Virus record (IMG/VR): IMGVR_UViG_3300010366_000012 | Span: 11,012-75,011 of that record | From: a virus | Lineage: Duplodnaviria > Caudoviricetes | Direction: 5' to 3' (one strand) | DNA length: 64,000 nt | In this document: positions 1 to 64,000 of the stretch, one piece after another | How positions within the stretch are numbered: the first letter of the stretch is position 1 | Layout of the letters: each line of letters begins with the position of its first letter | Program-made: the position numbers and the translations under genes | The notes under the pieces: model-generated | The model's input: only the letters and a program-made list of their open reading frames with translations | Databases searched by the model: none | What the model was told of the DNA's origin: nothing

Positions 1-20
1 CCGCCAGATGTCCCGCACGC

Positions 21-734
21 ATGACCCAGCCCACTCCACCGCAGCAGCCCAGCCAGGCACAAACCGATGCGTCCCTGGCGATTGCGGCTGCCGCAGTGCT
101 GGCCACGGCGATCACGGTGCCCATCGCGGTCACGGCGCTCGCGGGGCTGTTCACCGCGCACAAGATCCACCAGGCCGCACTGCGCGCGGCGCTGTCGGTG
201 GTGATGGGGCATCCCCCGGACCGGGCTGGCTTTCACGGCCCGGCCACCGCGCAGGCCGCCCGGCTCAACCTGATCCGCCGCGCCCAGTTCCTGGTGAACA
301 GCTCGCGGCGGTTCAATGAAGTCCTGGCCCGGATCGCCGCGGGTGCGGCCGACCCCCGGGAGCTGCTTGACCTGATGGAGCGCGAGCGGCGCTACTACGG
401 CCAGCACCTCGAAGCCGGGTGGAACCGGATGAACGCCGCGGCGCAGGCCGACAGCGCTGCCTTGGACTATGGCGCGCTGCTCGGCTGGTACACCGTCCAC
501 GATGCGAGAACCTCGCCCGAATGCCGGGCAGCCGACAAGCACAACTTCCGGGTGGACGCGATGCCCTCGATCGGCTTCCCGGGCGGGGTCCACACGCACT
601 GCAGGTGCATGCCAGGTCCGCCGTTCCCTGGCGCGTCGGTGCTCGGTCCTGCTACGGTCATGGGCCGTGGCAAACGGCCGGTATCTGTTCATCGACCTCA
701 GCACCAGCCCGCCTTCGCTGGTAAGCGCCGATGA
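21..734 (+). CDS. MuF/SPP1 gp7-like head morphogenesis (minor capsid) protein
   Basis: C-terminal GWYTVHDARTSPEC...GGVHTHCRC motif typical of the family; ATGA overlap with an upstream gene ending at 24 (probably portal, outside the window). Confidence 0.8.
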   Translation: MTQPTPPQQPSQAQTDASLAIAAAAVLATAITVPIAVTALAGLFTAHKIHQAALRAALSVVMGHPPDRAGFHGPATAQAARLNLIRRAQFLVNSSRRFNEVLARIAAGAADPRELLDLMERERRYYGQHLEAGWNRMNAAAQADSAALDYGALLGWYTVHDARTSPECRAADKHNFRVDAMPSIGFPGGVHTHCRCMPGPPFPGASVLGPATVMGRGKRPVSVHRPQHQPAFAGKRR

Positions 735-786
735 CATCGTTCCCGCCGCGATCCTTGCGAAGCTGGAAGAGATCAAGGAGCTGATC

Positions 787-1164
787 ATGACTGACGCTGC
801 TGCTGAGCAGGCACAGATCAACACGCTGGCCGACGCGATCAACGTGGTGGCTGCGCACCAGCAGGCTGCGCAAACGCAGATCCAGGCGTACATCGCTGCG
901 CACCCGGATGCCCCGCCTGCCGACCTGACCCCGCTGGTCAGCGCGGTCGCCTCGCTGCAGAACGCCGACACCGGCCTGGCTGCAGTGCTGCCCGCAATGC
1001 CAGATGCCCCTGCTCCCGCAGACCCGATCCCGGCTCCCCCGGACGACCCGTCTGTCCCGGTCGTGGATGCCCCGGTGGACACTGCGCCCACCGACAGCGG
1101 CGCTGCCACTGACGGGACCACCGTGGACACTGGCCCGCCGCCAGATCAGCCAGCTTCTTTCTGA
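787..1164 (+). CDS. hypothetical protein (coiled coil plus acidic Pro-rich tail)
   Basis: AAGGAG 6 nt before ATG 787; 3' part of track ORF 469..1164. Confidence 0.65.
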   Translation: MTDAAAEQAQINTLADAINVVAAHQQAAQTQIQAYIAAHPDAPPADLTPLVSAVASLQNADTGLAAVLPAMPDAPAPADPIPAPPDDPSVPVVDAPVDTAPTDSGAATDGTTVDTGPPPDQPASF

Positions 1165-1249
1165 CTCGCCTCTTGCGGGGCATACTGAACGTGTTCCGCT
1201 CGACTTAGCTGGCTGTCCCCGCCCAGCGCCTCTGCGAGAGGCGGGGATC

Positions 1250-4200
1250 ATGGCACGCCCGGTCGCGCTCACACCGCTGCGGGCTGCTGCCGCGCGGCGG
1301 ATGCGGCGCACCGCCCAGGCGCTGGACGAAGATCACCCTGAGACGATCGCCGGGGATCACCTGCGGGATGCCGCCCGGGTGCTGGAGCGCGGGTCCGCTG
1401 ATGGAGCGAAGCGGCACCTCGATGCCGCGATGCAGCTGCTGACGCCGCAGTCCCTGCTGCGGCACGGCATCCGCGATGACGAGGGCCACGCGACTGCCAA
1501 GCACCACATGCACGAGGTTCACCGGCATCACCTCGCGGTGCAGGACATCGAGGACACGGCGGGCAGCAACGACCGGCTGGCCGCGATGGCCCGTGCCGCC
1601 CGTGGCCAGCCCGAGCCGATGGAGCCGTTCCACCGGCAGCCGCCCGAGCTGCTCCCGGCCATCGCCGCCACTGGTGATCATGGGAATCGCGTGATCGACC
1701 TGAAGGCCACGGCCTGGGAGCGCGAAATGCGCGACCGGTATGGCAAATGGGCCGCCTCCCCCGACTTCGCGCCGATCACCTCGATGTTCGCTCCGGGCGG
1801 GCCGCACGGCTTCCGCGGCCACTCGATCGGATCGCAGCCGGAGAAGGGCTCGGTGTTCGGCCGTCACCTGAGCATGCACGAGGCTCTCGGCGCGGCCGAA
1901 GCGCTCGGCCCGGGACACCCGAAGCAGGTGGCCAGCGCGCAGATGGCCGAGCGGGCGGGCCTCCCGAAGTTCCAGCGCAAGGTGTATGACCTGCTGCGCA
2001 AGCGCGGCCGGGGGCACTACGGCGCGCTAGTCCTGGCGCGGGCGACTACGCCCGATGTGTTCCGGGCGGGCACGTTCGCCAACAGCAGCCCGGCTGTGCA
2101 GCTGGCGTTCTGGGAGCACGAGCGGCGCAACGCGCTCGGGGAGTGGACGACCGGCGCGGACCCGCACCAGGCACCGTTCGGCTCGAACCTGCGGCCGGGC
2201 AGCCTCAACCACCTGCGCGCGATCGAGGATCTGTCCCGGCTGACCGGGTGGAACGCCACTGATGGCCGCCCGTCCTCAGACACCTTGCGCAACTCGCTGC
2301 ACCACCTGGCGCACGCGCTGGCGCTGCGCGACATGAAGTCCGCCCGGGTGCATATGGCATCGGCCCGGTGGGCCGACGAGCACGAGGCGGGCGGCGCGTA
2401 CACGCCTGAGCTGGACGCGATCGAGCGCTCTCTCGGCCTGGTGAACGTCCACCGGTCGGCCAGGTGGATGCGCCGCAGCGGCGGCCACGGGCCACATGCC
2501 TACGGGCGCACCGGCACGCCGCTGGAGCCGACGCGGGGCGCGATGCACGTGCCGGTCACCGAAATGATGTCCAACGCCACCGAGCTAGCCGCCCCGTTCC
2601 GCTACCGGCACGGCTGGATCAAGCTGGAGGATGCGAGCCCGCTGGACGGGCGGGTGGTCATCGCCAAGGCGGCGGGCGGCGGGCGGGTCGCGGGCGTCTA
2701 TGACCACGCGACCCGGACCGTGCAGCCCCGGCACACCAAGCGGCTCCCGGTCACCGCCGTGCGGAAGGCGGGCGAAGTGATGTCTGCAGCCAAGACGCCG
2801 CGCGGCCTGGCGAAGTACCGGGCCGCGTATGGCGCATATGGCCTGGCTACCGAGCTGTCGGCACGGACAGGAGCACTTGGAACGTACACTAAGACGTGGG
2901 TAAATGGGACTACGGCAACCGTCACGCGAGGGCTAGGCGGCACCTCGGCTCGCCGCGCAGCCATCCTTGCGCAGATTGTGGCGGCCAGGCGATCCACTGG
3001 GCTACGATCCACGGCCGGGATGGGGAGAGCCCTGAGGACTATCGGCCGCTCTGCAACCCCTGCCACATCGCCTACGACGGCGGTCACGCTGGCGAGCGCA
3101 ACGGCCGGGCCAGGCTCACTTGGAACGAGGTTGCTGAGATCAGAAGGCGGTACGCGGCAGGAGAGGGTGGCTACAGCACCTTTGCCCGCGAGTACGGGAT
3201 CGCCCGGTCAGCCATTGCGGACATCATCAAGCACCGTCATTGGGTTGTCCGCTAGAACTCCCTTCTTGGAGCGCACGCCCGCGCCGCGGGGCCGCCCTGG
3301 CGGGCCGGGCCTGTATCACGTCCAGGGCATGGGCCACACCGCCTACCTGCAACAGGTGGTCAAGGCGCTGATCGAGAAGCGCGGCATGCGGCCGGACAAG
3401 GCGTATGCGATTGCCCGCGCGGCGATCCGCAAGTGGGCGGCCCGGTCGAGGCATCCCGAGGTGCGCGGCGCGGCGACCCGGGCCGAGGCCGGGGAGATCG
3501 CCCGGCAGGCCCGCGCCAAGGCGCACACCGCGGCTGCCTGGGAAGTGGCGGACGTCCTGATCGAGCTGGCGTGCGAGCCGATCGAGCTTTTCAACCCCTA
3601 CCATGCGCCACCCGGCGCTGGCGGCGGGCAGTTCACCACGCAGCAGGGCGCGGGCCAGGGGCAGGCCAAGGGCAGCAAGGCCCAGCGCCGGGCCAAGCTG
3701 GTCAAGCAGATCGCCAGCCTGCGGCGGCAGATCGCGGCGCTCCGGGCGCAGCTCCCGTCCACCTCGCCGCGCAAGCCTGGCAAGCCTGGCAAGTCCAAGG
3801 GCAGCACCCCGGCCAAGAAAGGCGCGGGCGCGCAGTCTGCCAAGCAGGCCAGGCAGGGCAAGCAGTCGGCTAAGACCGCGGCGCGCAAGACCGCCTCGGT
3901 GGCCACGATCCATGCCAAGATCGCCGCGCTGCGGGCCGAGCTGCAGGCCGACATCGCCGCGCTGCGGAAGCTGGCCAACGACCAGCCCGCGATCGAGCTG
4001 ATCGGGGACGGCCACGGGCACCACATCCCCGGCACGCCGGACGTCTACAGCCACGGCTGGCGGCCACTGGCCGGGACCACGATCGGGCCTAAGGGCATCC
4101 GCATTCCGGGCAGTGGCGGTGGTCCCCCAAAAGTCGCTAGCGCGGGACGGGTGCGCGCCGCGGTCAAGGCCGCCCGCATCACCAGGCCCGCGGTCACCCC

Positions 4201-4984
4201 GGCTGCCACCGCACCGGCCGCGCCCAAGCCCTCTGCGGGCGGGACCGCTGGCCTGGCTGCCGCGATGTCCTCTGGCGTGAAGAGCCGCAAGGAGCCCGGG
4301 AAGGCGTCGGTCAGCGGGTCGCAGGGCCTGCAGGGCGGCACCGAGATCGTCACGTTCAACAACGGCGCTCAGTTCGTCCACAAGGACTACAAGTACCTGC
4401 CGCTTCCCCCGGGCCTCCAGCAACTGCAGGCGCAGAAGGAGGTGCTGGCTGCCAAGATCTCCAAGGCCCTCGGCGCGGGAGCGCCGGACATCATCCCCGA
4501 TCCGGGCGGCAGCCCGACCAGTTTCTACATGGCGAAGATCGAGGGAGTCTCCGGCATGGAGAAGTTCAATGGCCCGGCCAGTGGCCTCCAGGGTTCCGAC
4601 GCGGCGGCAGCGGAGAAGTTCTTCAACTCCCCCGAGGGCAAGAAGATCGGGCTGCTGGACATGATCATCGGGCATGCCGACCGGCACCTGGGCAACGTCA
4701 TGGTCACCCCGGACGGCAAGCCAGTCCCGATCGACCACAATGACACCTGGGGCGCGGTGGACCTGAACGGCAACATGGTCACCACCAGCCCGTTTGCCGC
4801 CGAGCTAGAGAAGCAGATGAAGGCGGGCAACAGCCCGTTCAGCGTGGATGACATCGACCGGATCACCGCGCAGGTCAAGGCGCTCCAGCCCGAGTTCGGC
4901 AAGCTGAACTTCGACGCCGGGTCCAGCTACTACAGCATGACGATGAGTGAGCTGGCCCGGATCAGGAAGCTGGTGGCGAAGTGA
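1250..4984 (+). CDS. head-associated polyprotein 1 with C-terminal PI3/4-kinase/HipA-like kinase domain
   Basis: ATG 1250 in frame with track ORF; kinase motifs FVHK, KEVLAAKISKALG, DMIIGHADRHLGNVM..PIDH; repeated [VI][DE]L module boundaries. Confidence 0.75.
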   Translation: MARPVALTPLRAAAARRMRRTAQALDEDHPETIAGDHLRDAARVLERGSADGAKRHLDAAMQLLTPQSLLRHGIRDDEGHATAKHHMHEVHRHHLAVQDIEDTAGSNDRLAAMARAARGQPEPMEPFHRQPPELLPAIAATGDHGNRVIDLKATAWEREMRDRYGKWAASPDFAPITSMFAPGGPHGFRGHSIGSQPEKGSVFGRHLSMHEALGAAEALGPGHPKQVASAQMAERAGLPKFQRKVYDLLRKRGRGHYGALVLARATTPDVFRAGTFANSSPAVQLAFWEHERRNALGEWTTGADPHQAPFGSNLRPGSLNHLRAIEDLSRLTGWNATDGRPSSDTLRNSLHHLAHALALRDMKSARVHMASARWADEHEAGGAYTPELDAIERSLGLVNVHRSARWMRRSGGHGPHAYGRTGTPLEPTRGAMHVPVTEMMSNATELAAPFRYRHGWIKLEDASPLDGRVVIAKAAGGGRVAGVYDHATRTVQPRHTKRLPVTAVRKAGEVMSAAKTPRGLAKYRAAYGAYGLATELSARTGALGTYTKTWVNGTTATVTRGLGGTSARRAAILAQIVAARRSTGLRSTAGMGRALRTIGRSATPATSPTTAVTLASATAGPGSLGTRLLRSEGGTRQERVATAPLPASTGSPGQPLRTSSSTVIGLSARTPFLERTPAPRGRPGGPGLYHVQGMGHTAYLQQVVKALIEKRGMRPDKAYAIARAAIRKWAARSRHPEVRGAATRAEAGEIARQARAKAHTAAAWEVADVLIELACEPIELFNPYHAPPGAGGGQFTTQQGAGQGQAKGSKAQRRAKLVKQIASLRRQIAALRAQLPSTSPRKPGKPGKSKGSTPAKKGAGAQSAKQARQGKQSAKTAARKTASVATIHAKIAALRAELQADIAALRKLANDQPAIELIGDGHGHHIPGTPDVYSHGWRPLAGTTIGPKGIRIPGSGGGPPKVASAGRVRAAVKAARITRPAVTPAATAPAAPKPSAGGTAGLAAAMSSGVKSRKEPGKASVSGSQGLQGGTEIVTFNNGAQFVHKDYKYLPLPPGLQQLQAQKEVLAAKISKALGAGAPDIIPDPGGSPTSFYMAKIEGVSGMEKFNGPASGLQGSDAAAAEKFFNSPEGKKIGLLDMIIGHADRHLGNVMVTPDGKPVPIDHNDTWGAVDLNGNMVTTSPFAAELEKQMKAGNSPFSVDDIDRITAQVKALQPEFGKLNFDAGSSYYSMTMSELARIRKLVAK
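2896..3255 (+). mobile_element. HNH homing endonuclease with C-terminal HTH DNA-binding module, overprinted on polyprotein 1
   Basis: CADC..H..LCNPCH..YD plus GERNGRARLTWNEVAEIRR; lies in a 390-bp segment flanked by a duplicated LSART peptide. Confidence 0.8.
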
Positions 4985-5178
4985 TCGAGATCCACAGCGA
5001 GCGCGGAAAGATCGGGGAGGTTGACCTGAAGGGCGGCAAGCTGACCGGATCGACTCAGGGTATCCAGCACGTCTGCGATCACATGGTTGCCAAGCACGGC
5101 GGGCACGCCGAGGCGTTCAAGGCGATGGCCAGCCTCAACAACGGATACGTGTGGGCCAGTGGCGCTGCAGCTCAGTGA
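4981..5178 (+). CDS. small protein, paralog A (candidate kinase immunity protein)
   Basis: GTGA overlap with polyprotein 1 stop; similar to the next gene (G.V.L..G.LTG...L.NGYV.AS). Confidence 0.75.
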   Translation: MIEIHSERGKIGEVDLKGGKLTGSTQGIQHVCDHMVAKHGGHAEAFKAMASLNNGYVWASGAAAQ

Positions 5179-5347
5179 CAAGGAGGGCGTGCTCGGCCAC
5201 GTCTGGCTGCAGGATGGCCAGCTGACCGGGGACAACCCGTCTGCGCAGCAGCTGGCGGACAAGTATCAGGCCAGGTACGGCGCTGACGCTTACGCCGAGC
5301 TGGCGAAGCTGGACAACGGATACGTGCGGGCCAGTGAATATCAGTGA
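5159..5347 (+). CDS. small protein, paralog B (candidate kinase immunity protein)
   Basis: GTG 5159; aligns end to end with 4981..5178; shared DNA ACAACGGATACGTG. Confidence 0.75.
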   Translation: MALQLSDKEGVLGHVWLQDGQLTGDNPSAQQLADKYQARYGADAYAELAKLDNGYVRASEYQ

Positions 5348-8300
5348 CCAGGTTGACCTGGCAGCCTGGACGCACGAGCGCCGGGTGCCCAAGGGCATGC
5401 CTGGCGCTGGGCGGTGGATCAGGGGCGGGCCGGGCATCTTCCGGGTGGCCGGGTTCGAGCCGGGCGTGGCCAAGCCCGAGGTGGGCGACAAGGTGGTGGG
5501 GGAGGGGCCTGGCGATCTCCCCGGCCTGCTGCTCGGGCACGTGGTGGCACGGGTGGGCCTGGTGGCCGCGGTGGACGCCGACGACGGGCACCGCTACCAG
5601 TTCGACTGGACGAGCGGCAAGGTGGTCGGGGACCGCGTGCCACTGTCGCGGGCGATGCCCGCCGAGCAGCTGCGCCAGGCGGGCCAGCACGAGGCGGCAT
5701 TGCGCGAGCGGCAGCACAACTTCCGCAGGCAGGCCAACGCCACCTGGACGGTAGATGAGAAGGGCTCGATCGTCCACCACGCGCATGCGCCGCAATCCCT
5801 GGTGGACCGGGTGTCAAGGTTCCGCGCCAAGATCCGCGCGCAGGCTGGGGCTGACGTCAGCCCGCCCCCTCATCACGCCCCCGGTGTCTCGGCGGGTGTG
5901 CGGGCGCTCCGGCAGGCCCGCGAGCGGGAGAAGGCCGCGATCATTTCGGTGGAGCGTGACCCGCATCCGCCCAACCCGCTCGCGCCGTGGCTGGTGAAGG
6001 CCGCGGACCTCAGCGAGTGGCACGTCGATGACCGCGAGGCGGGCCGCCTGCACAAGATGCTCCGCGAGCGCGAGGGCCTGCACTACACCGCCCCGGGCAC
6101 TGAGATCGCCCCCGGCGTCAAGCAGTACATGCTGCCGGGCACCGAGAAGCTGCAGCCCACCACCGAGTACGGCCAGAACAGCCCCCCGGTGAAAGAGCTG
6201 CGCTCGGTGATCACGCTGGGCGAGCTGGAGCGGGCCAAGATGCTGCCCGAGGACCAGCCCGAGCAGGGCATCCAGGGCGTGACCCGCATCCTCACCCTGC
6301 CGGACTACGGCGAGGGCGTGCGGAAGGTCGTGGTCAAGGACCAGGCCCCGGAGCGCAACGACCGCGAAGAGCTGTCCTACTACGTCAGCCAGGCGCTCGG
6401 CGGCGGGTCCGGCCTGCCCACGGTGGTGCGCTACCCGGGCAACCCGGGCCGGATCGTGGAAGATGTGGTGCCCGGACGGCCTGCCGCCCGCTATGCGATG
6501 GATGCAGTGACCCCGGGCGGCGACTGGGGGCCGAATTACGACGAGCAGAGCGTGCTGGACGAGATCGCCTACAGCCCGACCGGCCAGGAGATCGGGCTGC
6601 TGGACTACCTGACCGGCAACTATGACCGGCACGACTACAACTACCTGATTGACGAGCAGGGCGTCCCGCACCCGATTGACATGGGCATGGCGCAGTTCGA
6701 CGGCGGCACTGATAGCCCGTTCTGGGAGGGCGAAGAGGGCCAGGTGCCCGCCGAGGTGGTCGATGAATGGGCAGCCGAGCTGGCGAAGATCGAGCCCGAG
6801 TTCCGCCGCCTCGGGCATGAGGACTGGTACGTGGTGATGATGGATGCCCTGTCCCGCCTGGCCGAGTCCAGCGAGTATTCGATCGGTGCGCAGCTCGGCG
6901 TGATCGAGCTGACCCGCAGCCCGGCCTGGCTGCACGAGCTGCGCATCCCCAAGGGCAGGCCGCACGCCGGGGAGTGGGTTCATTCCCCGTCCGATGTGCC
7001 GGGCAAGGGCCTGGACCGCTACAAGATGCCCCCGCACTCCCGGCTGCTCAACCCCCGGGCCGACGTCGAAGATCCGGCCGATTACCCATTCTTCAAGAAG
7101 CACCCGGTCAGCGTGCAGAACGTGCTCGATGCCTACGACGCGGTGCCCGAGCAGACGCGCAAGGAGGGCATGAAGTGGTACTCCGACGCGCACCTGCTGG
7201 CCAGGGCGATCGGGATGCTCGGCGGCGGTCACGGGGATGACAGGCAGAACGCCGAGCTGGGCGCGATCCTGCTGGGCAACTACAGCAGCTCGGCTAACTG
7301 GCCGATCAACATGTTCCGCGCGGCGCGGGCGTCGGATGAGAACAAGCCGATCGCCAAGGGCGACGGGTATGTGTCCCAGGACCAGGTGAAGAAGGCCCAG
7401 AAGGCCCTGGACGGCATGAGCATTGATGACGTCCTGATCAGCCCCAAGACACGCAGCTTCGCCCACCTGCTGGCCACGGGCGATGACTCACCCGACGACC
7501 CCTACGGGCACGTGGTGATCGACGCGCATGCGCTGAACGTGGCGATGGGCGGCGGGGAGCGCGGGCTGACCTACGTCCGGGGCAAGAAGCAGCAGGAGCT
7601 GCCGCCCGAGGACACCCCGCCGCTCGATGACGCCCGCGCGCACGAGTATGTCGGGGACATGTACCGGGAGGCCGCCCGGATCATCAGCAAGCGGGACGGG
7701 CAGCTGATCACCCCCTACCAGGTGCAGGCGGTCACCTGGGTCCAGCAGGTGCTGGCCAACATGGCCCTGGACAAGGCGGAAATGGAGGGCGCTGAGGGTG
7801 GCGTGCTGGGCCGGGCCAAGGGCCGGTTGTCGGCCAAGGCCAAGGACTGGCAGCGCTGGCTGGCCTATGCCAAGGCACACAATCTGCAGCTGGTGCCCGG
7901 CGTGTCGGCGCTGGCGCACGAGGCGATGATGGCGCAGCTGATCGAGCTGATCGGGGAGGACGCCATCTACAGCCAGGTGATCGAGCTGGACTTCAACCCG
8001 GGCCAGCCGCGCGGGCCGGACGGGAAGTGGATCAAGATTGGGGGGCTCACGGCGCTCGACCCGTTCTACAACGAGCTGCCCGAGTCCGGGCACCGCGGCA
8101 CCGTCCGGGTCAAGGGCACGCTCGGGCCGGGCGGGCTGGGCCGCGAGCGCGAGGACGCCGAGCGGCTGGCTGCCTACCGCGAGCAGCAGTACCAGGCGAC
8201 GAAGGTGCAACGGCAGCGGCAGCACGCCTACCCGGAGATCGGGCCGGAGAATGCCCGGGGCAACAGCAGGCCGGTCAGCCCCGAAGAGTTCCAGCACCTC

Positions 8301-8918
8301 GCCTCGCTCGGCAACCAGTGGATCGACCAGGCCAAAGATCACCGCGCCCCGATCATCGGCCTCGAAGGCCCGGAGTGGGATGCAGTCAAGGCGCGCAGCT
8401 ACGGCGAGGTGACCAAGAGCTGGGGCGGCGCGACGATCGACACCGACACCGGCAAGCCGCTGGCCCATGATGCTGACGTGTACGCAATCAGCGTCAAGCC
8501 CCGCGGGATGTACACCGTCTCGGTCCCCGAGTCGGCCACGGCCGAAGAGTTCGGCCGGGCGATGGACCGGGCCAAGGAGCTGTTCCGCCCGGCGCTGGAG
8601 CGGCGCGGATTCTACCTCGGCGTGTTCCACGACGATGACGAGGGCCGGATCGACATCGACCCGGTGGCCATCGTGGACTCGATCCCGCTGGTCGAGCAGG
8701 TCGGCGCGTACACCCGGGCGATTGGCGGCGCATACCATTTCAAGAGCGGCGACGGGTTCTGGCCGCCGCACGTCGAGCAGGGCGCGAGCATGGCAGACGA
8801 CGACACTCACTTCGAGCACGGGTATGCCCAGTGGCACACCCAGGCGGTGGCCGTGCAGGAGCCCGAGCCGGACGAGCCGGGCATCGCGGAGCAGCTGGGC
8901 GAAATCGGGCAGATGTAA
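5334..8918 (+). CDS. head-associated polyprotein 2: PI3/4-kinase-like domain, glycosylase-like domain, C-terminal SAM-lyase-like domain
   Basis: DYLTGNYDRHDYNYL..PIDMG; GMKWY..A / PKTRSF / VVIDAH; YLGVFHD...IDID. Confidence 0.7.
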   Translation: MNISDQVDLAAWTHERRVPKGMPGAGRWIRGGPGIFRVAGFEPGVAKPEVGDKVVGEGPGDLPGLLLGHVVARVGLVAAVDADDGHRYQFDWTSGKVVGDRVPLSRAMPAEQLRQAGQHEAALRERQHNFRRQANATWTVDEKGSIVHHAHAPQSLVDRVSRFRAKIRAQAGADVSPPPHHAPGVSAGVRALRQAREREKAAIISVERDPHPPNPLAPWLVKAADLSEWHVDDREAGRLHKMLREREGLHYTAPGTEIAPGVKQYMLPGTEKLQPTTEYGQNSPPVKELRSVITLGELERAKMLPEDQPEQGIQGVTRILTLPDYGEGVRKVVVKDQAPERNDREELSYYVSQALGGGSGLPTVVRYPGNPGRIVEDVVPGRPAARYAMDAVTPGGDWGPNYDEQSVLDEIAYSPTGQEIGLLDYLTGNYDRHDYNYLIDEQGVPHPIDMGMAQFDGGTDSPFWEGEEGQVPAEVVDEWAAELAKIEPEFRRLGHEDWYVVMMDALSRLAESSEYSIGAQLGVIELTRSPAWLHELRIPKGRPHAGEWVHSPSDVPGKGLDRYKMPPHSRLLNPRADVEDPADYPFFKKHPVSVQNVLDAYDAVPEQTRKEGMKWYSDAHLLARAIGMLGGGHGDDRQNAELGAILLGNYSSSANWPINMFRAARASDENKPIAKGDGYVSQDQVKKAQKALDGMSIDDVLISPKTRSFAHLLATGDDSPDDPYGHVVIDAHALNVAMGGGERGLTYVRGKKQQELPPEDTPPLDDARAHEYVGDMYREAARIISKRDGQLITPYQVQAVTWVQQVLANMALDKAEMEGAEGGVLGRAKGRLSAKAKDWQRWLAYAKAHNLQLVPGVSALAHEAMMAQLIELIGEDAIYSQVIELDFNPGQPRGPDGKWIKIGGLTALDPFYNELPESGHRGTVRVKGTLGPGGLGREREDAERLAAYREQQYQATKVQRQRQHAYPEIGPENARGNSRPVSPEEFQHLASLGNQWIDQAKDHRAPIIGLEGPEWDAVKARSYGEVTKSWGGATIDTDTGKPLAHDADVYAISVKPRGMYTVSVPESATAEEFGRAMDRAKELFRPALERRGFYLGVFHDDDEGRIDIDPVAIVDSIPLVEQVGAYTRAIGGAYHFKSGDGFWPPHVEQGASMADDDTHFEHGYAQWHTQAVAVQEPEPDEPGIAEQLGEIGQM

Positions 8919-9062
8919 GTACAGGTAACAGCTGTAAGTACAGGCACTTAATCCCCGGATGCCCTATCCGCCACGCCTTTCCAGCGCGTAGCATGCCGAG
9001 CTAGACGAGTCTGGCGCGCATGTCCCCGCGCGTGCCGGTCCATTAGTGACCGGAGGCGGGGA

Positions 9063-10508
9063 GTGACGTCCCCCGTTGTTGATCTTGTTGGCCCCGGGCT
9101 GACCTCTCTGTGCGCTGACTGCGCTGCAGTTGAGCTGGCTGCTGGCGGGCCGCACGGGTTCAAGCACGGCTGGGTCTGTGTCGATCCCGCCAAGTGCGGG
9201 CACCGCGGCGTCAGCGGGCGCGCTCACACCTCGCGGCTGGTCGCCCGCGACGTCCGCGGGCAGCGCGCCCGGCTGAAGAATGCCTCCCCCTCCCTGGCGG
9301 CCAACCGGGCCACGGCGGCGCTGAAGGGCAAGCGGGGCTCGGACTACCAGCACCTGGCCGCCGCCCGACTGCACGCGGCTGCGGCCAGGTCAGCCAGCTC
9401 GCCGGAGCTGAGGGCGCACCACGACCGGATGGCCAAGATGCACCGGGGCATCGCGGTGCGCACTCCCGGCCGGATGACCGGCGCACCGAAGCGGGACAGC
9501 GCGGGCCGCCAGCTCGGCAAGAACGCGCAGGGCGAAACGACCCGCACGATGCCGGACTTCTCGGGCCGGGGCAAAGGCCCCCCGGAGTTCGAGGCCGGGC
9601 GCAGGGCATCGCAGCAGGGCAAGGGTCCATTCCGCACGCCCCGGCCGCTGCCGTGGCCGGGCAACAAGCGCACGCCCCGGCCGCTACCGTCCTACAGCAA
9701 GCCGATTGGCCCCAACATGGGACAGCTGGGCAAGGCTGCCAAGGGCAGCAACAGGAACCTGTCCAAGGCGAACCGGGCCACGGCGTATGCGGCCGGGCAC
9801 GCGCTGCCGCCGCCGAGCAAGGGCGCACCGCACGGCTTCCCGGTGACCAGCCCCAAGTCCTGGGAGGACGCCCGCAGGGCGGTCGGCCGGGTCAAGTCAC
9901 CGGCCCGGCGCGCTCAGCTGAAGGCGCTGCTGCGCCGCACTGCTGCCCAGTACGGCAAGACCAAGGCGCTGAAGGCGTCCTGGGCGGCAGCCAACACACT
10001 CCCCGGACTGGAGCTTGCCGTGCCTGCATCCCTGGCTGTGACCAGCCCCTACGACGTCATGATCACCCGGGCGCAGGACGGCAGCTCTGCAGTGATACGG
10101 CACCGCCGCGGCGGGGCTGAGATCGGGACGATCAAGAGCACCCCCGAGGGCTGGGTCGCGGTCGCTGGCGGGAAGGATCTGGCCCCGCACACCCGCCAGC
10201 GCGCCGCGCTTCTGGAGCTGATCGGGACGCACAACCGGGCCAGCGGGACGCCCTACCACCGGCCGACCGAGCCGCTGCAGCCTAAGCCCGAGCAGACCGA
10301 GCTGATGCGCCAGTACGGCATCCCCGCGATCCGCGCGATGGCCACGCCCTCGGCCGGTGCCGACGACGGACCCCGGGTCACCACGAACGGGCTGAGCCCC
10401 CGGGGCACGGCGATCTACAAGAAGCTGCGCAGCCGGAACTTCCCGCACGAGCGGGCGCACGCCTTCGCCCGGAGGGCGCAGAACAAGATCCGGGGGCGGG
10501 GCAAGTGA
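9063..10508 (+). CDS. head-associated polyprotein 3 (basic, unknown domains)
   Basis: VVDL, AVEL, GLEL motifs and GFKHGW module; GTGA overlap with the protease gene. Confidence 0.7.
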   Translation: MTSPVVDLVGPGLTSLCADCAAVELAAGGPHGFKHGWVCVDPAKCGHRGVSGRAHTSRLVARDVRGQRARLKNASPSLAANRATAALKGKRGSDYQHLAAARLHAAAARSASSPELRAHHDRMAKMHRGIAVRTPGRMTGAPKRDSAGRQLGKNAQGETTRTMPDFSGRGKGPPEFEAGRRASQQGKGPFRTPRPLPWPGNKRTPRPLPSYSKPIGPNMGQLGKAAKGSNRNLSKANRATAYAAGHALPPPSKGAPHGFPVTSPKSWEDARRAVGRVKSPARRAQLKALLRRTAAQYGKTKALKASWAAANTLPGLELAVPASLAVTSPYDVMITRAQDGSSAVIRHRRGGAEIGTIKSTPEGWVAVAGGKDLAPHTRQRAALLELIGTHNRASGTPYHRPTEPLQPKPEQTELMRQYGIPAIRAMATPSAGADDGPRVTTNGLSPRGTAIYKKLRSRNFPHERAHAFARRAQNKIRGRGK

Positions 10509-11704
10509 GCGTAGCGGTCCTGACCCCGTTCACCGGGGATGACGGGACACAGGCCAGCGGTCGCTGGCGGAAGAAACTGCTGCCCATCGGGGAGATCAAC
10601 TACAAGGGCCGGGTGCTGAAGTTCACCCGCGACTACCTGGCCGGGCTGGTGGACTCCTTCCAGCGCCGTGCCTACGACCAGGTGCCGTTCCAGCTGGCTG
10701 ATTCGGCCAACACGCACACGAATGATGTGGAGCGCACCGGGGGCCAGATCACCGACATGTCCCTGGAGCCAGACGGGCTCTGGATCGAGCTGCAGCCCAC
10801 CGAGCGCGGCGCGCGGGTGCTGGCTGACAACCCCGGTGTCGGCGTGTCCGCCCGGATTGTCGAGCAGTACGAGCGCTCGGACGGCGAGCACTTTCCCCGC
10901 GCGGTGCAGCACGTGCTCTGCACGCTGGACCCCCGCATCCCCGGCATGGGCGGCTGGGAAGCCGTCGCAGCCTCCAACGATGCCGCAGAGATCACGATCG
11001 ACCTCTCCGGCGAGCACTTCACAGGAACGGAGATCTCCATGCCGGAGCTGACTAAGGACCAGCAGGACAAGCTGGCCCAGCTGCTGGACCTGGACCCCGC
11101 CAAGCTGGCTGCGCTGGTGGCCAGCCAGGAGGGCGGCGGGATCAGCCCTGAGGCCGTCGCGGCGCTGGACGGTGACGCCGACGCCGACGACGCGGAGGCA
11201 GCCGAGGTGGCCAGGTGGATCGACGGGCTGACCGATGACCAGCTGGCCGAGCTGGAAGCCGAGCTGGAAGCCGAGGATGGCGAGCGCGAGCCCGAGCCCG
11301 CGGCGCTGTCTGGCGAGGACGCCTCCGCGGTGGAGCTGGCCCAGGCCACGGGTGACGAGGCGCTGCGGCAGCTGGCGATCGTCAACGGCCAGCTGGACAG
11401 CGAGCGGTGGCAGAACGAGCGCCGCAAGCTGGTGGCTGCGGGCACCCCGCCGTTCATCGCGGACCTGGCCCAGCCACTGCTGGAGGGCGCGGGCCACGTG
11501 GTGGACCTGGCCAACGGCAAGTCCGTGGACGCCGGGCTGATCGTCCGCAAGATCCTCACCGAGTTCCAGAAGCTCGGCCAGCAGCTCGGCCTCGGCATCG
11601 AGCTGGGCACCGAGGCGGACGAGCCGGAGGACACCACCGTCGAGGACTCCCGCAACGACGTGGTGACCCGGGCCAAGGCGCAGCTGTTTGGCATCCGCTC
11701 ATGA
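10505..11704 (+). CDS. Mu gpI-like prohead protease/scaffold fusion
   Basis: N-terminal LLPIGEINY..FT, VSARI, HVLCTLDPRIPGM motifs; acidic coiled-coil C-terminus; upstream of capsid genes. Confidence 0.8.
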   Translation: MSVAVLTPFTGDDGTQASGRWRKKLLPIGEINYKGRVLKFTRDYLAGLVDSFQRRAYDQVPFQLADSANTHTNDVERTGGQITDMSLEPDGLWIELQPTERGARVLADNPGVGVSARIVEQYERSDGEHFPRAVQHVLCTLDPRIPGMGGWEAVAASNDAAEITIDLSGEHFTGTEISMPELTKDQQDKLAQLLDLDPAKLAALVASQEGGGISPEAVAALDGDADADDAEAAEVARWIDGLTDDQLAELEAELEAEDGEREPEPAALSGEDASAVELAQATGDEALRQLAIVNGQLDSERWQNERRKLVAAGTPPFIADLAQPLLEGAGHVVDLANGKSVDAGLIVRKILTEFQKLGQQLGLGIELGTEADEPEDTTVEDSRNDVVTRAKAQLFGIRS

Positions 11705-11904
11705 GCCGCCAGGTGATCACCAAGACGGTGACGATCGCCGGGTCCGGCTATGCCAGCCCGGCCCGGCTGCTCGTGGCCGGGACGGTGGTCGAGCTGTCGG
11801 CTGCCGAGCAGGCCGCCGTCACTGGCGCAGGCGGCACGTTCCGCGCCACCAGTTACCGCGACCAGTGCGCGCTCAACTACGGCGTCACCAATTCAAGCGG
11901 CTAG
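11701..11904 (+). CDS. small head-region protein
   Basis: ATGA overlap; AGTVVEL motif shared with three neighbours. Confidence 0.65.
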   Translation: MSRQVITKTVTIAGSGYASPARLLVAGTVVELSAAEQAAVTGAGGTFRATSYRDQCALNYGVTNSSG

Positions 11905-11916
11905 GAGGCCAGCACA

Positions 11917-12414
11917 ATGACCGCGGTTCTCCCGCACTACAAGGAAGGACCAGCCTCATACCAGGTCAGTGCGCTGATCTTCGGTGGCCAGCTGGTCGAG
12001 AACACGACGCAGACCGCGGGCACGACCGACCTGACGGTCAAGCCCTGCGTGGCCGCGTCGGTCCACTGCCTCGGGGTGGCAGGCAAGGACGGCAACGTGC
12101 TGTCTAGCCAGATCCCCCCGGCAACCAACACTTACGGCGAGCCCCAGCTGGACATCAGCGTGCTGGACGACTTCATCAGCGTCTATCACGGCCCGGTGGA
12201 CATCTGGGTGTGGTACTCCGCTGCCTGCACGCCGGGGATCAAGCTGCTCTGCACCGCCAACGGCTGCGTCGGCCCGGCCGGTGCGGGGCCAGCGGCTGAC
12301 CAGGTGGTCGGCATTTGCACTCATCCAGGCGGCGTAGCTGCCGCGCAGCTCACCCAGCAGATCGGCGGGCTAGGAGCCAGCAGCTTCTTCCTGGGCCGAG
12401 CCCGGATCTTCTGA
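11917..12414 (+). CDS. probable capsid decoration/cement protein
   Basis: RBS AGGAGG; size, beta-rich composition and position between protease and capsid. Confidence 0.6.
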   Translation: MTAVLPHYKEGPASYQVSALIFGGQLVENTTQTAGTTDLTVKPCVAASVHCLGVAGKDGNVLSSQIPPATNTYGEPQLDISVLDDFISVYHGPVDIWVWYSAACTPGIKLLCTANGCVGPAGAGPAADQVVGICTHPGGVAAAQLTQQIGGLGASSFFLGRARIF

Positions 12415-12427
12415 AAGGAGCTGACCG

Positions 12428-13339
12428 ATGCCGGTCGCAGCACGCGGGTACAGCGATGGCCCCAGAGTCACTGTCAACGAGCTGATCAAAGATCCGCTGA
12501 CGATCCCGCAGCTGATCTTGGATCTGTCGCAGAACGAGTTCATCGTGGACTCCGTTCTGCGCAACGGCGGCAACACGCCGAGCGGCGCGGTGCGCTACAG
12601 CGAGAGCACGCCGCTGTACGCCGACGACTTCCCCGAGATCCGCGCCGAGTTCGCTGAGGTGCCGATCGTCCCGACGTCCATCGGCGTCCCCCGCGTGGTG
12701 TTCAGCCACGAGCGGGCCATGGCGATCATGGTCAGCGACGAAATGCGCCGCCGTCAGGTTGTCGATCCGGTAACCAGGCAGCTACTCCAAGTCAAAAACA
12801 CGATGGTCTATTCGTGGAACACGGCTTTCTACAGCGCCGTGGTGGCGAATGCGTCCATTCAGACATTGGCGGTGGCAAACACCTGGGCATCGGCGGCAGC
12901 GACCATTCGTGCCGACCTCGCGCAAGCCTGCTACCTGGTGGAGAACGCCTCAACAACGGCTCCATCCGGGCTGACACAATGGCTCAGCTTCGAGGCCGAT
13001 ACCTTGATCATCAACCACGGGACAAAGAACACGCTTTTGCAGAGCAATACGTTTGCTGCCCCTTATGTGGGTGACATCGCGTCCGAGAACTTGCTGTACA
13101 CGGGCGTGCTGCCACAGAAGATCTTGAACCTCGACGTCATGGTCAGCCGCCAGGTGCCCGCGGGCAACGCGATCGTCATGCAGCGCCAGCGGTGCGGCTT
13201 CTACTCCGACGAGCTGCCCTACACGGCCGGTCCGCTGTACCGCGACGAGCCCCGCAAGACGTGGCGCAGCGACACCCAGCGGGCCAGCGCGCTCGGGCTC
13301 GACCAGCCACTGGCCATCGTCCTGCTCTCGGGAGTCTGA
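12428..13339 (+). CDS. major capsid protein
   Basis: RBS AAAGGAG; 303 aa with HK97-fold-like features (RAEFAEVP, C-terminal LGLDQPLAIVLLSGV); synteny. Confidence 0.85.
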   Translation: MPVAARGYSDGPRVTVNELIKDPLTIPQLILDLSQNEFIVDSVLRNGGNTPSGAVRYSESTPLYADDFPEIRAEFAEVPIVPTSIGVPRVVFSHERAMAIMVSDEMRRRQVVDPVTRQLLQVKNTMVYSWNTAFYSAVVANASIQTLAVANTWASAAATIRADLAQACYLVENASTTAPSGLTQWLSFEADTLIINHGTKNTLLQSNTFAAPYVGDIASENLLYTGVLPQKILNLDVMVSRQVPAGNAIVMQRQRCGFYSDELPYTAGPLYRDEPRKTWRSDTQRASALGLDQPLAIVLLSGV

Positions 13340-13767
13340 TGTCTGCCTACCAAGCCCTCGTCAACCTGTCCGTGCCGCGCAAGGGCGACCCGGGCAAGGA
13401 AACCGACCTGGTGATGGCCGGGGAGACGGTGGACCTGACCGACGACGTGGCCGACCTGTTCCGGCCGCCGAATCGGGCCATGGCCATGATCCGCCCGGCT
13501 GCAGAGGCTGACCCGCTCCCGAAGATCCACCCCCGGCAGCTCTCAGGGATCAAGGTCAACCCGCGCACCGGAAAGCTGATCGGCGTCCCGGGTCCGGGCG
13601 CGGATGCCCGTGCCGACCCGGAGGGCAGCTCGCAGGTGATCATCACCGAGCCCCCGGAGGCGAACGAGCCGCAGCTGGACAGCGAGAATCGGCTGCCCGT
13701 GGACGCGGTGGACATCCAGCCGAACCGCGGCAGCCGCCGAGCCCCAGCACGGGCGGGGGCGAAGTGA
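13339..13767 (+). CDS. hypothetical head-region protein
   Basis: TGATG overlap with capsid stop; AGETVDL motif. Confidence 0.7.
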   Translation: MSAYQALVNLSVPRKGDPGKETDLVMAGETVDLTDDVADLFRPPNRAMAMIRPAAEADPLPKIHPRQLSGIKVNPRTGKLIGVPGPGADARADPEGSSQVIITEPPEANEPQLDSENRLPVDAVDIQPNRGSRRAPARAGAK

Positions 13768-13770
13768 GCC

Positions 13771-14193
13771 ATGGCCGTAGCCGTCCCGACTGCGATCCGG
13801 CTGAGCTGCCCGCGCTGCCGGACACTGCGGGTGTTCGGGGCGATCGACGGGGCCACGACATTCCGGTGCTCGGCGTGTGAGTGGTACTACACGCTGTCCG
13901 CAGCCGCACCGACTGGCACCTCGAACGCGGTGCTGGCGGCCGGGGGGACGGCGATCGGGGTGGCCTCCGGTGGCGCATCCTTCACCAACGGGATGATCCT
14001 GCTTTACGACACCGGCCAGCTCACCGAGGTTCTCACGGTCAACGGCTCAGCCACGGCCACCTCGATCCCCGTGACCGCCGCTTCCCGCGGGCACAGCTCC
14101 GCGGCCACGTTCGGCCAGCTGGCTATCGCCCCGCGCGACAGCGGCATCGGCGTGGGCGATGCGGTGATACCGGCCCCGGGCTGGGGGTTCTGA
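13771..14193 (+). CDS. hypothetical protein with N-terminal Zn ribbon
   Basis: CPRC...CSAC; operon packing. Confidence 0.7.
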   Translation: MAVAVPTAIRLSCPRCRTLRVFGAIDGATTFRCSACEWYYTLSAAAPTGTSNAVLAAGGTAIGVASGGASFTNGMILLYDTGQLTEVLTVNGSATATSIPVTAASRGHSSAATFGQLAIAPRDSGIGVGDAVIPAPGWGF

Positions 14194-14465
14194 TGGCCAT
14201 CAACCGCTACGTGGTCACGACCGCCGTCGTTGTGTCCCCCGGTGCCGCGGCAACCGTTGTGGCTGGCGAGCCCGGCACCGGGGGACCGGCCGGGTTCGGC
14301 GGCGCACCGACCACGGGCGGGCCGCTGATGCCGCTCACGCTGAAGCCCAACCAGGTGATCATGCTCGACCCGGCTGGCCCGCTGTACACCGCGATCGGCG
14401 CGGGCAACCTGCGGGCCTGGGTGGACGGCCAGGACACCGTGGGCCACGCCGGGCTTACCAACTAG
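14193..14465 (+). CDS. hypothetical head-region protein
   Basis: TGATG overlap; operon packing. Confidence 0.65.
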   Translation: MAINRYVVTTAVVVSPGAAATVVAGEPGTGGPAGFGGAPTTGGPLMPLTLKPNQVIMLDPAGPLYTAIGAGNLRAWVDGQDTVGHAGLTN

Positions 14466-14476
14466 GAGGTAGGGAC

Positions 14477-14674
14477 GTGGCAGCCAACCCCCGCATGGTG
14501 ATCGCCAACGCGGACGTGCCGTGGGACGGCGGGGTGTTCCACGCCAAGGCGGGCACCGTGGTGGACATCCCCGCGGGCCACCCGCTGGAGGCTGCCTACG
14601 GCGGTGTGACCAACCTGCTGCAGCTCGACACCGCCAGCCAGCAGGCGGTGTCAGCGGGGAGCGGGCCTGGGTGA
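14477..14674 (+). CDS. small head-region protein
   Basis: RBS AGGAGG; AGTVVDI motif. Confidence 0.7.
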   Translation: MAANPRMVIANADVPWDGGVFHAKAGTVVDIPAGHPLEAAYGGVTNLLQLDTASQQAVSAGSGPG

Positions 14675-15192
14675 CGACGCCGACCGCGGCTCTCTACGCC
14701 GATGTCTCTGACCTGCGCCTGGTGCTGGACAGCACCGACGCGGGCACGGGCACGGCTGCCCAGCTGCCAGATGACCAGCTGACTCTCGCGCTGCAGGAAG
14801 CCAGCGACCGGGTGAGCCTGTACACCGGCTCGGTCTACGACCCGGCCAGCGTGCCCAGCATCATCCGCAGCCTGACCCTCGACCTGGCCGCCTGGTGGGC
14901 ATGGACCTACTACAGCAAGTCCAAGGAAATGGGTCCGAACCACCCGGTGGTGCTGCGGTACACCGAGGCCAAGAACGTGCTGGAGTCCATCCGCAAGGGC
15001 GAGATCTCCATCGACGTCGGCGGGGTCGAGGCCGCCGCGACTGCCCATGTGATCAACACGATCCCCAACATCTTCAGCCCCGAGGACAGCAACACCCGCT
15101 ATGACCGCAGCACTGGCTACCTGGCCGTGGACACGCCACCGGACTCTGGCCCCGGCCGCCGTTCCCTGCTGGATCAGTGGGGGCCGTACTGA
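14671..15192 (+). CDS. head-to-tail adaptor (Mu gp36/DUF1320-like)
   Basis: YADVSDL..AS..V..Y...Y..LT.DLA...RY.EAK..LE.I.KG pattern. Confidence 0.8.
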   Translation: MTTPTAALYADVSDLRLVLDSTDAGTGTAAQLPDDQLTLALQEASDRVSLYTGSVYDPASVPSIIRSLTLDLAAWWAWTYYSKSKEMGPNHPVVLRYTEAKNVLESIRKGEISIDVGGVEAAATAHVINTIPNIFSPEDSNTRYDRSTGYLAVDTPPDSGPGRRSLLDQWGPY

Positions 15193-15713
15193 TGCCCGGC
15201 ACCGCCGCGCTGCGGCTGCGCGAGCTGCTGGACCGCACGCACAGCGGGACCGGCCTGCTGGAGGGCTCGGTCACCGTGGATCAGGTCTATGCCCACTACC
15301 AGCATGAGCGGCTGGACCTGCATCACCCGCGCGGCGGTGAGGCGAAGTACCTGGAGCGACCGCTGTTCGAGCACTTCGCCAGCTACCTCACTGCCATCGC
15401 CGCTGGCTACCTCGATGACGGCGGCGAGCGGGCGATGTCCCGCTCGATGGAGCACCTGTCCGACCAGGCCGAGCTGCGTGCGCCGTGGGAGTTCGGTGAC
15501 CTGATGCACTCCGGCCATCCGCAGGTCACCCGGGGGATGCGCGACGTTTATGACCGGCCGCCGAAGCGGCACCGGCTGACGAAGCCCGAGCTGCAGCTGA
15601 AGGCCACCTGGCGGCTGGACCGGCCGGACATGCGCAACCTCAAAGGCTGGATCTACTGGCACTGCACGGTGAGGGGCCGGATGGGCCTGCCGCCGCCGAG
15701 GCGGTCGTCATGA
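15192..15713 (+). CDS. neck/tail-completion protein (HK97 gp10-like, tentative)
   Basis: YAHYQHE..HPRGGEAKYLERPL motif; synteny. Confidence 0.6.
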   Translation: MPGTAALRLRELLDRTHSGTGLLEGSVTVDQVYAHYQHERLDLHHPRGGEAKYLERPLFEHFASYLTAIAAGYLDDGGERAMSRSMEHLSDQAELRAPWEFGDLMHSGHPQVTRGMRDVYDRPPKRHRLTKPELQLKATWRLDRPDMRNLKGWIYWHCTVRGRMGLPPPRRSS

Positions 15714-16120
15714 CCGCGCAGACAAAAGTGATCATCGACTTCATCACAGGGCTCGGGTGGGATGACCGCCAGGAGCTGGGCTACCCGCTGTTCCCCGGCC
15801 CGTATGTCCCCGACGAGCCCGATCGCTGTGTCGTGGTCACCGGGGGCAGCGGGCCGGGCTACCTCACCGAAGAGCCCGCCACGGACGGCTCGAACTTCCA
15901 GGCCCGCATCCGGGGGCCGCAGGAGTCACCGTTCGAGGCCGAAGAGGTGGCCCAGCTGCTCGACGCGCTGATCCTGGGTGCCCGCTTCCCGGTGCAGGTG
16001 GACGGGACGTGGATCGTCCACTGCTCGCGCATCGGCTCCGGCCCGACCCCGCTGCCCTGGAACCCGGCTGACCGGCGCACCGAGCTGACCAGCAACTACC
16101 TGATCGTGACGGGAGTCTGA
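15710..16120 (+). CDS. tail terminator-like protein
   Basis: GPYVPDEPDRCVVVT, FQARIRG, D.R.ELTSNY; synteny. Confidence 0.7.
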   Translation: MTAQTKVIIDFITGLGWDDRQELGYPLFPGPYVPDEPDRCVVVTGGSGPGYLTEEPATDGSNFQARIRGPQESPFEAEEVAQLLDALILGARFPVQVDGTWIVHCSRIGSGPTPLPWNPADRRTELTSNYLIVTGV

Positions 16121-16121
16121 C

Positions 16122-16598
16122 ATGGCCACTGGACCGCGGGTCACGTTGCAGCCGATCCCCTTCAACCTCGGTGCGCCCGGGGCCACCTACATTGTCGCCA
16201 CCACGCCCGGCTACGACCTCGGCTCGCCATCCGCGATCACTGCCTGGAGCACCACGCTCGGCGTGATGATCCCCAACCCGTCCGGCAACGTCATCCTCGG
16301 CTATGCCTGCGGAGCCACGCTAGGCGGCACCTGCCAGGTGCTGGTCGGGGACGTGGTGGATGGCACGGTGCTGCCTGCCACCCAGCGCCAGTACACGATC
16401 GCCGCCAACAGCCAGGGCTGGCTCGGCCCGTGGTCCCCGCAGACCGTCAACCAGCAGGCCCCGACCGCCGTGACCTATGCCGGGGCGATCAACACCCAGG
16501 CCCTGACCGCCGCGGCGCAGGGCTGCGTGGTCATCGACTTCACCACGACCACCACGCTGGCCGTCCGCGCCTACTCCCTGATTCCGGTCCTGCCGTAG
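16122..16598 (+). CDS. virion structural protein, unknown
   Basis: operon packing, beta-rich. Confidence 0.6.
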   Translation: MATGPRVTLQPIPFNLGAPGATYIVATTPGYDLGSPSAITAWSTTLGVMIPNPSGNVILGYACGATLGGTCQVLVGDVVDGTVLPATQRQYTIAANSQGWLGPWSPQTVNQQAPTAVTYAGAINTQALTAAAQGCVVIDFTTTTTLAVRAYSLIPVLP

Positions 16599-16608
16599 GA
16601 GGCCAGCA

Positions 16609-16899
16609 ATGACCGAGCCCGCACAGCCCGCCAAGGCCGCCGCGGCACCCAGCAAGCCCGCCACCGGCCCGCTGTCCGCGGCCGAGCAGGACCAGCTCAC
16701 CACGCTGCAGGCTCGCCAGGCTGCTGCCGCCGTGGCCGCTGGCGAGGCGGTCGTGATGAAGGTCGGGGGCGGCCACGAGTCCATCACCTACGGCGGCGTG
16801 ACCGTCACCACCGAGCCCACCACCGTGCCCGCAGGCATGGCCGCCGCCCTGGTCGAGGCGGCGGCTGATGCGGGCGTGACGATCACCCAGGAGAGCTGA
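16609..16899 (+). CDS. hypothetical protein
   Basis: RBS AGGAGG; operon packing. Confidence 0.65.
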   Translation: MTEPAQPAKAAAAPSKPATGPLSAAEQDQLTTLQARQAAAAVAAGEAVVMKVGGGHESITYGGVTVTTEPTTVPAGMAAALVEAAADAGVTITQES

Positions 16900-16900
16900 C

Positions 16901-17509
16901 ATGGCCGGTCCGCCACTCGTCTACACCCCGCCGTCCTACACGACGACAAATGTCTTGTACGGAGTAGGAATACTGTTCACCGCCATCCCGGGCACCGCGC
17001 TGCCCAGCGATCAGAACCTGGGCGTGGCATCGGCCTGGACCGCGCTGGGCTGGGCGTATGTCGGCGCGACCGAGGCGGGCGTGACCGTCACGTTCAACCC
17101 CTCGACCCAGGACATCAATGTCGAGGAACAGCCGACGCCCGTCGCGGTGATCGTCAACACGGCCACGCTGCAGATCACCTGCTCGCTGTCAGAAGAGACG
17201 CTGACCAACGTCAATCTCGCCTGGGGCAACGGGGGCAGCGTGGCGGTGACCCCGGCCGGGGCAGGCCAGCCGGGCAAGTCGGTGCTCACGCTCTCCACCA
17301 ACTTCGCCTCGATGGCCTGCGCGGTGATCGGCAAGAACCAGTCCGGCTTCGCCCGGGTGCTGTCGGTCCCGTCCGTCATGAGCGCGGGCCAGGTGCAGAC
17401 CGCCTACCGCAGGGCTGCCCAGCAGCGGCTGTACCCGCTCACGCTCAATGCTGTCTGCCCGTTCAGCCAGATCACCTGGACCGACCTGACCGCCATTGCC
17501 ACCAGCTAG
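16901..17509 (+). CDS. major tail protein
   Basis: W.YVGATEAGV.V, size and position before chaperone/tape measure. Confidence 0.8.
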   Translation: MAGPPLVYTPPSYTTTNVLYGVGILFTAIPGTALPSDQNLGVASAWTALGWAYVGATEAGVTVTFNPSTQDINVEEQPTPVAVIVNTATLQITCSLSEETLTNVNLAWGNGGSVAVTPAGAGQPGKSVLTLSTNFASMACAVIGKNQSGFARVLSVPSVMSAGQVQTAYRRAAQQRLYPLTLNAVCPFSQITWTDLTAIATS

Positions 17510-17519
17510 GGAGCTGCCC

Positions 17520-17951
17520 ATGCCGTCGTTCGATGCCGGGGCCGTTGTCGAGGCGCTCACATGGGATTTTCACGGGGCCGGAGTCAAGGCGAAGGGCACC
17601 ATTCCCGAGCCGACCGACCGGGCGATCGGGGACTTCCTCGACGGCCTGCGCAAGCTGTACACCGAGGCGCAGGGCACCGCGAGCATGCCCGAGAACGCCA
17701 CGCCCGATCAGATGCTCGAAGCCCTCTCGTCCCTGACCGGCGACAAGTTCGTCAAGTTCATGGCCGACACCGCGCAGCTGTTCGCAGACCTGTGCGGCGG
17801 CAGGCCATCCCAGGAGCAGCTGCTCGGGCTCCCGATGCGCGTGCGCGTGGCGTTCTACAGCTGGCTGCAGTCCGAGGTGGTGTCCCCGGAAGCCGGACCC
17901 GGCGCTGGAACAGCGGTAGTGAGATCGCTGCCTACCGCCAGCGCCGGATAG
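17520..17951 (+). CDS. tail assembly chaperone (G-like)
   Basis: position between major tail and tape measure genes. Confidence 0.75.
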   Translation: MPSFDAGAVVEALTWDFHGAGVKAKGTIPEPTDRAIGDFLDGLRKLYTEAQGTASMPENATPDQMLEALSSLTGDKFVKFMADTAQLFADLCGGRPSQEQLLGLPMRVRVAFYSWLQSEVVSPEAGPGAGTAVVRSLPTASAG

Positions 17952-18202
17952 AGCTGTTCATCGCCCGGCGCTACTTCCAGCTCAGCCCGGACGAGTGGGA
18001 CGCGCTGCCGTGGGACATTCACCGCGCCTACCTGGACGGCCTGCAAGAGGACGGCACGCTGACCCGCGAAGAGGGCGAGGCGATGCCGAGCGCAGCTGAG
18101 GGCGGGCCGCAGCAGCGCACCGCGCAGACCGCTACCGACGTGATCTCGCTCAGTGACATGCGCGCCGAGCTGGAGCAACGGAAGCGGGGGGAGGTGACCT
18201 GA
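17885..18202 (+). CDS. tail assembly chaperone -1 frameshift extension (GT-like)
   Basis: overlapping -1 frame ORF with LSPDEWDALP motif and no good start; candidate slippery site C CCG GAA at 17885-17891. Confidence 0.6.
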   Translation, partial: PGSRTRRWNSGSEIAAYRQRRIELFIARRYFQLSPDEWDALPWDIHRAYLDGLQEDGTLTREEGEAMPSAAEGGPQQRTAQTATDVISLSDMRAELEQRKRGEVT

Positions 18203-21200
18203 TTGACATTCGATGCCGGGACGATCATCGCCCGGATGGATCTTGATGACGACGAGTTCGACCGCAAGATGCGCGCCGACGTCGAGCGCATCGAGGCGTT
18301 CGAGCGTAAAGAGCACGAGATCAGGCTCACCCCCCGGATAGACCAGCACGCCGAGCAGGAAGTCCGCCGCAGCTTCGAGCGGATGGACCGGCAGGCCACG
18401 GCGGACGCGCACCGCCGCGGCGGGGTGTTCAGCATGCTGGGCGGCCTGTTCGGCGGCGGTGGCGGTGGCCGCGGTGGCGGTCCCGGCATCCTGGGCGGGC
18501 TGGCGGGGGCGGCCGGGCCGGGGCTGAACACGGGGCTGGCTTCCCGGCTGGTCAGCACCCGGACCGCGCTGATTGCGGGCGGCGGCGGCATTGGCCTGGG
18601 CGCGCTCCCCGCGCTGGCCGCACCGCTGCTGGCGGGTGGCGTGGGCGCGGCGGGGGTTGGCGTGGCCGCGCTGGGCGCGCACCTGCTGATCGGGTCCAAG
18701 CAGAAGCCCGGAGAGCTATATCAGCCTGCCCAGCAGGCCATGAAGCAGATCCAGAAGGCGTTCCAGCAGGACGCCGAGCCGCTGGTCGCGCCGCTGAAGC
18801 GGGCCTTCCGCGAGATCCCGCAGCTGCTGCACTCGCTGGCCCCCGCCTTCCACCAGCTCTTCGCCGGGGCGGCCACGCTGATCCAGCCCGTCCTGCACGG
18901 GCTGCATGACCTGGCCATCCAGGTGCTCCCGCTGCTGGGCAAGGCGTTCCGGGCGGTCGCTCCGCTGCTCCAGCCGCTGCTGGGCTGGCTGGGCCAGGCG
19001 CTTGGCGGGATCTTGCGCGGGGCCATCCCGCTGCTGCACGCGGCAGCGCCCGCGGTGGCTGCGTTTGGTAAGGTTCTTGCTACTCTCGGTAGTGGGATCG
19101 GCGGGCTGCTCCGCAACATGGCCCCCGCGATCAAGGCCAGCTCGATCATCTTCAAGGGGCTGGGCGATCTTCTCGGGGCCATCTTCCCGATCGTCGGCAA
19201 GCTGGCCTCGGCCTTCGCCCGCAATCTCGCGCCCGTGTTCACCCAGCTCGTCGGCGTGGTCCGCCAGCTCCTGCCGTTCCTGCGGCCCATCGGTGACCTG
19301 TTCGCCAAGCTCGCGGGTGCCGTGCTCCGTGATCTTGTCGCGCTGCTCCGGCCGCTGGCCCAGCTGCTGGTCCGCATCGCGCCGTCCTTCGACACCCTGG
19401 CCAAGGCCCTCGGGCAGGCGTTCGACGTACTCGAAAACAGTGGCGTATTCGGCGTGCTAGCTGGTGCGCTGGAGCGGATGGTCGGCCCGCTGTCCAAGCT
19501 CGTCAACGATCTTGTCGATAAGCTCGCGCCCTACCTGCCGCAGATCATCCAGGGCTTCGCTGACTTCCTCAACATCATGGTCACGCTGGCCGCGGCCGGG
19601 CTCACCGGAGTGGTCAACGCCCTCGACTGGATGGTCAACAACATCCCCGGGCTGATCCCGATCATCCTGGCCACTGTCGGGGCCTGGAAGGCATACCAGG
19701 TGGTCAGCGGCATCATCACCGGGGTCAAGAACGCGGTCAAGCTGCTGACCGCCGAGGAAACGATCAACAAGATCAAGTCGGTGGCCGACATCACCGTCAA
19801 GATCGCCAAGGTCATCTGGAGCACCGCGGTGATGGTGGCGCAGTACGCCATCCAGGCTGCTGCGGCCACGGCGGCCTTCATCGCGGAGAACGCGGCCACC
19901 CTCGGCATCATCGCCGGGATCGCCCTGCTGATCGGGGCGATCATCTTCCTGGCCACGCACTGGAAGCAGGTCTGGCACGTCATCGTCACGGTGGCCAAGG
20001 ACGTCTGGGACTTCCTGACCCACGGCTGGGGCCAGTTCCTGATCCCGGGGCTCTACCTGATCCGCAAGGTGGTCGAGTTCGTCCGCGATCACTGGAAACA
20101 GGCGTGGGACGACATCACGGGCGTGGCGAAGGCGTTCTGGCACTACATCTGGGATGACTTCGGGGCCAAGATCCTCAACTTCTTCACCAGCACCCTGCCC
20201 AACGCCTTCCGCGATGCGGTCAAGTTCATCGGCCAGCACTGGGACGACATCAAGAAGATCATCACCGCGCCGGTCAAGTTCCTGGTGGACAACGTGCTCG
20301 ACGGGCTGATCCGGGTGTTCGACTGGATCACCTCCAAGGTCGGCCTGGGCAAGCCGATCAGGGAGGTTCACCCGTTCGGGCTGCGCACGGGCGGGCACAT
20401 CCCCGGCTACGGCGGCGGGGACCGGCACCTGGCGCTGCTGGAGGGCGGCGAGGCGGTCGTCAGCAAGGAGACGACCCGGGCGCACGCATCCGAGCTGGCG
20501 GCCTGGGGCGTGCCCGGCTTCCAGCAGGGCGGGCCGGTCGGCGGCACGTCGCGGCTCAGGTCGCTGGAGCGGGCCAGCCACCGCTCCGGGGGCTGGCTCG
20601 GGGACGCGGCCAACGTGGCCACCGGCTTCATCGGCAGTGTGATCCACAAGGCCGGGGACGTCGCCAAGATCACCGCCGCGATCTTCAGCGGCAACATGAC
20701 CGCGCTGACCAATGCCATCACCGACATGCTCGGGGCCAAGGTCAGCGGGGCAGTCGGCGTGATGGGCCAGATCGTCACCGCCCTCCCCAAGACCTTGATC
20801 CACAACATCGCCCGGTACTTCATCGGCCAGGGCGCGGGCAGCAACAGCGCGATCGTCAAGTTCGCGGAGTCCTTCATCGGCAAGGTGCCCTACGTCTGGG
20901 GCGGCACGACCCCGCAGGGCTGGGACTGCTCCGGGTTCGTGAAGTACGTCTACAACCACTTCGGCTACCAGCCGCCGCGCACCGCCGCCCAGCAGTTCGG
21001 CTGGGTCCAGCGGACCGGGCGGCCGACCCCGGGCGGGCTGGCGTTCTTCGCGGGCGCGGACGGCACCGCAGCCGTCCCCGGGCACGTCGGCATCCCGATC
21101 AGCGCGACCCACATGGTCAACGCCTACACGACCGGGACCAACACGATCATCAGCCCGATCCGCGGCTCGGCCGGGGCGATCTCCGGGTACGGCGTCCCGC

Positions 21201-21775
21201 CAGGCGGCTTCCGCCGCGCCCTCGGGGCGGGCTCGGGCAACTGGACCCTCGGCGGGCTGGAGCGGCTGTGGATGTCGGCGGGCGGGCCAGCACGGGCCGC
21301 GCACATAGCCGCCGCGATAGCCCTGGCCGAGAGCGGCGGGAACCCACGGGCGCGCAACCCCTCAGGTGCATCGGGCCTGTGGCAGATCCTGGGCCAGGTG
21401 TTCCCCGGCAACATCTTCAATCCCTTCATCAACGCCCGTAACGCGGTGCGCAAGTATTACCAGGCGTGGGGCTTCAGCCCGTGGGTGACCTGGACGTCCG
21501 GGGCTTACCGCCAGTACATGGACAACGGGGGCTGGCTGCAGCCGGGCGTCACGCTCAATAACACGCGCCAGCCTGAGGCGGTCCTCAATCCCGAGCAGAG
21601 CGCGGCGTTCCTGCGGCTCGCGGAGACGGCGGGCCGCGGCGGGCTGGAAGCCAAGCTGGAGCGCCTCATCAAGGCGGTCGAGCAGAACGCCGCGCAGACC
21701 GCGGACGGGCTGGCTGCCGTGCTCAACGGCTCGGCCCGCAAGGCCATCTACTCCGCTGCCTACCAGGTGAGGTGA
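18203..21775 (+). CDS. tape measure protein with C-terminal NlpC/P60 peptidase and lytic transglycosylase domains
   Basis: amphipathic repeats; PYVWGG...DCSGFV...GHVGI; AIALAESGGNP...ASGLWQI. Confidence 0.9.
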   Translation: MTFDAGTIIARMDLDDDEFDRKMRADVERIEAFERKEHEIRLTPRIDQHAEQEVRRSFERMDRQATADAHRRGGVFSMLGGLFGGGGGGRGGGPGILGGLAGAAGPGLNTGLASRLVSTRTALIAGGGGIGLGALPALAAPLLAGGVGAAGVGVAALGAHLLIGSKQKPGELYQPAQQAMKQIQKAFQQDAEPLVAPLKRAFREIPQLLHSLAPAFHQLFAGAATLIQPVLHGLHDLAIQVLPLLGKAFRAVAPLLQPLLGWLGQALGGILRGAIPLLHAAAPAVAAFGKVLATLGSGIGGLLRNMAPAIKASSIIFKGLGDLLGAIFPIVGKLASAFARNLAPVFTQLVGVVRQLLPFLRPIGDLFAKLAGAVLRDLVALLRPLAQLLVRIAPSFDTLAKALGQAFDVLENSGVFGVLAGALERMVGPLSKLVNDLVDKLAPYLPQIIQGFADFLNIMVTLAAAGLTGVVNALDWMVNNIPGLIPIILATVGAWKAYQVVSGIITGVKNAVKLLTAEETINKIKSVADITVKIAKVIWSTAVMVAQYAIQAAAATAAFIAENAATLGIIAGIALLIGAIIFLATHWKQVWHVIVTVAKDVWDFLTHGWGQFLIPGLYLIRKVVEFVRDHWKQAWDDITGVAKAFWHYIWDDFGAKILNFFTSTLPNAFRDAVKFIGQHWDDIKKIITAPVKFLVDNVLDGLIRVFDWITSKVGLGKPIREVHPFGLRTGGHIPGYGGGDRHLALLEGGEAVVSKETTRAHASELAAWGVPGFQQGGPVGGTSRLRSLERASHRSGGWLGDAANVATGFIGSVIHKAGDVAKITAAIFSGNMTALTNAITDMLGAKVSGAVGVMGQIVTALPKTLIHNIARYFIGQGAGSNSAIVKFAESFIGKVPYVWGGTTPQGWDCSGFVKYVYNHFGYQPPRTAAQQFGWVQRTGRPTPGGLAFFAGADGTAAVPGHVGIPISATHMVNAYTTGTNTIISPIRGSAGAISGYGVPPGGFRRALGAGSGNWTLGGLERLWMSAGGPARAAHIAAAIALAESGGNPRARNPSGASGLWQILGQVFPGNIFNPFINARNAVRKYYQAWGFSPWVTWTSGAYRQYMDNGGWLQPGVTLNNTRQPEAVLNPEQSAAFLRLAETAGRGGLEAKLERLIKAVEQNAAQTADGLAAVLNGSARKAIYSAAYQVR

Positions 21776-21778
21776 GCG

Positions 21779-24700
21779 GTGTCTGACTCCCTGGTGCTCG
21801 GCATGATCGAGGTGCTGTCCGGTGGCGTGCCGTGCGGGCTGCCGCAGTGCCCCAACGCGATCTTCCGGCTCGGCACCGGCTTCTCCCTGTCCGCGCCGCA
21901 GTGGACGTCCGACAAGGTGGCCGGGCTGCTGCTGGACGGGGAGCAGATCACCAACCTGCGGGCATCCAACCGGCAGCCAGTCATCCCGGTCACGATCCTG
22001 GTGCCCTCAACCGGCGACATCATGGCCGACCGGACCACCCTGGCCACGGCCCGCGAGATCTTGCTGATGACCTGCTCGCAGGAGAACTGGCAGCTCACCT
22101 GGACTCGTGACGGCGGTGACCCGCTGGTGTTCGACTGCCAGGGCGTCAGCTCGACGGTGGTCGCCTACAGCCAGCCGCTGGACTGGGGCCTGGTGTCCCT
22201 GGTCGAGATCAGCTGTGAGGCGTTCCCGTTCGGGCACAGCGAGGACCAGGAGGCCATCGCGCTCACCAGCCCGAGCACGATGTGGGACTTGCCCCCGGCC
22301 CCGGTCACCCTGGACGACTACAACACCGCCTCGAACTACCTGCAGGGCAACTGGGTCTACTCGACCTGGGACACCACGACATTCGACAACGGGATCTCCA
22401 CCTGGCTCGATGTCAGCGGCCACGCCACTATTGCCCGCACCACCGCTCAGGCTCACTCTGGCACGGGGTCGCTGGCGGTCACCTGCTCGGTGGCCGGGAG
22501 CATGAGCGTGGCGCACAACGCGGGCGCGAATGCCACGGGCGGGCAGTTCCTGCCGGTCAACCCGGGCGACACGGTGACTGTGCGCGGGTGGTGGCGCGCG
22601 GCGGCAACGCCTCGCTCGGTCAACATCGGGGCTGACTTTTACAACAACAACGGGGTGCAGGTCGGGGGCACGCTGCGCGGGTCGAACGTCACCGACTCAA
22701 CGTCAGCGTGGACGCAGGTCACTGCCAGCCTGACCGCGCCAGCGAACGCGGCCTACTGCCGGGCTAACGCTGAGTGCCAGTCTCCCGTGCTCAACGAAGT
22801 CCACTACCTGGATGACGTGTGGCTGGACGGCGGCGCGATCGAGTCGGCGGTCGGCAGCCAGCAGTGGACGCAGAGCACCGTCGTCGCCTCCGGCACCCGC
22901 AGCGCCCGGTGGTCCCGGGCCTGGCACAGCGCGCCCACCTACGACTCCCCGACGATTGCCTCGTCCAACATCACTGGCCGGACCAAGTTCACCGTGTTCG
23001 TCGGGCTGGCCACGACGGTCAGCCAGTGGAGCACCTGGCACCGGGGCACCGTGCATTTCTCGGTCACCCTGTATGACGCCAGCGGCAACTCGATCACCGG
23101 CCGGGCCAGGCGGCACTGCTACGCCAGCGCCCTGTCCACCGCGCCGCACTGGCAGCTGGTCACGATCCCGATCCCGCAGGTGGCCTCCGGCTTTGACTAC
23201 ACGACAGTCAGCCGCTACGCGCTGACCGCGTGGAACAAGGTGGACCCGGGCGGCGGGCTGGTGCTCCAGTCCGGGGCGTTTTTCAACCTGCCGCAGGCGG
23301 TGGCCACCTCGACCGCCAACAACCTGACCCGCGGCGCGCTGCACACCCTGCCGGGCATCATCGGCTCGGCCCGGGGGCCGCTGGGCATCCAGTGCCAGCC
23401 CGGCCCGTCCTCGATCGCCTCAACCGCCGTGTTCACCACGGTGGGCAACAACAACTGGCTGTGCCCGGCCGGGGTCACCCTGGTGTCCAAGGCCGAGGCG
23501 TGGGGAGGTGGCGGGGGCGGCGCGGGCTCGGGCGGGCTCAACAACAACAGCAACGCCGGGGGCGGCGGGGGCGGCGGGGGCGAGTACGCCCAGGAGATCA
23601 ACATGCCCGTCACGGCGGGCAACACCTATGTGGCGGTGGTCGGCGCGGCCGGGACGCATGGCGCGATCAACAACCAGGGCAACAACGCGGGCGACTCCAC
23701 CTTCACCGCCGCGTCGGGGCCAGTGCTGCGCGCTCATGGCGGCAACGGCGGGGCCACCGTCCCGTCCAATGTCCGGGGCGGCGGCGGCTCCGGGTCCACC
23801 AACTACATCCACTACTCAGGCGGTGATGGCCGCCCGGACAACAACTACGGGGAAACCTTCGGCGGCGGCGGCGGCGGCTCTGGCGGGCCGACTGGCGCGG
23901 GCAACGACGGCGGACACCCGGGCGGGGCCAGCGCGGTCTACCTTGGCGGGCCGGGCGGCGATGGCGGCTGGTCGGACCCGGCCAAGTACAACACCGGCCG
24001 AGCCCCGAGCGTCGGGCCGGGCGGCGGCGGCGGCGGCGGCGCGTACCGCAACGACAACACCAACTCCGGTGGCGGGGACGGCGCATCTGGCCAGGTCAAG
24101 CTGACCTACGGCGCGTCGGGGATCATCCCGCTGGTGTCGCTGCTCGCGCACATGCCCGACCCCGAGCAGCCCGCGGCGCTGTCCCCGATCGTCGCGGTCG
24201 GCAACGGCGCAGACACGCCCAACGGCGCGACCGAGTACACGGTGCCCGTGGTCGGCGGGCTGGCAGCCAGGTTCGACGGCAGCTACACGGTGTTCCTGAT
24301 CGGCTCGGGCACCTGGGGCTCGCCCACGGTCAGCCGCACCGTGACCGTGCAGATCCGCCAGTACCCCTACAGCGGTGGCACGGCGATCACCACCACGCTG
24401 AGCAGGACGTTCACGCCCTCGACCGACATCGTGAACGGCTACGTGGACATGGGCCAGATCACGCTCCCGCTGGCCGAGATCGCCACCGGCAACATCACGG
24501 CGGCTTACTTCACCCTGACGGTGACCAGCGGCCAGACGGCCGACCGCTACCTCGATGTCGTGTTCCTCGACACCCAAGGCCAGACGGTGCTGATCAACAC
24601 CACGGGCACTGGCTGGAACAACATCTGGATTGACGCGCAGGACCGCGAGCACGACCTGGGCGGGGTCTACGGCTCGGACGCCGACCGGGACCGGGCCTAC

Positions 24701-24847
24701 TCGCTGACCAGCTGGGTTGACCGCTGGCCGGGTGGCGCGTTCATGGTCCGCCCGGACACCCACAACCGGCTGCTGCTGTACGCCCAGCAGGGCTGCCCGG
24801 CCGCCACGCTGACCTACCTGCCGCACTACCTGGTGGACCGGGTATGA
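21779..24847 (+). CDS. minor tail protein with carbohydrate-binding-like and glycine-rich domains
   Basis: after tape measure; AEAWGGGGGG/GGGGGEYA glycine-rich repeats. Confidence 0.75.
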   Translation: MSDSLVLGMIEVLSGGVPCGLPQCPNAIFRLGTGFSLSAPQWTSDKVAGLLLDGEQITNLRASNRQPVIPVTILVPSTGDIMADRTTLATAREILLMTCSQENWQLTWTRDGGDPLVFDCQGVSSTVVAYSQPLDWGLVSLVEISCEAFPFGHSEDQEAIALTSPSTMWDLPPAPVTLDDYNTASNYLQGNWVYSTWDTTTFDNGISTWLDVSGHATIARTTAQAHSGTGSLAVTCSVAGSMSVAHNAGANATGGQFLPVNPGDTVTVRGWWRAAATPRSVNIGADFYNNNGVQVGGTLRGSNVTDSTSAWTQVTASLTAPANAAYCRANAECQSPVLNEVHYLDDVWLDGGAIESAVGSQQWTQSTVVASGTRSARWSRAWHSAPTYDSPTIASSNITGRTKFTVFVGLATTVSQWSTWHRGTVHFSVTLYDASGNSITGRARRHCYASALSTAPHWQLVTIPIPQVASGFDYTTVSRYALTAWNKVDPGGGLVLQSGAFFNLPQAVATSTANNLTRGALHTLPGIIGSARGPLGIQCQPGPSSIASTAVFTTVGNNNWLCPAGVTLVSKAEAWGGGGGGAGSGGLNNNSNAGGGGGGGGEYAQEINMPVTAGNTYVAVVGAAGTHGAINNQGNNAGDSTFTAASGPVLRAHGGNGGATVPSNVRGGGGSGSTNYIHYSGGDGRPDNNYGETFGGGGGGSGGPTGAGNDGGHPGGASAVYLGGPGGDGGWSDPAKYNTGRAPSVGPGGGGGGGAYRNDNTNSGGGDGASGQVKLTYGASGIIPLVSLLAHMPDPEQPAALSPIVAVGNGADTPNGATEYTVPVVGGLAARFDGSYTVFLIGSGTWGSPTVSRTVTVQIRQYPYSGGTAITTTLSRTFTPSTDIVNGYVDMGQITLPLAEIATGNITAAYFTLTVTSGQTADRYLDVVFLDTQGQTVLINTTGTGWNNIWIDAQDREHDLGGVYGSDADRDRAYSLTSWVDRWPGGAFMVRPDTHNRLLLYAQQGCPAATLTYLPHYLVDRV

Positions 24848-25323
24848 CCAGCGAGAAGGCGTATGACGTCAGCCAGCGGATGGACGCGCACATAGCCGCG
24901 CACCTGGCCACCGTGCCGGGCACCTCACCGGGGCTGGGCACCTCGATGACCACCTGCATGTCTGTCGTGCTGCCCACCACCGATGTCTACGTGGTGCAGG
25001 GCGCGCTGCTGATCAACGCCCAGTCCTCCGGCGGCACGCTGTCCTACCGGGCCAACCCGGCCGGGGGGCTGGCCGCCGCTGCCTCGCGGATCGCCTGGGC
25101 CGAGCTGAATGGCACCAGCGTCGGCGTGGTGGCCATGAACGGGATCGGCAACACGATCACCGGCTCGACCATCGGCGGCGGCCTGGCCGACCGGCTGGTG
25201 TGGTTCACCGGCACGGTGCAGCCCGCCACGCCCGGCACCCTCAACATCCAGGCGGCGCTGTCGTCGGGGTCGGCAACCGCCTACTCCGTCGGCAGCCACG
25301 TGGACGCCTGGAAGATCACCTGA
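24844..25323 (+). CDS. minor tail protein
   Basis: ATGA overlap; synteny. Confidence 0.6.
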   Translation: MTSEKAYDVSQRMDAHIAAHLATVPGTSPGLGTSMTTCMSVVLPTTDVYVVQGALLINAQSSGGTLSYRANPAGGLAAAASRIAWAELNGTSVGVVAMNGIGNTITGSTIGGGLADRLVWFTGTVQPATPGTLNIQAALSSGSATAYSVGSHVDAWKIT

Positions 25324-25330
25324 ACGGAGC

Positions 25331-25633
25331 ATGATCATGACCGCAGGGCAGCAGCCCACCATAGAGCAGGTCAACGGGCAGCTAACCGCCGCCGCGCTCC
25401 AGTTGCACCTGCTGATGAACCGGATCACCGACCTGCACCTCCAGTTCAGCGTGAAGCTCGGCGCGGCCGGGCTGCAAGCTCTCGGCACGAGCGCTGCTGA
25501 TGCTGCCGACATCGTGGCGCACTGGGACACCCTCGGCACGGTGGCCGACATCTACTTCGGCCGGGCACCGCAGCCCTCCGCCTACCCGTTTGATGACGCG
25601 CTCGCTGACGTGCGCGGGGGGCAGGCCGACTGA
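25331..25633 (+). CDS. hypothetical protein
   Basis: operon packing. Confidence 0.6.
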   Translation: MIMTAGQQPTIEQVNGQLTAAALQLHLLMNRITDLHLQFSVKLGAAGLQALGTSAADAADIVAHWDTLGTVADIYFGRAPQPSAYPFDDALADVRGGQAD

Positions 25634-26787
25634 TGCGCCCTGGCCTGACCACGCTGGTGACCTACCGGGCTGACGGATCGCAGGCCCGGTCGCTGGCGCA
25701 GCTCGGCCACCTGACGCCTGCGGTCTACAGCTACGTCATCCCCGGAGGCTGTGACGCGCTGACATCCAGCTTCAGCAAGCCGCCCCGCTACCGCACCGAC
25801 GCCCTGGACCCGGGACGGCTGCTGCGCGCCTACCGCGGCGGCGCGGTGGTGTGGTCGGGGATCTTGGACGAGCCCTCGCCCAGTGACGCCGGGTGGTCGA
25901 TCAGCGCGCACGGCGCAGGCAGCTACGGCAACGACTGGCGGGCCATCTGGACCGGCAGCTTCGGGACGTCCACCGTCGATCAGGTCGTGAACAACGCGAT
26001 CAGCCGGGGCCTGAAATGGGTGAACCCGGGCATCGGCAGCCCGGCCGGGATGTGGGTCGGGCAGTCGTTTGACAGCGGCAGCCAGACGGTCACCGACGTG
26101 CTCAACAACGCCTGCAGCAAGGGCGGGCTGACCTGGACGGTCAACACCGACGACAGCGGGAACAACGTGCTGAACGTGGTGCCCCGGCCCTCGGCCGCCA
26201 ACCGGCTGCTGATCGTCGGCACGCCGCTGGCCCGCAGCGCCGCGCTCGGCCCGACCACGCTGTACGTCCGCTACCAGTCAACCGGCGACTCTGGCAAGAC
26301 GCCCGCTGCCTACGCGCTGACCAGCGTGACCACAAGCGCCCGCGAGCAGGCTGGCTACCGGGTCGAGGACTACATGGACCTGTCCAGCGCCGGGCAGCAG
26401 ACCGCGACCCAGGCGCAGGCCCCGGCCTCGGCGGTGCTGCAGAAGTTCCAGCGGGTGGCGTTCACCGATGCGGTCACCGTGGGCCACGGCGGGCTGCGCA
26501 ACCTCGGCGGCACCGCCTGTGACCCGGGCAGCTACCTGGACGGCAACATGACCGCGATGGTCTGCAAGCTCCTGCTGGCCGACTACACGCCCGTGGGCGA
26601 CACGATCACCGGAGCGCCGAGCATCCTGGTCGGCTCCTACTCCTGGGACGACGGCGCGGTGCAGGCCACGATCACCCCGTCCGATTCGATCCGGCACGAC
26701 TTCTCCAGCCTCATGCAGATGATCGCGGACACCCGCCCGCACCGCACCCGCCCGACGCACCGGCATCACAAGGCCATTCACCACTAG
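25633..26787 (+). CDS. minor tail (baseplate hub-like) protein
   Basis: PGGCDALT, G..VWSGILDEP motifs; synteny. Confidence 0.7.
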   Translation: MRPGLTTLVTYRADGSQARSLAQLGHLTPAVYSYVIPGGCDALTSSFSKPPRYRTDALDPGRLLRAYRGGAVVWSGILDEPSPSDAGWSISAHGAGSYGNDWRAIWTGSFGTSTVDQVVNNAISRGLKWVNPGIGSPAGMWVGQSFDSGSQTVTDVLNNACSKGGLTWTVNTDDSGNNVLNVVPRPSAANRLLIVGTPLARSAALGPTTLYVRYQSTGDSGKTPAAYALTSVTTSAREQAGYRVEDYMDLSSAGQQTATQAQAPASAVLQKFQRVAFTDAVTVGHGGLRNLGGTACDPGSYLDGNMTAMVCKLLLADYTPVGDTITGAPSILVGSYSWDDGAVQATITPSDSIRHDFSSLMQMIADTRPHRTRPTHRHHKAIHH

Positions 26788-26801
26788 AGAGGGAAAGATC
26801 C

Positions 26802-27476
26802 ATGAACCCACGCATCAACGGCGCGGCCGACCGGCTGACCGTGGGGGCGCTCGCCCCGCACGGCGATGCCGGTGGCGTCCGCACTGCCTTCCGCGTGCAG
26901 CGGTGGGACGCCGAGCAGACCGCCTGGGTCGGCCGCCAGGTCAAGGAGGGTGGCACCCGCTACGGGCACGTCCGCCAGCTCACCCCGGGCGTGTTCGCCC
27001 ACTTCGGTGTCGCGGCTTACGCCGACACCACCGACCCCGACTGCAACATGATCTTGCAGGCGGGCTGGGTGGCGCTGCTCGGCGGCATCGCGGGCACCTC
27101 GATCACCACGAAGTGGTCGGGCACGGTCGGCCGGATCGGGGTCGGTGACAGCGCGACCGCCGCGGCCTACGCGCAGACCGACCTGCAGGCCAGCACGAAC
27201 AAGTATTACCAGCTGGTCAGCGGGGCACCGACGATCGCCACTGGCAGCAGCCCGGCCACGCTGACGTTCACCAGCGTGTTCGGCACTGGCAACGCCAACT
27301 ACGCCTGGCAGGAGTTCGTCTGCGACGAGGGCACTGCATCCAACACCGGCCCGGTGGTGGCGGTCTGCCTCAACCGCGGGGTCAGCGCGCAGGGCACCAA
27401 GGCGTCCGGCCAGACCTGGACCGCCACGGCCACGATTTCGTTCGGCTACCCGAGCGGGTCCGGCACGGTGAGCTGA
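26802..27476 (+). CDS. virion structural protein
   Basis: IGVGDS..A....QTDLQ, F.T..AN.AW.E motifs common in tail genes. Confidence 0.65.
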   Translation: MNPRINGAADRLTVGALAPHGDAGGVRTAFRVQRWDAEQTAWVGRQVKEGGTRYGHVRQLTPGVFAHFGVAAYADTTDPDCNMILQAGWVALLGGIAGTSITTKWSGTVGRIGVGDSATAAAYAQTDLQASTNKYYQLVSGAPTIATGSSPATLTFTSVFGTGNANYAWQEFVCDEGTASNTGPVVAVCLNRGVSAQGTKASGQTWTATATISFGYPSGSGTVS

Positions 27477-27479
27477 GCC

Positions 27480-28073
27480 ATGCCTGTCGGCATCGGGCAG
27501 CTTCTCAACTGGGGCTCGCCGTGGCAGACCGCTGCGGGCACCGTGCTGAACACGGCCACCACGGCGACGATCAGCCCGCAGGCACCCGGCCCGCAGGACT
27601 TCCCGGTGGCCACCGCCTACCTGTACTACGGGTCCACCCTGCGGATCACCGCCTCGGGCATCCTCACCACCACGGCCACGTCCACCACGGCCACGATCTT
27701 CGCCACGGCCGGGTCCGGGCCGACGACGCTGTGTACCCCGGTCGGGCTCACGACCGGCACGACGGTGATCACCGGCATCCAGTGGCTGTGGGAGAGCTAC
27801 CACACGATCATCCAGGCGGGGGCCAGCACCGGGAACACGATCAGCAGCTTCGGCAAGCTGAGCCTGTTCAACTCCGGCGCGGGCCTGCCCGCCAACCCGA
27901 TCGCCCTCACCGCTACGCCGGGCATGGCGCTGGCCGCGCCCAACTCAGCGGGTGACACCGTGGCGGCGGTCAGCACTGCTGTGGCGATGCCGATCATGCT
28001 GCGCGGCACCCTCGCCGGGGCCAACGCCACCATCCAGTGCAACCGGTTCCTGGTGGAGCACCTGTACGCATAA
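27480..28073 (+). CDS. minor tail protein
   Basis: Thr/Gly-rich beta protein; synteny. Confidence 0.6.
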   Translation: MPVGIGQLLNWGSPWQTAAGTVLNTATTATISPQAPGPQDFPVATAYLYYGSTLRITASGILTTTATSTTATIFATAGSGPTTLCTPVGLTTGTTVITGIQWLWESYHTIIQAGASTGNTISSFGKLSLFNSGAGLPANPIALTATPGMALAAPNSAGDTVAAVSTAVAMPIMLRGTLAGANATIQCNRFLVEHLYA

Positions 28074-28108
28074 CGGGAGGCGGCCGGGCCTAGCGGAGGG
28101 AGGCTGAC

Positions 28109-31100
28109 GTGCCGGTCCCTATCGCGGTGGTGCCCCGCCTCCCCGGGCGGCGGCTCCCGGCCGCGCCGGACGCCAGCTTCCCCGGGCTCGGCTCCGGCCC
28201 CGCGCCCTACCTGTTCGGGCAGGGCCTGGTCACTGGCACCTCCGGCAGCCGCGTCTACCCGGTCAGTGCCACCACTGACGCGGGCGACACGCTGCTGGTG
28301 GCCACGCAGGTCAACAACACCACCTGCATCCCCTCCGCTTGCACCGACTCACAGGGCAACGTCTACACACTGGACGCGCAAGTCACCTCGCCCGGCCCGC
28401 AGATGGAGTTCTTCCGGTCAGCCGGGGCCACGGGCGGCCCTGGCGGCGGCCCCACCGTGCCGCTGACCCTCGCAGACACGATCACGATCACCACCAACGC
28501 GGTTAGCGGCAACGTCAACCTGAACGGCACCTGCGTGCCGGGCGCTGGCCCGCTGGATGTCGCCTCGGGCATCACCTCGTCCACCAGCGCGATCAGCAAC
28601 ACGCACTCGATCACCCCGACCGCTGATTACGAGCTTGTCGTGGTCATGGGCGTGTCCCAGTTCGGCCCCGGCAGCATGTGGCTGGACGGGTCCAGCCCTT
28701 ACACGCTGGTCTACAACGCGATCGGCGCTACCTCGGCGTTCGTGTGGTCCGCCTACGACCAGCTAGGCGCGGGCAGCGCCGGGCAAGCCAGCACCTGCGT
28801 GCAGCACGTGTCCGGCACGCCGGGCACGCTGCGGTCCTACGCCTGGGCGTTCCAGCCGCTGCCGGTGGCCCTGGCTGACGCCGCAGGAGCGGCGGACGCG
28901 CTGTCGGTGGCTGCCAGCGGCACGGGCGTGCCGTACCAGGCCGGGTCCGGGCTGACAACCGGCTCGGGCACCTCGCGGACCGCCACAGTCACCCAGGCCA
29001 CCGCGGCCGGTGACACCCTGCTGGCTCTGATCACCACGCAGAACACCTCGTGCGGGATCAATGCGCTTGCCGACTCCAAGGGCAATGTCTGGATACTGGA
29101 CACCCAGGCCCAGGTGACGGTCCCGATGACCACCTTCTGGCGGTGCCCCGGCGCGACCGGTGGGCCGGGCGGCGGGCAGACCGCCGCGCTCACCACATCG
29201 GACACCCTCACCGCCACCTCGGACGCGGCCACCGGCAACGTGGAGATCCAGCTGATCTGCGTGCCCGGGGCCGGGCCGCTGGACGTCAAGAACAGCACCC
29301 CGGCCAACGCCAGCTCCGCATCCCCGGCAGCCAGCATCACGCCCACCGTCAACGGCGACATCTGCATCGTGCTGCTGGCCGACGCCTTCGGCGGCGGGGC
29401 ACCCACCGCGGTGTCCTCGCCGTACCAGCTGGTCAGCACCTATCAGACCGGGGTCAACCCGTTCAACAATGCCTACTGGCAGCAGCAGGCCGCGGGCTCG
29501 GGCGCGGGCACGCCGCAGGCGTTCAGCGCAACGATCGTGTCCGCCCGGTGGGCTGCGGTCCAGTACAGCTTCCAGCCGCCGCCTTCCGTCACGCCGGTCA
29601 GCGTGGCCGACGCCGGGGGCGCAGCCGACCAGCTCAGCGCTGGCGCTACCGTCCCAGTGGCAGATCCTGGGGCCGCCGCCGACCAGCAGGCCATCCAGGC
29701 TGCTGTCCCGCTGCCAGATGCGGCGGGAGCTGCGGACGCTCTTTCGGTGACCGCTGCCGCGCCGCTTGCGGACCGCGGCGCGGCTGCCGACACCTCCGCG
29801 GTGGCTGCCAGCGCTGGACTAGCGGACAGCGCTGGCGGCACGGAGTCGGCAGCCGCGAGTGCGAGCGTACCGCTGGCCGAGGCAGGCGGGGCGGCGGATG
29901 CGCTCTCGGTGGGCGGGGCGGCGTCGATCTCGCTGGCGGATGCGGGCGGGGCTGCCGACGCGCTGGCCGTCACCGCCGCGGTGCCGCTTCCCGAGTCGGC
30001 GGCTGCAACCGAGTCCGCCGCAGTGGCGGCCAGCGTGGGGATCGCTGACGCCGCGGCGGCAACTGACCTGCCTGCGATCACAGCCGCGGTTCCCGTTTCC
30101 GAGGCTGCAGGCGCGGCCGAGACGCCAGCGATCAGCGCCACCGTACCGCTGGCCGATCAGGCCGGGGCTGCCGAGTACCAGCCGCGCGAGCTGGCCGAGG
30201 CGGCCGGGGCGGCCGACCAGCTGGCCGTCACGGCGGCAGTGCCTCTCGCAGATGCCGCTGCGGCGGCAGAGGTGGCAGCCGTCACGGCCAGCGTGGCTGT
30301 TACCGACGCTGCGGCTGCGGTGGATCAGCAGTCGGCAGCGGTCACCGTGTCGCTGCCCGAGGCTGGAGCATCAGCCGAGGCGTCGGTGGCCACAGTCACG
30401 GTACCGCTGGCTGACCAGGCCGCGGGCACCGAGTCGATGATCAGCGGGATGCCGGTCACCTACGCGGACGCGGGCGGCGCGGCTGATCAGCTGGCCGTGA
30501 GCGTGAGCGCCCCGGCCGGTGATGTCGCAGCAGCGAGCGATGTGCTAACAGCCCCCGCAGCAGTTCCGGTCACCGACCAGGGCGCGGGTGCCGACGCTAT
30601 CAGCGCGGCCGGGCAAGTGCCACTGGCTGATGCTGCCGGGGCGCGGGACACGATCGCCCCGGCAGCTGCCGTCCCGTCCGCCGAGCAGGCAGGCGCATCT
30701 GATGTGCTGGGCATCGCGGCCACATCACCGCTCAGCGACCAGGCCGGTGCGGCTGATGCTATCGCCGTGGTGGCCGGGGCTCAGGTCGCCCTGCCAGATG
30801 CGGGCGGCGCGGCTGAGCAGCTGGCCGTGGCCAGCGCCAGCCAGGCCGCCGATCCCGCGGGCGCGGCAGATGTGCTGCAGGTATCCGCCGCGCTGTCGCA
30901 AAGCGACCTGGCTGGCGCTGCCGACGCTATCGCGGTCACCGTGGGGGCCGCGGTCAGCCTGGCCGACGCCGGGGCCGCGCGGGACGCGGAGGGCGTCTCC
31001 GCGCAAGTCCCGCTGGCGGACGCCAGCGCAGCGGCTGACGGGCTAACGGTCACCGCCACGGCACAGCCGGTGCTCCCCGACTCCGGCGCTGGCACAGAGG

Positions 31101-31753
31101 CGCTCAGCGCCGCGGTGAGCACGCCCGGTAAGGACGTAGCTGCAGCCAGTGACAGCCTGGCGGTAGCGCAGACCGTCAGCATGACCGACCGGGCCGCCGC
31201 GTCCGACGCCCTTGATGTCATTATCCCGCTGATCAGCCCGGCCCCGGTGCTGATCCCCGCGCCAGCCCGGCCGCGCTGGCACCTGGTCCCGGCAGCCCAG
31301 CGGTGGCAGGTGGCCGCCACCAGGCCCCAGTGGCAGGCTGTTAGCAGCCCTCCCCGCTGGGCTGCCGCCCTAACTTCAGCGAGGTGGGTGATCATCGTGG
31401 CCGCCTTCGAGCCGATCGCCGCGGTCAGCCAGCAGAACATCAACGTCGCCTGGACGTCGGACCTGGGCGGCGATGTCATGGACCCGACTGCGCTGCCGAT
31501 GCCGGTCAAGTTCGCCGTGCCCGTCAGCTCCGGCGATGAGAACCGCCCGGCCGAGCCGGTCACCTGGTTCGATGCGGTCTGGCTGAGCCCCAACGGGCGG
31601 CACGCCGGGTTCATCGCCCAGTGCCCGGTCGGCCCGACCAGCCTGGGCGGCCTGGTGCAGCTGGCCGCGGGCCAGGTCTACGACGTCTGGTCCGAGGTGG
31701 ACACCGGCACCGAGACGGTCCGGGCATTTGCCGGGCAGCAGCGGGTGTACTGA
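28109..31753 (+). CDS. long repeat-rich tail fibre/adhesin-like protein
   Basis: two internally duplicated ~225-aa domains, then dozens of ~14-aa V.L.D.AGAAD.L repeats. Confidence 0.7.
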   Translation: MPVPIAVVPRLPGRRLPAAPDASFPGLGSGPAPYLFGQGLVTGTSGSRVYPVSATTDAGDTLLVATQVNNTTCIPSACTDSQGNVYTLDAQVTSPGPQMEFFRSAGATGGPGGGPTVPLTLADTITITTNAVSGNVNLNGTCVPGAGPLDVASGITSSTSAISNTHSITPTADYELVVVMGVSQFGPGSMWLDGSSPYTLVYNAIGATSAFVWSAYDQLGAGSAGQASTCVQHVSGTPGTLRSYAWAFQPLPVALADAAGAADALSVAASGTGVPYQAGSGLTTGSGTSRTATVTQATAAGDTLLALITTQNTSCGINALADSKGNVWILDTQAQVTVPMTTFWRCPGATGGPGGGQTAALTTSDTLTATSDAATGNVEIQLICVPGAGPLDVKNSTPANASSASPAASITPTVNGDICIVLLADAFGGGAPTAVSSPYQLVSTYQTGVNPFNNAYWQQQAAGSGAGTPQAFSATIVSARWAAVQYSFQPPPSVTPVSVADAGGAADQLSAGATVPVADPGAAADQQAIQAAVPLPDAAGAADALSVTAAAPLADRGAAADTSAVAASAGLADSAGGTESAAASASVPLAEAGGAADALSVGGAASISLADAGGAADALAVTAAVPLPESAAATESAAVAASVGIADAAAATDLPAITAAVPVSEAAGAAETPAISATVPLADQAGAAEYQPRELAEAAGAADQLAVTAAVPLADAAAAAEVAAVTASVAVTDAAAAVDQQSAAVTVSLPEAGASAEASVATVTVPLADQAAGTESMISGMPVTYADAGGAADQLAVSVSAPAGDVAAASDVLTAPAAVPVTDQGAGADAISAAGQVPLADAAGARDTIAPAAAVPSAEQAGASDVLGIAATSPLSDQAGAADAIAVVAGAQVALPDAGGAAEQLAVASASQAADPAGAADVLQVSAALSQSDLAGAADAIAVTVGAAVSLADAGAARDAEGVSAQVPLADASAAADGLTVTATAQPVLPDSGAGTEALSAAVSTPGKDVAAASDSLAVAQTVSMTDRAAASDALDVIIPLISPAPVLIPAPARPRWHLVPAAQRWQVAATRPQWQAVSSPPRWAAALTSARWVIIVAAFEPIAAVSQQNINVAWTSDLGGDVMDPTALPMPVKFAVPVSSGDENRPAEPVTWFDAVWLSPNGRHAGFIAQCPVGPTSLGGLVQLAAGQVYDVWSEVDTGTETVRAFAGQQRVY

Positions 31754-32044
31754 GTGACCGATGGCCGCAATGTCAGCTATGACCGCTGGGATGCCACCAA
31801 CCAGGAGATCAACCGGCGTCTGGGCGAGCTGGAGGCGTTCTCCCGGTCGCTGCGCGGCGCGGAGCAGGAGCACCGGTCGTTCGAGGACCGCCTGTTGGCG
31901 CTGGAGCGGTCCGAGCAGGAGGCTGAGGCGGGCCGCAGGTCAAGGAGGGACCGGTCGTGGGTGGTGGGCCTGACGATCATGAGCGCGATGATCTCCCCGA
32001 TCGTGGTCAGCCTGTTCATCGCCTGGCTGCACGTGCGCGGCTAG
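31754..32044 (+). CDS. membrane protein (holin-like)
   Basis: coiled coil plus one C-terminal TM segment, upstream of endolysin. Confidence 0.6.
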   Translation: MTDGRNVSYDRWDATNQEINRRLGELEAFSRSLRGAEQEHRSFEDRLLALERSEQEAEAGRRSRRDRSWVVGLTIMSAMISPIVVSLFIAWLHVRG

Positions 32045-32283
32045 GCCCGCGGTGGGCGGTCGCCTGGCTGGCCGTGCTGCTGCTGCTGCTGTTCGGGGGG
32101 ATCTGCGCCGATGGGCTGCTCACCATCGTGCTGGTGTTCGGGCAGCAGCACCAGCGCCACGAGCTGATTCAGGAGCGCAAGGAGTTCTGCCGGGCCGAGT
32201 ACGAGTTGCGGGCCAAGATCACTGAGATCGAGATCGAGATCCACAGCTACATCTACGTCCCGCCGAGCCCCATCTGCCGGTAG
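31957..32283 (+). CDS. membrane protein (lysis cassette)
   Basis: AAGGAGG 8 nt before GTG 31957; one long TM segment; overlaps the previous gene by 88 nt. Confidence 0.55.
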   Translation: MGGGPDDHERDDLPDRGQPVHRLAARARLGPRWAVAWLAVLLLLLFGGICADGLLTIVLVFGQQHQRHELIQERKEFCRAEYELRAKITEIEIEIHSYIYVPPSPICR

Positions 32284-32350
32284 CAGCCCGGCTGGCGTGC
32301 TGACATACTGAGCGCAGGCCGGTCCCCGCATGGCAGCCTGGGGGCTCGCC

Positions 32351-33169
32351 ATGGCAGGGTTCGGGATCGACTACTCCTACGGGCAGGGCCTGACCACGGC
32401 CCAGATGCACCGCGGCGGGGTCACGTTCGTCTGCCGGTACCTGGCCTACCTGCCCAACGGCAAGTGCATCAACAAGGCCGAGTTCGACAACCTGGTGAAG
32501 GCCGGGATCAAGGTCGTGCTGGTCTGGGAGCAGGACGGCCGGGACTGCATGGGCGGCCGGGCGCGCGGTGTGGCCCACGCCCAGGAGGCTGCCAAGCAGG
32601 CGCACGCGCTGACCGGCAGCAACGAGGCTGTCATCTACTTCGCGCCGTGCGATTTTGATGCCGCGCCGGGAATGCAGCCGCTGATCAACGGCTACCTGGA
32701 CGGGGCCGCCAGCGTGATCGGGCACGGCCGGACCGGGATGTACGGCGGCTTCTGGCCGCTGAGCCGGGCACTGGACGGGCGGCACGCCGCCTACGGCTGG
32801 CAGACCTATGCCTGGAGCGGCACCAACCTGGACCGCAGGGCCAGCCTGTACCAGTACCACAACGGGGTCAGGTTCGGGCCTGCTGAGGTTGACTACGACA
32901 AGTCCTTCCACGACGATTTCGGCCAGTGGCCCCGCCCGCATGCAGCCCCGGCCCCCGCGCATGCGCCCGCTGCGCCCGCCAAGCCGCCCGCCTTCTATGA
33001 GCACACCGCCAACGGGACCGACACCTGGGCCGAGATCGCATCCGGCCGGAACATGCAGCCGGGCAGCTTCGCCGCCGAGCAGTGGGAGCTGGGCCAGGAC
33101 ACGGCCAACAAGCTGTTCGGCTCTTTCGTGCCGCCTGCGGGGGCGAAGTACCGGACTAAGCACCCGTGA
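32351..33169 (+). CDS. endolysin, DUF1906/GH25-like glycoside hydrolase with C-terminal LysM-like domain
   Basis: GIDYS, FVCRYL, GMYGG, WQTYAWS, YQY, VDYD motifs (alternative start 32330). Confidence 0.85.
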   Translation: MAGFGIDYSYGQGLTTAQMHRGGVTFVCRYLAYLPNGKCINKAEFDNLVKAGIKVVLVWEQDGRDCMGGRARGVAHAQEAAKQAHALTGSNEAVIYFAPCDFDAAPGMQPLINGYLDGAASVIGHGRTGMYGGFWPLSRALDGRHAAYGWQTYAWSGTNLDRRASLYQYHNGVRFGPAEVDYDKSFHDDFGQWPRPHAAPAPAHAPAAPAKPPAFYEHTANGTDTWAEIASGRNMQPGSFAAEQWELGQDTANKLFGSFVPPAGAKYRTKHP

Positions 33170-33417
33170 TCTTCCGCTGGCGCAGGCCGCGTCCTCCCGA
33201 CCCCAGCCGGTTTGCTGAGGACCGCATCCTGGCGGCGATGACCTACTGCCGCTCGATGCAGGGCACCGGCCACCTGAAGGTGCCGGTTGCCCAGGTGATG
33301 ATCCTGCTCGACCCGCAGCACAAGATGCACCCCGAGCCCGACCCGCGGCAAGATCCGGTGACCGGCTGCCTGCCGGTGACTGCAGAGCCAGGCCCGCGCG
33401 GCACCAGCGGAAGTTAA
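33166..33417 (+). CDS. hypothetical protein
   Basis: GTGA overlap with endolysin stop. Confidence 0.55.
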   Translation: MIFRWRRPRPPDPSRFAEDRILAAMTYCRSMQGTGHLKVPVAQVMILLDPQHKMHPEPDPRQDPVTGCLPVTAEPGPRGTSGS

Positions 33418-33514
33418 AGCAGCCCGGGAGCCCCCCGCCATCCCGTGCCGCGTACCACGCGAGCCTGGCTCGGGGGCAACGTATCACCAGGCCAGCCTGT
33501 CAGTACAGCACCGG

Positions 33515-34009
33515 TTAGCCAGCCAGCCGGGCTGCTCGCAGCGGATTGCGCCGGGCATGCACCTCGGCCGCGTGAATCCGCACCGCGCGGTACAGGTCGC
33601 TCGGCCCCCAGGTGGCGTGGTAGTAGACCTTGCCCTCCGGGCTCACCCAGTAGATCCCCTTGCACCCGTTGCAGCTCTTGCACAGCGTGGCCAGGTTCGG
33701 CTTCCAGGTGAGCCCGCCCATGATCCACGGGGTGATGTGGTCGATCTGCAGGCCCGGCCACCTCGCCCGCTTGCCCCTGCCGACCTGCTTCGGCGCGAAC
33801 CCGCACGCCACGCAGCGGTGCCGGTCGGCGGCCAGCACCTCGCGCCGCAGCCGCGCGCCTATCCGGTCATTCTTGCCGCGGACCCCGTGGCGCACCTTGG
33901 CACGCCAGCGCTGCCGCCAGCGCCGGGGCCACAGCAGCCCGCGCGGCCTGATCAGGCAGGCCAGCGTCACGTAGGCGGCCAGCACGGCCAGCACGGCATC
34001 CCCGCTCAC
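33515..34009 (-). CDS. HNH endonuclease with N-terminal TM segment
   Basis: R..VL..D..RCVAC...LQIDHITPW..GG.....NLATLCKSCN..K. Confidence 0.85.
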   Translation of the reverse strand: MSGDAVLAVLAAYVTLACLIRPRGLLWPRRWRQRWRAKVRHGVRGKNDRIGARLRREVLAADRHRCVACGFAPKQVGRGKRARWPGLQIDHITPWIMGGLTWKPNLATLCKSCNGCKGIYWVSPEGKVYYHATWGPSDLYRAVRIHAAEVHARRNPLRAARLAG

Positions 34010-35892
34010 TTGACTGCCACCAGCCTGTCCCCCTCGGCGTCCTTGACCTTCCCGGCCTCGCGCAGCTGGGCCAGCTCTTCGGCCACGGTGCTCGGCGGCA
34101 TGGTCCCCATCATCTTGCTGATCAGCTGGCCCATCGTGACCGGTGAGCGCAGCTTAGCCAGGATCAGCAGCTGCCGGGCGGCGGCGTCGATCGCCGCGTC
34201 GTTCAGCTGGCGCACCTCGGCAGCCCCGGCCTCGACCGACTCCCTCACGTGCCGGGCCATCGACTCGTCCAGCGCAGTAATGTCCAGGCTCTCCGCGACG
34301 TCGTAGACGTCCGAGCTGGGGCCGAGGGTGTCGGTCCGCATGGTCACGCCCGGCCGCAGGTCCGCGCCGGAGCTGTAGCCCAGCCCCCAGGTCGGGCGGC
34401 CGGGGGCGAACACCTTGGGCAGGTCCACCGGGTTCTTCGGCAGGTTGACGTAGCTGCCGGTCACCTTGTCCCCGGTGCGGTGGCAGACCACCGTCCCCGC
34501 GGCCAGGATCGAGCGGATCTCCTGCTGCTGCAGCTCAGCCAGGGACGGCACCTGGGCGGCCAGCCGGAACCTGATCCCGGCCTTGCGGCCGAGCTTCAGC
34601 ATGTCGAGGATCAGCGCGGTCGCGCCATCGACGGCCAGCAGGATCGGGGCCTCGTCAATCGTGACTTCCACGATTGGCAGGTCGATCATGAACGGGTTGA
34701 AGAATCCCATCCCCTGGCGTGGTTTCTTGCACTCACCGTCGCACCGGTCAAGGAACACGCCGTGGCGACGGCACCACCACACCGAGGCCATGTAATCCGA
34801 GCGCGCGAACATCCCGGCGTGCAGGCCGCGCAGCCAGGCCAGGCAGTCATCAGCCCCGCAGGCATACGGCACCACGCCCTTCCAGGCGGGCAGCGCCTGG
34901 CCCATTTGCGGGTCGAGGATCACCGGGGCGATGTAGCCCGAGGCGATCCCGATGGCCAGCGAGAGGTTGATCGTGGACGTCTTGCCCGAGCCGTCCGCCC
35001 CCGCGATGATCGTGTGCTTGGTGCCATCCTCCGGCCCCTGCCAGAACGTCTCATGCACTGGCTTGCCGTCAGGGAACCGCCCGATCACCGCGAGCCCGGT
35101 GGCCGGGTCGATCGTCCCGCCGTCCCACAGCCGGGCCTGCTCCAGCGTGCCCTCGCGCAGGATGGTCAGCAGCCCGTGGTGCTTCTCGCCGGTCGGGTGG
35201 TCCTCGGCGTAGGCGGTGGTGACCGCCTTCTGGAACCCGGCTGCGATGGCAGTGGGCTTGGCCACGATCATGTCGATGTTGGTCTTGGCCCCGTCGCAGA
35301 TGATCTCGTGCTGCACCCCGCCCTCGACGGGCAGCGGGTCACCGAGCCAGGCCAGCCAGCCCTGCGCCTCCGCGAGCGCGTCGAACTGCTCCCTGACCGA
35401 GCGTGGCGGCGGGGCCTTCTTGTCCGCGGGCCGCCAGCGGTATCGCTCCAGCCAGAACCCGTAGGGGAAGGCCCAGCCCAGCAGCCCGGCCGCGCTCCAG
35501 ATGCCGAGCCCGGCGAACATCCCGGCCAGGCCCCAGGCCACCGCCCAGGCTGCCGCGGACTGGGTGTGCAGCCGCATGAACTTCGGCCAGTGCCGGGTTG
35601 CGGCCACCGTGACCGCGACCACGAGCAGCCCCAGCACCCCGGCCAGCTTCCAGCTCAGCCCGAGGGGCACCACCACGTACCCGGCCGCCTGCAGCGCCAG
35701 CCAGCCCAGCGGGGCGAGCTGGTGGCGGAACCGGAAGGCGCGCACCTCCGGGGGCGGCACCCCGGCCAGCCGGGCCTGCGCCTCGGCAATCGCCTGCAGG
35801 TGCTTGGTGCCCCGCTTGCCGTCCACGATGAGGACCGGCCCCGGCGCGGCCTTGCCGCCCCGGGACCGGGCCTTCTGCAGCTGCCTGGCCAA
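34006..35892 (-). CDS. TraB/TraSA-like FtsK/SpoIIIE DNA translocase
   Basis: N-terminal TM segments; Walker A IAGADGSGKT, ILDPQ, Walker B VTIDE, GRKAGI, C-terminal wHTH. Confidence 0.8.
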   Translation of the reverse strand: MARQLQKARSRGGKAAPGPVLIVDGKRGTKHLQAIAEAQARLAGVPPPEVRAFRFRHQLAPLGWLALQAAGYVVVPLGLSWKLAGVLGLLVVAVTVAATRHWPKFMRLHTQSAAAWAVAWGLAGMFAGLGIWSAAGLLGWAFPYGFWLERYRWRPADKKAPPPRSVREQFDALAEAQGWLAWLGDPLPVEGGVQHEIICDGAKTNIDMIVAKPTAIAAGFQKAVTTAYAEDHPTGEKHHGLLTILREGTLEQARLWDGGTIDPATGLAVIGRFPDGKPVHETFWQGPEDGTKHTIIAGADGSGKTSTINLSLAIGIASGYIAPVILDPQMGQALPAWKGVVPYACGADDCLAWLRGLHAGMFARSDYMASVWWCRRHGVFLDRCDGECKKPRQGMGFFNPFMIDLPIVEVTIDEAPILLAVDGATALILDMLKLGRKAGIRFRLAAQVPSLAELQQQEIRSILAAGTVVCHRTGDKVTGSYVNLPKNPVDLPKVFAPGRPTWGLGYSSGADLRPGVTMRTDTLGPSSDVYDVAESLDITALDESMARHVRESVEAGAAEVRQLNDAAIDAAARQLLILAKLRSPVTMGQLISKMMGTMPPSTVAEELAQLREAGKVKDAEGDRLVAVK

Positions 35893-35895
35893 CGG

Positions 35896-36792
35896 CTAGT
35901 GGTCCGTGAACTCTGCCTTGGCAGCCCGCTTGCCGGAGGCGTCCACGCCCTCCTGCTGCGGGCCGTAGGTCTTTTTCACGTGATTGAACATCTGCGCGGC
36001 CATTTCCTTCAGCTTGGCCAGCTCGGACTTGGTGGTGACCACCTGGCCCTGCATGTCCCCGGCCATGCCGAGCGTCTCGGTGTCGGTGGAGTCGAGCACC
36101 GCGGCCAGCCCGTCGCAGATCGCTGAGAACGCGGCCAGCTTCTGATTTGCCTCCATCATGTCCGCGGCGTCCCGCACCTCCGCGGCGAGCTGGAGAGTGT
36201 TGTCATAGTTGGCGTCAGCCCCGGCGCTGCCGCCGTTGTCGGGTGTGGTCACTGGCTCGTCTCCTTGATCATCTTCTTCTCGGCCGTCTGTGCGGCGCTT
36301 GCGCTTGCGGTGCCCGTTCTGCCCGGGGTCGGGCGGCGGGCCATTGCCCTCGGTCGTGCCGTCTGGCAGTGGCGGGTCGCCCGCGGGCTCCTGCTGCTTC
36401 TCCCGGTACCTGCGGGCGGCCTCTTCGAGCCGCCTGCGGTAGGCCGCGATGTCCTCCCACCAGCTCGCCTGCTCTTCGGCGTGGTCGGCGCGGCGGCGCT
36501 CCCGCTCGCGCAGGTAATGCACCCGCTCGTGCTGGTGGGTGTCCCAGCCCGCCCGCAGCCCGTGCCGGGTGACCGGGAAGCCGTGGAAGATCTCGCCCAG
36601 CCACCACATCAGGGCGGCCTGGCGCTCGGCAGCCGAGACGTGGCGCTTGCTGGGCGGTCGGCCGCCCGGCCCCTTCGCCCGCCCGCGGGCGGTGCCCTTC
36701 GCCCGGCCGACCGCGGTGCCGGAGGACTCCCGGGCGGCCATGATCGCGTAAACCACGCCGAGGGCGAGCAGCAGGCCGCCGAACGGGTCCAC
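35896..36792 (-). CDS. membrane-anchored protein (Spd/Tra accessory-like)
   Basis: N-terminal TM segment, coiled coils; co-transcribed with the translocase. Confidence 0.6.
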   Translation of the reverse strand: MDPFGGLLLALGVVYAIMAARESSGTAVGRAKGTARGRAKGPGGRPPSKRHVSAAERQAALMWWLGEIFHGFPVTRHGLRAGWDTHQHERVHYLRERERRRADHAEEQASWWEDIAAYRRRLEEAARRYREKQQEPAGDPPLPDGTTEGNGPPPDPGQNGHRKRKRRTDGREEDDQGDEPVTTPDNGGSAGADANYDNTLQLAAEVRDAADMMEANQKLAAFSAICDGLAAVLDSTDTETLGMAGDMQGQVVTTKSELAKLKEMAAQMFNHVKKTYGPQQEGVDASGKRAAKAEFTDH

Positions 36793-36793
36793 G

Positions 36794-37213
36794 TCAGCCG
36801 CCCGCGGTCTGGCTGATGCCCTGCTGGGCGGTCTGCGGCAGCTGGTTGAGCGCCGCGATCGGGGTGAGCCCGGCGCTGATCACCACGGCGAGCACGACAG
36901 CCAGCCAGAAGGTGGCCCGGCCCGCCGAGTGCTTCGGGTGCATGTCGTGCAGGAACAGGAAGATCGCCACGGCGACGATGACCAGGATGATCGTCGCGGC
37001 GCTGTACCCGAGGATCTGCGCGCCCAGCCTGCCGACCAGCGTGATCACCCAGGCCAGGAACCGGGCCACCAGGCCCACGATCCGGCCCGAGGTGCCGATC
37101 GCCAGGATGCCCAGGAACACCGCGGCCGGGGCCGCGTTCTTGAACCGCCCCTTGAAGTGCGCGGCGAACGCGAGGGCCACCGCGATCAGGCCCCAGTCCA
37201 GCTGCGTGATCAT
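36794..37213 (-). CDS. multi-pass membrane protein (Spd-like)
   Basis: four hydrophobic segments. Confidence 0.65.
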   Translation of the reverse strand: MITQLDWGLIAVALAFAAHFKGRFKNAAPAAVFLGILAIGTSGRIVGLVARFLAWVITLVGRLGAQILGYSAATIILVIVAVAIFLFLHDMHPKHSAGRATFWLAVVLAVVISAGLTPIAALNQLPQTAQQGISQTAGG

Positions 37214-37216
37214 GGC

Positions 37217-37624
37217 TCAGCCCCAGACCCACATGATGGCCGCCGTGGCGGCGAGCACGAGCAGGAACCCGCACCGCTTGGCGAAGCTGTCCCCGCTCCA
37301 GATCCACAGGAAGGCCAGCGGCACCTCGACAAAGGCGTGCCAGGCCCCGTAGAGCAGCCGCGGGTAGCGAGCCCACCAGCGGCGGTAGTAGTCGGCCTGC
37401 TGCTTGTGCAGCGCCCAGTAGCCCATGATCGACAGCGGCTGCGCGTACATGGGCGAGGCCCCGGCCAGCAGGCTGACCGCGGGGATGGTCAGCCGGTTCA
37501 TCTTCATCGGCCGGTCGGCATCCTCGCGCGTGCGCGCAGGTGCGCGTGCCTGCGCGTTGGCCCCGGGCTTCTCGTCCTCGGTGGGCAGCCGCGGGAGCAG
37601 GCTGGTCACGTTGTCGGCGGTCAT
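37217..37624 (-). CDS. membrane protein (Spd-like)
   Basis: C-terminal TM segments; ATGA overlap. Confidence 0.6.
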   Translation of the reverse strand: MTADNVTSLLPRLPTEDEKPGANAQARAPARTREDADRPMKMNRLTIPAVSLLAGASPMYAQPLSIMGYWALHKQQADYYRRWWARYPRLLYGAWHAFVEVPLAFLWIWSGDSFAKRCGFLLVLAATAAIMWVWG

Positions 37625-37851
37625 GCGGCCTCCAGCTTCATTGCCTCAGCGAGCAGCAGCTCGGCCAGGCGGTGGCACTCGTCACCGCGGGCCGGGTGCC
37701 GGTAGGCGGCAGCGCGCAGCCGGTCGAAGCTGACCGCGAGCTGCCGCTCACCCGTTCGTGCCTGGCCGAGCCGCTCGGCCTGCGCGGCCTTGCGCCGGTC
37801 GCAGCGCCGTGGCTTCAGCGTCCCGTCAGGCAAGATGCGGTGCCCGGCCAT
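37621..37851 (-). CDS. hypothetical protein
   Basis: 3' part of track ORF 37621..38205; ATG at 37851. Confidence 0.55.
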   Translation of the reverse strand: MAGHRILPDGTLKPRRCDRRKAAQAERLGQARTGERQLAVSFDRLRAAAYRHPARGDECHRLAELLLAEAMKLEAA

Positions 37852-38030
37852 CAGGACCGCACCGCCCCGGCCACGTTCGCTGCTGCCACCGGGATCGCCA
37901 TAGCCGCCCATATCACCAGCAGCAGCACCGGGAAGATAGACACCAGCAGGAGAGTGACCGCCGCGGCGCAGGTAGCCCAGTAGGCCCTCGGGTTCGTGCA
38001 ATGCCAGCAGTGCGGGTTGTATCCGGTCAC
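37851..38030 (-). CDS. small membrane protein (59 aa, not in ORF track)
   Basis: MTGYNPHCWHCTNPRAYWATCAAAVTLLLVSIFPVLLLVIWAAM...; overlaps both neighbours. Confidence 0.55.
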   Translation of the reverse strand: MTGYNPHCWHCTNPRAYWATCAAAVTLLLVSIFPVLLLVIWAAMAIPVAAANVAGAVRS

Positions 38031-38215
38031 AGCCGCACCTCCCTGCGCCCGAGGCGGATGCGGTGCTCGCGCCGCCTGCCCTTGTCGTAGCCCCGGCCGC
38101 GGAGGTAGTCCTCGGCCAGCTCGCGCAGCTCGTCGTCCTCGGCGTCCTGATCCACGGTGAGCGTGGCCACGTGGCGGCCACGGTCCGTCTCGATATAGGC
38201 GTCACGGTCTGCCAT
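38027..38215 (-). CDS. hypothetical protein
   Basis: RBS AGGGAGG before ATG 38215. Confidence 0.6.
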   Translation of the reverse strand: MADRDAYIETDRGRHVATLTVDQDAEDDELRELAEDYLRGRGYDKGRRREHRIRLGRREVRL

Positions 38216-38296
38216 CGTCGCCTCCCTCGCTGTCACCCGGTACCCGGCAGTGTACGCTCTGGGTGGTACAAGTGCCTACAGCCGGGAGGCATTCCA

Positions 38297-39055
38297 ATGG
38301 CTGACACATTGTGGGAGCGGGTCGCCCGCGCACTGGAGCTGGCGATCACGTCGGGCGAGCAGGGCTACAAGCCGGGCGACACGCTGCCGTCTGAGAACGA
38401 GCTGATCACCCAGTACGGCTACTCGCGCAACACGATCCGCAAGGCGCTGGACAGCCTGGCTGACGCCGGGCTGATCACCAGCTCCCCGGGCGCGCGGCGG
38501 CGGGTGACCGCCCGGCTGCTGCTCAACGTCCACGTCACCCGGACCGCCGACCGGGCGGTGGGCGGCCAGCTGGCCACCCGGGGCGCGGACAGCTGGCGGG
38601 CGGACATCGAGCACCTCGGGCACCGGGCGGACGAGCAGGGGCCGACCGTGCGGGAGGGCCGGGCGCACGAGGTGGCCGGGCGGCTGGGCGCGGCGGGCGA
38701 TCTGGTGTACGTGCGCGAGCTGATCCGGCTGGTGGACAACCGCCCGCACAACATCGCCCGCTGGTACTTCCCCGGGACCATCGCCCGGGGCACCAAGCTG
38801 GCCCACCCCCGGGACATCCCCGGGGGCTCGATCCCCTACCTGTCGGGCATCGGCGCGCGGCCGGAGAGCTACACGGTGGAGATCGAGAGCCGGATGCCGA
38901 CCCGGGCCGAGGCCGGGCGGCTGGTCATCCCGTCCGGCGTGCCGCTGCTGGTTGAGTACCGCACCGGGTTCGGCGCGGCCGGGGTGCCGGTGTTCGTGGA
39001 AGTCTCGTTCTGGCCGTCCGACCGGGCGCGGCTGATCATGGAGCTGGAGTCATGA
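38297..39055 (+). CDS. GntR/HutC-family repressor with UTRA domain (KorSA/TraR-like)
   Basis: YKPGDTLPSENEL...YGYSRNTIRKAL..L...GL; divergent from the translocase operon. Confidence 0.9.
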   Translation: MADTLWERVARALELAITSGEQGYKPGDTLPSENELITQYGYSRNTIRKALDSLADAGLITSSPGARRRVTARLLLNVHVTRTADRAVGGQLATRGADSWRADIEHLGHRADEQGPTVREGRAHEVAGRLGAAGDLVYVRELIRLVDNRPHNIARWYFPGTIARGTKLAHPRDIPGGSIPYLSGIGARPESYTVEIESRMPTRAEAGRLVIPSGVPLLVEYRTGFGAAGVPVFVEVSFWPSDRARLIMELES

Positions 39056-39273
39056 TCCCCGGGGACCGGGTGCGGACGCCGCGCGGGGACGGGCGCGTGG
39101 TCATGGACCGGCAGAGCTTCGACATGGACATCTGCGATGCGGCCTGGCACCACGCTGCGGGCGGCCAGCCGCCGCGGTGGATCACCGTGGCGCTCGACCA
39201 CGACGGCGGGGAAATGACGTTCCTGCCGACCGAGGTGACCGCCCTGGCGATGGCCGGGTCATGCGACCCATAA
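39052..39273 (+). CDS. hypothetical protein
   Basis: ATGA overlap with GntR gene. Confidence 0.55.
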   Translation: MIPGDRVRTPRGDGRVVMDRQSFDMDICDAAWHHAAGGQPPRWITVALDHDGGEMTFLPTEVTALAMAGSCDP

Positions 39274-39320
39274 ACTCGCTGTCAGTACATGGCGAGGCGG
39301 CTTGGCAAGGCTGGCGCGGA

Positions 39321-39512
39321 TCATGTCGAGCCCGGCTCTTCCTCGGGAGGGTCGGGCTCGGGCATCCCCAGCCACTGGCGCATCGCCTGCCGGAATGCGG
39401 CGGTATTAGACAAGCCCAGTTCACGCGCTCGCCGCTTGAACGGCACCCACAAGGTGTCATCAATCCGACCGGCGCTGCGGTTCGGCGTCAACTTCGCTGT
39501 CCTTCCGGTCAC
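39321..39512 (-). CDS. ribbon-helix-helix (Arc/CopG-like) DNA-binding protein
   Basis: TPNRSAGRIDDTLW..FKRRARELGLSNT..FRQAMRQWL. Confidence 0.65.
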   Translation of the reverse strand: MTGRTAKLTPNRSAGRIDDTLWVPFKRRARELGLSNTAAFRQAMRQWLGMPEPDPPEEEPGST

Positions 39513-39544
39513 AGCGGGGGTGTACTTACAATCGGGAGCAGGCG

Positions 39545-40225
39545 ATGACAAGCACAGACACAGACACAGACAGCGAGCTGCCCGGGGTCCAGCTGGCAGA
39601 CCGGGTGGTGGGAGCGGTCTGCGTGGCTATGACCGTGGCCGCGCTGGTCCTTAGTTACAGCAACCTGGTGGACTTCGCCACCAGGCACGGGCAGGGAATG
39701 CCGAAGGCGCTGCTCTTTCCGCTGATCATCGACTCGTTCGTGGTGTTCGGTGAGGTGCGGCTCTATGCTGCCACGGCACGTGATGAGGGTACTTGGATCA
39801 AGGCCCGGATGTGGCTGATCACGATCTTCGGGCTGGCCGCCTCGATGGCGGGCAACTGGCTGCGCTTCGGCGCGGTGCCGGTGACATGGAACCTGGCCGC
39901 GGCGGCAGCTCCGCTCGCCGCGGCGATCGGCCTGGGCGTCGGGCTCGGGCTGGTGAAGCTGCATGCTCGGCCGCAACTGAGTGACGCGCAGGATACCCCG
40001 CTGGAGCCGGAGCCGGAGCCCCGGCCGGTGAAGGCTCGTCCTGCCGCAGCTTCCCGCCGAGCCCGGCGCTCAGCTGGGCGGCCGGACCCGGAGCTGGTCG
40101 CGCTGCTGCGCGCCGACCGCGACGACGGCAAGAGCCTGGCGTGGCGTCAGGTGGTCGAGCGGCACGGCACCACGCAGCACAAGGCGCGCACCGCCCTGGC
40201 CGCGCTGGGCAACGGGGCCGGATAG
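39545..40225 (+). CDS. DUF2637-like (SpdA/AICE-type) membrane protein with C-terminal HTH
   Basis: LSYSNL.D.A..HG.....LFPLIID motif; 4 TM segments. Confidence 0.75.
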   Translation: MTSTDTDTDSELPGVQLADRVVGAVCVAMTVAALVLSYSNLVDFATRHGQGMPKALLFPLIIDSFVVFGEVRLYAATARDEGTWIKARMWLITIFGLAASMAGNWLRFGAVPVTWNLAAAAAPLAAAIGLGVGLGLVKLHARPQLSDAQDTPLEPEPEPRPVKARPAAASRRARRSAGRPDPELVALLRADRDDGKSLAWRQVVERHGTTQHKARTALAALGNGAG

Positions 40226-40229
40226 CGGA

Positions 40230-40259
40230 GAGCCCGGCCCCCGCGGGGGAGCCGGGCTC
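40230..40259. terminator. probable bidirectional terminator hairpin
   Basis: GAGCCCGGC...GCCGGGCTC between convergent genes. Confidence 0.65.
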
Positions 40260-40277
40260 GCCTGGCTGACGGTTCAG

Positions 40278-40637
40278 TCAGTACGTCTGGATGTTGTGGA
40301 TCGTGCCAGACGTGTCTGAGTAGCCGTAGCCGCCGTGCTGGTTGCTGCGCGCACCCGGCTCGTACACCACGGGGTTGCCGTGCTTGACCCCGGGCACGGT
40401 GTCACGGTCGGGGTTGCCGTCCTGGTCGATGAAGTCAGCGAACGGCCAGACCCAGAACCGGTTGCACGGGTTGAAATTGATGTGCGCCGTGGTCGAGGTC
40501 CGGTTGTGCGTCACGCTGACATCCGGGTGGTTGGCGCAGCGCGCCGCGCCGGGAGCTGCCGAAGCGGGAGCCGCCACGGCCATCAGGCCGCCCGAGGCCA
40601 TCAGGGCCAGGGCGGCGATAGTGGTTCTGATCTTCAT
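40278..40637 (-). CDS. secreted protein with Sec signal peptide
   Basis: MKIRTT-hydrophobic core-APASA; two Cys; RBS AAGGAAAGGA. Confidence 0.75.
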   Translation of the reverse strand: MKIRTTIAALALMASGGLMAVAAPASAAPGAARCANHPDVSVTHNRTSTTAHINFNPCNRFWVWPFADFIDQDGNPDRDTVPGVKHGNPVVYEPGARSNQHGGYGYSDTSGTIHNIQTY

Positions 40638-40743
40638 CATGAGATCCTTTCCTTGTCACCCCGGGACGTCGGTCGGCCCGGGTGGCCTTGGAGGATGACC
40701 GAGCAGGCCCCTGCCCCCGTCGCGGGGGCCTGCCCGGGGCCTG

Positions 40744-41622
40744 TCAGTCGCTGGACGGCCGGACCGGGACGATCAGGCAGCGGTAGTGCTCCCCGATCTC
40801 GGCCAGCACCGGCTTGCCCGCGCGGGTCAGCCGCAGCCGGACCGGCATGGACTTCTCGCCCGTCTCGACCTTGGCGAGGATGGCCAGCCACTTCTGCTCG
40901 ATGTGGTAGAAGCGCTCGATCTCGCCATCGTCGGACAGCGCCTGATCCATCAGCCGGTCCACGGGCGGGTAGTCGTTGCCCACGATCGCCTGCGGGCTGT
41001 AGCTGGTGTCCGGGCCGTCGCTCTGCACCAGGACGAGCGACACGCGCTCGGCCCCGGGGTCGCGGCTGATCACCACGTGCGGGCGCAGCAGCGGCTCGGC
41101 GTACTTGGTGCCGTCGCTGGTGGCCAGCTTGAAGATCTTGACCGCCTTGGCCAGATCCTTGACGCCGACCACGACGTCCAGCTCCGTCTCTGGCACCGGC
41201 CGCGGCAGGCCGTGCTCGATCTCGTGCAGCCTGGCGATGTCGTCGGCGTCATCCCCGAACACATAGCCGGGCGGGAACCTGTCCTTGTGATCCTCGTGGT
41301 CGGACAGGTGATTCTTCAGCTGGGCCAGCCGGTCGGCCTCCTGCTCGTCCCCGTAGCCGTGGCCGCGGTAGATGAAGTGATCGTGCGGCAGGGTGCCCTT
41401 GACCGCGAGCAGGTCTGCGAGCGGGATGCGCTCCTGGCTGGCCACGTAGCGGTTGGTCGCCTCGAACCGCAGCTCCCCCTTGTGATTGGGATCGGGGTAG
41501 ATGTGGATCGCGGTGAGCAGCGGCAGCGTGTCATCGGTGGACGCGGACAGCGTGGCGTTGGCCACGGCCCGCATGAAGCCAGCCGCGGACACGGTGACGG
41601 TGCTGGGGGTGTTGTCTGACAT
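40744..41622 (-). CDS. DNA polymerase III beta-clamp-like protein
   Basis: AS.DDTLP.LT.IHI, LRFEATNRYVA, YPPVDRL, C-terminal CLIVPVR. Confidence 0.75.
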   Translation of the reverse strand: MSDNTPSTVTVSAAGFMRAVANATLSASTDDTLPLLTAIHIYPDPNHKGELRFEATNRYVASQERIPLADLLAVKGTLPHDHFIYRGHGYGDEQEADRLAQLKNHLSDHEDHKDRFPPGYVFGDDADDIARLHEIEHGLPRPVPETELDVVVGVKDLAKAVKIFKLATSDGTKYAEPLLRPHVVISRDPGAERVSLVLVQSDGPDTSYSPQAIVGNDYPPVDRLMDQALSDDGEIERFYHIEQKWLAILAKVETGEKSMPVRLRLTRAGKPVLAEIGEHYRCLIVPVRPSSD

Positions 41623-41650
41623 TGCCTTCTCCTTGTCGTGATGCCAGATG

Positions 41651-41899
41651 CTACGGCATGAGCCCGTTGGCGTAGCCGTAGGCGATGAAGCCGCGGTAGG
41701 CCCGCAGCAGATCTGCGGGAACCCTGGACTCGTCTAGCCACTCGTTCCCGTCCTCGTCCGGCCCGGACACCGCGCCCAGCTCCCTGAGCGCGGTGTCGAA
41801 CCGCACGGCGTCTTTGTCGAACACTTCCTGGCTCGCGGTGGGCTTGCTGACGGCCTGCGGTATCCAGGTGCCGTGCTGGTCGAAGAACCCGTTGCTCAT
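41651..41899 (-). CDS. hypothetical protein
   Basis: ATGA overlap; codon usage. Confidence 0.6.
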   Translation of the reverse strand: MSNGFFDQHGTWIPQAVSKPTASQEVFDKDAVRFDTALRELGAVSGPDEDGNEWLDESRVPADLLRAYRGFIAYGYANGLMP

Positions 41900-42294
41900 G
41901 ACTGCACCAGGCCCTTCCGCACGAGCGCCTTGATGATCGCCTTGCGCGCCTCGCCCTCTTCGACGCCGTACCGGAGCAGCTCCGGCAGGGTGCTGAAGGC
42001 CACGGCGGACGAGCCGCACTGGCAGCCGTGCCCGGTGTAGTCCTCGGACTCAGCCAGCAGGCCGAACCGGCCATCGGCCAGCCGGACGACCGTGTAGCTC
42101 TCGCTGTCGGACGAGGGCTTGCCCTCGGCCAGGTCCAGCTCCTGCCACGGCTCGCTGTAGTCACCGCTCCACACCGCGGCGATCACCCCGGCCACCTGGG
42201 CCAGGTGCCACTTCGGGTCGTGCAGGCAGCAGCTCTCCAGCATGTCGAACTGGCTGCGGAGCCCGGCCAGCGGGTCAACGATCTGCGCGTTCAT
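41896..42294 (-). CDS. hypothetical protein
   Basis: RBS AAGGGAGG. Confidence 0.65.
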   Translation of the reverse strand: MNAQIVDPLAGLRSQFDMLESCCLHDPKWHLAQVAGVIAAVWSGDYSEPWQELDLAEGKPSSDSESYTVVRLADGRFGLLAESEDYTGHGCQCGSSAVAFSTLPELLRYGVEEGEARKAIIKALVRKGLVQS

Positions 42295-42305
42295 GTCATC
42301 CTCCC

Positions 42306-42839
42306 TTACGCCCACACGACCATCGAGTCAGAAGCGACCGCGGAAGTCGCCAGGTTTTCCAGCTGGGCCAGCCGGTCACCGAAGTAGCCCGGAGCCCGGC
42401 CGCACTCCACGACCATCGCGGAGCCGGTGCCGGGGCCGCCGCTCAGCACGTGCGCCGGGGTGCCCTCGTCGCCGCGGGCGTCGAGGAAGGCGCGGGCCGT
42501 CAGCACCCGGCCGAGGAAGTCCTCGCCGGGGCACTGGCCCATCAGCTCACCGAAGTCCGGCAGGTCCAGCACCGGCAGCGTGCCCACCGGCTCGCCGTCC
42601 GGGCGCAGCCCGAGCAGCTCCAGCAGCGCGGCTGCGTTGGCGTTGGAGACGTTCACCTCGTCGGCGCGGCAGCCGCAGGCCGCCTCGTCGGCGTCGTTGT
42701 GCTCGCAGAGCCCGAAGTACAGCGAGGCGTCCTCGCAGCAGCTCTCCGGTCGCCTGTGCGAGTGGTCCGGCCCGCAGAACAGCACGGTGTGCCCTGGCGT
42801 CTCTTCGATGTACCGCCCGGCGCTGAAGGTGACTGACAT
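42306..42839 (-). CDS. hypothetical protein (Cys/His-rich)
   Basis: first gene after the 42897 promoter; repeated RBS. Confidence 0.7.
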   Translation of the reverse strand: MSVTFSAGRYIEETPGHTVLFCGPDHSHRRPESCCEDASLYFGLCEHNDADEAACGCRADEVNVSNANAAALLELLGLRPDGEPVGTLPVLDLPDFGELMGQCPGEDFLGRVLTARAFLDARGDEGTPAHVLSGGPGTGSAMVVECGRAPGYFGDRLAQLENLATSAVASDSMVVWA

Positions 42840-42934
42840 TGCCTGCTCCTTGCCCTTGCCCTTGCCTTACGGCTTCAGCCTACCCGGCTCCGGTCATTCT
42901 GTCAACAGTGACCGGGCCGGGTTCCTGAATTGAT

Positions 42935-43321
42935 TTACCAGCCCCACGGGATGTCGTCGGGGTAGGGCACGTCCCCGAGGGCTTCCTTCAGCTTGGTGAC
43001 CAGCTGGCAAGATTCGGAGTCCTTCCATCCGGGGTGCTCACACGACTGGTAGCTGTAGCAGCCGAGAGTCTTGGCCAGCGCGCCGCCGTCGAGCAGCTCG
43101 GTCGGCACCCAGGTGTAGGTAGTGACGTCGCTGTCGCGGAAGCCGACCGGGCCAGGCCGCCCGCCGTCCTTGTCGTGCGGGTAGCGGTAGGCCACGCTCG
43201 CCAGGCATTCCGCCCAGAGCATCCGGCCCAGCTCGTCCGGGCTCTTGCTGCTCAGCTCCCGGGCCAGGATGGCCGTGACCATCATGTCGATGTGCTGCTT
43301 GCTGACGATCCATGCGCTCAT
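42935..43321 (-). CDS. conserved-looking phage hypothetical protein
   Basis: MSAWIVS..HID...CYSYQSCEH; RBS CAAGGAGAAGGC. Confidence 0.7.
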   Translation of the reverse strand: MSAWIVSKQHIDMMVTAILARELSSKSPDELGRMLWAECLASVAYRYPHDKDGGRPGPVGFRDSDVTTYTWVPTELLDGGALAKTLGCYSYQSCEHPGWKDSESCQLVTKLKEALGDVPYPDDIPWGW

Positions 43322-43389
43322 GTCTTGCCTTCTCCTTGACGTGTCGCGCGGGGGCCGGTTGCCCGGCCCCCGCTGGGGGTCCGCGGTGC

Positions 43390-43755
43390 TTATGCCTCGC
43401 GGTAGATGACGGTCGGGTTGCCGTTGGCGTCCAGCTTGTTCGAGTCCACCTCGTAGATGTAGGCGGCATCGCCCGCGTCCCGGGCCATGATCCCGACGCT
43501 GAGGAAGTCGAGCGGCTTGCCGTTGCTGGCGTACTCGCCCGCCTGCCAGACCACGAACTTCGCGGCCAGGTAGCTCGGGTCGTTGAAACGGGTGTCGGAC
43601 GTCTGCTCCTTCACCGCGGCGAAGAACCGCTCCAGGCTGGCCGGGACGCCATGCTGGCTGTCGGGGTAGCCGTCGCTGTGCCGGTAGACGTTCGCCTCGG
43701 TGACGAACACGCCATCGCGCCGGTCCCCGAAGTGGATGTTGCACCTGGTGCTCAT
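43390..43755 (-). CDS. conserved-looking phage hypothetical protein
   Basis: MSTRCNI...YRHSDGYP motif; own promoter and terminator hairpin. Confidence 0.7.
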   Translation of the reverse strand: MSTRCNIHFGDRRDGVFVTEANVYRHSDGYPDSQHGVPASLERFFAAVKEQTSDTRFNDPSYLAAKFVVWQAGEYASNGKPLDFLSVGIMARDAGDAAYIYEVDSNKLDANGNPTVIYREA

Positions 43756-43793
43756 GTCTGCTCCTTGTCCTTGTCGGTGCCTTCAGCTCCAGC

Positions 43794-44093
43794 TTAATCG
43801 CCGGATGCCGTTCTGTCAACAGTTGCGGGCTTTTTCACCATGTAATCGCGCAGCGCCGTGAGCTGGCCGGTGACGCGCTCGATCTCCAGCACTGCCGCGG
43901 CCTCCCAGCCGGGCGAGACGATCTCCAGGTGCGTATGCAGGGCATGCAGATCCTCGTAGGCGTACCGGACCACGTGCCGGGCCTCGGCCCAGTGGGACCG
44001 GCCCATCTGGCGCAGCTCGTTCTGCCAGTCCAGGCGGCGCAGGGCCTGCAGCAGGTCGTCCATGCTGGCGTCGGCCAGCAGCTTGCCGCTCAC
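43794..44093 (-). CDS. hypothetical protein
   Basis: operon packing. Confidence 0.55.
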   Translation of the reverse strand: MSGKLLADASMDDLLQALRRLDWQNELRQMGRSHWAEARHVVRYAYEDLHALHTHLEIVSPGWEAAAVLEIERVTGQLTALRDYMVKKPATVDRTASGD

Positions 44094-44707
44094 CAGTACA
44101 GCCCGGACGGGTTCAGGTCCGTGATCATGCCGCGGACGTCGATCGGGATCAGCCCGCCCATGCCGGAGGCGTCCATCGCGGTGAAGATCTCGCCCGCGGG
44201 CCAGCCCCCGACCGGCGCGTGCGCCAGCACCGCCCAGCCGGAGGCGTCCAGCGGCTCAATCATGCGCAGGAATGCCTTCGCGGCTGGACCCAGCTCAGCC
44301 TTCACCGCTGGGTTCAGCTCAACATCAGGGCCGCCCCCGGTGGTCGGCTGGCCCCACGTCCAGATCGAGCCCGAGCCGTGCGGCTTGTGGCCTTCCAGCC
44401 CGCGGCGCACCACGATGTAGGGCTCCCCGAGCGTGGCGGGCACGATCGTCGGGTCCACCACGATCGCATCCTCGGCGTAGCAGTCGTCCCCGAGCACGAA
44501 CCAGCTGTGCTGGCTGGTGATCCCGGGCGCGGTGCCCCGGCACATTCGCCCGCGGCCGAACCGGCCGGTCCGCAGGATGGCCAGCGACACCTCGTGGCAC
44601 CGGCCCGGCCACTTCTCGATCCGGACGCCGATCTCGTCGGCAATGGCGTTCACGTTGTCCGCGGCAGCCATCGCCTGCTCCAGCGTGAGCAGCTCACCGG
44701 TCATCAT
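44090..44707 (-). CDS. hypothetical protein
   Basis: GRCHEVS...QHSW..DPT; operon packing. Confidence 0.65.
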   Translation of the reverse strand: MMTGELLTLEQAMAAADNVNAIADEIGVRIEKWPGRCHEVSLAILRTGRFGRGRMCRGTAPGITSQHSWFVLGDDCYAEDAIVVDPTIVPATLGEPYIVVRRGLEGHKPHGSGSIWTWGQPTTGGGPDVELNPAVKAELGPAAKAFLRMIEPLDASGWAVLAHAPVGGWPAGEIFTAMDASGMGGLIPIDVRGMITDLNPSGLYW

Positions 44708-45200
44708 CGTCGGCCACCTCCACCACTCCGCGGAACGTGCCCTCGGGCAGTGTCCCGTCCAGCACCCGCAGGTGCTTCAGCGTCCCTGCCGTAGTGATCA
44801 CGATCTCAACCGTGAACCTCGACTGCGGCAGCTCGGATGCCCGGGGGTCGGCGTTCGTCACGCCCTCGGCCGGGTAGATGCGGAACTTGCAGGCCGGGTG
44901 CTGCGTGCGGAACCGCTTCAGCTGGGTGTAGGCCGCCTGCAGCCTGGCTGGCGTGGCGTCCGGCCGGATGCGGTCATTGATCAGCATGGACCCGGTGGGC
45001 TCCAGCAGCTCCATGAGCTGGCGGGCCGCGCGGGCGGGCTTGGGCCAGGAGGCCCAGCCGTCGCTGCAGCCGTTCGCCCCGGCCATCAGCGACCGCAGCG
45101 TCAGCACCGCGGGGCCGAGCACCGGGTGATGCTCGGACGGCGGGCCGGACCGGAACAGCATTTCGGCCCGCTCGATGTCGTGCTCGTTCATGTACTTCAT
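44694..45200 (-). CDS. hypothetical protein
   Basis: operon packing, RBS AGGAGAGG. Confidence 0.6.
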   Translation of the reverse strand: MKYMNEHDIERAEMLFRSGPPSEHHPVLGPAVLTLRSLMAGANGCSDGWASWPKPARAARQLMELLEPTGSMLINDRIRPDATPARLQAAYTQLKRFRTQHPACKFRIYPAEGVTNADPRASELPQSRFTVEIVITTAGTLKHLRVLDGTLPEGTFRGVVEVADDDDR

Positions 45201-45202
45201 GG

Positions 45203-45439
45203 CTATGCCCTCTCCTGCTTCTTCGCGTCCGCGGACTCAGCCCGTGAGGCTGTCATCGGGTCCACCGTGGCCAGGGTCGCGTGGACCTGGGCGGCCAGCA
45301 GCATGTTCCGGGTGCAGACGTAATGCACATCGTCGCTGTAGTGGCCATCCAGCTCGCAGTAGCTGTTGTGCTCGTGCGTGCGGACCTTCTCCAGCAGCCC
45401 CTCGGCCGCCCGGTAGTGGTTGTGCGGCATCAGCGCCAT
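45203..45439 (-). CDS. hypothetical protein
   Basis: HYRAAEGLL...LLAAQVHATLA. Confidence 0.6.
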   Translation of the reverse strand: MALMPHNHYRAAEGLLEKVRTHEHNSYCELDGHYSDDVHYVCTRNMLLAAQVHATLATVDPMTASRAESADAKKQERA

Positions 45440-45441
45440 GG

Positions 45442-45867
45442 TTACCGCCTCGCCTTCAGCGGCGTGCGCACGCCCGCGATCCGGGCCTCGACGCCTGCCG
45501 GGCTCATGTTCTCCGCGCTCGCCAGCGTGCCCTCATACACCGCGGTCACCCGCGGGTAGCACACCCGCGCGATCACGTGGGGCATGAGCAGCTCGGCCGC
45601 GGCGATGGCGCACTGGATGGCCGCCTCGGTGTCGTCCGGGTGGACCTGCAGCGAGGCGTCGGTGATGCCGACCGTCAGCCGGTCGATGAACGCCTCGTGC
45701 TCGGCCCAGGTGCTGTGCCCCTCGCACGGGGCCGCGCCCTCGCGCACGCCCGCCAGGAAATCGGCGGCGTCGATCAGGGTGCCATCGGCCAGGCCGCGCT
45801 GGATCGCAGCGGCCAGCTCCGCGTCGGTCGGGTTGGCCGGGTCGGCCACATACGGGCTCTTGTCCAT
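45442..45867 (-). CDS. hypothetical protein
   Basis: repeated RBS CAAGGAGAAGGCAATG. Confidence 0.65.
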   Translation of the reverse strand: MDKSPYVADPANPTDAELAAAIQRGLADGTLIDAADFLAGVREGAAPCEGHSTWAEHEAFIDRLTVGITDASLQVHPDDTEAAIQCAIAAAELLMPHVIARVCYPRVTAVYEGTLASAENMSPAGVEARIAGVRTPLKARR

Positions 45868-45936
45868 TGCCTTCTCCTTGCCCTTGCTTGCCTTCTGTCA
45901 ACAGTGTAGCAGACACCGCCGACATTCTCAACCGGT

Positions 45937-46119
45937 TTACCGCAGCGTCCGGCCGCCGATGATTTGCGCGCGGATGGACTCCAGGTCATCCGGATCGCCC
46001 GTGCCCGCGGTGATCGCCTTGGCCTTGCACTCCGCGCACGCCTGCCGGACCTGCCAGCGGCGCGCGTCCAGCTGGCAGATCCGGTGGTAGCCCTCGATCG
46101 GGACGTAGGCGTGCCTCAC
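45937..46119 (-). CDS. hypothetical protein
   Basis: 3' part of track ORF from GTG 46119. Confidence 0.45.
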   Translation of the reverse strand: MRHAYVPIEGYHRICQLDARRWQVRQACAECKAKAITAGTGDPDDLESIRAQIIGGRTLR

Positions 46120-46234
46120 AGCCCCAGCCCCCACAGCCACTGCATGGCGCGGTGGTAGCGCCGGGCGAACGGGGAGGTGGCCTCCCCGGCCGCGATGAAG
46201 TGCCCGCGCCAGTGCTTGCCGATCCAGCGGGTGA

Positions 46235-46663
46235 TCATGACTGCTCCTTCCCGAACTCATAGCCCGCCTCCCACAGCCGCCGCAGCAGCTCTGTAGCCTG
46301 CGTGCGGAAGGCCAGGCTCCGGGTGCCCTGGTGCTCGGCCAGCTCGATGAGCTGGTGAATCGCCTCGGTGGTGTTCATGCCGGGCTTGGGCAGCTTGCTG
46401 AGGAAGCCGTAGCCCTTCAGGTAGTCCAGGCCCTCGGCCCGCAGCCGGTACAGCGTGGCCCCGCGGCTGGTCTTGGACTGCACGTAGCGCCGCTCGATCA
46501 GCAGCCCGGCCGTCCTGTCGATGTCGCCCAGCTCCCACGTGGCCAGGCTGTCGTGCGCCCTGCGCAGGCTCGCGGCAGCCGTCCAGTGCTCGCCTTCCTC
46601 GCGGATCGCGCCCAGCAGGATGAACTCCTGGGGGCTCACTTCGCCCTTGGCCTCGACGCTCAT
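46235..46663 (-). CDS. winged-helix-like protein
   Basis: LIERRYVQ....LYRLRAEG wHTH pattern. Confidence 0.55.
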   Translation of the reverse strand: MSVEAKGEVSPQEFILLGAIREEGEHWTAAASLRRAHDSLATWELGDIDRTAGLLIERRYVQSKTSRGATLYRLRAEGLDYLKGYGFLSKLPKPGMNTTEAIHQLIELAEHQGTRSLAFRTQATELLRRLWEAGYEFGKEQS

Positions 46664-47244
46664 GACTGCTCTCCATCCATAATCCGGCCGATCGCCTCAG
46701 CGTTCGCGGTCAGCTCTGCCGAGAGCTGCTGCCCGGCCTGCCGGGCTGCCCGGCGCTTCTCGTCCGGGCTCAGCTCACCAAACTTCCGGTCCGCCCAATC
46801 GACCGGCCGGTTGTCCTCGCAGGCCACCAGCTCCAGATCGAAGCTGGCCGTGTCGTGCCCGCGGGTGATCCGGTAGCGCCACGCCTGCAGCAGCCGGTCC
46901 GTGCCGATCTCGCGCCGGTCGAGGCAGAACTCAGTCTCCCCGTCCCGCGCGGCCTGCCCGGCGAACTTGCTCGCCTGGTACCAGTCGGTCACGCCCGCGG
47001 CGCACCGCAGGTTGGTGAGCAGCTGCTCGACCGCCCCGGCCCACGCCTTCGCCTGCTTCAGCGTGGCGTAGTTCCCCAGGCTGGTGAAGCTCTTGGGCTG
47101 GTCGGCCAGCCACGTCTCTAGCCACCAGCGGTTGCCGGTGTGGGTCTTGCCGATCGCGTAGGCGTGCCCGTGCTCGCTGCGGCTGCCGCCGTAAACAGTC
47201 ACGTGGCTGCCGGTGCTCGCCCGGGTCCATCCATCCTTGCTCAT
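46660..47244 (-). CDS. hypothetical protein
   Basis: repeated RBS; promoter at 47300. Confidence 0.65.
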   Translation of the reverse strand: MSKDGWTRASTGSHVTVYGGSRSEHGHAYAIGKTHTGNRWWLETWLADQPKSFTSLGNYATLKQAKAWAGAVEQLLTNLRCAAGVTDWYQASKFAGQAARDGETEFCLDRREIGTDRLLQAWRYRITRGHDTASFDLELVACEDNRPVDWADRKFGELSPDEKRRAARQAGQQLSAELTANAEAIGRIMDGEQS

Positions 47245-47540
47245 TGCCTTCTCCTTGCCCTGTCTGCCTTGCACGTCCAGTCTAATGCCCCCGCGGGCAT
47301 TCTGTCAACAGTGAATGAGCCGTGATCGCAGGTGACCCGGTAGCTTTCGTCTGCCGCGGCGAAGCCCCAGGTGCGCGCATCGCCCATGATCGGGTTGGGG
47401 GCACCTCCGGGGTAGGTGGCCCGCAGGACGTGGAATCGGTACGTGCCCTGGTCCCTAGCCGACTTGGCGATCGTGGTGGCCTGGTAGCGGTTCAGCTCCA
47501 GCTGCTCGCACAGGTGCGCGATCAGCTCGGCGCGGTTCAT
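47241..47540 (-). CDS. hypothetical protein
   Basis: ATG 47540, operon overlap. Confidence 0.45.
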   Translation of the reverse strand: MNRAELIAHLCEQLELNRYQATTIAKSARDQGTYRFHVLRATYPGGAPNPIMGDARTWGFAAADESYRVTCDHGSFTVDRMPAGALDWTCKADRARRRQ

Positions 47541-47734
47541 GACCCCACCTGATAGCTCTTGTCGCACGAGACGCACACCACGCCGAGGAACGCCCCGGTG
47601 CGTGCCTGGAAGATCCGTGCCGACACCATCGGCTTGCCGCAGTCCGGGCACGGGATCGCCAGGGCGTCCAGCTTGGCGCGCACCTCATCGACCAGCTCAG
47701 CCGGTGCCACGTCGCGCCCGCCAACGGCGGTCAT
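47537..47734 (-). CDS. Zn-ribbon protein
   Basis: CPDC...CVSC. Confidence 0.55.
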   Translation of the reverse strand: MTAVGGRDVAPAELVDEVRAKLDALAIPCPDCGKPMVSARIFQARTGAFLGVVCVSCDKSYQVGS

Positions 47735-48012
47735 GACTGCGCCCGCTTCCGGGCTGCGGCGCGGGCCGCATTCAGCCCGACCCTCGCGTAGCTCAGGTCG
47801 CGCGGGCTGCGGGTGATGTCGGCCGCCCAGCCGCTGCGCTCGATGCACCGGCACCGGGCCGGGGCCGCATCGTACTGCGCCCGGGTGACATACGCCGGGA
47901 CGATCCGCCCGGATGCCAGGCCCGAGCGGCCGGGGCCGCCCGAGCAGTCCAGGCGGCGGTGCAGCATGCCGCTCTTACCCTGCCAGACCGTCATGGTCCT
48001 CTGTGCTGCCAT
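47731..48012 (-). CDS. hypothetical protein
   Basis: repeated RBS AGGAGAAGGCAATG. Confidence 0.6.
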   Translation of the reverse strand: MAAQRTMTVWQGKSGMLHRRLDCSGGPGRSGLASGRIVPAYVTRAQYDAAPARCRCIERSGWAADITRSPRDLSYARVGLNAARAAARKRAQS

Positions 48013-48064
48013 TGCCTTCTCCTGAAAAGTCTTACGCGGGGGGCCGGAGCCCCCCGCTGGGGTG

Positions 48065-48385
48065 TTAGTTCTGCTGGCCGGTCAGGTACTCGTCCCAGCT
48101 CCGGCCGCTGGCGATCACGCTGGCGTAGATCCGGGCGTCCTCGGGGCTGCCGCCCCCGGCCACCCAGCTCATGCCCGCCTCGGCGTAGATCTCGGCGCGC
48201 TGCTCAGCCTGCAGCTGTGCGCTCACCGCGTAGCAGGCCCGGACCGCGGCCACGCTCTCGTGCCGGATCGTCCAGCTCAGATCGCGCGGGTGGTTGCCGC
48301 AGCGGATGCCAGTCTCGGTGTCCTCCGGCAGCCCGAAGCTGTCGTAGTTGTAGCCGCCCTGCTCGTCCCGCTCCAGGTCGATCAT
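48065..48385 (-). CDS. hypothetical protein
   Basis: own promoter (48447) and downstream hairpin. Confidence 0.65.
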   Translation of the reverse strand: MIDLERDEQGGYNYDSFGLPEDTETGIRCGNHPRDLSWTIRHESVAAVRACYAVSAQLQAEQRAEIYAEAGMSWVAGGGSPEDARIYASVIASGRSWDEYLTGQQN

Positions 48386-48471
48386 GTCTGCCTGTCTCCC
48401 TTGCCTTGTCCCTGTCTTACGGCTCCAGTCTACTTGGCAGAATCCATTCTGTCAACAGTCTGGCCGGGCTG

Positions 48472-48735
48472 CTATTTCGCACTCCGGGGGATGTAGCTCA
48501 GCCAGGTGACGCCATCGTTGAGCATCGACGTCATCGCCTCGCGGGTCATCACGGCGATCTCGGTGCGCTCGCCCGGGTACAGCTCGTGGTCCTCGTCCGG
48601 CGTCCAGCTGAACGAGCCCGCGCGCAGCTTCTCCGGCTCGCGGATGCGGTACAGCGCGAAGGTATGCAGGTTCTCGCCCTTGTCGGCGTCCTGCTCCGGC
48701 TCGAACCGGTAGGTGGTCTTGATCCGTCGTTCCAT
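48472..48735 (-). CDS. hypothetical protein
   Basis: RBS CAGGAGCAGGCAATG. Confidence 0.65.
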   Translation of the reverse strand: MERRIKTTYRFEPEQDADKGENLHTFALYRIREPEKLRAGSFSWTPDEDHELYPGERTEIAVMTREAMTSMLNDGVTWLSYIPRSAK

Positions 48736-48759
48736 TGCCTGCTCCTGTGCCTTGTCGGT

Positions 48760-49528
48760 GGTGCGCTCTCCCTGGACCGGGCTGGCGGTGCAGAGGTCGT
48801 CGGGGGTTGGCTATCCCGCTGAGGTGCGTGCCAGTGTCAGGTTGCCCCGCCTGCCCGCATGCCGCGGGCGGTTCGGAGCCCGGCTAGCGAGCGCCGGGGC
48901 AGCTGCCCTCAGTTCGGGCTGCGGCCAGCCCCCCGGGCAACGCGATGCCGGTGGCGGCTATGCCGTCCGCAGCCCTCCCCCGGCCAAGCCGTGGCCGGTA
49001 TGCCCTCTTAATCTCCGTGAGTCCTCACGGCCAGTGGGGCCTAGCTTCGGGAGTGATCCCGAACTGAAGGCAGCTGCCGAGAGGATCGAGCTGCTGGCTG
49101 CGTGCGTACACACTGACTGCCCGGCGTCTGTGACCGGCCACCAGCTAAGGGCGGTGCCCGCTCGATCGTCTCGGTGAGGGGGCCAGGGGATACCGCACCC
49201 CTGCCCTTGGGCGGGGGCTCTATCAGCCCTTGCGGGCTGGCGGCGACTTAGCTCCTTAGCAACCTGCCCCGCGCTCGCGTTCTCCCGCGGCCAGCAGGTG
49301 GGCCGGTGTTTTCCCTGGTCCCCTCAGGCGAGAGAGCCGGACCCGTGTTCCGCACGTTAACCCCCGATTACCGCCCCGCCGTTGCGGGCTCTCGCAGCAG
49401 TGCCTGCCCCTGGCTGGGTTAGCCATCCGAAGATGCAAGGTTCCCCAGTGCGGCGCGCTTACCCTTTCATCGGGTGCCGTACCGCCGTTCTGACGGTCCG
49501 GCTCTCTCGCTGTCCTCTATGCTGTTGT
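48760..49528 (-). ncRNA. candidate large structured ncRNA or leader (~770 nt)
   Basis: TTGACA-N18-TAAGCT promoter upstream; no credible ORF; 16-bp perfect and 20/21-bp long-range inverted repeats; cUUCGg and GCAA tetraloops on the - strand. Confidence 0.6.
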
Positions 49529-49560
49529 ACTTACAGCTTAGTCGGTGAATTGGGATTCTG

Positions 49561-49806
49561 TCAACAGTTGCGGTCCTTTCCAGGTATGACCTGCGTCACA
49601 CCCTGCCGCGGCCGAGCCCAGCGGCGCTGGCCGCGGCCCTCGCCCTCGCGGTTGTCCCGCGCCCGGCTGCCCATGCCCGGCCGTGGCCGGAACACCGGAC
49701 GCCGCTGGCTGATCCAGTCTGTCCCGTTGTGCTTCCGCTGGTGCGCCTCGAAGAGCGCATCGACCACCGGACGATTGCAGTCCGGGCAGGTGATGTACCC
49801 CTTCAC
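49561..49806 (-). CDS. small Zn-finger-like protein
   Basis: CPDC...H..KH. Confidence 0.5.
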   Translation of the reverse strand: MKGYITCPDCNRPVVDALFEAHQRKHNGTDWISQRRPVFRPRPGMGSRARDNREGEGRGQRRWARPRQGVTQVIPGKDRNC

Positions 49807-49812
49807 CCATTA

Positions 49813-49947
49813 TCACGCGGCCACAATCTCGATGTCGTAGCCCTGGCTCTCCACCAGCTCGGCCAGCGCGTCGATCTCGAACGCGGTCCAGGTGTCCTGG
49901 CCGTCCGCGTCCTCCCAGTAGGCCCCGTCCGCGATTATCTGAAACAT
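49813..49947 (-). CDS. 44-aa hypothetical protein (not in ORF track)
   Basis: RBS CAAGGAGAAGGCAGATG; MFQIIADGAYWED... Confidence 0.6.
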   Translation of the reverse strand: MFQIIADGAYWEDADGQDTWTAFEIDALAELVESQGYDIEIVAA

Positions 49948-50297
49948 CTGCCTTCTCCTTGTCCGTGCCTTCTGTCAACAGTCTACGTTATCGCAGCTCA
50001 GAAGGCAAATCGCCGCCCGGCCCCAAACGCCTAGGAGGGACCGGGCGGCTCAGCCTGGCCGGGGCAGCAAACTACGTTCCCGAGAGTCGCCTGAATCTCT
50101 GACAGCATGTCCGCTGTACTTGGTTGGTTGTTAGCTTGGCCAGGCTGTACTGACAGCGTAGCCTGGTCGATGCACCGCGTAAGCGGGGCAGGGCCATCAG
50201 CCCGGCCGCGCCTCTCGTGGTCAACCGTGAAAAGCGCCAGGCACCTGGCGGCTGCCGGGGGTTCCCGCTCTAGCGCTCGGGAGCCCCCGGTCACGTT

Positions 50298-50573
50298 TCA
50301 CCGGTTCGGCCCGCCGATCGACGGACCCTGGTAGACCACCCGGACCGGGGCGTCCTCCCCGGTGACTGCCACCCGCTGCAGTGGGCGCAGCGGCCCCGGC
50401 CCTCCGGTATCCCACGGGCGGTGCCTTCCCTGGCCGCGCCATGCCGAATCCAGGCCGTTAGGCCGCGGCGGCTGGCACATCCGCTGCGGGCATGTCGTCC
50501 AGCCGGGACAGCAGCCCAGGCAGTGCTTGCCGTCCGGGTCGCAGGACGGGTGCTCGGGCAGCTCGTCAGGCAC
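50298..50573 (-). CDS. Cys-rich hypothetical protein
   Basis: CDPDGKHCLGCCPGWTTC. Confidence 0.5.
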   Translation of the reverse strand: MPDELPEHPSCDPDGKHCLGCCPGWTTCPQRMCQPPRPNGLDSAWRGQGRHRPWDTGGPGPLRPLQRVAVTGEDAPVRVVYQGPSIGGPNR

Positions 50574-51021
50574 CGGGGTACCCCTGCTCAGCCTCGGCCT
50601 GGTCCTCCAGGTGCCACTCGGCGTTGGGGCAGCTGCCGTCCGCGCGCAGCGGGATGAGGCAGCGGTGCGGGTGGCTGCCCGCCACCCAGTCGGTGCAGTA
50701 GCCGCGCTCGGCCTCGGCTGCCAGCCCGTTCAGATCTTCCCCGGTGAGGAACCGGCCGCTGGCCGTGGTCCGCTCCCTGATCAGCGGGAGCAGCCGCTCG
50801 CCATCCGCGGTCAGCTGGTAGCGGGTCTGCTTGGGCATGCTCTCGATCGACACCAGCCCGATGCGCTTCAGCTGCCCGGCCATCCTGCTGACCATCTGCC
50901 AGGTCCAGGTGAGCTGCCCGGCCAGCGCCTGCGGCGTGACCGTGTTGCGGCCGAGCACGGTGATGAACCGCGCCTCGTGGGCGGTCAGCAGGTCGAGAGT
51001 GCCATCGTCTGCCGCGGTCAT
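50566..51021 (-). CDS. MarR-like winged-helix regulator with Cys/His tail
   Basis: VTPQALAGQL.....VSRM..QLKRIGLV......RYQLTADG. Confidence 0.7.
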   Translation of the reverse strand: MTAADDGTLDLLTAHEARFITVLGRNTVTPQALAGQLTWTWQMVSRMAGQLKRIGLVSIESMPKQTRYQLTADGERLLPLIRERTTASGRFLTGEDLNGLAAEAERGYCTDWVAGSHPHRCLIPLRADGSCPNAEWHLEDQAEAEQGYPGA

Positions 51022-51136
51022 GGCTGCCTCCGGTGCCGGGCCGCGCGTCCCTTGGACTTGCTCACCCGCTTGGTTGCTGTGCCCGCGTGCTTGGCCCGCT
51101 TGCGGCGCTGAAGCGGCAGCTGCCGCTTTCGCGCGC

Positions 51137-51424
51137 TCACGGCTGCCTCACCACCGGGACCGGGATGACCCAGCCGCGGCGGCGCTCCCCGGGCACGCCG
51201 GGGGCCACCCAGACCACCCAGTGGTCTGTCTCGAAGATGTAGAACGGCTGGGTGCGCGGTGCCTCGTCATCGGTGTCCACCTCGTGCGGGGGCGGCTCGC
51301 CGTCCTTGTTGAGCGTCTCGCGGATGAACCACATTTCGACCTGGCGGCGGTCCACCGTGCGCCCGTCCGGCCAGCTGTATGCCAGGTTGAGCGCGGTGGC
51401 CACCACCTGGTACCCGCCCCTCAT
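51137..51424 (-). CDS. hypothetical protein
   Basis: ATGA overlap, RBS AGGAGG. Confidence 0.55.
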   Translation of the reverse strand: MRGGYQVVATALNLAYSWPDGRTVDRRQVEMWFIRETLNKDGEPPPHEVDTDDEAPRTQPFYIFETDHWVVWVAPGVPGERRRGWVIPVPVVRQP

Positions 51425-51747
51425 GACTGGTCCTCCTGACCGAGGTAGGTCACCGTGCCCGTGCGGGGCGGCGGCGTCATCGTGATCCCGGCCCGCTCCG
51501 CGGCAGCCAGCACCTCGGGCACGCGGTCGGCCGCGTGGAACGGGTCGGGGTGCGGGGTCACCTGCCACTGGCGGACCTGCCGGATCGCCCAGGCGATGCC
51601 GTCCGCCTGGCCCTTCAGCAGCTGCCGCTGCCGGTGGGTCAGCTTCAGCCGGGTGTCCTCGGCGCGCTCCAGCCGGGAGACGCGCTCGCGCTCCAGCTCC
51701 CCGATGAAGGTGTCCTTGTCGCCGTAAGTCTCGTTCGTGATCTTCAT
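51421..51747 (-). CDS. hypothetical protein
   Basis: RBS AAGGAGAAGGAGAAGG. Confidence 0.6.
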   Translation of the reverse strand: MKITNETYGDKDTFIGELERERVSRLERAEDTRLKLTHRQRQLLKGQADGIAWAIRQVRQWQVTPHPDPFHAADRVPEVLAAAERAGITMTPPPRTGTVTYLGQEDQS

Positions 51748-51858
51748 GATCCTTCTCCTTCTCCTTGCCTGTGCCTATTGTGCCTTCCGATTCTGTCAAC
51801 AGCAAACGGGCCGGGGGATGTTCCCCGGCCCGCTTGCCTGCCCACCACCACGCGGGCC

Positions 51859-52887
51859 TTAGGCGGCGACCAGGACGCTGCGGAGCACGTCCAGGGTTGC
51901 CATGTCCTCCTTGTCGGTCGCGCCGCTGACGCGGTTCATGAAGTTCCGCTCCGGGCGGCTCATGCCCTTGACGGTCCGCTCGTGCTGGTTGAAGGTGCTG
52001 ATCGCCTGCATGACGCCGAAGCCGGTCCCGGTGAAGGGCGCGCACCGCGGGTCGTTCTTGTACAGGGCGGTCAGGCCGTCGTGCGCCTTGTCCCAGTTGG
52101 TCTGGCCGCGGCCAGCCTCGAACGGGCGCTCCTTGCCGAGGTGGGCGGCCACGAAATTCTCCCACTCCTTCTCGGACACCGGGGTGCAGAGCAGCTCGTC
52201 CAGCTCCTTGTTGACCGCATCCGAGCTGGCCTGCAGGATGCCGAGCGCGTCCCGCACATCCTGCGGCTTGACGTCGGTGCCTGCGCGGTGCGCGTACTTG
52301 ATCACTTGCGCGTCCCGCTCCCCGAGCATCGCGGACCAGGTGTTGTCACAGACCACGAGGGTCGAGCCGCGCTGGTAGCGGGTGCTCATGGAGCCGTCGA
52401 GCACGGTGGTGGCGGTGAAGTGCGGCCGGTGCTGAATGCCACCGGGGCCTTCGACCGTCTCGGGCAGCTCGATCTGGACCCAGGCGACCGCGCCCTTCTT
52501 CAGCAGGCCAGCTGAGCCGATGCCCATTTCGCCGTCATCGAGGATGGTGCTGGTGTTGTCGAGCAGCCACTGGGTGTACCCGTGGCTGATGGCGCGCTTG
52601 CCGACCACGCCCAGGACGTCGCCCGTCTCCGGGTGGACCCAGGTCTTGTGCGTCGGGACGGCCACGGTGAGGGTCCGGCCATGCGCCCGGTAGGTCGTCT
52701 TGACCTTGCCCTCGGCAGGCTCCCAGCTGAACAGCCGCCGCTTGACGTCGGCCACCGGGATCGCGCCGGGGTAGTGGTTGGGCTCGACGCCCTGCGCCGA
52801 CTCCAGGTAGTGCCAGGCGGTCCCGCGCTTGTCGGTGAACCCCTGCAGCGTCATGTTGTTCAGCCACTCGGCCGATTCTGCTGACAT
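51859..52887 (-). CDS. DUF932/DUF945 (phage/plasmid LGT-type) protein
   Basis: AWHY, DVLGVVG, SAGLLKKG..AW, DGS, T.VVCDNT motifs. Confidence 0.85.
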   Translation of the reverse strand: MSAESAEWLNNMTLQGFTDKRGTAWHYLESAQGVEPNHYPGAIPVADVKRRLFSWEPAEGKVKTTYRAHGRTLTVAVPTHKTWVHPETGDVLGVVGKRAISHGYTQWLLDNTSTILDDGEMGIGSAGLLKKGAVAWVQIELPETVEGPGGIQHRPHFTATTVLDGSMSTRYQRGSTLVVCDNTWSAMLGERDAQVIKYAHRAGTDVKPQDVRDALGILQASSDAVNKELDELLCTPVSEKEWENFVAAHLGKERPFEAGRGQTNWDKAHDGLTALYKNDPRCAPFTGTGFGVMQAISTFNQHERTVKGMSRPERNFMNRVSGATDKEDMATLDVLRSVLVAA

Positions 52888-53071
52888 GTCTTGCCTTCTC
52901 CCTGTCGGAAACTTGCTTACGCTCACGAGCATAGTTGACAGAATCCGTTCTGTCAACAGTGATCAAGGTATTTCTTCAAAGATTCCCGGCAGCACGAAGC
53001 CCCCGCCCTGTACCCATCGAGGCGGGGGCTCCGTACCGGCCCGGAAGCGGGTGCTGCGGGCCGGGCCTAAC

Positions 53072-54115
53072 TCAGCTGCCCCACGGCGGCTGCCCTGGTG
53101 CGCCTCCCATCCCGGGAGCCTGCTGCGGCGGTCCCTGCGCGGGGGCCTGCTGCGGCGGCATGCCGTTGGCCGGTCCCTGCGGGTAGCCCTGCGGGGGCGG
53201 GGCCTGCTGGCCCTGCGCCCCGGGCGGCGGGGCGAACTGCCCGATGCCACCGGGGCCGGGGCTGGCCTGGTTGTAGGTGCCCGGCTGCGGCGCATAGCCG
53301 CCCTGCGGCGGGCCGCCCTGCGGCGGGGCCTGCTGCGGGCCGGGGCCGGGGCCGTAGCCCTGCTGCGGGCCGCCCACAGCCTGTGGACCGGGCTGTGGAC
53401 CGGGGCCGGGAGCTGGCGCATACCCGCCCGCGGCCGGGCCAGCCTGCGCAGCCTGCGCGCCCTGCGCGGCCAGGATGCGCTTGACCTTGCTGCCGTAGTC
53501 GTCGTTCTTGACCCGCAGCATGACCGGCTTGTTCAGCATCATCTGGGCCACCTGCTCCTGGGTGATGCCCTGGTGCCAGTAGGGCACCTGCTGCGGCACG
53601 CCGGAGAACTTCTCGCCCACCGGGATGCCCATCGCGTGCAGCTCCCCGAACAAGATGCCCATCCCGGCCTTGTTCTCGGTCTGGTCGTTCTTGTACGGGC
53701 TGATCACCCGCGGCGTGGTGATCTTGGACCCGGCGTGCGGGCCGCCGTCGAACACGAAGGTGATCGTCCAGCCCATCTTCGTGCCGTCGTTGCTCGGCCC
53801 CCAGACCGACTCGATCGCGTGCCCGGGGTAGGTGCCCTCCTGGTAGTTGACCCCGGTCGGGTCGCCCATGTTGTAGTAGGCGTCCCACTCGGCAGGGCTG
53901 CCCGTGCCGGGCGATGCGCCGTACTGCGGCGCTCCGTACTGCTGCTGCGGTGCCCCGTAGCCTGGCTGCCCGCCGTAGCCGGGCTGCTGCCCGTACTGCT
54001 GCGCAGGCGGGCCTGCCTGGCCGTAGCCGGGCTGCCCGCCGTAGGGCTGCTGCTGACCGTAGCCAGGCTGGCCCTGTGGCCCCTGCGGGTAGGGGTTCTG
54101 ATAAGGCTGTCCCAT
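53072..54115 (-). CDS. probable ssDNA-binding protein (DUF669-like core) with Gln/Gly/Pro/Tyr-rich tails
   Basis: EGTYPGHAIES core, V.ND.YG..VKRI; follows the AAA ATPase. Confidence 0.55.
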   Translation of the reverse strand: MGQPYQNPYPQGPQGQPGYGQQQPYGGQPGYGQAGPPAQQYGQQPGYGGQPGYGAPQQQYGAPQYGASPGTGSPAEWDAYYNMGDPTGVNYQEGTYPGHAIESVWGPSNDGTKMGWTITFVFDGGPHAGSKITTPRVISPYKNDQTENKAGMGILFGELHAMGIPVGEKFSGVPQQVPYWHQGITQEQVAQMMLNKPVMLRVKNDDYGSKVKRILAAQGAQAAQAGPAAGGYAPAPGPGPQPGPQAVGGPQQGYGPGPGPQQAPPQGGPPQGGYAPQPGTYNQASPGPGGIGQFAPPPGAQGQQAPPPQGYPQGPANGMPPQQAPAQGPPQQAPGMGGAPGQPPWGS

Positions 54116-54131
54116 TGTCCTTCTCCTTCTC

Positions 54132-54959
54132 CTAACTGAGGACTTGCCGGACCATATCCGCGAGTGTCCACCCTGGCCACCCGGGATATGCGATCGTGAG
54201 CGCGCCCGGCAGCCGCCCGCCGACGCGCTCGCCCGTCTCGATGCTCGGGTGCGGGCCGATGATCATGTCGCGCCGCCCGTCAGGCTGCGCCTCGATCCAG
54301 GCCAGGATGTCAGGGTAGTACGGCACGTAATCCTTGCTCTGGCCCTGCAGCAGCGGACGCCATTTCTTGGCCCGGTCATCCCAGTGCGTGCCGCAGACCA
54401 GCGACACCGACCACACTGGCTTGACCGGGTGCGTGATCAGGTCGCGGTAGCCGCGCAGGGTCTGGTTGACCCAGCGCAGCATCGCATACCAGTGATCGCG
54501 CTCCATTTTCTTGTCAGCAGCCAGCTCGTCGGTGAACCGCTGCTGCATTTCGCTCACGCTGTCGAGCGTGACGCTGTTGAAGGGATGCTGCCCGCGCTCT
54601 AGGAAGTAGCGCATCGCCTTCAGGTCGCCGTAGGTCCGCGTGATCACGATGCAGGTGTCCCAGTAGCCCTCCGGGTTGCCCGGGGTGACCGCGCGTGGAT
54701 CACACGGCCAGGCAGGGCACGTCTCCCGGGCCGGTTCCCAGTAGACCTTGCGCGAGGGCGTCCAGAACGCCCCGCCCTCCAGGTCCATCGTCAGCCGCGG
54801 CGGCCAGCCAGAGTCCGCCACGCAGCTCTTGCCCTGCTTGGCGAACGCATGGAACAAGCAGCAGATGCCCTGCATGCGCCTGCCCGCTGGCTGCTGATGC
54901 CACTGGCCGTTCACAGCCTGGACGGCTTGCTGCGGCTGCTGGTAAGGCTGAACTGTCAT
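54132..54959 (-). CDS. AAA_24/Sak4-like recombination ATPase
   Basis: HAFAKQGKS, MDLEGG, VTLDSVSEMQ, PLLQGQ. Confidence 0.75.
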   Translation of the reverse strand: MTVQPYQQPQQAVQAVNGQWHQQPAGRRMQGICCLFHAFAKQGKSCVADSGWPPRLTMDLEGGAFWTPSRKVYWEPARETCPAWPCDPRAVTPGNPEGYWDTCIVITRTYGDLKAMRYFLERGQHPFNSVTLDSVSEMQQRFTDELAADKKMERDHWYAMLRWVNQTLRGYRDLITHPVKPVWSVSLVCGTHWDDRAKKWRPLLQGQSKDYVPYYPDILAWIEAQPDGRRDMIIGPHPSIETGERVGGRLPGALTIAYPGWPGWTLADMVRQVLS

Positions 54960-54991
54960 GCCTGCTCCCTGTCGGTGCCTGTCCCTACATC

Positions 54992-55177
54992 CTAGTCGCG
55001 CTTGCGACCGTAGTGGCGCAGCGCCTGCCGGACGTGGCGGCGGGCCGCGCCGTCCAGCTCCACGATGATCTTGATGTCCTCGTCGTGGGTGGTCAGGAAC
55101 ACGCCATCCTCGTCCTCGAACACCTCGACCGCGCCGCTGAGCCGCAGCGACCGCTCGCCATCGGTGACAATCGCCAT
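54992..55177 (-). CDS. hypothetical protein
   Basis: GTGATG overlap. Confidence 0.55.
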   Translation of the reverse strand: MAIVTDGERSLRLSGAVEVFEDEDGVFLTTHDEDIKIIVELDGAARRHVRQALRHYGRKRD

Positions 55178-56217
55178 CACTGGCCTGCCCTTCCGAGCTG
55201 TGCCTGGACCGCATCCAGGCCGCCCCTCGTGTACCGAGCGTATGGGTCGGCTCGGACAAACCGGTCGCCATCCTCCAGGGCTGCCGCCCATGCCGAGCCG
55301 TCATCCATCATGGGGCACAGCCCGCCCACCAGGGGGCAGGACCACCGGCAATCGTGCAAGATCGGCACCGGGCGGCAGATCCGCCGCTGCCAGTAGTTGA
55401 TTGCCTCGATGGTCCCGCCCTGCTGGTATGCCGCGCTCAGCTGCTGCCGTGCGCTCAGGATCTCGCTGGCTACCTGCTGGGTGCTGAGCAGGTGGCTGGC
55501 CAGCTGCTCGGCGGTGTACCGGAACGGGTGCCGGTCATAGTAGGGCGGCTTGGACTGCTTGGTCCGTTTGACCCGGCGCAGCGTGTTGACGATGCCCCCG
55601 TTGACCAGCGGCCGGTTCGACTCCAGCTGCGGCAGCTCCCCGGGCACCGGGATGCCGTAGTTGATTAGCCACTGGATCAGCGCATACGTTTTCATCTGCG
55701 GGTCCATTTCGATCACCTCGTGGCGCTCGAAGCTGTCCGCGGTCTTGTGGTCGAGGAAGCTGAACCAGCCCGTCTCGGTGTCCCAGGTGACCTGATCGAG
55801 CTTGCCGCGCAGGTACACGCCCTCGAAGCCGGGCAGCGGCACCGCGACGTCGGCCTCGGTGAGCACCACCTTCAGCGTGGCGTCCAGGCTCTTATCGCGC
55901 ACCTCGTCCAGGTAGCCAGCGACCATGATCTTCGCCAGCTCCCAGTCGCTGCGCAGCTCCTTCTCGAACTCCGGGTGCTCGGTGATCTCGGCCCGGTACA
56001 GCAGGTCGAGCACCAGGCCCGGGTCCAGGCCGTAGCCGTAGTGGCCTTCGAGCGCGGTATGCACCCGGATGCCGAGCTGCCGGTTGCCGTGCGGCGCTTC
56101 ATCGGCGGGCAGGAAGCACAGGAAGTGCTCCACGAACCACCGCCTGGGGCAGCGTTTCCACTGCTGCAGCTCGGTGTTGGAGAGCCCGATGGCTCCCTCA
56201 GGCAGGGATGCTGACAT
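55177..56217 (-). CDS. PD-(D/E)XK Cas4/RecB-like exonuclease
   Basis: S.TELQQWKRCPRRW, G..VH.ALE, GKLD, LDHKT, QMKTY, C.W.CP. Confidence 0.85.
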   Translation of the reverse strand: MSASLPEGAIGLSNTELQQWKRCPRRWFVEHFLCFLPADEAPHGNRQLGIRVHTALEGHYGYGLDPGLVLDLLYRAEITEHPEFEKELRSDWELAKIMVAGYLDEVRDKSLDATLKVVLTEADVAVPLPGFEGVYLRGKLDQVTWDTETGWFSFLDHKTADSFERHEVIEMDPQMKTYALIQWLINYGIPVPGELPQLESNRPLVNGGIVNTLRRVKRTKQSKPPYYDRHPFRYTAEQLASHLLSTQQVASEILSARQQLSAAYQQGGTIEAINYWQRRICRPVPILHDCRWSCPLVGGLCPMMDDGSAWAAALEDGDRFVRADPYARYTRGGLDAVQAQLGRAGQ

Positions 56218-58141
56218 TGCCTTCTCCTTCTCCGGCGATCTCTCCGGGCTGCACTGACATGCACCAGCGCAGCAGCTTCGCGTCCTTGACGACGCTCTCG
56301 TGCCGGGCCTCCTTGGTGAGCCCGAGCTGGTACAGCCGGACATCCACCGTGCCGGGGCTGATCACGTGGACCTGCCGCACGTTGTGGGTCTGCCCGAACC
56401 GGTCTGCGCGGCCGGTCATCTGCTCGCGCGCCACGAAGATCGGGTCCGGCTCCATCCAGTAGATGCCCTCGGCCGCCTGCAGGTCGATCGACTCCCCGCC
56501 CGCCCTGCTGATGAAGATCACCCGGGCCTGGCCGGACTGGAACGCCAGCGCCGAGGCGTCCTTGGCCGTGGTCGGCATGCCCCCGACGATCTTGACGTGG
56601 CTGATCTTCTCGGCGTCCAGCTTGCCCTCGGCCAGCTCGATCAGCGGCGGGCTGTTGGCTGCCACGATCCACTGCCCCGGGTTGTCACCGAGGAACTCCA
56701 GCAGGTCGTCTACCTTGTTGGAGGGCAGCACCCGGCGCACGTGCTCGGCGGTAAACCCGGAGGGATCTTCGCCATCCTCGACCGCGAGCATCGACCCGGC
56801 CAGCTGGCACTGCCGGGTGAAGGCCACGATGCCCGCCTCGGGCACCAGGGTGTCCACGCCGTAGTCGTCCAGCTGGGCGATCCCGATCTTGGTGATCGAG
56901 TCGTAGGCGCGCTGCTGGCGCGGGGTCAGCAGCGGGTAGCGGAACTCCGGCTCCAGCAGCACCGGCTGACCGGCGCGGGCGATCTCCTTGGGGATGCGCC
57001 GGAACAGCGGCCACATGGTGACCTCGAACGTCGAGCGGGTGTCTGGTCGCAGGTCGAGCACCACCCGGCCCTTGCCCGCGTAGGCGAAGTCCTGCAGCGC
57101 ATAGAAGTCGAGGTACTTGGACCGCACCGGCCAGGCCCGCGGGCTGATCGCATGCGCCACCGCCCACAGGTCAGCCACGCTGTTGACGGTGAGCGTGCCG
57201 GTCGCAGCGAACAGGTTCTCGCTGTGATGGGCCAGCCACCACAGCGCCCGGGTCAGCTTGGTGTTGGGCACAGACATCCGGTGAACCTCGTCCGCGATCA
57301 CCGTGCGCAGCCAGGTGCTCTCCCGCTCGCGCGGGCGGCCTTCCTCGGGAAAGTTGAACTCCTTGGCGCATTCCTCGCACGCGGCCGGGCTCTTGCCGGT
57401 CGAGCCGCCGTGGTCGTTGCACCGGACGAACGCCTCGCCCGGGTACCCGGCCAGCCTGGTGTGCAGCCGCAGGTTCGGCCAGGCGATGATCCCGACGTCC
57501 GCCTCGCCCAGCCGCAGCTGCTCGATGGCCTTGCGCCGCGCGCCCGCCGCGTGCATGATCACCTGGGTCCGCAGCTCGGGAGCCCACAGCTTCAGCTTGC
57601 GCTGCCAGGCCAGCGGCGCGGCGTCCGGGCAGATCACCAGGGCGGGGAAGCCCTCTTCCGCCTCGTGCAGCCACTGCAATGCCCGGATCAGCGGCGGGGT
57701 CTTGCCATTGCCGCGCTCGTCACCCAGGATGGCTCGCCGGTAGTCCAGCAGCCACTGCACCCCGCCGCGCTGCCAGCCGGTCAGCTCATACTGTGGCTGC
57801 CCGGGTGGCGGGGCGGGCATGCGGGCGTCCTTGTCGATCAGCCAGCCGCGCAGGTCGCCATCGGTGGCGTCCGGGGCGATCCGGGCGTCCAGCTGTCGCT
57901 GCACCTTGTGCCACTCGGCCTCGGCCCACTCCGCGAGCGAGGGCCAGATCTCGATGCCCTGCTGCGCCCAGACGCCGCGCATCATCGCATATCCCGGCCA
58001 GGTCAGCGGCATCCGCCAGATCTGATCCCCCGGGGTGTGCTTGCACCCGGCGAGCTGCTTGCACAGCCCGTACTCGGGCGGGCTGCACCCGATCGCCAGC
58101 ACCGGGGGATCGGTGCCCGGCTCAATCGACGCCCACGCCAT
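56198..58141 (-). CDS. SNF2-like (SF2) helicase
   Basis: LGDERGNGKT, VIADEVH, ATGT, GGESIDLQ, Q..GRADRFGQ. Confidence 0.9.
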   Translation of the reverse strand: MAWASIEPGTDPPVLAIGCSPPEYGLCKQLAGCKHTPGDQIWRMPLTWPGYAMMRGVWAQQGIEIWPSLAEWAEAEWHKVQRQLDARIAPDATDGDLRGWLIDKDARMPAPPPGQPQYELTGWQRGGVQWLLDYRRAILGDERGNGKTPPLIRALQWLHEAEEGFPALVICPDAAPLAWQRKLKLWAPELRTQVIMHAAGARRKAIEQLRLGEADVGIIAWPNLRLHTRLAGYPGEAFVRCNDHGGSTGKSPAACEECAKEFNFPEEGRPRERESTWLRTVIADEVHRMSVPNTKLTRALWWLAHHSENLFAATGTLTVNSVADLWAVAHAISPRAWPVRSKYLDFYALQDFAYAGKGRVVLDLRPDTRSTFEVTMWPLFRRIPKEIARAGQPVLLEPEFRYPLLTPRQQRAYDSITKIGIAQLDDYGVDTLVPEAGIVAFTRQCQLAGSMLAVEDGEDPSGFTAEHVRRVLPSNKVDDLLEFLGDNPGQWIVAANSPPLIELAEGKLDAEKISHVKIVGGMPTTAKDASALAFQSGQARVIFISRAGGESIDLQAAEGIYWMEPDPIFVAREQMTGRADRFGQTHNVRQVHVISPGTVDVRLYQLGLTKEARHESVVKDAKLLRWCMSVQPGEIAGEGEGNVSIPA

Positions 58142-58575
58142 CACGCACCTTCTTTCGCCGCCTTGAACTCGACTACGGGGGCTTCGGCGTGCCGCGGGCG
58201 CGCACCGGATGTCACCAGCATGGCCTGCCGCTTGGCCAGCTCGTCGGTGTACCAGCCCGGCTCGATGCCCATCCCCGGGGGTGCCAGGAACCGCGCCTCG
58301 TCGCCGCCAGGCCCGCCGCCGTACTGCGGCCGGATGCTGTAGTCGATGATGCCGCGGTTGTTCGCCCACCGCCTGGCCCACCGGCCGCAGCCCGTCTCGC
58401 AGTGCTCGACCACGGTGAACGTGCCATCGCCCTCGCGGAAGATGTCCACCGTCTTGGGCACCGCCTTGCCCGGGATCAGGGACGGCCACTTGTGCCGCTT
58501 GCGCCCCTTGCAGAGCACGACCGCATCGTCCAGCCCGTGGAGGTAGTTGCGCTGCCTGTGCGTCTTGCTAGTCAT
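58141..58575 (-). CDS. hypothetical protein
   Basis: C..H...C..C; overlap with helicase start. Confidence 0.6.
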   Translation of the reverse strand: MTSKTHRQRNYLHGLDDAVVLCKGRKRHKWPSLIPGKAVPKTVDIFREGDGTFTVVEHCETGCGRWARRWANNRGIIDYSIRPQYGGGPGGDEARFLAPPGMGIEPGWYTDELAKRQAMLVTSGARPRHAEAPVVEFKAAKEGA

Positions 58576-58600
58576 TGCCTTCGCCTTCGCCCTGTCCTGC

Positions 58601-59059
58601 CTAGAGGGTACCTGTTGGTTCCGACAGAACGGCCACACCGGCCGGGGGCAGGTTGCCCGACCGGATCAGATGGGCCGCCAGGTGCTGTGCTGCCGCTTGC
58701 GCGTCGTCCTTGCCCGGCACCCACCAGCCGAGGGCTTTCAGCACCTCAGGCGTGGCGGTGAGCCGCTCGCGCGGTCCCGGTTCGAGCAGCTGGCACCCGT
58801 TCTTCAGCGCCGCGCGCCGGGCCACTCCGCTCATTTCCAGCGCGAGGTGCGCGTGCGTCTGCGGCCTGCGGCGGTCGATCCGGTACTTCTCCAAGATCAT
58901 CAGCAGTGCCGGTCCCCACTGCTGGCAGAGGTGCTCGACATGATCACCGGCTTCGAGGAACTCGTACTCATCCGCGTAGAACGCCCGGCCCTGCTCCCAG
59001 CAGCAGGCCAGCCCGGTCATGCCACCGCTGTCGATGGCCAGCACGCATGGGGGCATCAT
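58601..59059 (-). CDS. RuvC-like Holliday junction resolvase
   Basis: VLAIDSGG.TG, LE, DDAQAA..H. Confidence 0.8.
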   Translation of the reverse strand: MMPPCVLAIDSGGMTGLACCWEQGRAFYADEYEFLEAGDHVEHLCQQWGPALLMILEKYRIDRRRPQTHAHLALEMSGVARRAALKNGCQLLEPGPRERLTATPEVLKALGWWVPGKDDAQAAAQHLAAHLIRSGNLPPAGVAVLSEPTGTL

Positions 59060-60837
59060 GTCTTGACCCACCTCCCGGGCAGGATCTCGCCGGACCAGGT
59101 GAGCGGCAGCCGGTAGTTTGACCGGTCAGTCAGCACCTCCTGGGCGGCGTGCAGCACGTCGCGTGCCAGGTGCTTCGGGCAGGCCAGCAGCAGCTCGTCA
59201 TGCACCGGCAGCCGGAGGAACTCACCGATCCCGGCCGCATCGCAGGCGATGGCCCCGCGTTTGAGGTTCTCCGCGGCGCTGGATTGGATCTCGTAGTCAA
59301 TCCCGGCGTACTCCCGGCCCCGGTCCACGAACAGCCGCCTGCCCATCAGCGAGTAGACCGCGGGCCTGCCCTTGCCGTACTTGATCTTCTTCACCAGCTT
59401 GTTCGAGCGCATGGCCAGGGTGTGGTAGCGCTGCTTGAACCCGCGGTAGATCGGCTCCAGCTGCTCGACCGACACGCCCGCGGTGACCGCGGCTGTCTCC
59501 ATGCCGGAGCCATAGACCGTGGCATAGGCCGTGTTCTTGGTGGTCGGGTAGCGCGGGTCGGACTTGGCCACCTCTTCGCGGTAGATCTCGCTGGCCAGGT
59601 TGACGAAGAATGACCGCCCGGTGGCATCGCACATGGCGAAATCGGCTATCAGCTGCGCGTCCCCGCTGATGTGCGCGGCCAGCCGCATTTCGATCTGGTC
59701 GGCGTCGATGGTGATCAGCGCCTCATCCTCGCCGGGCACGTAGCTGCCGCGGACCGCTTCCACGATCCGGTCGAACTGGTGCATCGGGGGATCGGTGACC
59801 GAGCTGCGGCTGGTGCGCTGCGCGCCGATGGTGTGGATCGAGTAGTGGATCACATCGTCGGCCCCGGCCATCCGCAGGAACTTCTCCAGGTACTTGCCGA
59901 CAATGCCCTGGCCCTTTTTGGCATCGCGGATGGCAGCCAGCAATGGCGCGGCATGCGGGTAGTGCGCCTGGTATTCCAGCAGCACGTCCTTAGACACCTG
60001 CGGCATGCCCGTGCCGGTGCGGTAGAGGATTGGGACCCCGGCCGCTTCAAGAGCCCGGCCGACCTGCTCATTGGAATCGACCGAATTGATGCCCCACTCG
60101 CCGCGCAGCCAGAACATGGCGCGCTCGGTGAATGCGGTGATCTTGTCAATCCACTCGTGGATATAGGGCCGGTCGATGCGCATGCCCGCATTCATCATCG
60201 ACGCGCATATCGCGGCGTACCGCAATTCCATGTCGTAGACGTTGATGTACTGCCTGGCCTCACCCCAGTGCTTGTCAATCAGCCAGCTGGTCAGCACCGG
60301 GTCGGCTGCGCCATAGCGCCAGTATTCGGGCAGGCTGTCCGGCACCGTGGCCCAAGTCCATTTCTGGGCCTTCATGGCCTCTTTCAGCTCGCGCTCCCAC
60401 GCCGCGGCGGTCGGGTCAACATCCCGGCTCGCCCGCGTTTTCAGGTCGAGCGGGGCCGCGCTATCGACCAGGTGGCTGATCAGCTGGGCGTCATCGAGCC
60501 GGGAGAAGTCCAGCTGCAGCCCGCCCTGGTGATGGATCACCCGCTGGTCATAGTCCATGTTGAACATGCCCAGCCGCCCCGGCCACTTATCCAGCGCTTC
60601 GAGCGCGGGGCCGAACCACTGCGGGCCGAATGCCCAGCCATGCCGCTTGTCACCAAGCTGGATCATGCGCAGCCGGTCTTTGTAAGGCGACAAGCCGCTG
60701 CTCTCGGTGTCGCAGCAGACCATGCCGTCATGCCGCTCGCCCAGCCAGCGCCAGAACTCGCCCAGCGTCTGCATGTCTGATACCCGGTGCAGTCCTACGC
60801 TGTCGAGCACGCCGCCCCTCGGCAGCACTGCTGTCAT
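59056..60837 (-). CDS. polA: family A DNA polymerase with 3'-5' exonuclease
   Basis: CDTESSG (ExoI), DADQIEMR (motif A), KNTAYATVYG (motif B), VHDEL (motif C); RBS AGGGAG before ATG 60837. Confidence 0.95.
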   Translation of the reverse strand: MTAVLPRGGVLDSVGLHRVSDMQTLGEFWRWLGERHDGMVCCDTESSGLSPYKDRLRMIQLGDKRHGWAFGPQWFGPALEALDKWPGRLGMFNMDYDQRVIHHQGGLQLDFSRLDDAQLISHLVDSAAPLDLKTRASRDVDPTAAAWERELKEAMKAQKWTWATVPDSLPEYWRYGAADPVLTSWLIDKHWGEARQYINVYDMELRYAAICASMMNAGMRIDRPYIHEWIDKITAFTERAMFWLRGEWGINSVDSNEQVGRALEAAGVPILYRTGTGMPQVSKDVLLEYQAHYPHAAPLLAAIRDAKKGQGIVGKYLEKFLRMAGADDVIHYSIHTIGAQRTSRSSVTDPPMHQFDRIVEAVRGSYVPGEDEALITIDADQIEMRLAAHISGDAQLIADFAMCDATGRSFFVNLASEIYREEVAKSDPRYPTTKNTAYATVYGSGMETAAVTAGVSVEQLEPIYRGFKQRYHTLAMRSNKLVKKIKYGKGRPAVYSLMGRRLFVDRGREYAGIDYEIQSSAAENLKRGAIACDAAGIGEFLRLPVHDELLLACPKHLARDVLHAAQEVLTDRSNYRLPLTWSGEILPGRWVKT

Positions 60838-60871
60838 TTCCCGTCTCCCTAAATTGCCTGCTCCATCATCC

Positions 60872-63800
60872 ATGCCTGCCATGCCATCCCCAGCCATGCC
60901 GGGCCGAGCCAAACCAATCCGCTGCGGTCCTGGCCTCGCCTTGCCCCTCCCCGCCTGCCACGTCTGACGCCGATGGTAACCGAGAGCCACGACAAGCCGC
61001 GCCTGCCCCGCCAAACCGGTCCCGCCCAGGCCCCGACGCACCTAGCCCCGCCTGCCATGCCATGCCTACCCGAGCCCTGCCGAGCCCTCGCGCACCTAGC
61101 CCTGTCCGTCCTGCCGAGCCCTGGCCAGCGATGCCCAGCCGTGCCACGGCCACGCCATGCCGATCCTGCCTGCCCTCGCCTAGCCCCGGCCATCCTGTCC
61201 CGGTCCCGCCATGCCTGCCGGGCCTTGCCGAGCCATGACCAGCAACGCCCTGCCATGCCCAGCCTGCCCTGCCTAGCCGCGCCGTGCCGTGACCGGCCAA
61301 CCCTAGCCTGTCCTGGCATGCCGAGCCGAGCCACGGCTAGCCGCGCCCGTCCTGCCTTACCGGGCCTTGCCGGTGCCTGCCCCGCCAGGCCGCAGCTCGC
61401 CGTGCCTGCCTGGCCGAGCCACACCATGGCCGTCCTAGCCGCGCCACTGCTAGCCAACCCACGCCTGCCGAGCCGTGCCCTGCCTGACCTTGCCCCGCCA
61501 CGACGGTGCGGGCCGGGCCAAGCCACGCCGAGCCTGCCACAGCTCGCCTGGCCATGCCGGTGCGCGCCTGGCCATGCCGTGACCAGCCTCGCCTGCCTGG
61601 CCAAGCCCAGCCCTGACTCGCCCTGCAGCTCCCTGGCTGCCGAGCCGGGACTTGCCTCCCCGCGCCCAGCCACAGGCCGCCCCGCCTCGCCACGCCTGCC
61701 TAGCCATGCCGGACCCAGGCCCCCACGCCCAGGCTAGCCTGCCGTGCCGAGCCACGCCGTCCCGCGCCAACCCACAGCCTGCCTTGCCCCGCCAATCCTG
61801 GCGTGCCGAGCCACGCCGGGCCGGTCCATCGCCTGCCCTGCCGGTCCTGCCTCGCCATGCCAACTCGCGCCGCGGCACGCCTCGCCTGGCCCGGACAGCC
61901 CTAGCCTGGCCGCTCCTGGCGTGCCACGCCATGGCTGTCCCAGCGGTGCCATGACCTGCCGAGCCTGCCTCGCCTACCCGCAGCCCGCCAAGCCGACGCT
62001 CGCCATGCCTCACCTGCCGAGCCCCGCCCTGCCTGGCCATCGCGCGCCAAGCGCTGCCGAGCCAAGCCGACCCGGGCCACGCCCCGCCTGCCCTGCCAGA
62101 GCGCGCCGGAGCCTGCCACGGCACACCGGGCCATGCCTGCCCTGCCCAGACTCGCCTCAGCCTGCCCAGAGCTGCCCTTCCGGTGCCTGCCCTGCCTGCC
62201 TAGCCTTGCCTTGCCATCGCATGACTTGCCACGCCAATCCTGGCGGGCCATGCCCGGCCGGTGCGACCCGGGCCAAGCCACGGCCATCCCTGCCATGGCT
62301 GCCCGGCCACGCCACTGCTTGGCTTACCGGTCCTTGGCAGTCCTCGCCCGCCCTGGCCACGACTGCCCTGCCGCGCCTTGCCTGGCTTGCCTTGCCATGG
62401 CATCGCAAACCGAGCCTCGCCTCAGCACCCCGCGCCAGTCCTGCCCAGCCCCGCCAGAGCGGGCCAATGTCTGCCTAGCCCCGCCACGCCTGCCGGGCCT
62501 TGCCATGGCATGGCTCGCCAAGCCGCGCCGGGCCATTGCCCGCCTGCCTCGCCCCGCCTCAGCGGGCCTTGCCGTGGCCAGCCAAACCAAGCCTGGCGGG
62601 CCATGCCGCGCCGTGCCAAGCCGAGACTTGCCCACCCGGGCCGAGCCCTGCCTTGCCTGCCATGCCGAGCCCTGCCGAGCCTAACCCTGCCGTGCGGTGC
62701 CGAGCCAAGCCAATCCTGCCCGGCCAGTCCCTGCCAGTCCTGTCCACGCCTAAGCCCACCTAGCCAGGCCGACCTGCCGATGCGCTGCTTGCCTTAGCCC
62801 GCCGAGCCAATCCTGGCACGCCGAGCCCTGCCGTCCCGAGCCGTGCCTACCCTAGCCCTGCCGAGTCGCGCCTGCCCCGCCTGGCCATGCCTTAGCTATC
62901 CTCGCCACGCCGCTCCCCCGCGGGCCATGCCTTGCCTGCCTTGCCGAGCCTGTCCCAGCCAGGACCGGCCAAGCCACGCGCTGGCGTGCCCCGCCTTGCC
63001 TGCCAAACCTAGCCCCGCCGAGCCGCCGCCGAGCCAACGCCCGCCAGTGCCTTCCGCGCCTCGCCTGCCATGCCTCGGCCGCCCTTACCACGGCTCGCCA
63101 TGCCTTCGCACGCCTGCCCTGGCCTGCCTTGCCACTCCGCGCCCTGCGAAAGCGGGCCTAGCCGATCCTGCCCTGGCGGGCCGGGCCTTGCCGAGCCTCG
63201 CCCGCGCACGCCGTGCCCAGCCTGCCCTGCCCTTGCATACCGGGCCGAGCCCCTGCGGACCCATCCATGCCGACCCCCGCCTTGGCACTCCCCGCCTGCC
63301 AGTCCCCGCCCCGGCGCACCTCGCCATGGCGCACCACGACTAACCCACCCGAGCCCTGCCTGCCGCGCCCGTCCTGGCGTGCCACCCCAAGCCTGGACCG
63401 ACCCGACCCGTCCCATCCCCGCCGACCCTTGGCCCGCCGCTCCCCGCCTGCCGTAGCTTGCCGAGCCTCGCCTACCCAAGCCCCGCCGACCCATACCATG
63501 CCTGCCCGGACACGCCCATGCGCACCGAGCCTTGCCAACACGGGCCGCGCCAAGCCAACGATCGCCAAGCCCTGCCTGCCTCGCCATAGCGAACCTCTGC
63601 TGGCCGCGCCTCGCCCAGCCAAGCCTGCCACGCCAAGCCTCGCACCAGCTCGCCTCGCCTCACCCGGCCCGTCCTGCCGCGCCAGCCCACGCCGAGCCCG
63701 GCCATCGCAAGCCATGGCGATCCTGCCGGGCCAGTGCCGCGCGGGCCTCGCCCCGCCGATCCCTGCCTGGCTCGCCGTGCCTAGCGTTAGCTCGCCCCGC

Positions 63801-64000
63801 CGTCGCGCGCCGCGCCATGCCCGGCCTGCCCGTCCCGGCCACGCCGGTCCCTTGCACACCGCCGCAAGCCCAGCCGTAACAAGCCCACCCATGCCCTGCC
63901 TGCCACGCGCCGCCTCGACTAACCTCGCCAGGCCCCGCCTTGGCGCACAGAGCCTGGCCATTCCTGCCTTGACGGTCCCTGCCGAGCCCTCGCTGGCCGA
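60872..64000 (-). repeat. array of ~55 units of (GGY-NN)n pentamers separated by GGCA tetramers; candidate guide-RNA array (VIPR-like), truncated at the window edge
   Basis: + strand parses as [NN-GCC/ACC]x8-15 then TGCC/TGGC; all 16 NN dinucleotides are used; several units decode to known protein motifs. Confidence 0.9.

Follow-up and report, generated by a model that had tools for sequence, protein, structure and literature searches.

A junction motif shared with a predicted prohead protease-scaffold punctuates putative head-module cargo proteins of an uncultured actinophage

Only for a few model phages do we know which proteins enter the cell together with the phage DNA and what selects them for packaging. 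The best parallel is the T4 gp21 system, with its scaffold gp22 and its cargo proteins IPI-III and Alt, and likewise phiKZ gp175 and SPN3US gp245, in which a head protease of the assemblin fold acts on one short motif for scaffold and cargo. T4 IPI-III and Alt carry N-terminal capsid-targeting leaders that end in this motif, which for T4-type head proteases is L/I-x-E or S/A/G-x-E. Short peptides also mark the borders of variable modules in polymorphic toxins, namely VENN in CdiA and PxxxxDPxGL in Rhs proteins, the latter being a cleavage site as well. Head processing in SPN3US has been described (PMC5694885, PMC10052503). Polyvalent proteins are long, multi-domain and mosaic, adjoin virion genes, include some with kinase domains, are predicted to be packaged and injected, and have been proposed to process themselves through zincin-like metallopeptidase domains that they contain (Iyer et al. 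2017, PMC5512222). In MuF polymorphic toxins (Jamet et al. 2017, PMC5576092) variable effector modules are carried on a MuF head protein, and MuF-VIP2 fusions occur in Microbacterium phages (PMC7302621).

We analyzed a window of 64,000 nucleotides from the 75-kb genome of an uncultured soil actinophage, in which three long multi-module proteins (P1–P3; Table 1) are encoded between the MuF and head-protease genes. The head module has the order portal (PF06074, Portal_Mu), MuF, P1–P3, protease-scaffold (P4) and capsid, which places P1–P3 within the head region, as the preliminary description of this DNA had it. The MuF ORF is a separate gene with its stop at position 734, followed by a small ORF and then P1. 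Between P1 and P2, both kinase-bearing, come two small paralogous ORFs; in MuF polymorphic toxins a cognate immunity gene is expected directly downstream of the toxin. Our preferred reading, to which we assign a probability of roughly 0.6, is that P1–P3 are cargo of a Mu-like siphovirus head whose modules are joined by P4-cut sites and tags. Each cargo protein would be a chain of swappable modules with two-part joints: the first part, [A/V]-[I/V/L]-[D/E]-L plus a small residue, would be recognized and cut by P4, and the second, a tag of 10–20 aa from one of several classes, would then form the new N-terminus of the module that follows. Cuts at the four copies in P4 itself would release the protease domain and break up the scaffold part. 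We infer that P1–P3 are packaged in the capsid, cleaved and delivered into the host.

Table 1. Coordinates of the proteins, junctions and other features in the window.
Feature	Coordinates	Strand	Remarks
P1, 1244-aa multi-module protein	1250..4984	+	six junctions, C-terminal PI3/4-kinase-like module
P1 junction 1, VIDL + KATAWEREMRDRYGKW	1691..1750	+	tag class A
P1 junction 2, AVQL + AFWEHERRNALGEW	2093..2146	+	tag class A
P1 junction 3, ATEL + AAPFRYRHGW	2576..2617	+	HGW tag class
P1 junction 4, ATEL-SART, 390-nt insertion, VIGL-SARTPFLERTPAPRGRPGG	2846..3304	+	tag class D
P1 junction 5, LIEL-ACEPIEL + FNPYHAPPGAGGGQF	3557..3634	+	weak class B tag
P1 junction 6, AIEL + IGDGHGHHIPGTPDVYSHGW	3989..4060	+	long HGW tag
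P1 kinase catalytic segment, HADRHLGN...IDHN	4643..4750	+	PF00454 PI3_PI4_kinase
P2, 1194 aa	5334..8918	+	9-aa leader; modules: kinase-like, DUF7178, third of unknown function
P2 junction 1 (N-terminal), QVDL + AAWTHERRVPKGMPGAGRW	5349..5417	+	
P2 kinase-like catalytic segment, NYDRHDYN...IDMG	6591..6773	+	weak PF00454 match
P2 junction 2, VIEL + TRSPAWLHELRIPKGRPHAGEW	6900..6977	+	
DUF7178 module	7113..7742	+	PF23802, E 7.7e-23; phrog_3842
P2 junction 3, VIEL + DFNPGQPRGPDGKW	7977..8030	+	tag class B
P3, 481 aa	9063..10508	+	disordered tagged N-terminus, two helical domains, GLEL linker, C-terminal module
P3 N-terminal sites, VVDL, then AVEL + AAGGPHGFKHGW	9075..9173	+	HGW tag
P3 site GLEL-AV	10005..10022	+	no tag
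P4, 399 aa	10505..11704	+	predicted prohead protease (aa 1 to ~160) and helical scaffold part (aa ~168-399)
P4 candidate catalytic H71 (10715-10717), S115 (10847-10849), H136 (10910-10912)	10715..10912	+	sequence conservation
P4 site 1, TIDL-S	10994..11008	+	end of protease domain; D, L 100% conserved, S/T 100%
P4 conserved internal ATG (M179)	11039..11041	+	GGAG 6 nt upstream
P4 site 2, AVEL-A	11327..11341	+	
P4 site 3, VVDL-A	11498..11512	+	
P4 site 4, GIEL-G	11594..11608	+	E, G invariant
Major capsid protein	12428..13339	+	phrog_1650; context and negative control

The motif [VI][DE]L is concentrated in these four proteins, with 16 copies in the 3,318 aa of P1–P4 (4.8 per 1000 aa) versus 10 in the remaining predicted proteins, which total 16,569 aa (0.6 per 1000 aa). 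Every copy named in the preliminary description was recovered at its position, and the excess over control proteins, on which that description had made its reading depend, is evident from these counts. Shuffled P1–P4 sequences contained a mean of 3.1 copies and none of 1000 shuffles reached 16, and the control proteome is not depleted in the motif (10 observed versus 13.4 expected). The stricter [VI][DE]L[AS] was found six times in P1–P4 versus twice in the other predicted proteins, and the pattern W.[HR]E.R.{2,10}G.W four times versus none. A 28-position HMM of the junction (site plus tag), scanned over six frames of the 75-kb genome, gave five matches of 26–36 bits, every one in P1 or P2, with the next best at 4.7 bits. 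A chance origin of the motif is ruled out by the shuffles, the control proteome and the six-frame scan. None of the 10 control matches falls in the portal, MuF, capsid or 165-aa head protein, and [VI][DE]L is absent from the major capsid protein both here and in ~50 homologs; with the portal, MuF and capsid lacking the site, no known processed head protein anchors it. One [VI][DE]L copy, AVDL at aa 1170 of P1, is located within the kinase-like module.

The AF2 model of P4 (pLDDT 79.7) has T4 gp21 as its best Foldseek match in the PDB (5jbl; E 2.7e-4, probability 1.0, TM(target) 0.49–0.55), followed by the HCMV and HSV-1 proteases (herpesvirus assemblin). Against BFVD the model returned 115 matches at E<=1e-3, many of them named prohead protease, Mu-like prophage I protein, or prohead scaffold and peptidase. 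Judged by its model, P4 is a prohead protease-scaffold fusion, and the assemblin fold among the matches bears out the assignment made initially. At the sequence level, P4 has no Pfam (including S78, S77 and PF10123 Mu-like_Pro) or PHROG match at E<=0.01 and no match in the PDB; the Ruthy-type “capsid maturation protease” of Gordonia phages was discarded as a relative (hhalign probability 5%). The P4 family numbers 1052 representatives among 1.84 billion proteins, and its members in cultured Streptomyces phages carry the annotation “hypothetical protein.” Three residues in the order His-Ser-His (H71, S115 and H136) are invariant in 42 P4 homologs, which makes them catalytic candidates by conservation.

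As first described, the motif recurs at four positions in P4, and it is conserved there in the 42 homologs: across these [IVL][DE][LM]-small sites, D or E occupies P2 in 92–100%, L or M occupies P1 in 93–100%, and a small residue occupies P1' in 99–100% (P2, P1 and P1' here denoting positions of the cleavage site rather than proteins). Three of the four stand amid otherwise variable sequence, and the sites are kept in the homologs of Microcystis phage Mwe-JY05 and Streptomyces phage LazerLemon. The consensus of the cargo junctions is identical to that of the P4 sites. In the P4 model, site 3 is predicted to be part of a strand and site 2 to lie where a long helix begins, so that not every copy need be accessible.

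The locus thus resembles the T4 system in the predicted assemblin fold of its head protease, in the use of one short motif for the protease-scaffold and P1–P3, and in the N-terminal leaders of P2 and P3, which are 8–9 aa long and end in [V]DL. It differs in the motif itself ([IVL]-[DE]-L plus a small residue), in cargo that consists of module chains with internal junctions where T4 has single proteins, in a conserved tag after the site where T4 has a leader before it, and in belonging to a siphovirus with a Mu-like head module, known here from sequence. With phage Mu I/Z it shares the order portal, MuF, protease-scaffold and capsid, as well as an N-terminal protease and a C-terminal scaffold. 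The scaffold of Mu is nested, and P4 has a conserved internal Met preceded by a Shine-Dalgarno sequence; by this analogy M179 is a possible nested scaffold start. Unlike Mu I, P4 does not match PF10123, and ~9 kb of cargo genes are inserted between MuF and protease.

In ~80 related contigs the junctions fall at homology breaks between swappable modules, and the homology breakpoints of P1–P3 coincide with them. Internal homology ends (HSPs >=80 aa) lie within 5 aa of [VI][DE]L in 16% of cases, versus 3.6% for random positions. The comparison with related phages, a check proposed in the preliminary description, agrees with its view that the motif punctuates modules: borders are so marked in P1–P3 and in their relatives. 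Single-linkage clustering of modules merged too many segments for a clean order map and was used qualitatively only. P1 comprises at least six modules, kinase included, and its N-terminal module is kept in 26–28 relatives; homologs of its junction 4 read ATELSARTAMLERTPAPRG, without the 390-nt insertion. The GLEL-AV site of P3 is modeled in a low-confidence linker (residues 313–320) between two confidently folded domains. A short peptide at the border of a variable module recalls VENN and PxxxxDPxGL; unlike these, the motif here recurs many times per protein, matches sites in a separate protease-scaffold and has another location.

Clustering of homology breakpoints at the junctions is also what one would expect if these were retained only as crossover points for shuffling, with no role for the peptide. 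However, at the DNA level the junctions of this genome are just 56% identical and have no long identical runs, on which ground DNA-level recombination linkers were dismissed. Conservation acts on the peptide rather than the DNA, spans phages of 42–75% GC, and extends to the same tripeptide in the non-modular protease-scaffold. We consider a pure recombination linker very improbable.

The tags do not form a single shared sequence at the start of each module, as had been claimed: at least four classes can be told apart (AW.HE.R...G.W; FNP..PR...G.W; GP[KH]G[YF].HGW, with the long variant GHH.PGT....HGW; and SART..LERTPAPRG), and some modules lack a tag, the untagged sites being GLEL-AV of P3 and all four in P4. 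Picornavirus 2A-like skipping at IELDFNPGQP of P2, which recalls D-x-E-x-NPGP, was rejected because NPG is not kept in homologs (FNPDEP, FNPLQP, FNPAEP); 2A ribosome skipping is, moreover, not known from bacterial ribosomes. Two tag classes recur in unrelated phages, with the preceding Leu replaced by Lys or with the tag after the start Met. Among other IMG/VR lineages these tags follow hydrophobic-x-K, with K at the position of L, or come directly after the start Met, and in other phages FNP..PRD..GRW directly follows the MuF H..CRC motif. The tags are not confined to this lineage. Their presence directly after MuF domains is hard to reconcile with a purely capsid-targeting role, and the role in “targeting” given to them at first is a guess; their likely mode of action is as free N-terminal peptides, in prohead loading or in exit with the DNA.

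The residue before the tag varies with the protease. A P4-type protease was present in the stretch examined at 18 of 36 [VI][DE]L-flavor loci versus 0 of 31 K-flavor loci, and on 4 of 5 versus 0 of 5 further whole contigs, neither comparison being corrected for shared ancestry, by which the link between motif flavor and protease family is confounded. This pairing supports cleavage between Leu and the tag, and on sequence grounds P4 probably cuts there. Protease searches in the Lys-flavor phages gave one weak match to PF04586 (S78) and none to PF10123, the latter being uninformative because the PF10123 control was likewise unmatched.

These observations also bear on whether the proteins are cut at all. 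If [VI][DE]L, with or without a tag, were a docking motif that binds a common prohead partner (for example as a sheet-adding strand), the proteins would stay intact; the P4 model predicts TIDL and VVD as short strands, and site and tag act as one portable unit, also at N-termini. A binding strand would, however, be expected to co-vary with its partner rather than to exchange a single residue, L for K, ahead of a small one, and the switch between [VI][DE]L and hydrophobic-x-K before an unchanged tag tracks the protease family. Moreover, where a scaffold part is fused to a protease it is as a rule cleaved off (T4 gp21/gp22, HK97 gp4). Docking without cleavage is in our judgment unlikely, and we favor cleavage of the junctions by P4. 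More tentatively, tags such as FNP..PRD..GRW, AW.HE.R...G.W, GPKGY.HGW and others might constitute an N-terminal peptide cargo code common to many tailed-phage lineages; a tag would be exposed by the head-protease cut of the lineage ([IVL][DE]L or hydrophobic-x-K) or by placement at the start Met, and would send whichever module it is attached to into the prohead, out through the tail along with the DNA, or both. We regard this extension as possible but doubtful.

The preliminary description had called the modules effectors, which goes too far: the recognizable ones are two PI3/4-kinase-like modules and one DUF7178. The C-terminal module of P3, which ~66 relatives retain just upstream of the protease, may be no effector at all but a core component of the head. 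P1 scores 28.8 bits against PF00454, above the curated cut-off of 27.1, and P2 scores 16.4 bits, below it. The DRHxxN catalytic loop and downstream metal-binding Asp that define PI3/PI4 kinases (PF00454) are present by sequence, and in the nearest Atlas clusters PF00454 is found in 16–38% of the members. Only the two kinase-like modules look like enzymes. PDB sequence searches with the kinase, DUF7178 and C-terminal modules returned no significant match. For the P3 model the structural matches are generic helical bundles only (Z at most 8), and BFVD yielded nothing below E 0.01.

P1–P3 share with polyvalent proteins their length, multi-domain build, virion-gene neighbors, mosaicism and, in P1 and P2, kinase-like domains, and P1 and P2 each combine at least two unrelated effector-type domains in one chain near virion genes. 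They differ in that the kinases are PI3/4-kinase-like, those of polyvalent proteins being a truncated protein-kinase clade, and in the prohead-protease junction motif and tags, which Iyer et al. 2017 (PMC5512222) do not describe. Nor does this phage have an N-terminal MuF fused to a variable toxin, the cargo being three separate ORFs; none of the word stems looked for on cleavage, linkers or conserved motifs occurs in Jamet et al. 2017 (PMC5576092). Literature searches found no description of the junction motif or tags.

P1–P3 might instead be late cytoplasmic multi-domain proteins encoded in a head operon, their junctions being flexible linkers or cut outside the capsid. Consistent with this, MuF is a separate ORF, and none of the hub domains of known packaged polyvalent proteins (MPTase, ArdC-N, ART, SNF2 ATPase, methylase, DdrB-ParB, MuF-C, PBECR) was detected in P1–P3 by Pfam at E<=0.01. 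Several of the modules have no detectable family, and distant versions of hub domains are possible among them. Against a cytoplasmic role, placement between MuF and protease is kept in ~80 contigs and in cultured Streptomyces phages, the motif is common to the protease-scaffold only, tags stand directly after MuF domains in other phages, and there are natural fusions (for example P0149) in which a single chain holds MuF, cargo and protease-scaffold, with [VI][DE]L where these parts meet. We regard this alternative as quite unlikely and retain P1–P3 as probable capsid cargo.

A rule of this kind, a protease-specific three-residue site with a portable tag, predicts the cargo of a large group of uncultured actinophages, and it comes with a named, so far unannotated protease family (>1000 representatives) and cultured relatives in Streptomyces griseus (phages LazerLemon, Marky, Intolerant, Crosby and UNTPL; host strain ATCC 10137). 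If the tags are loading or ejection signals, cargo would be predictable from sequence alone, and the tags could be used in laboratory strains to load proteins of choice into phage capsids; were the broader cargo code true, it would amount to a general modular protein-delivery system, re-programmable by module swapping. A search of cultured phages for near-DNA relatives found none, and P1 and P2 gave no more than marginal tblastn matches. In LazerLemon, the C-terminal end of gp8 shows by eye an ExE motif of the ADP-ribosyltransferase type.

The source record is a single virus sequence of 75,011 bp with 70% G+C, of which the window comprises bases 11012-75011, and the region containing P1-P4 is a siphovirus head module (see table). 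No close relative was found among the cultured phages compared at the DNA level; identity of the capsid protein to its counterparts in Gordonia, Mycobacterium and Streptomyces phages and in one Microcystis phage is 35-42%. The 165-aa ORF matches a PHROG scaffolding family weakly (E 7e-5) and appears by eye strand-rich rather than helical, and it may serve as either a scaffold or a decoration protein.

Features of the head module and of P1-P4 (window positions; P4 sites by residue number)
Feature	Position	Strand	Length	Remark
Large terminase, Mu-type portal (PF06074), MuF	upstream of P1; MuF stop at 734			
Small ORF	between MuF and P1			
P1, putative cargo	1250-4984		1244 aa	
Insertion in P1	2858-3247		390 nt	between duplicated LSART codons
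ORF in other frame of insertion	2896-3255	+	119 aa	HNH-like motif
Two tandem paralogous ORFs	~4981-5344	+	~60 aa each	overlap P1 and P2
P2, putative cargo	5334-8918		1194 aa	
P3, putative cargo	9063-10508		481 aa	
P4, predicted protease-scaffold	10505-11704		399 aa	
P4 site 1	L167			TIDL-S
P4 site 2	L278			AVEL-A
P4 site 3	L335			VVDL-A
P4 site 4	L367			GIEL-G
Putative nested scaffold frame (M179)	11039-11704	+		GGAG 6 nt upstream of ATG
Head protein ORF	11917-12414	+	165 aa	between protease-scaffold and capsid gene
Major capsid protein	12428-13339			phrog_1650
Connector genes, tail-tube genes, tape measure	after major capsid protein			

All of the motifs listed in the preliminary description are present in the window sequence, and the comparison with control proteins proposed there found [VI][DE]L commoner in P1-P4: it occurs 16 times in these proteins (4.8 per 1000 aa) versus 10 times (0.6 per 1000 aa) in the remaining predicted proteins, which total 16.6 kaa. 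Shuffled P1-P4 contained a mean of 3.1 matches, and 0/1000 shuffles reached 16. The control set is not depleted in [VI][DE]L, and none of its matches lies in a head protein. A hidden Markov model of the whole junction (site plus following tag), run over all six frames of the genome, returned five matches, each in P1 or P2 and scoring 26-36 bits, with the next-best match at only 4.7 bits.

Searches of the P4 sequence against Pfam, PHROG and PDB sequences gave no match. Homologs occur at 80 loci in IMG/VR, and an alignment of 42 of them displays a highly conserved N-terminal domain (~1-160), in which H71, S115 and H136 are invariant, and after it a variable part that is acidic and helical. The best structural match of the AF2 model (pLDDT 79.7) is T4 gp21 (5jbl; E 2.7e-4, prob 1.0), followed by the HCMV and HSV-1 proteases, and many of its matches in BFVD are named prohead protease, Mu-like prophage I protein, or prohead scaffold and peptidase. 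The predicted fold and these names agree with the protease identity first proposed from sequence, and the reading of P4 as a head protease fused to a scaffold is well supported. By analogy with Mu I/Z and lambda C/Nu3, the conserved internal M179, whose ATG is preceded by GGAG, suggests the start of a nested, separately translated scaffold protein. The family is large, with 1052 cluster representatives at E<=1e-3 in a set of 1.84 billion proteins, and its members in Microcystis phage Mwe-JY05 and in cultured phages of Streptomyces, LazerLemon gp13 among them, are labelled "hypothetical protein".

The four sites of P4 are kept in the 42 homologs, with I/V/L at site position P3, D/E at P2 (92-100%), L/M at P1 (93-100%), and S/T/A/G at P1' (99-100%). 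Site 1 lies at the end of the protease domain, directly ahead of a hypervariable insert, and sites 2 and 4 likewise adjoin variable segments. The consensus of 163 distinct cargo junctions is the same (P4 A/V; P3 I/V/L, 76%; P2 E/D, 79%; P1 L, 90%; P1' A/V/G/S, 73%), which bears out the earlier proposal of a motif common to the protease-scaffold and P1-P3. In many homologs in the alignment (e.g., at loci L033, L036, and L042), the protease has one further site, A[VI]EL-G, ~15 residues from its N-terminus (PAVELGNRLWRKK); this site may mark a short pro-peptide, and the window's own P4 is without it.

When P1-P3 were compared by BLAST with ORFs of related loci, as had been suggested for module content, homology began and ended at junctions: it ends at ~110-150 for the N-terminal module of P1, starts at 510-540 and ends at 860-910 for modules of P2, and starts at 300-330 for the C-terminal module of P3. 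Counting internal ends of HSPs >=80 aa over all tagged proteins, 16% fall <=5 aa from a [VI][DE]L, versus 3.6% at random positions, and 17% versus 4% fall <=10 aa from a tagged junction. Modules vary among loci in number and order, and a kinase-like module is last in one ORF at some loci and first in the next ORF at others. The P3 model shows two domains folded with confidence, GLEL in the low-confidence linker that joins them, and a disordered tagged N-terminus. That junctions are module borders is well supported.

The insertion in P1 lies exactly at a class D junction, and homologs at two loci (L003 and L014) without it read ATELSARTAMLERTPAPRG. Since the P1 frame is open across the insertion, a junk peptide would have a junction copy on either side. 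The ORF in the other frame contains CADCGG...HWATIHG...CNPCH and a weak HTH match.

The tags fall into at least four classes: A, AW.HE.R...G.W; B, FNP..PR[DG]..G.W; C, GP[KH]G[YF].HGW, with a long variant GHH.PGT....HGW; and D, SART..LERTPAPRGRPGGPGLY. Related loci hold 88 distinct A/B junctions and >40 of class C. Junction DNA within the genome is just 56% identical, which argues that selection acts on the peptide. We scanned IMG/VR for tags B and C. Tag B has 67 distinct occurrences on contigs of 42-75% G+C; [VILA][DE][LM] precedes it in 7/67 and Lys takes the Leu position in 23/67, while it directly follows the start Met in at least 5 and the MuF H..CRC motif in some. Tag C follows [VI][DE]L-x in 36 occurrences and hydrophobic-x-K-V in ~37. 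A P4-type protease was present in the stretch retrieved for the locus at 18/36 tag C loci of the [VI][DE]L flavour versus 0/31 of the Lys flavour, and the five tag B loci with the protease are all of the [VI]EL flavour; on whole contigs, the P4 profile matched 4/5 further [VI][DE]L contigs (3/3 complete ones) versus 0/5 Lys contigs. The protease of the Lys-flavour phages was sought and not identified. The tag thus stays constant while the preceding residue switches with the protease family, as a cleavage site predicts, and this link would place the cut after Leu, with shared ancestry of the loci confounding the comparison. After such a cut the tag would form a free N-terminus, as in the proteins in which it follows Met.

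The nameable modules of P1-P3 are only two kinase-like modules and DUF7178, which is in P2. The C-terminal module of P1 matches PF00454 above cut-off and keeps DRHxxN and the downstream Asp, and P2 contains a weaker copy; no family could be assigned to the other modules in sequence and structure comparisons. Because it is conserved in ~66 relatives, invariably just upstream of the protease, the C-terminal module of P3 may be a core head part.

Phage packaging of multi-domain effectors is established by polyvalent proteins (PMC5512222) and MuF-fused toxins (PMC5576092); T4, phiKZ, and SPN3US are established cases of cargo processing at a motif common with the scaffold (PMC5694885 and PMC10052503); and very large virion-associated proteins of Microbacterium phages are reported as "likely processed" (PMC7302621). 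In the literature on polyvalent proteins, MuF toxins, and head processing, we did not find the junction, the tags, or the P4 protease family described. The payload originally envisaged is supported in part: the protease identity, the shared site, and the module borders each have good support, and that P1-P3 are packaged, cleaved, and injected is inferred.

P0149 (1149 aa) is a natural single-chain fusion of a MuF domain, a cargo module, and a P4-type protease-scaffold, whose borders carry [VI][DE]L-type sites; the H..CRC motif of its MuF domain is apparently split by an intein-like insert (CFPAGTLV...VHNC). In Mwe-JY05, a cyanophage with a P4-type protease, VVEL precedes a different conserved tag, ARYVRT.AGA.RYG.PIG, in a MuF-like and a 1669-aa protein (156-1328 and 1689-6698 of its locus). 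LazerLemon gp8 (1175 aa; 3476-7003 of its locus), a protein annotated as hypothetical, is encoded between MuF and the P4 homolog, starts ...GVEL-PGY..., and ends ...VVEL-VQ; before this end is a motif resembling ADP-ribosyltransferase ExE (HSHEQEILLNRGSKYKI). In the window, the two paralogous ORFs that fill the stretch between P2 and the kinase-bearing end of P1 share a C-terminal NGYV[WR]AS and could encode putative immunity or chaperone proteins.

Follow-up and report, generated by a model that had tools for sequence, protein, structure and literature searches.

Structure of the Locus

The window (the whole stretch of 64,000 nt of DNA that was analysed) carries a gene for a large modular protein of the head module directly after a MuF-like neighbour at positions 21–734. 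The protein consists of a conserved N-terminal part of about 110 aa, variable middle modules, an LSART...GPGLY motif with a helical domain, and a C-terminal PI3/PI4-kinase-like domain (PF00454, 28.8 bits at a Pfam cut-off of 27.1). At the junction of the variable N-terminal part and the conserved LSART...GPGLY motif lies an element of about 390 nt, which is made up of a 26-nt leader, a 360-nt HNH reading frame, and a 3′ end overlapping the second of two LSART copies. The coordinates of all features are given in Table 1.

Table 1. Features of the host gene and of the element inserted in it.
Feature	Position	Strand	Remarks
Host gene, 1244-aa modular head-module protein P0003	1250–4984	+	Reading frame and translation; gene caller product 100% identical
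Left LSART copy	2855–2869	+	Recipient gene's own first five module codons; native context GLATE upstream
Element leader	2870–2895	+	Homology between the window and L002 starts here
Host-frame read-through of the element	2870–3244	+	125 codons, T/A/G/R/S-rich, predicted disordered
HNH+HTH gene (P0002)	2896–3255	+	GTG to TAG, 119 aa, third frame (one base earlier than the host frame)
Right LSART copy	3245–3259	+	Overlaps the last HNH codons; TAG stop at 3253–3255 inside GCT AGA
Conserved linear motif LSARTPFLERTPAPRGRPGGPGLY	3245–3316	+	Most conserved stretch of the host family, with invariant columns; predicted disordered, pLDDT < 50

Both LSART copies are in the frame of the long open reading frame 1004/1250–4984, their spacing is exactly 390 nt, and they are written with different codons (CTG TCG GCA CGG ACA on the left, TTG TCC GCT AGA ACT on the right). 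The host frame contains zero stop codons between them, and in silico removal of the 390 nt gives ATEL-SARTPFLE; natural alleles that lack the insert read ...E-LSARTPFLARTPAPR or ...E-LSARTAMLERTPAPR. A first-pass annotation, made from the sequence alone, had described the two differently coded copies at this distance, the open host frame across the insert, and the restored junction, and our reading of the sequence bears out all three.

Judged from the sequences, the LSART repeat is not a chance occurrence: the opening codons of a conserved module, which homologues carry without a break, are present in duplicate. The peptide context of the left copy, YGLATELSART, is identical in the insert-less relatives P0004 and P0010, and GLATE-LSART is common to the loci L018, L029, and L039. 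The similarity may be longer at the nucleotide level: CTTGGAACGTAC at 2876–2887 in the leader resembles CTTGGAGCGCAC at 3265–3276 with a one-base offset, as a degenerate, shifted remnant of the target L-E-R-T codons would, and this match is marginal (shuffle p ~ 0.01). Terminal inverted repeats of the MITE or transposon type are absent from the element. A 26-nt direct repeat (2859–2884 and 3102–3127) was judged to be due to chance; it is missing from the related carrier L002.

The HNH Gene

The claim of a complete reading frame in the −1 frame of the host is confirmed, and its product is probably an HNH+HTH protein. The gene is intact and single-copy in the genome, and its product aligns over the full length with the members of a large family. 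In 35 relatives of P0002, C28, C53, C56, and H57 are invariant and C25 is nearly so, with an IHG consensus. The AlphaFold2 model is confident (pLDDT 91) and shows two strands and then a helix in the region of residues 34–60. The best Foldseek matches of the N-terminal domain are Cas5-HNH proteins, with a probability of 0.95 at an E-value of 0.06; the same domain aligns with the GVE2 HNH structure 5h0o at Z 5.0, and the C-terminal domain is an HTH (Z ~ 6).

P0002 itself has no match among the Pfam HNH models, and PF13392 is found only in remote relatives; the PHROG HNH families match P0002 weakly, and a PDB sequence search with an HNH profile gave nothing significant. We found no match to positions 2300–3800 in the phage collection by blastn, and no relatives either in the related-locus search with P0002 alone or in that of JGI metagenomes with the alignment A3 of close relatives. 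One Klebsiella phage match annotated as "DNA polymerase" proved to be an ordinary small reading frame located after the polymerase gene.

As for expression signals, the HNH frame is bounded upstream by a TAA at 2890–2892 in the leader; the hexamer TACACT at 2885–2890, 5 nt upstream of the GTG, could be read by eye as a −10 box. A consensus scan of positions 2600–3500 revealed no sigma-70 or other consensus promoters and no terminators. There is no Shine–Dalgarno sequence at a good distance from the GTG, so initiation of the HNH gene may be leaderless or internal.

Alleles with and without the Insertion

About 60 homologous alleles are uninterrupted and read ...E-LSARTAMLERTPAPRG...; they comprise 21 full-length proteins, 11 IMG/VR loci, and 36 of the 38 JGI loci. 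On this basis, the segment in the window is an insertion, as the first-pass annotation had supposed when it proposed a search for homologues without it.

Besides the window, three contigs carry an HNH gene at the same site, and two HNH lineages are represented among them. The HNH protein of L002 is 83% identical to that of the window. L060 belongs to the second lineage (47% identical) and has a 399-nt insert within an intact host reading frame of 978 codons; L051 is a partial copy at a contig end. The overlap of the HNH 3′ end with the right LSART copy is also observed in L002 (26 nt), L060 (44 nt), and L051. The left LSART copy is missing altogether from L002. The host gene of L002 bears a frame-shifting deletion upstream, which means that at least one carrier may be decaying, unless this is an assembly error.

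Carriers and insert-less alleles can be close relatives: insert-less P0005 is 89–94% identical to carrier L002, and insert-less P0014 is 72% identical to carrier L060, with the homology stopping exactly after MSARTA. A true split occurs in L049: there, some 95 aa beyond this site, a larger related HNH gene interrupts the same host gene with stop codons. The same HNH family is also found as ordinary intergenic genes, in L003 and as gp70 of Gordonia phage Turuncu. The insert-bearing lineages may descend from one ancestral insertion; the carrier cases would then not be fully independent.

Selection on the Two Frames

Inside the insert, the GC content at the three codon positions is 0.64/0.57/0.77 in the HNH frame versus 0.57/0.76/0.62 in the host frame, while the host-frame flanks have a GC3 of 0.89–0.91; the coding signal of the insert thus belongs to the HNH frame and not to the host frame. 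The comparison of the window with L002 leads in the same direction. For the HNH frame, dN/dS is 0.10/0.55 (ratio 0.18), and for the host-frame peptide it is 0.21/0.14 (ratio ~1.5), with an amino acid sequence that is not conserved. The substitution pattern is that of purifying selection on the HNH frame only. Synonymous divergence is lower in the element (0.55) than in the flanking host module (0.89, with dN/dS of 0.17/0.89).

The first-pass annotation had called the insert dual-coding, with atypical codon use in the host frame. As a statement about a second constrained protein, this is not supported, the host-frame peptide evolving freely; the term applies only if it is taken weakly, to mean two open frames. 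In the AlphaFold2 model, the insert lies between two confident domains with pLDDT mostly below 50, apart from a weak helix at model residues 127–143 (~62), and the model suggests that it forms a disordered linker in the host protein.

In-gene copies are always in phase, the insert length being a multiple of three (390 nt in the window, 399 nt in L060), and no stop codon interrupts the host frame in the window, in L002, in L060, or in the portion of L051 that the contig contains. With host codon usage, the chance that the host frame would be open is 0.19, 0.07, and 0.016 for the three HNH genes, and the corresponding frame is open in 10.5% of real genes of the window. Among free-standing high-GC relatives this frame is open in 2 of 11 (~18%), as against all in-gene copies, which suggests selection for read-through. 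The +1 frame of the free-standing relative in L003 is likewise open, so the openness could partly be a pre-existing trait of codon usage rather than a product of selection.

Proposed Explanation and Alternatives

We consider it probable that a homing endonuclease gene of the free-standing HNH–HTH type has settled in a protein-coding gene, and that the host reads through it, in the manner of the hidden out-of-frame HNH, or ShiLan domain. Expression of the endonuclease would be low and would start at its own GTG. In insert-less alleles, its HTH would recognise the conserved DNA encoding LSARTAMLERTPAPRG; the DNA of the LSARTPFLERTPAPRGRPGGPGLY motif is probably the target of the enzyme. During co-infection, the endonuclease would cut the insert-less allele, and recombinational repair would copy the element in. 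Constraint on the HNH frame, the lower synonymous divergence of the element compared with its flank, and its patchy distribution would fit such homing, albeit indirectly. The host protein would be translated straight through, the 125–130 or so extra disordered residues being tolerated as a longer linker, and only copies with an open frame would persist. A covalent link to the conserved N-terminal domain is probably needed by the downstream modules, the kinase-like domain among them.

A different outcome for the host would be a gene that is functionally split, dispensable, or decaying, with the N-terminal part and the junk peptide as a by-product of no relevance. The conserved C-terminal part would then arise as a separate product, for instance if ribosomes re-initiated at TTG 3245, coupled to the HNH stop at 3253–3255, which this TTG overlaps by 11 nt. 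The leader could be taken as a trace of such a history: its third frame reads L-E-R-T-L-R-R-G-stop, with TAA 2901–2903 overlapping the HNH GTG, an arrangement to be expected after an ancestral split into three cistrons. The same gene is truly split in L049 by the larger related HNH gene, the N-terminal part of L002 is frameshifted, and gene callers divide L060 and L051 likewise, with P0190 and P0194 as the products. We nevertheless regard this reading as unlikely. The host frame in the window and L060 has no stop codon, so a fused product would be formed by default, and in-phase, stop-free inserts in two HNH lineages contrast with the background of ~18%. Among 49 loci there is no stand-alone module gene starting at LSART; wherever the locus is not truncated by the end of its contig, the frame upstream of the module is open over 65 codons or more, in most cases over more than 190.

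It is also conceivable, but in our opinion doubtful, that the read-through peptide is translated and then clipped out at the duplicated [E/D]-[LM]SART boundaries by the prohead protease or another protease, leaving the modules free of junk. The host protein does look like modules strung together, with recurring A-[TV]-E-L headers ahead of them, and in about three quarters of the alleles E or D directly precedes [LMF]SART. The second lineage fits better than the window: in L060 an acidic residue stands before both copies (ID|MSARTA and LE|LSARTA), and the right junction is LE|LSART in L051 as well. In the clade of P0030, the HNH tail motif T-G-A is matched in the host frame by a conserved L-E-L that directly precedes SART, which suggests host-frame selection at the right junction.

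The details in the window and L002 speak against clipping. The left junction of the window is the native GLATE|LSART, and the right one, VIG|LSART, is a poor fit in both; here the G is forced by a Trp codon of the HNH gene, and E or D is ruled out at this position, because GAR or GAY would put a TGA in the HNH frame. The proposal of the first-pass annotation that the right copy recreates a cleavage context could therefore not be upheld: the natural context is mostly E or D, the window and L002 have G, and L002 lacks the left copy. A search for a protease in the reading frames 9063–10508 and 10505–11704 with Pfam and PHROGs gave nothing.

In its strongest form, this idea would make the [E/D]-[LM]SART boundaries working processing sites of a capsid cargo polyprotein, from which the maturation protease excises the endonuclease-derived junk after translation; this we hold to be improbable. 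The endonuclease lineage would then have co-evolved with one linear motif, its C-terminal tail being written over the host L-E-L-S-A-R-T codons in the other frame. If true, a homing endonuclease could in this way inhabit an important structural gene with the help of a protease and without an intein. Tolerance of the insert as a linker is more likely than its excision by a protease.

Removal at the level of RNA or translation, by an unrecognised self-splicing intron or ribosome bypass, is very unlikely. Introns with HNH reading frames occur in structural genes of actinobacteriophages (Pope et al. 2013, cited in PMC11855218), and at its 5′ end the insert is similar to the sequence that follows the site, as is sometimes the case in group I introns. 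However, 360 of the 390 nt are taken up by the HNH reading frame, with ~26–30 nt outside it; Rfam has no match at E ≤ 10 in positions 2500–3700, and the fold energy is like that of shuffled sequences (z = 0.36). An intron has no need of the open frame that is kept here, and the left junction shows no stop codon, no matched pair of take-off and landing codons, and no slippery site.

A non-canonical (mini-)intein with an out-of-frame homing endonuclease is effectively refuted by the sequence, despite the mini-intein size of the 130-aa insert, the Ser that follows it, and the inteins with out-of-frame endonucleases known in actinobacteriophages, including minor capsid genes (bioRxiv 10.1101/2025.01.02.630785), since the peptide contains no His, Cys, Asp, or Phe, has a single Asn in a non-terminal position, ends in Leu and not in Asn, Gln, or Asp, has no Pfam Hint or intein match, and combines the high dN/dS ratio with the low pLDDT given above. 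These results on Rfam, folding, Pfam, and peptide composition are in agreement with the earlier statement that intron and intein signatures are lacking.

Relation to Known Systems

The arrangement is already known as a kind; what is new is the host gene and the smaller HNH family. Phage T4 gene 60, with its bypass cassette and mobA, and the Rickettsia palindromic elements, which are in-frame translated selfish repeats, are likewise selfish insertions in coding regions that are made harmless without RNA or protein splicing. Unlike gene 60, the locus has no bypass signals, and the insert far exceeds a 50-nt hop; unlike the Rickettsia elements, it encodes its own mobility enzyme.

The closest parallel is the hidden out-of-frame HNH, or ShiLan domain, first published in 2025 for DNA methylases of mycobacteriophages (Arsenault, Gosselin & Gogarten, Genes 16:178, PMC11855218). 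In both cases, an in-frame, stop-free insertion at a conserved site has a patchy distribution among close relatives, and a third-frame HNH reading frame begins with a GTG a few bases into the insert and has its stop codon among the final ones. The residues that follow the site are repeated at the start of the insert, intron and intein features are absent, and for the host-frame peptide, disorder or looping out is predicted.

The two systems differ in several respects. The host here is a modular virion protein of the head module rather than a methylase, the HNH+HTH protein has 119–135 aa as compared with 195 or 160 aa with zinc fingers, and the insert is 390–399 nt and not 606 nt long. The 3′ end of the HNH gene overlaps the conserved motif of the host by 11–44 nt, and two HNH lineages with 47% identity occupy the same site, in uncultured high-GC phages. 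Tblastn of the phage collection detected no similarity between the HNH proteins described here and the phages of that study (PMC11855218).

Free-standing homing endonucleases that split phage genes are also known, such as mobE in nrdA of phage Aeh1 and the "fractured genes" of Dassa et al. (2009, PMC2677866). As there, an HNH gene of the free-standing type lies within a coding region at a conserved sequence, and in L049 the host gene is truly split; in contrast, the host gene in the window is unsplit and has neither stop/restart signals nor split-intein halves. With inteins that have an out-of-frame or antisense endonuclease (Gosselin et al., bioRxiv 10.1101/2025.01.02.630785), the locus shares an in-frame insertion whose endonuclease frame differs from that of the host, but such inteins keep a conserved splicing domain, while here there are no catalytic residues and no Hint domain.

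The hidden HNH is thus extended beyond the non-essential methylases of cultured mycobacteriophages to uncultured high-GC phages, where its host is a large virion-module protein. The case comes with comparative evidence that the published cases do not have: two lineages at the same site, both in phase and stop-free, and both overlapping the most conserved motif of the host. Compared with the ~18% of free-standing relatives whose corresponding frame is open, this pattern argues that read-through translation may well be real and selected, and it suggests that elements of this kind are capable of long-term persistence.

There are also consequences for annotation. Gene callers either fuse everything into one product (P0003) or fragment the host gene, as in P0190 and P0194 and in the 412-aa and 189-aa pieces of L002. 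Truncated C-terminal gene calls beginning with "MGHT..." may mark further hidden endonucleases.

Insertion at a conserved motif of the host gene

The data support the proposal of the first-pass annotation that a selfish HNH endonuclease gene is hidden in an in-frame insertion, on the basis of insert-less homologues and of constraint on the HNH frame. The source virus record (75 kb, roughly 96% complete, about 70% G+C) is mostly covered by the window, and downstream of the host ORF it has genes for a DUF7178 protein, a capsid-like protein and tail proteins. A C-terminal PI3/PI4-kinase-like segment is the sole Pfam match of the host product P0003. When the LSART copies, the open host frame and the HNH ORF were re-read, the annotation proved right in every detail: the copies share one frame at a spacing of 390 nt, and no stop lies between them.

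Coordinates of the host gene, its neighbours and the inserted element (window positions unless L060 is named)
Feature	Coordinates	Remarks
MuF-like gene	21–734	precedes host ORF
Host ORF	1004–4984	
Called product P0003	1250–4984	1244 aa
Left LSART copy	2855–2869	CTG TCG GCA CGG ACA; host frame
HNH ORF (P0002)	2896–3255	GTG to TAG; one base earlier in phase than host frame; 119 aa
Right LSART copy	3245–3259	TTG TCC GCT AGA ACT; host frame
Separate gene with A-[TV]-E-L header	9063–10508	header at N-terminus
L060 host ORF	L060:1181–4117	
L060 HNH ORF	L060:3001–3408	ATG to TAG; third frame

The motif [E/D]-[LMF]SARTAMLERTPAPRG[KR]PGGPGLY is uninterrupted in 21 of 21 full-length homologues, in 11 IMG/VR loci and in 36 of 38 JGI metagenome loci, which identifies the 390 nt as an insertion; the window's own "PF" version, LSARTPFLARTPAPR, is present in some natural insert-less alleles. 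Upstream of the motif the sequence is highly variable among homologues. Since conservation begins at LSART, the conserved module starts there, and the 390 nt therefore lie exactly at the variable/conserved boundary.

On the simplest explanation, the left LSART(A) represents the first codons of the recipient itself, and the right LSART(A) came with the element, because the 3' end of the HNH gene overlaps it. The leader carries a degenerate L-E-R-T remnant, shifted by one base (p about 0.01–0.05), which hints at an older, longer duplication.

The hidden gene, a probable HNH-HTH endonuclease

P0002 aligns over its full length with a big family of ~115–140-aa proteins (4228 representatives at E ≤ 1e-3), in which the CxxC...CxxCH residues are nearly invariant and a helix-turn-helix lies at the C-terminus. 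In its confident AlphaFold2 model (35 sequences, pLDDT 91), the N-terminal half has a moderate likeness to HNH nucleases, with Cas5-HNH as the top Foldseek matches (prob 0.95, E 0.06) and a Z of 5.0 against GVE2 HNH 5h0o (VIA-align); its C-terminal half folds as an HTH of the Tc3/resolvase type (Z about 6, VIA-align). P0002 is a probable rather than proven HNH family member, because the Pfam HNH models do not match it (PF13392 is found in remote relatives only) and the fold likeness is moderate.

The gene is single-copy in its genome. Its relatives in cultured phages are ordinary small free-standing genes, such as gp70 of Gordonia phage Turuncu, and a 64% identical relative on contig L003 (L003:2024–2827) is also free-standing. 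The latter directly follows an N6/N4 DNA methylase gene, and its +1 frame is open for 268 codons, far past the HNH on either side; as the published hidden-HNH cases lie in methylases, this locus may be of interest in its own right.

Other carriers of the element

On the 93-kb ENA contig L002, a homologous gene carries at the same position an HNH 83% identical to that of the window, with the same right junction (TVIG-LSART) and a host frame open through the insert; the left LSART copy is absent. The N-part of its host gene has a frame-shifting deletion of ~62 aa between two HGW repeats (L002:4470–4560), as compared with P0005, an insert-less relative 89–94% identical to it. The L002 copy may be a decaying endonuclease-bearing allele or an assembly error.

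The cleanest carrier is L060, a 32-kb IMG/VR contig, in which a single host ORF of 978 codons runs through a 399-nt insert flanked by MSARTA and LSARTA. Its HNH represents a second lineage, 47% identical to that of the window, and the final 44 nt of the gene overlie LSARTAALERTPAP of the other frame. The homology of the insert-less P0014, 72% identical to the L060 host gene, ends exactly after MSARTA. Contig L051 has the 3' end of an HNH of this lineage at its start. Gene callers split these other carrier loci, giving P0190 as the C-part in L060 and P0194 in L051, and the short "MGHT/MQQIV/MVKAL" calls P0189, P0191 and P0193 probably mark further carriers. At L060:2990–3003, CCTGTAAGTACATG precedes the second-lineage HNH ATG and may be compared with the TGTAAGTACA site upstream of another gene of the window genome.

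Frame-specific selection

Between the window and L002, dN and dS were 0.10 and 0.55 for the insert in the HNH frame, 0.21 and 0.14 for the insert in the host frame, and 0.17 and 0.89 for the adjacent host module; codon-position GC within the insert also tracks the HNH frame. Since both measures favour the HNH frame, the host-frame peptide of the insert is not a conserved protein.

With each HNH protein and host codon usage taken as given, the probability that the host frame is free of stops is 0.19 for the window, 0.07 for L002 and 0.016 for L060. The corresponding frame is open in only 10.5% of 120-codon stretches from real genes of the window's phage and in only 2 of 11 free-standing high-GC relatives; the in-gene copies are all in phase and open. 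Host-frame openness looks selected, on evidence that is good but not overwhelming, because the carriers may share one insertion and the free-standing L003 relative is open too.

Place of the insert in the host protein

An AlphaFold2 model of host frame 2567–3739, built from 24 sequences, has a confident small beta module before the insertion site (pLDDT 78–97) and a confident helical domain after it (pLDDT 76–91). Between them pLDDT is mostly below 50, including all of the insert except a weak helix (~62). No stretch in the host family is more conserved than LSARTxxLERTPAPRG[KR]PGGPGLY (3245–3316), yet it too is modelled as disordered (pLDDT below 50). Such conservation in a segment without a predicted fold suggests that a short linear motif, used in binding or cleavage, lies here and not a folded domain; as modelled, between the two confident domains, the element extends a disordered linker just upstream of that motif.

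A-[TV]-E-L headers recur in the host protein, with successive modules opening after them (1250–2854) and either [YF]-R-[YH]-[KR]-HGW or GP(K/H)G(Y/W)xHGW following within 3–8 residues. The arrangement is shared by the homologues P0004, P0005, P0009 and P0010, and the header is also found in a separate gene (AVELAAGGPHGFKHGW; 9063–9200). The header could serve for processing or docking in a capsid cargo system. Relatives of the host protein differ at the C-terminus (4600–4984), which is PI3/PI4-kinase-like (PF00454) here and PF12120 in P0007 and P0023, a pattern like that of the exchangeable ends of MuF-associated polymorphic effectors.

Proposed mechanism and alternatives

The anatomy, distribution and frame-specific constraint of the element are established here. 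We propose that low-level expression of the endonuclease would begin at its own GTG. This start has no SD at a useful distance, and a consensus promoter scan around it gave no promoter; the hexamer TACACT, 5 nt before the GTG in both the window (2885–2898) and L002 (4990–5003), might act as the −10 box of a transcript that lacks a leader and begins at the GTG. The endonuclease would cut insert-less alleles within the conserved DNA encoding LSARTAMLERTPAPRG, repair would copy the element into the cut allele, and the host protein would be translated straight through, the extra linker being tolerated.

The first-pass annotation had instead suggested that a phage protease clips out the host-frame peptide at the duplicated LSART boundaries. 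The host family does resemble a chain of modules opening after recurring headers, and the residue before LSART is usually acidic; however, the right junction in the window and L002 is the non-acidic VIG/LSART, where an acidic residue is impossible because TGA would arise in the HNH Trp codon. In L060 and L051, L-E still stands before the right LSART, and the T-G-A conserved in the HNH tails of their lineage corresponds, in the other frame, to L-E-L, which hints at host-frame selection at this junction. Nevertheless, L002 lacks one of the two boundaries, and neither a protease nor its specificity was identified. Excision is unsupported, and we consider it unlikely.

The view of the first-pass annotation that the insert has neither an intron core nor intein signatures was borne out. 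An intein is rejected, as the 125-aa host-frame peptide contains neither His nor Cys nor Asp, Leu is the last residue of the insert, Pfam gives no match for the peptide, and its model is disordered. A self-splicing intron is rejected with only 30 nt outside the ORF, no RNA family in Rfam at E ≤ 10 and a fold energy equal to that of shuffled sequence (z 0.36). A transposon-like element (no terminal inverted repeats) and bypass or frameshift (signals absent at the left junction) are also rejected.

Comparison with known systems

Hidden out-of-frame HNH genes of this kind have already been published. The patchily distributed "ShiLan domain" is inserted into mycobacteriophage methylases at a conserved site, in frame and free of stops, and its third-frame HNH begins with a GTG 18 bp into the insert and terminates within the final 4 nt; the first 11 aa of the domain resemble the 11 aa after the insertion site, the domain is without intron or intein features, and its retention in the protein was proposed (Arsenault, Gosselin and Gogarten 2025, PMC11855218). 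The window insert matches this anatomy and adds another host gene, a virion module rather than a methylase, and another HNH family: the HNH-HTH is smaller, the insert is shorter, two diverged endonuclease lineages share the site, and the overlap with the host's conserved motif is a genuine 11–44 nt. Inteins with out-of-frame endonucleases, described by the same group, retain the splicing domain (bioRxiv 10.1101/2025.01.02.630785), which is absent from the window insert.

In contrast to the carriers, the 32-kb contig L049 has the same host gene truly split into separate ORFs (L049:2306–4635). There, an HNH gene related to P0002 but larger (~350 codons) and free-standing follows a stop ~95 aa downstream of LSART, and host sequence resumes in another frame past it, giving a true "fractured gene" version.

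Follow-up and report, generated by a model that had tools for sequence, protein, structure and literature searches.

VIPR systems, reported in three 2026 preprints (bioRxiv 10.64898/2026.04.26.720920, 10.64898/2026.04.26.720927 and 10.64898/2026.10.15.759431; 'the VIPR preprints' below), consist of a minimal RAMP protein, Vipr, and of vrRNAs made up of 9–16 repeats of the pentamer YNNGG. According to the VIPR preprints, it is the NN bases that pair with DNA; one base, mostly that at the wobble position of a codon, is skipped, and the outcome is transcriptional silencing. Guides in both orientations are reported, and the guides are described as sparing the genome that carries them. The vrRNAs are frequently degenerate internally, and variants of the NNNGG type occur. 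The natural targets known so far are satellites, prophages and rival phages. DISARM is not named in the VIPR preprints, and terms referring to anti-defence or to host genes are absent from the main ones.

The Type II VIPR system of Escherichia phage SUSP1 comprises Vipr, vap1 and four vrRNAs, and its structure has been deposited (PDB 36pp). The SUSP1 vrRNAs are separate genes of ~100 nt, with an invariant 3' pseudoknot tail of ~40 nt, and the guides are directed at a satellite recombinase. 'Staggered vrRNA arrays', in the words of the legend to figure S18 of 10.64898/2026.04.26.720920, are arrays in which successive vrRNAs lie at 1-nt overlapping positions. Finally, hundreds of VIPR-null phages possess vrRNAs (10.64898/2026.10.15.759431). 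These orphan, or 'solo', vrRNAs of phages and satellites are single guides or small arrays directed against REP elements, vipr genes and other vrRNAs.

The locus that we describe here lies at one end of a viral record. The window analysed, a 64-kb stretch, is the last part of a linear IMG/VR record of 75,011 bp (CheckV completeness, 96%). The carrier is an uncultivated phage of ~75–80 kb and ~70% G+C, and its host is probably an actinomycete. Positions 60872–64000 of the window are occupied by an array of pentamers that extends to the final base of the record, and that is therefore at least 3.1 kb long. By its sequence grammar, this region is very likely to be a phage-borne vrRNA array of the staggered VIPR type. 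Like the staggered arrays, as far as the figure S18 legend and its preprint describe them, it is built of GGY-NN pentamers, 9–16 per unit, is carried by a phage, and has neither spacers nor tails; its GGCA and the G that follows make up a pentamer whose last G also belongs to the next unit. The staggered arrays stand in that preprint without experimental validation, and the array here is placed in the class by its grammar. It differs from them in its extent, at least 3.1 kb with more than 50 units, in its position as a leader to polA, in a more degenerate scaffold, and in the lack of a vipr gene on the same contig.

The repeat code, and the reading that skips one nucleotide, are the same as in the SUSP1 Type II system. 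The SUSP1 tail is missing here, and where the SUSP1 guides address a satellite recombinase, the targets matched by our array are host defence genes and polA. The array shares with solo vrRNAs the lack of vipr on the same record; unlike theirs, this lack may be due merely to a break in the assembly. A further parallel is Vibrio phage ICP1, which encodes a CRISPR–Cas system aimed at the host defence element PLE. That system, too, is RNA-guided, carried by a phage and turned against anti-phage functions resident in the host. Its spacers are contiguous, it works through nucleases and it is directed at a single specific element, whereas the guides described here skip the wobble position and match motifs conserved across phyla, and would be expected to silence.

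Architecture of the array

A first-pass annotation, made from the letters of the sequence alone, had described the region as runs of pentamers with a five-base rhythm, each closed by a tetramer, TGCC or TGGC. The rhythm is borne out by the lag-5 base autocorrelation, which is 0.51 in 60872–64000 compared with ~0.27 elsewhere and in coding controls; when the whole 75-kb contig is scanned, 5-nt periodicity is confined to this region. Unit boundaries were assigned by a five-phase Viterbi parse, which resolves the region into 62 runs, 51 with 7–16 pentamers and 34 fully clean. On this basis the array comprises ~51 units of (GGY-NN)7–16 on the minus strand, the strand that the first-pass annotation had, probably rightly, taken to be that of the RNA. 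Nearly all runs end with the closing tetramer. On the plus strand it is T-GCC or, in ~10 units, TGGC; on the minus strand these read GGCA and GCCA, respectively. The lengths of the runs are nearly all of the form 5k+4 (44, 49, 54, 59, 64, 69 and 74 nt), because a 4-nt GGCA closure shifts the register by −1. In our reading, this 5k+4 grammar fits the 1-nt staggering worded in the figure S18 legend. In the parse, neighbouring units adjoin with only GGCA between them, and no conserved 3' tail is present.

The NN dinucleotides carry almost the maximum of information, with an entropy of 3.91 of 4 bits, and all 16 of them are used, as had been claimed. The claim that units are not duplicated holds as well: units are only 60–75% alike, which is the similarity of the shared scaffold alone, and Tandem Repeats Finder (TRF) returns nothing beyond short, low-score fragments. 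The trinucleotide of the scaffold does recur throughout, as described, but it is less than the 'near-constant' element that it was said to be; GGC accounts for 60% of the pentamers, GGY for 66% and GGN for 78%. Degeneracy of the scaffold is strongest in the middle of the units.

Immediately to the left of the array lies polA, the gene for a family A DNA polymerase (59056–60840, minus strand; Pfam PF00476). The gene is co-directional with the array, and 31 nt separate its start codon from the last array unit upstream. No promoter-like or terminator-like sites were found in 60600–64000. At the other end, the 5' side with respect to the RNA, the array is cut by the end of the contig at 64000. Several ORFs of 100–280 aa are open across the array region.

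The same grammar in other viral contigs

We scanned IMG/VR with a pattern of GGCA, six GGCNN pentamers and a closing GGC, and matched at least 120 contigs. Among the matches listed, the contigs range from 39% to 73% G+C; the same parse assigns lengths of 5k+4 to 79% of the internal runs and places GGCA at the close of 471 of 524 clean units. When ORFs within 4 kb of these arrays were clustered, two dominant families emerged, both always encoded on the GGC strand. One, of ~215 aa, accompanies 82 of 108 array loci and is encoded a median of 128 nt away from the array, and the other, of ~173 aa, accompanies 67 of the 108 (both among the matches listed). A profile of the ~215-aa family (35 members) matches the 'SUSP1 Vipr protein' of PDB 36pp over its full length with an E-value of 1.4e-14, and a single sequence of the family does so with 1.6e-4. 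The alignment includes the glycine-rich loop (GvGEGRP versus GVGDWRP). Among the matches listed, vipr is present at 17 of the 18 loci that have at least 3 kb on both flanks; over all cases its position is upstream of the array 66 times, between arrays 18 times and downstream 7 times. The ~173-aa family, for which a Pfam search gave no match, is a candidate for the accessory protein, Vap.

Because arrays of the same grammar adjoin a family that matches PDB 36pp, we regard the grammar as firmly tied to bona fide Vipr genes. The first-pass annotation had named VIPR as the architecture that the region resembles, and this is upheld: VIPR is real, as the 2026 preprints document, and identical arrays elsewhere stand next to Vipr homologues. 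Our array is the outlier in size, with more than 50 units compared with at most 22 clean units per locus among the matches listed (108 loci).

Guides that match defence genes

Guides were read by taking the NN of each pentamer as positions 1 and 2 of a codon, and skipping the third base (xNN). Guides of both orientations occur in the array; some make sense when read on the plus strand, and others in the sense of the RNA.

The clearest match is that of the unit at 61466–61534 (minus strand), a guide for the Walker A motif of DrmA, whose 13 NN, read on the plus strand, spell DVLWFPTGGGKTE. The 26-base gapped pattern of this guide has 116 exact matches in a collection of prokaryotic genomes with one genome per species, for which we estimate, from the size of the collection, a chance expectation of ~3e-4 matches. 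Each of the 116 falls in frame within an ORF, the ORFs being as long as ~1,100–1,300 aa and some of them cut by the ends of the loci. Three of the matched proteins were tested with PADLOC and are DrmA, the DISARM helicase (E-values from 1e-104 to 1e-240). All 116 are homologous to these three, at a median identity of only 38%. Actinomycetota make up about half of the records among the matches listed (80 of 116). In array form, the drmA guide was not found in other IMG/VR contigs.

A second guide (63378–63448, minus strand) spells VT[KN]WRRR[HQ]P[DE]FPAP, an N-terminal helix-turn-helix (HTH) motif of HsdM-like methyltransferases of type I R–M systems. It matches with two mismatches or fewer in 6 of 401 sampled actinomycete genomes, compared with none for a reversed-pattern control; 27 of 28 bases agree in the best match. 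The proteins encoded at these sites are assigned to MTase_I by PADLOC (E-values from 1e-87 to 1e-205) and to N6_Mtase by Pfam. As a control for specificity, 359 guides of other Vipr-linked arrays show no excess of matches at the drmA and methylase loci.

Two more guides match less perfectly. Read in the RNA sense, the unit at 62300–62363 (minus strand) gives V[HQ]R[DE]L[KN]P[KN][KN]VVR, which corresponds to the catalytic loop of Ser/Thr kinases of the Hanks type. Five actinomycete genomes contain nine sites for it at three mismatches, compared with none for the control, and all nine read VHRD[LF]KPxN[VI]..; its matches are imperfect only, and no exact target was found. The unit at 63901–63964 (minus strand), again in the RNA sense, spells IHSAKGLEYDGV, which is motif VI of UvrD-type helicases. 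Its match is partial, 18–20 of 24 bases, to a UvrD/GajB-like helicase gene located beside drmA in many DISARM loci, and in five genomes it has two sites compared with none for the control. Judged by these sequence matches, kinase and helicase genes are probably among the targets of the array. The earlier proposal that guides are read non-contiguously thus gains support, since guides of the array match real genes in codon phase under the 1-nt-skip rule.

Guides that match polA, and null searches

The unit that adjoins polA (60872–60955, minus strand) consists of 16 pentamers and yields L[IM][IM]Q[IM]GD[KN][KN]AGWSFPP, which is a variant of the conserved exonuclease motif of polA. It agrees at 27 of 32 bases with the polA gene of a relative, L123, where the skips fall on wobble positions; none of 400 shuffled guides reaches 27 (maximum, 24), and the z-score against 119 polA homologues is 8.4. 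The polA gene of the contig itself agrees at only ~23 of 32 bases at this site, counted by hand. A second guide (61053–61111, minus strand) spells ..YDLELAYLR, which corresponds to the polA motif AYDLELAYARL. It scores 19/22 at the protein level (z = 4.9, P = 0.003), and 18/22 on the DNA of L124 and L125.

The signal for targets is limited to single guides of this kind. All guides pooled show no excess of matches over shuffled guides, whether on the contig itself, in at least 120 VIPR loci, or in the polA regions of relatives. No self-targets were found on the contig, where the best match (≤0.79) equals that of shuffled guides. Comparison of the guides with the vipr and vap genes of 82 loci gave no match, and nor did exact xNN scans of IMG/VR with four guides. 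The guides at 62015, 63223, 63827 and 62244 matched nothing in five actinomycete genomes, and for most guides tried no exact target was found.

The missing effector gene

The first-pass annotation saw no RAMP-like gene in the window, and our search agrees: HMMs for vipr and vap, run against all frames of the 75-kb contig, detect no homologue, the best E-values being 0.4–1.5. The contig stops, however, inside the array, and what lies to the right of 64000 is the upstream side, where vipr mostly sits in other loci. The opposite end is incomplete as well, since the contig begins within a helicase gene. Relatives whose polA is 52–58% identical have genomes of 79–83 kb, compared with 75 kb here. 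Given these larger relatives and the cut first gene, several kb are therefore missing from the contig. A megablast search of phages for sequence that would extend the contig gave no match, and no other record contains its exact polA product.

Two more distant phages, L134 and L144 (polA 49–51% identical), have a row of three genes, polA, vipr (E-value 4e-62; at 2409–3149 in L134) and vap. An array of nine units of the same grammar comes next in L134, after vap, while the L144 sequence ends inside vap. VIPR modules thus circulate beside polA in this group of phages. In the closest relatives (polA 54–61% identical) no array is found upstream of polA, and ordinary genes are present instead. We consider it probable that vipr is located in the missing piece just upstream of the array.

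Alternative explanations

If vipr is not in the missing piece, the array could be of the orphan kind, belonging to a VIPR-null phage that provides guides and no effector. We judge this unlikely, though it is the most credible of the alternatives. Neither vipr nor vap occurs in 75 kb of a record rated 96% complete, VIPR-null phages with vrRNAs number in the hundreds (10.64898/2026.10.15.759431), and a relaxed GGY scaffold would suit the weaker constraint on such an array. The completeness of the record has to be set against the several kb that it lacks by comparison with its relatives, and against the point at which it breaks, within the array and on the usual vipr side. The published solo arrays, moreover, are small compared with the more than 50 guides here, and none of our guides matched the vipr and vap genes of 82 loci.

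Far less probable still is that the region is the remnant of a VIPR array, decaying or inert, no longer expressed or loaded and serving as non-coding filler upstream of polA. What recommends this idea, besides the effector gene not being seen on the contig, is the state of the scaffold: the GGY fraction, 66%, is the lowest of all arrays compared, the minimum being 77% and the median 91% in 61 Vipr-linked loci (among the matches listed), a contrast inflated by the perfect-GGC seed with which those loci were chosen. Yet the guide for drmA agrees with its targets at 26 of 26 bases despite two degenerate scaffolds, and that for hsdM at 27 of 28 with 7 of its 14 scaffolds non-GGY by our count. In the two best guides, then, NN is better conserved than the scaffold, which points to tolerance of a degenerate scaffold rather than to decay, although the numbers are small. 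The 5k+4 register, furthermore, is maintained over 3 kb, and an inert insert of 3 kb is unlikely in a phage genome limited in size.

That the region is no guide array at all, and instead a G+C-rich simple satellite or a repetitive protein-coding region, deserves practically no credence: the open ORFs would allow for coding, but a period of five is incompatible with any one frame and the GC3 signature of the contig's real genes is seen in no frame of the region, while a satellite would not have unduplicated units or a 13-residue DrmA motif exact in 116 genomes. A known family of RNA can be set aside too, as a search of the region against Rfam matched none.

A proposed anti-defence array and its significance

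The boldest reading that we entertain is that of a VIPR super-array with more than 50 guides that serves as an anti-defence weapon, aimed at the best-conserved motifs of host immunity genes (Walker A of DrmA, the HTH of the type I R–M methylase and perhaps motifs of defence kinases and helicases) and, in addition, at the polA of rival phages. We give it somewhat less than even odds, a probability of roughly 0.45. The mechanism that we envisage begins with transcription of the minus strand, from a promoter that would lie beyond the end of the contig. The transcript would form a long leader running into the polA operon, and the GGCA register breaks might be where it is split, to yield more than 50 vrRNAs, each with 9–16 GGY-NN repeats. 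Vipr protomers would then polymerise on each vrRNA, holding GGY and leaving NN exposed, and NN would pair with DNA, every third base being skipped. By virtue of this skip, guides can read positions 1 and 2 of codons and ignore the wobble position. The bound Vipr–vrRNA complex may then block transcription, by analogy with what has been described for SUSP1. Most likely, the array acts as a wide-ranging library with which both defences and competitors would be silenced, and its matches suggest RNA-guided silencing of host immunity by the phage. Since what a guide reads is an amino-acid motif, a single one can serve for alleles of a defence gene that have diverged widely.

Arrays of this kind are already known from the 2026 VIPR preprints. 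What distinguishes this one is its size, the place that it occupies as a leader to polA, and the presence of guides for DISARM and type I R–M systems. By far the largest in our comparison (among the matches listed), the array indicates that the staggered format can reach guide numbers like those of CRISPR, and it sharpens the question of how guides in an interleaved code arise in such numbers. If the guides are functional, the wobble-skipping code would be targeting protein families rather than single sequences; a single guide would silence variants of a gene that are only ~38% identical, and would do so in many hosts. The guides against defence genes would then amount to a programmable and escape-resistant means by which phages switch off DISARM and restriction–modification.

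Scaffold degeneracy and DISARM loci

The scaffold of the staggered VIPR array (60872-64000, minus strand) is degenerate: 34% of the pentamers have a trinucleotide other than GGY, the forms being GGA, GGG, GCC, GTC, GCA and GCT. These are more frequent in the middle of units (36-48%) than at unit ends (24%). In both the drmA guide (61466-61534; Walker A motif of the DISARM helicase DrmA) and the hsdM guide (63378-63448; type I R-M methyltransferase), the NN guide bases are still correctly decoded at non-GGY pentamers.

In many of the DISARM loci that have an exact copy of the drmA motif, a UvrD/GajB-like helicase of ~620-700 aa is encoded immediately next to drmA, as in the actinomycete genome loci L194 (3339-5390), L214 (5467-7320) and L279 (4024-6177). 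This helicase is not known to be one of the standard five DISARM genes.

The assembly gap and the VIPR module

Outside the window, the start of the 75,011-bp record cuts a helicase gene (G000:C1:1-804); the Walker A motif GPTASGKS is already among the first residues of its truncated product. The counterpart of this gene in the related phage L123 belongs to an operon that diverges from polA and has a Prim-Pol gene at its start; it encodes a D5_N protein of 524 aa. The remainder of the cut helicase gene probably lies in the assembly gap, along with whatever is upstream of the array.

A ~173-aa family accompanies array and Vipr in 67 of the 108 array-bearing loci listed (e.g. L069:6500-6961 and L110:4125-4598). 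It has no match in Pfam, shares the conserved motif LH..FEWDD..AA..R..QAR, and is a candidate Vap of the staggered VIPR type. In two relatives, both JGI soil metagenome contigs with polA 49-51% identical to that of the window phage, polA, vipr and vap lie in the same direction (L134:688-4144; L144:303-3160). A 9-unit staggered array follows in L134; the L144 contig stops within vap. This polA-vipr-vap(-array) stretch is a compact, complete VIPR module, and could provide the cognate effector for test purposes.

Follow-up and report, generated by a model that had tools for sequence, protein, structure and literature searches.

A probable VIPR-type staggered guide array in a soil virus with matches to conserved motifs of defence-type genes

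A soil virus assigned to the Caudoviricetes carries, at the end of its assembled record, a long tract of pentanucleotide units, each containing a variable dinucleotide (NN). Read as the first two positions of successive codons (NNx), these dinucleotides spell peptides that resemble conserved protein motifs, which raises the question of whether the tract addresses real genes and, if so, of which kind. We analysed a window of 64,000 nucleotides, the whole stretch of DNA under study (positions 11,012 to 75,011 of IMG/VR record IMGVR_UViG_3300010366_000012). At least four guides in the tract match codon positions 1 and 2 of the most conserved motif in a gene family. The region is probably a VIPR-type staggered guide array of an actinophage-like virus, which may silence defence-type genes of its host or of elements resident in that host.

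Architecture and setting of the array

Two features define the locus, the array itself and the polymerase gene that follows it:

60868–64000, minus strand: staggered array of the type that encodes VIPR guide RNAs (vrRNAs), recognised from GCC spacing, phase shifts and 562 parsed units
59056–60837, minus strand: family A DNA polymerase gene (Pfam DNA_pol_A, E 4e-32; ribosome-binding site and ATG read)

The array is built of GGY-NN pentamers cut by 4-base GGCA (or GCCA) units into approximately 54 guides, mostly of 8–14 units and with segment lengths of 5n+4. A GCC spacing of 5 prevails (204 intervals), and the pentamer phase moves by −1 at every GGCA boundary, which places a frame shift every 45–75 bases. 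The canonical GGY is present in 370 of the 562 parsed units (66%). Usage of NN is nearly flat across the array, and its composition correlates with that of sense codon positions 1 and 2 (r = 0.42), the other frames being uncorrelated. The array runs off the end of the truncated contig and extends over more than 3.1 kb, with at least 54 guides.

On the same strand, a gap of 30 bases separates the last array unit from the start of the DNA polymerase gene downstream, and no terminator was found in between. Searches of the array region returned no promoter, terminator or Rfam family, and no hammerhead was found with Rfam. A close variant of the array in a second soil sample has whole guides swapped, as modular guides predict. 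Substitutions between the two variants (12 in NN versus 10 in GGY) show no clear concentration in NN. This sister assembly continues 11.7 kb further than the record. Relatives were sought through the DNA polymerase (two loci, both lacking an array), by comparing the flanking genes with phages in blastn (no match) and by a search for encoding contigs (no record). Compared with the phage's own genome, the guides gave no match above background.

The guides of published VIPR systems (vrRNAs) comprise 9–16 YNNGG repeats and obey a 1-nt skip rule in which the skipped bases fall on codon wobble positions (10.64898/2026.04.26.720920; structures in 10.64898/2026.04.26.720927). The wobble-skipping code proposed in the first-pass annotation is this published rule and so is not new. 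As described in the legend to fig. S18 of the former preprint, consecutive vrRNAs of staggered arrays overlap by 1 nt. Set against that legend text, the array shares a phage-borne location, GGY/NN pentamers and a 1-base guide offset, and it fits the staggered layout in its 5n+4 segments and in having neither tail nor ribozyme between guides.

Guide matches in gene families

Six guides are considered individually:

61470–61534, minus strand: 13-NN guide spelling DVLWFPTGGGKTE on the plus strand, motif I of the DISARM helicase DrmA
62245–62299, minus strand: 11-NN guide with the candidate Walker A-like reading G[IM]RG[DE]GKT[HQ]L[IM]
62387–62441, minus strand: 11-NN guide with the vrRNA-sense reading LAVDES[FL][IM][IM]KN, which by eye resembles SNF2 motif II
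63227–63296, minus strand: 14-NN guide spelling LLIGDPGQIDPFTP on the plus strand, motif III of an approximately 450-aa SF1 helicase
63379–63448, minus strand: 14-NN guide spelling VTNWRRRHPDFPAP on the plus strand, N-terminal segment of actinomycete N6 DNA methylases
63905–63964, minus strand: 12-NN guide with the vrRNA-sense reading [IM]HSAKGLEYDGV, motif VI of UvrD-type (GajB-like) helicases

Four of these had been singled out for their motif-like plus-strand readings. All four readings are present and coincide with independently parsed guide boundaries: [DE]VL[CW][FL]PTGGG[KN]T[DE] for guide 61470, G[IM]RG[DE]G[KN]T[HQ]L[IM] for guide 62245, LL[IM]G[DE]PG[HQ][IM][DE]P[FL]TP for guide 63227 and VT[KN][CW]RRR[HQ]P[DE][FL]PAP for guide 63379. 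The proposal that such readings exceed chance was borne out by 3000 permutations of the NN units, in which GxGK[ST], found 3 times in the array, occurred with a mean of 0.045, and GxxGxGK[ST] had P=0.0017. Of the three GxGK[ST] decodes, one comes from guide 63379 read on the reverse strand, probably by coincidence. Natural targets exist for guides 61470, 63227 and 63379, as exact or near-exact matches in real genes in the NNx register and always in codon phase 0; for the GxxGxGKT guide, 62245, the searches yielded none.

Guide 61470 matches drmA. Its 11-NN core has 10 exact matches in IMG/VR, all in DrmA as identified with PADLOC (E-values down to 0; 1e-192 to 0 for five of the matched proteins). 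The full 26-base pattern (26/26 at motif I) has 116 exact matches in GTDB genomes, where approximately 3e-4 would be expected by chance. Every one of the 116 matched ORFs is a DrmA homologue by blastp against validated DrmA, at a median identity of 29%. The anticipated portability across hosts is evident here, since a single 26-base pattern is exact in the DrmA of 116 species ranging from actinomycetes to haloarchaea. When all guides were compared with approximately 1 Mb of DrmA-containing loci, only guides 61470 and 63905 rose above shuffles.

The 10-NN core of guide 63227 has 21 exact matches in metagenomes. Of these, 19 belong to a single helicase family, where they lie near residue 164; over its whole length the guide agrees with these SF1 helicase sites at 22–24 of 28 bases. 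The core has no match in IMG/VR, and at up to 3 mismatches the full guide has none in 301 Actinomycetes genomes. The targeted helicase belongs to a conserved operon (DNA methylase, p368, p476, helicase) that corresponds to no recognised defence system and shows weak similarity to MkoA/MkoC.

Guide 63379 matches 26 of 28 bases at codons 24–37 of a 644-aa N6_Mtase of Nocardia sp. FBN12 (reversed control, 0). The methylase is type I-like (PF02384, E 3e-34; PADLOC MTase_I, E 6e-150), and its gene adjoins a kinase gene of the PD-T4-6/mad6 type. In Mycolicibacterium elephantis the guide also matches 22 of 28 bases in a homologous methylase, whose gene lies 2.5 kb upstream of drmA. Its core is absent from IMG/VR. 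In one Nocardia genome, a scan of the 400 kb surrounding its two targets left only guides 61470 and 63379 above shuffles.

The 10-NN core of guide 63905 has four exact IMG/VR matches, all in phase 0 at TIHSAKGLEY[DE], where the full guide matches 21–23 of 24 bases. Beside drmA loci it has five recurrent matches at 19–20 of 24 bases, against 0.03 in shuffles, and in actinomycete genomes two matches at 21 of 24 (control, 0). The best PADLOC models for its targets are GajB and RTasHel, in a collection that holds no housekeeping UvrD/PcrA model, and these UvrD-type helicases may be housekeeping genes.

Pairing in an NN-x-NN-x register aligned to codons, as the first-pass annotation had it, is seen at every natural match: 125 of 125 DrmA sites, 21 of 21 SF1 helicase sites, 4 of 4 UvrD-type sites and the methylase site lie in phase 0. 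Pairing with the coding strand, which that annotation also inferred, does not extend to guide 63905–63964, which reads as sense on the other strand. Four of eight guides tested have targets, in a set chosen mostly for motif-like appearance. Exact matches to guide 62245 are absent from both IMG/VR and JGI metagenomes; when up to 3 mismatches were allowed, 121 genomes yielded five, compared with about 14 for the reversed-pattern control. Guide 62387 has no match in IMG/VR or in five actinomycete genomes, and the core of guide 62019–62088 gave no target match. Six other core patterns of 20–22 bases had no matches in large collections, which bounds the background.

Proposed action and alternative readings

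The verified targets are of defence or restriction-modification (R-M) type and none is a virion gene, in agreement with the suggestion that defence and R-M genes, rather than phage structural genes, are addressed. The array would be read from the minus strand into RNA made of GGY-NN pentamers. Under the published VIPR mechanism, protomers of the protein Vipr would coat each guide, hiding the GGY bases and presenting the NN bases. The complex would then bind double-stranded DNA in a 2-of-3 register and block transcription. In this way the phage could shut down defence-type genes, whether these belong to its hosts or to elements that reside in the hosts, and the combination of invariant motifs and ignored wobble bases would let one guide act on very divergent homologues and hosts. 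That the array silences immunity is suggested by these sequence matches. Host defence proteins already made before infection would survive repression of transcription, which makes the benefit to a lytic phage unclear.

Known phage counter-defences are mostly proteins, each blocking one system. If the array does silence such genes, its programmable RNA guides, recognising immune genes by their conserved amino-acid motifs, would give a phage a general means of disarming many hosts that is readily extended, and the role of VIPR would widen from mobile-element conflict to direct attack on host immunity. The VIPR preprints (10.64898/2026.04.26.720920, 10.64898/2026.04.26.720927, 10.64898/2026.10.15.759431) contain no account of defence-type genes as targets. 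As a tentative extension, long phage VIPR arrays in general may be broad-spectrum anti-defence arsenals in which each of dozens of guides is directed against an invariant motif of a different immune gene family. With wobble bases ignored, one such guide would fit homologues less than 30% identical across phyla. If true, this would be counter-defence of a new class and would add a class of target to those of VIPR. The families so covered here would be DISARM DrmA, R-M or MADS-like methylases, helicase-methylase systems and UvrD/GajB-type helicases. The guides that lack a known target, together with the methylase-p368-p476-helicase operon, may reveal undescribed defence systems.

The same matches could instead reflect inter-element conflict, the guides serving to cripple rivals and not to disarm the host; the rivals would be prophages, ICEs or satellites present in the cell whose cargo happens to include DISARM, Gabija-like or R-M modules. 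Such a role, which we consider rather unlikely, would agree with the published VIPR targets (satellites, prophage regulators and other VIPR loci) and with the 10 DrmA and four UvrD-type matches that lie on contigs classed as viral by IMG/VR. Most of the exact DrmA matches in the 116 species are on chromosomal contigs, however, the sites are family-wide rather than element-specific, and among the few guides tested none matched a virion, integrase or regulator gene.

A second alternative concerns the effector. In VIPR systems, Vipr is a minimal RAMP/Cas7-like protein of approximately 20 kDa encoded beside the guides, and vap is an accessory gene. The 75-kb record yielded neither a Vipr (RAMP) gene nor a vap gene. 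No RAMP was detected among approximately 35 phage proteins with Pfam and PHROGs, the neighbours of the array being orphans, and PF03787 gave nothing over the whole record. A basic 144-aa neighbour retrieved only itself in a homologue search and only sub-threshold rows in the ESM Atlas; its AF2 model (pLDDT 37) was unusable. Sequence searches of the PDB with four effector candidates were empty, and tblastn of the neighbours of mycobacteriophage arrays against this phage found nothing. These results would fit a solo, VIPR-null array that uses or titrates Vipr protein made by a different element in the cell. Such behaviour is described for orphan vrRNAs of satellites and phages, and orphan vrRNA loci are reported in phages (10.64898/2026.10.15.759431). 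We regard a solo array as improbable. Because the record stops partway through the array and the sister assembly adds at least 11.7 kb of further sequence, the missing Vipr gene is uninformative. Moreover, more than 54 guides on conserved coding motifs are not decoy-like, published decoys being aimed at REP repeats.

A low-complexity pentanucleotide repeat or repetitive coding region, with motif readings arising post hoc by chance, is scarcely credible as an account of the locus: the motifs were indeed recognised by eye, ORFs of 100–280 aa occur on both strands and a protein (gp48 of the mycobacteriophage Donkeykong) is annotated over a comparable array, but the frame shifts by one base every 45–75 bases and exact in-phase gapped matches of 20–26 bases fall in single gene families while other patterns have none. 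For the four guides with targets, the database matches rule this reading out.

Related phage-borne systems

[quoted passage not shown] It differs in its size (over 3.1 kb, with 54 guides or more), in having no visible Vipr or vap gene on the truncated contig, and in its verified targets, which are conserved motifs in genes of defence or R-M type. The type II VIPR of Escherichia phage SUSP1 is likewise phage-encoded and uses the same recognition code; its four vrRNAs are separate, approximately 100 nt long, and each carry a structured 3' tail of approximately 40 nt, whereas the guides here are tailless and separated by 4-base GGCA units.

A functional parallel is offered by Vibrio phage ICP1, which encodes a CRISPR-Cas system aimed at the host anti-phage island PLE. 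Its spacers are contiguous, acquired and element-specific, and its effector is a nuclease. Both systems are RNA-guided and directed against host-side defence, the array here differing in its gapped code, its presumed action by repression and its family-wide motifs.

Similar arrays are present in cluster F mycobacteriophages (Brocalys, Donkeykong, Quico and Florinda). They have the same GGCNN unit and GGCA separator and occupy the early region, on the same strand as the genes. Those arrays contain 3–6 guides only and are located between two small genes for hypothetical proteins (171 aa and 248 aa). Some records annotate the cluster F array as protein, the gp48 ORF of Donkeykong lying over its array.

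Architecture of the array and its relation to VIPR

The guide array lies at the right end of the record, directly beside the DNA polymerase gene:

60868 to record end, minus-strand units: guide array, seen on the + strand as consecutive NNGCC pentamers
60837–60868: junction of the array with the polymerase ribosome-binding site

On the minus strand each unit reads GGY-NN, where NN is a variable dinucleotide. A GCC-to-GCC spacing of 5 predominates in the array and is absent as a periodicity from the rest of the window. A dynamic-programming parse revealed a one-base phase slip per 45–75 bases, every slip coinciding with a 4-base unit (GGCA, sometimes GCCA). The visible 3.1 kb holds ~54 guides, mostly of 8–14 pentamers with lengths of 5n+4, and the canonical GGY is present in 66% of 562 units. 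The array contains no long consistent reading frame, promoter-like site, terminator-like site or Rfam family. The polymerase start codon is 30 bases downstream of the last unit on the same strand; because the array passes directly into the polymerase ribosome-binding site without a terminator, guides and replication genes may share a transcript.

A VIPR (Viral Interference Programmable Repeat) system consists of a small RAMP protein (Vipr), an accessory gene (vap) and guide RNAs (vrRNAs) built from 9–16 YNNGG repeats; it is the NN dinucleotides of the vrRNAs that read double-stranded DNA, leaving out one base between one pair and the next (10.64898/2026.04.26.720920). This omitted base sits "overwhelmingly" at codon wobble positions, either strand can hold the target, and binding represses transcription (10.64898/2026.04.26.720920). 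The "wobble-skipping targeting code" of the first-pass annotation is therefore not new but already published as the VIPR skip rule (10.64898/2026.04.26.720920). The array adds a new and unusually large member to a known kind, the VIPR type. According to the supplement of the same preprint (10.64898/2026.04.26.720920), consecutive vrRNAs of "staggered" arrays share a one-nucleotide overlap; the 5n+4 lengths here amount to that layout. Cluster F mycobacteriophages likewise carry such arrays, but with 3–6 guides:

Brocalys, NC_031262, 32505–32752 (extracted locus L005:4001–4249): GGCA-delimited GGCNN guides
Donkeykong, NC_051648 (extracted locus L004:3978–4364): GGCA-delimited GGCNN guides

Donkeykong has two guides more than Brocalys, and its protein gp48, annotated over the array, is probably a mis-annotation. 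Two hypothetical genes (171 and 248 aa) flank the cluster F arrays.

Natural matches of individual guides

Guides were converted to NNx patterns (each NN followed by one skipped base), with which public collections were scanned; the guides tested were mostly picked for their motif-like appearance. Guides are named by window coordinates, loci with targets by their own:

61470–61534: 13 NN, + strand reading DVLWFPTGGGKTE
L136:6775–10369 (= G004:C1:4668774–4672368), Nocardia sp. FBN12: N6 methylase and kinase pair
L144:258–6392 (also L142, L151, L152, L154, L155, L156), soil metagenomes: operon with a 434-aa methylase and a 451-aa helicase

The helicase Walker A read earlier in guide 61470 has natural targets. 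Its 11-NN core gave 10 exact IMG/VR matches, each falling in frame on DLLWFPTGGGKTEAY; the proteins, 1000–1300 aa long, are assigned by PADLOC to DrmA, the DISARM helicase (E down to 0). The full 26-base pattern matched exactly 116 times in species-representative genomes, compared with ~3e-4 matches expected by chance (computed for 26 fixed bases, 596 Gb, both strands). Every one of the 116 matched ORFs is homologous to DrmA, at a median identity of just 29%. The anticipated codon alignment held at 125 of 125 local sites with at least 25 of 26 bases matched, all in phase 0 (NN on codon positions 1–2). Among the matches listed, many are in actinomycetes (Actinomadura, Nonomuraea, Nocardia, Streptosporangium) and others in Chloroflexota, Acidobacteriota, Firmicutes and haloarchaea; on a rough reading of these, exact DrmA matches seem commoner in Streptosporangiales and Nocardia than in Streptomyces.

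The SF1 helicase decoding of guide 63227–63296 was likewise borne out: its 10-NN core matched exactly 21 times in JGI metagenomes, 19 of these at the same site ([AV]LIGDPGQIDPFV, residue ~164) in one family of ~450-aa SF1 helicases (AAA_11/12/19/30). The targeted helicase is the last gene of a conserved operon (DNA methylase, unnamed small gene, p368, p476, helicase), which PADLOC 2.0 does not recognise and which is a candidate for an as yet uncharacterised defence system resembling R-M. In one locus the operon adjoins a RES-domain toxin.

Guide 63379–63448, whose decoding had also been taken for a conserved motif, matches codons 24–37 of a 644-aa Nocardia sp. FBN12 N6 methylase (PADLOC MTase_I, E 6e-150) at 26 of 28 bases (VSNWRRRHADFPAP); the reversed-pattern control gave zero matches. 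The next gene encodes a 522-aa Ser/Thr kinase of defence-associated type that matches the PD-T4-6 and mad6 models, and together the two genes may form a defence module of MADS-like or Pgl-like type. A homologous methylase in Mycolicibacterium elephantis lies 2.5 kb upstream of drmA, its site matching the guide at 22/28.

Guide 63905–63964 decodes in the opposite orientation, as [IM]HSAKGLEYDGV, which corresponds to motif VI in UvrD-type helicases. The core of this guide matches exactly 4 times in IMG/VR, in frame (top PADLOC model GajB), and the guide has 5 recurrent near-matches beside drmA loci, compared with 0.03 in shuffles. The UvrD-type helicases matched may be housekeeping genes.

For guide 62245–62299 the claimed Walker A (GxxGxGK[ST]) is improbable by chance (P=0.0017, permutations), but no target was found: exact matches were zero in two large collections (IMG/VR, JGI metagenomes), and mismatch-tolerant matches showed no excess over control. 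Two more guides (62387–62441 and the 62019–62088 core) had zero matches. Six core patterns of 20–22 fixed bases each had zero matches in the large collections, so the match counts given above are not a property of the search. The underlying observation, that NN dinucleotides of the array spell conserved protein motifs, is confirmed.

Target class and proposed mode of action

By analogy with published VIPR, transcription from the minus strand would yield an array RNA that is cut at GGCA units. Vipr protomers would coat each piece, hiding the GGY bases and presenting the NN bases, and the filament would bind DNA in a 2-of-3 register, blocking transcription. Such repression would leave proteins already made in place. 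In the 2026 VIPR preprints consulted (including 10.64898/2026.04.26.720920), the targets named are satellites, prophage regulators, other VIPR loci and REP decoys; defence genes are not among them. New in this array is what the matched guides point to: invariant motifs in defence- or R-M-type helicases and methylases, with matches persisting across homologues sharing <30% identity. The interest of the array lies in its apparent target class, which we infer to consist of motifs conserved in immune genes of the host. The targets may instead be located on rival mobile elements rather than the host chromosome. NN composition (+ strand reading) correlates with sense codon positions 1–2 in the genes that the phage itself encodes (r=0.42) and with neither the antisense strand nor other frames; guide matches in the phage's own genome are not above background.

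The phage record and guide turnover

The source, an IMG/VR virus record, is linear (75,011 bp; the window spans its bases 11012–75011), and the window has a GC content of ~70%. Encoded proteins include a terminase, a Mu-type portal, a family A DNA polymerase, an SNF2 helicase and a PD-(D/E)XK nuclease. Sequence is missing at both ends of the record despite a completeness estimate of 96%. On the left, outside the window, record bases 1–1100 (L006:1–1100) begin within a DUF5906 primase/helicase-type gene, after which comes an AT-richer spacer of 290 bp in which motifs containing CTGCGCA recur. The record yielded no identifiable Vipr or vap gene. A 347-aa protein (53072–54115, minus strand) has a short globular core flanked by long Gly/Gln/Pro-rich low-complexity arms and no family match.

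When contigs of two soil metagenome runs are aligned with the array, one assembly continues past the right end of the window by 2.8 kb and the other (X2) by 11.7 kb. The X2 sample contains a close variant of the phage in which 111 different letters stand in place of window 61471–61591 (guides 61470 and 61539, thus including the DrmA-matching guide), and 159 in place of window 61640–61733. Such replacement of whole stretches with their guides indicates that guides turn over as whole units between near relatives.
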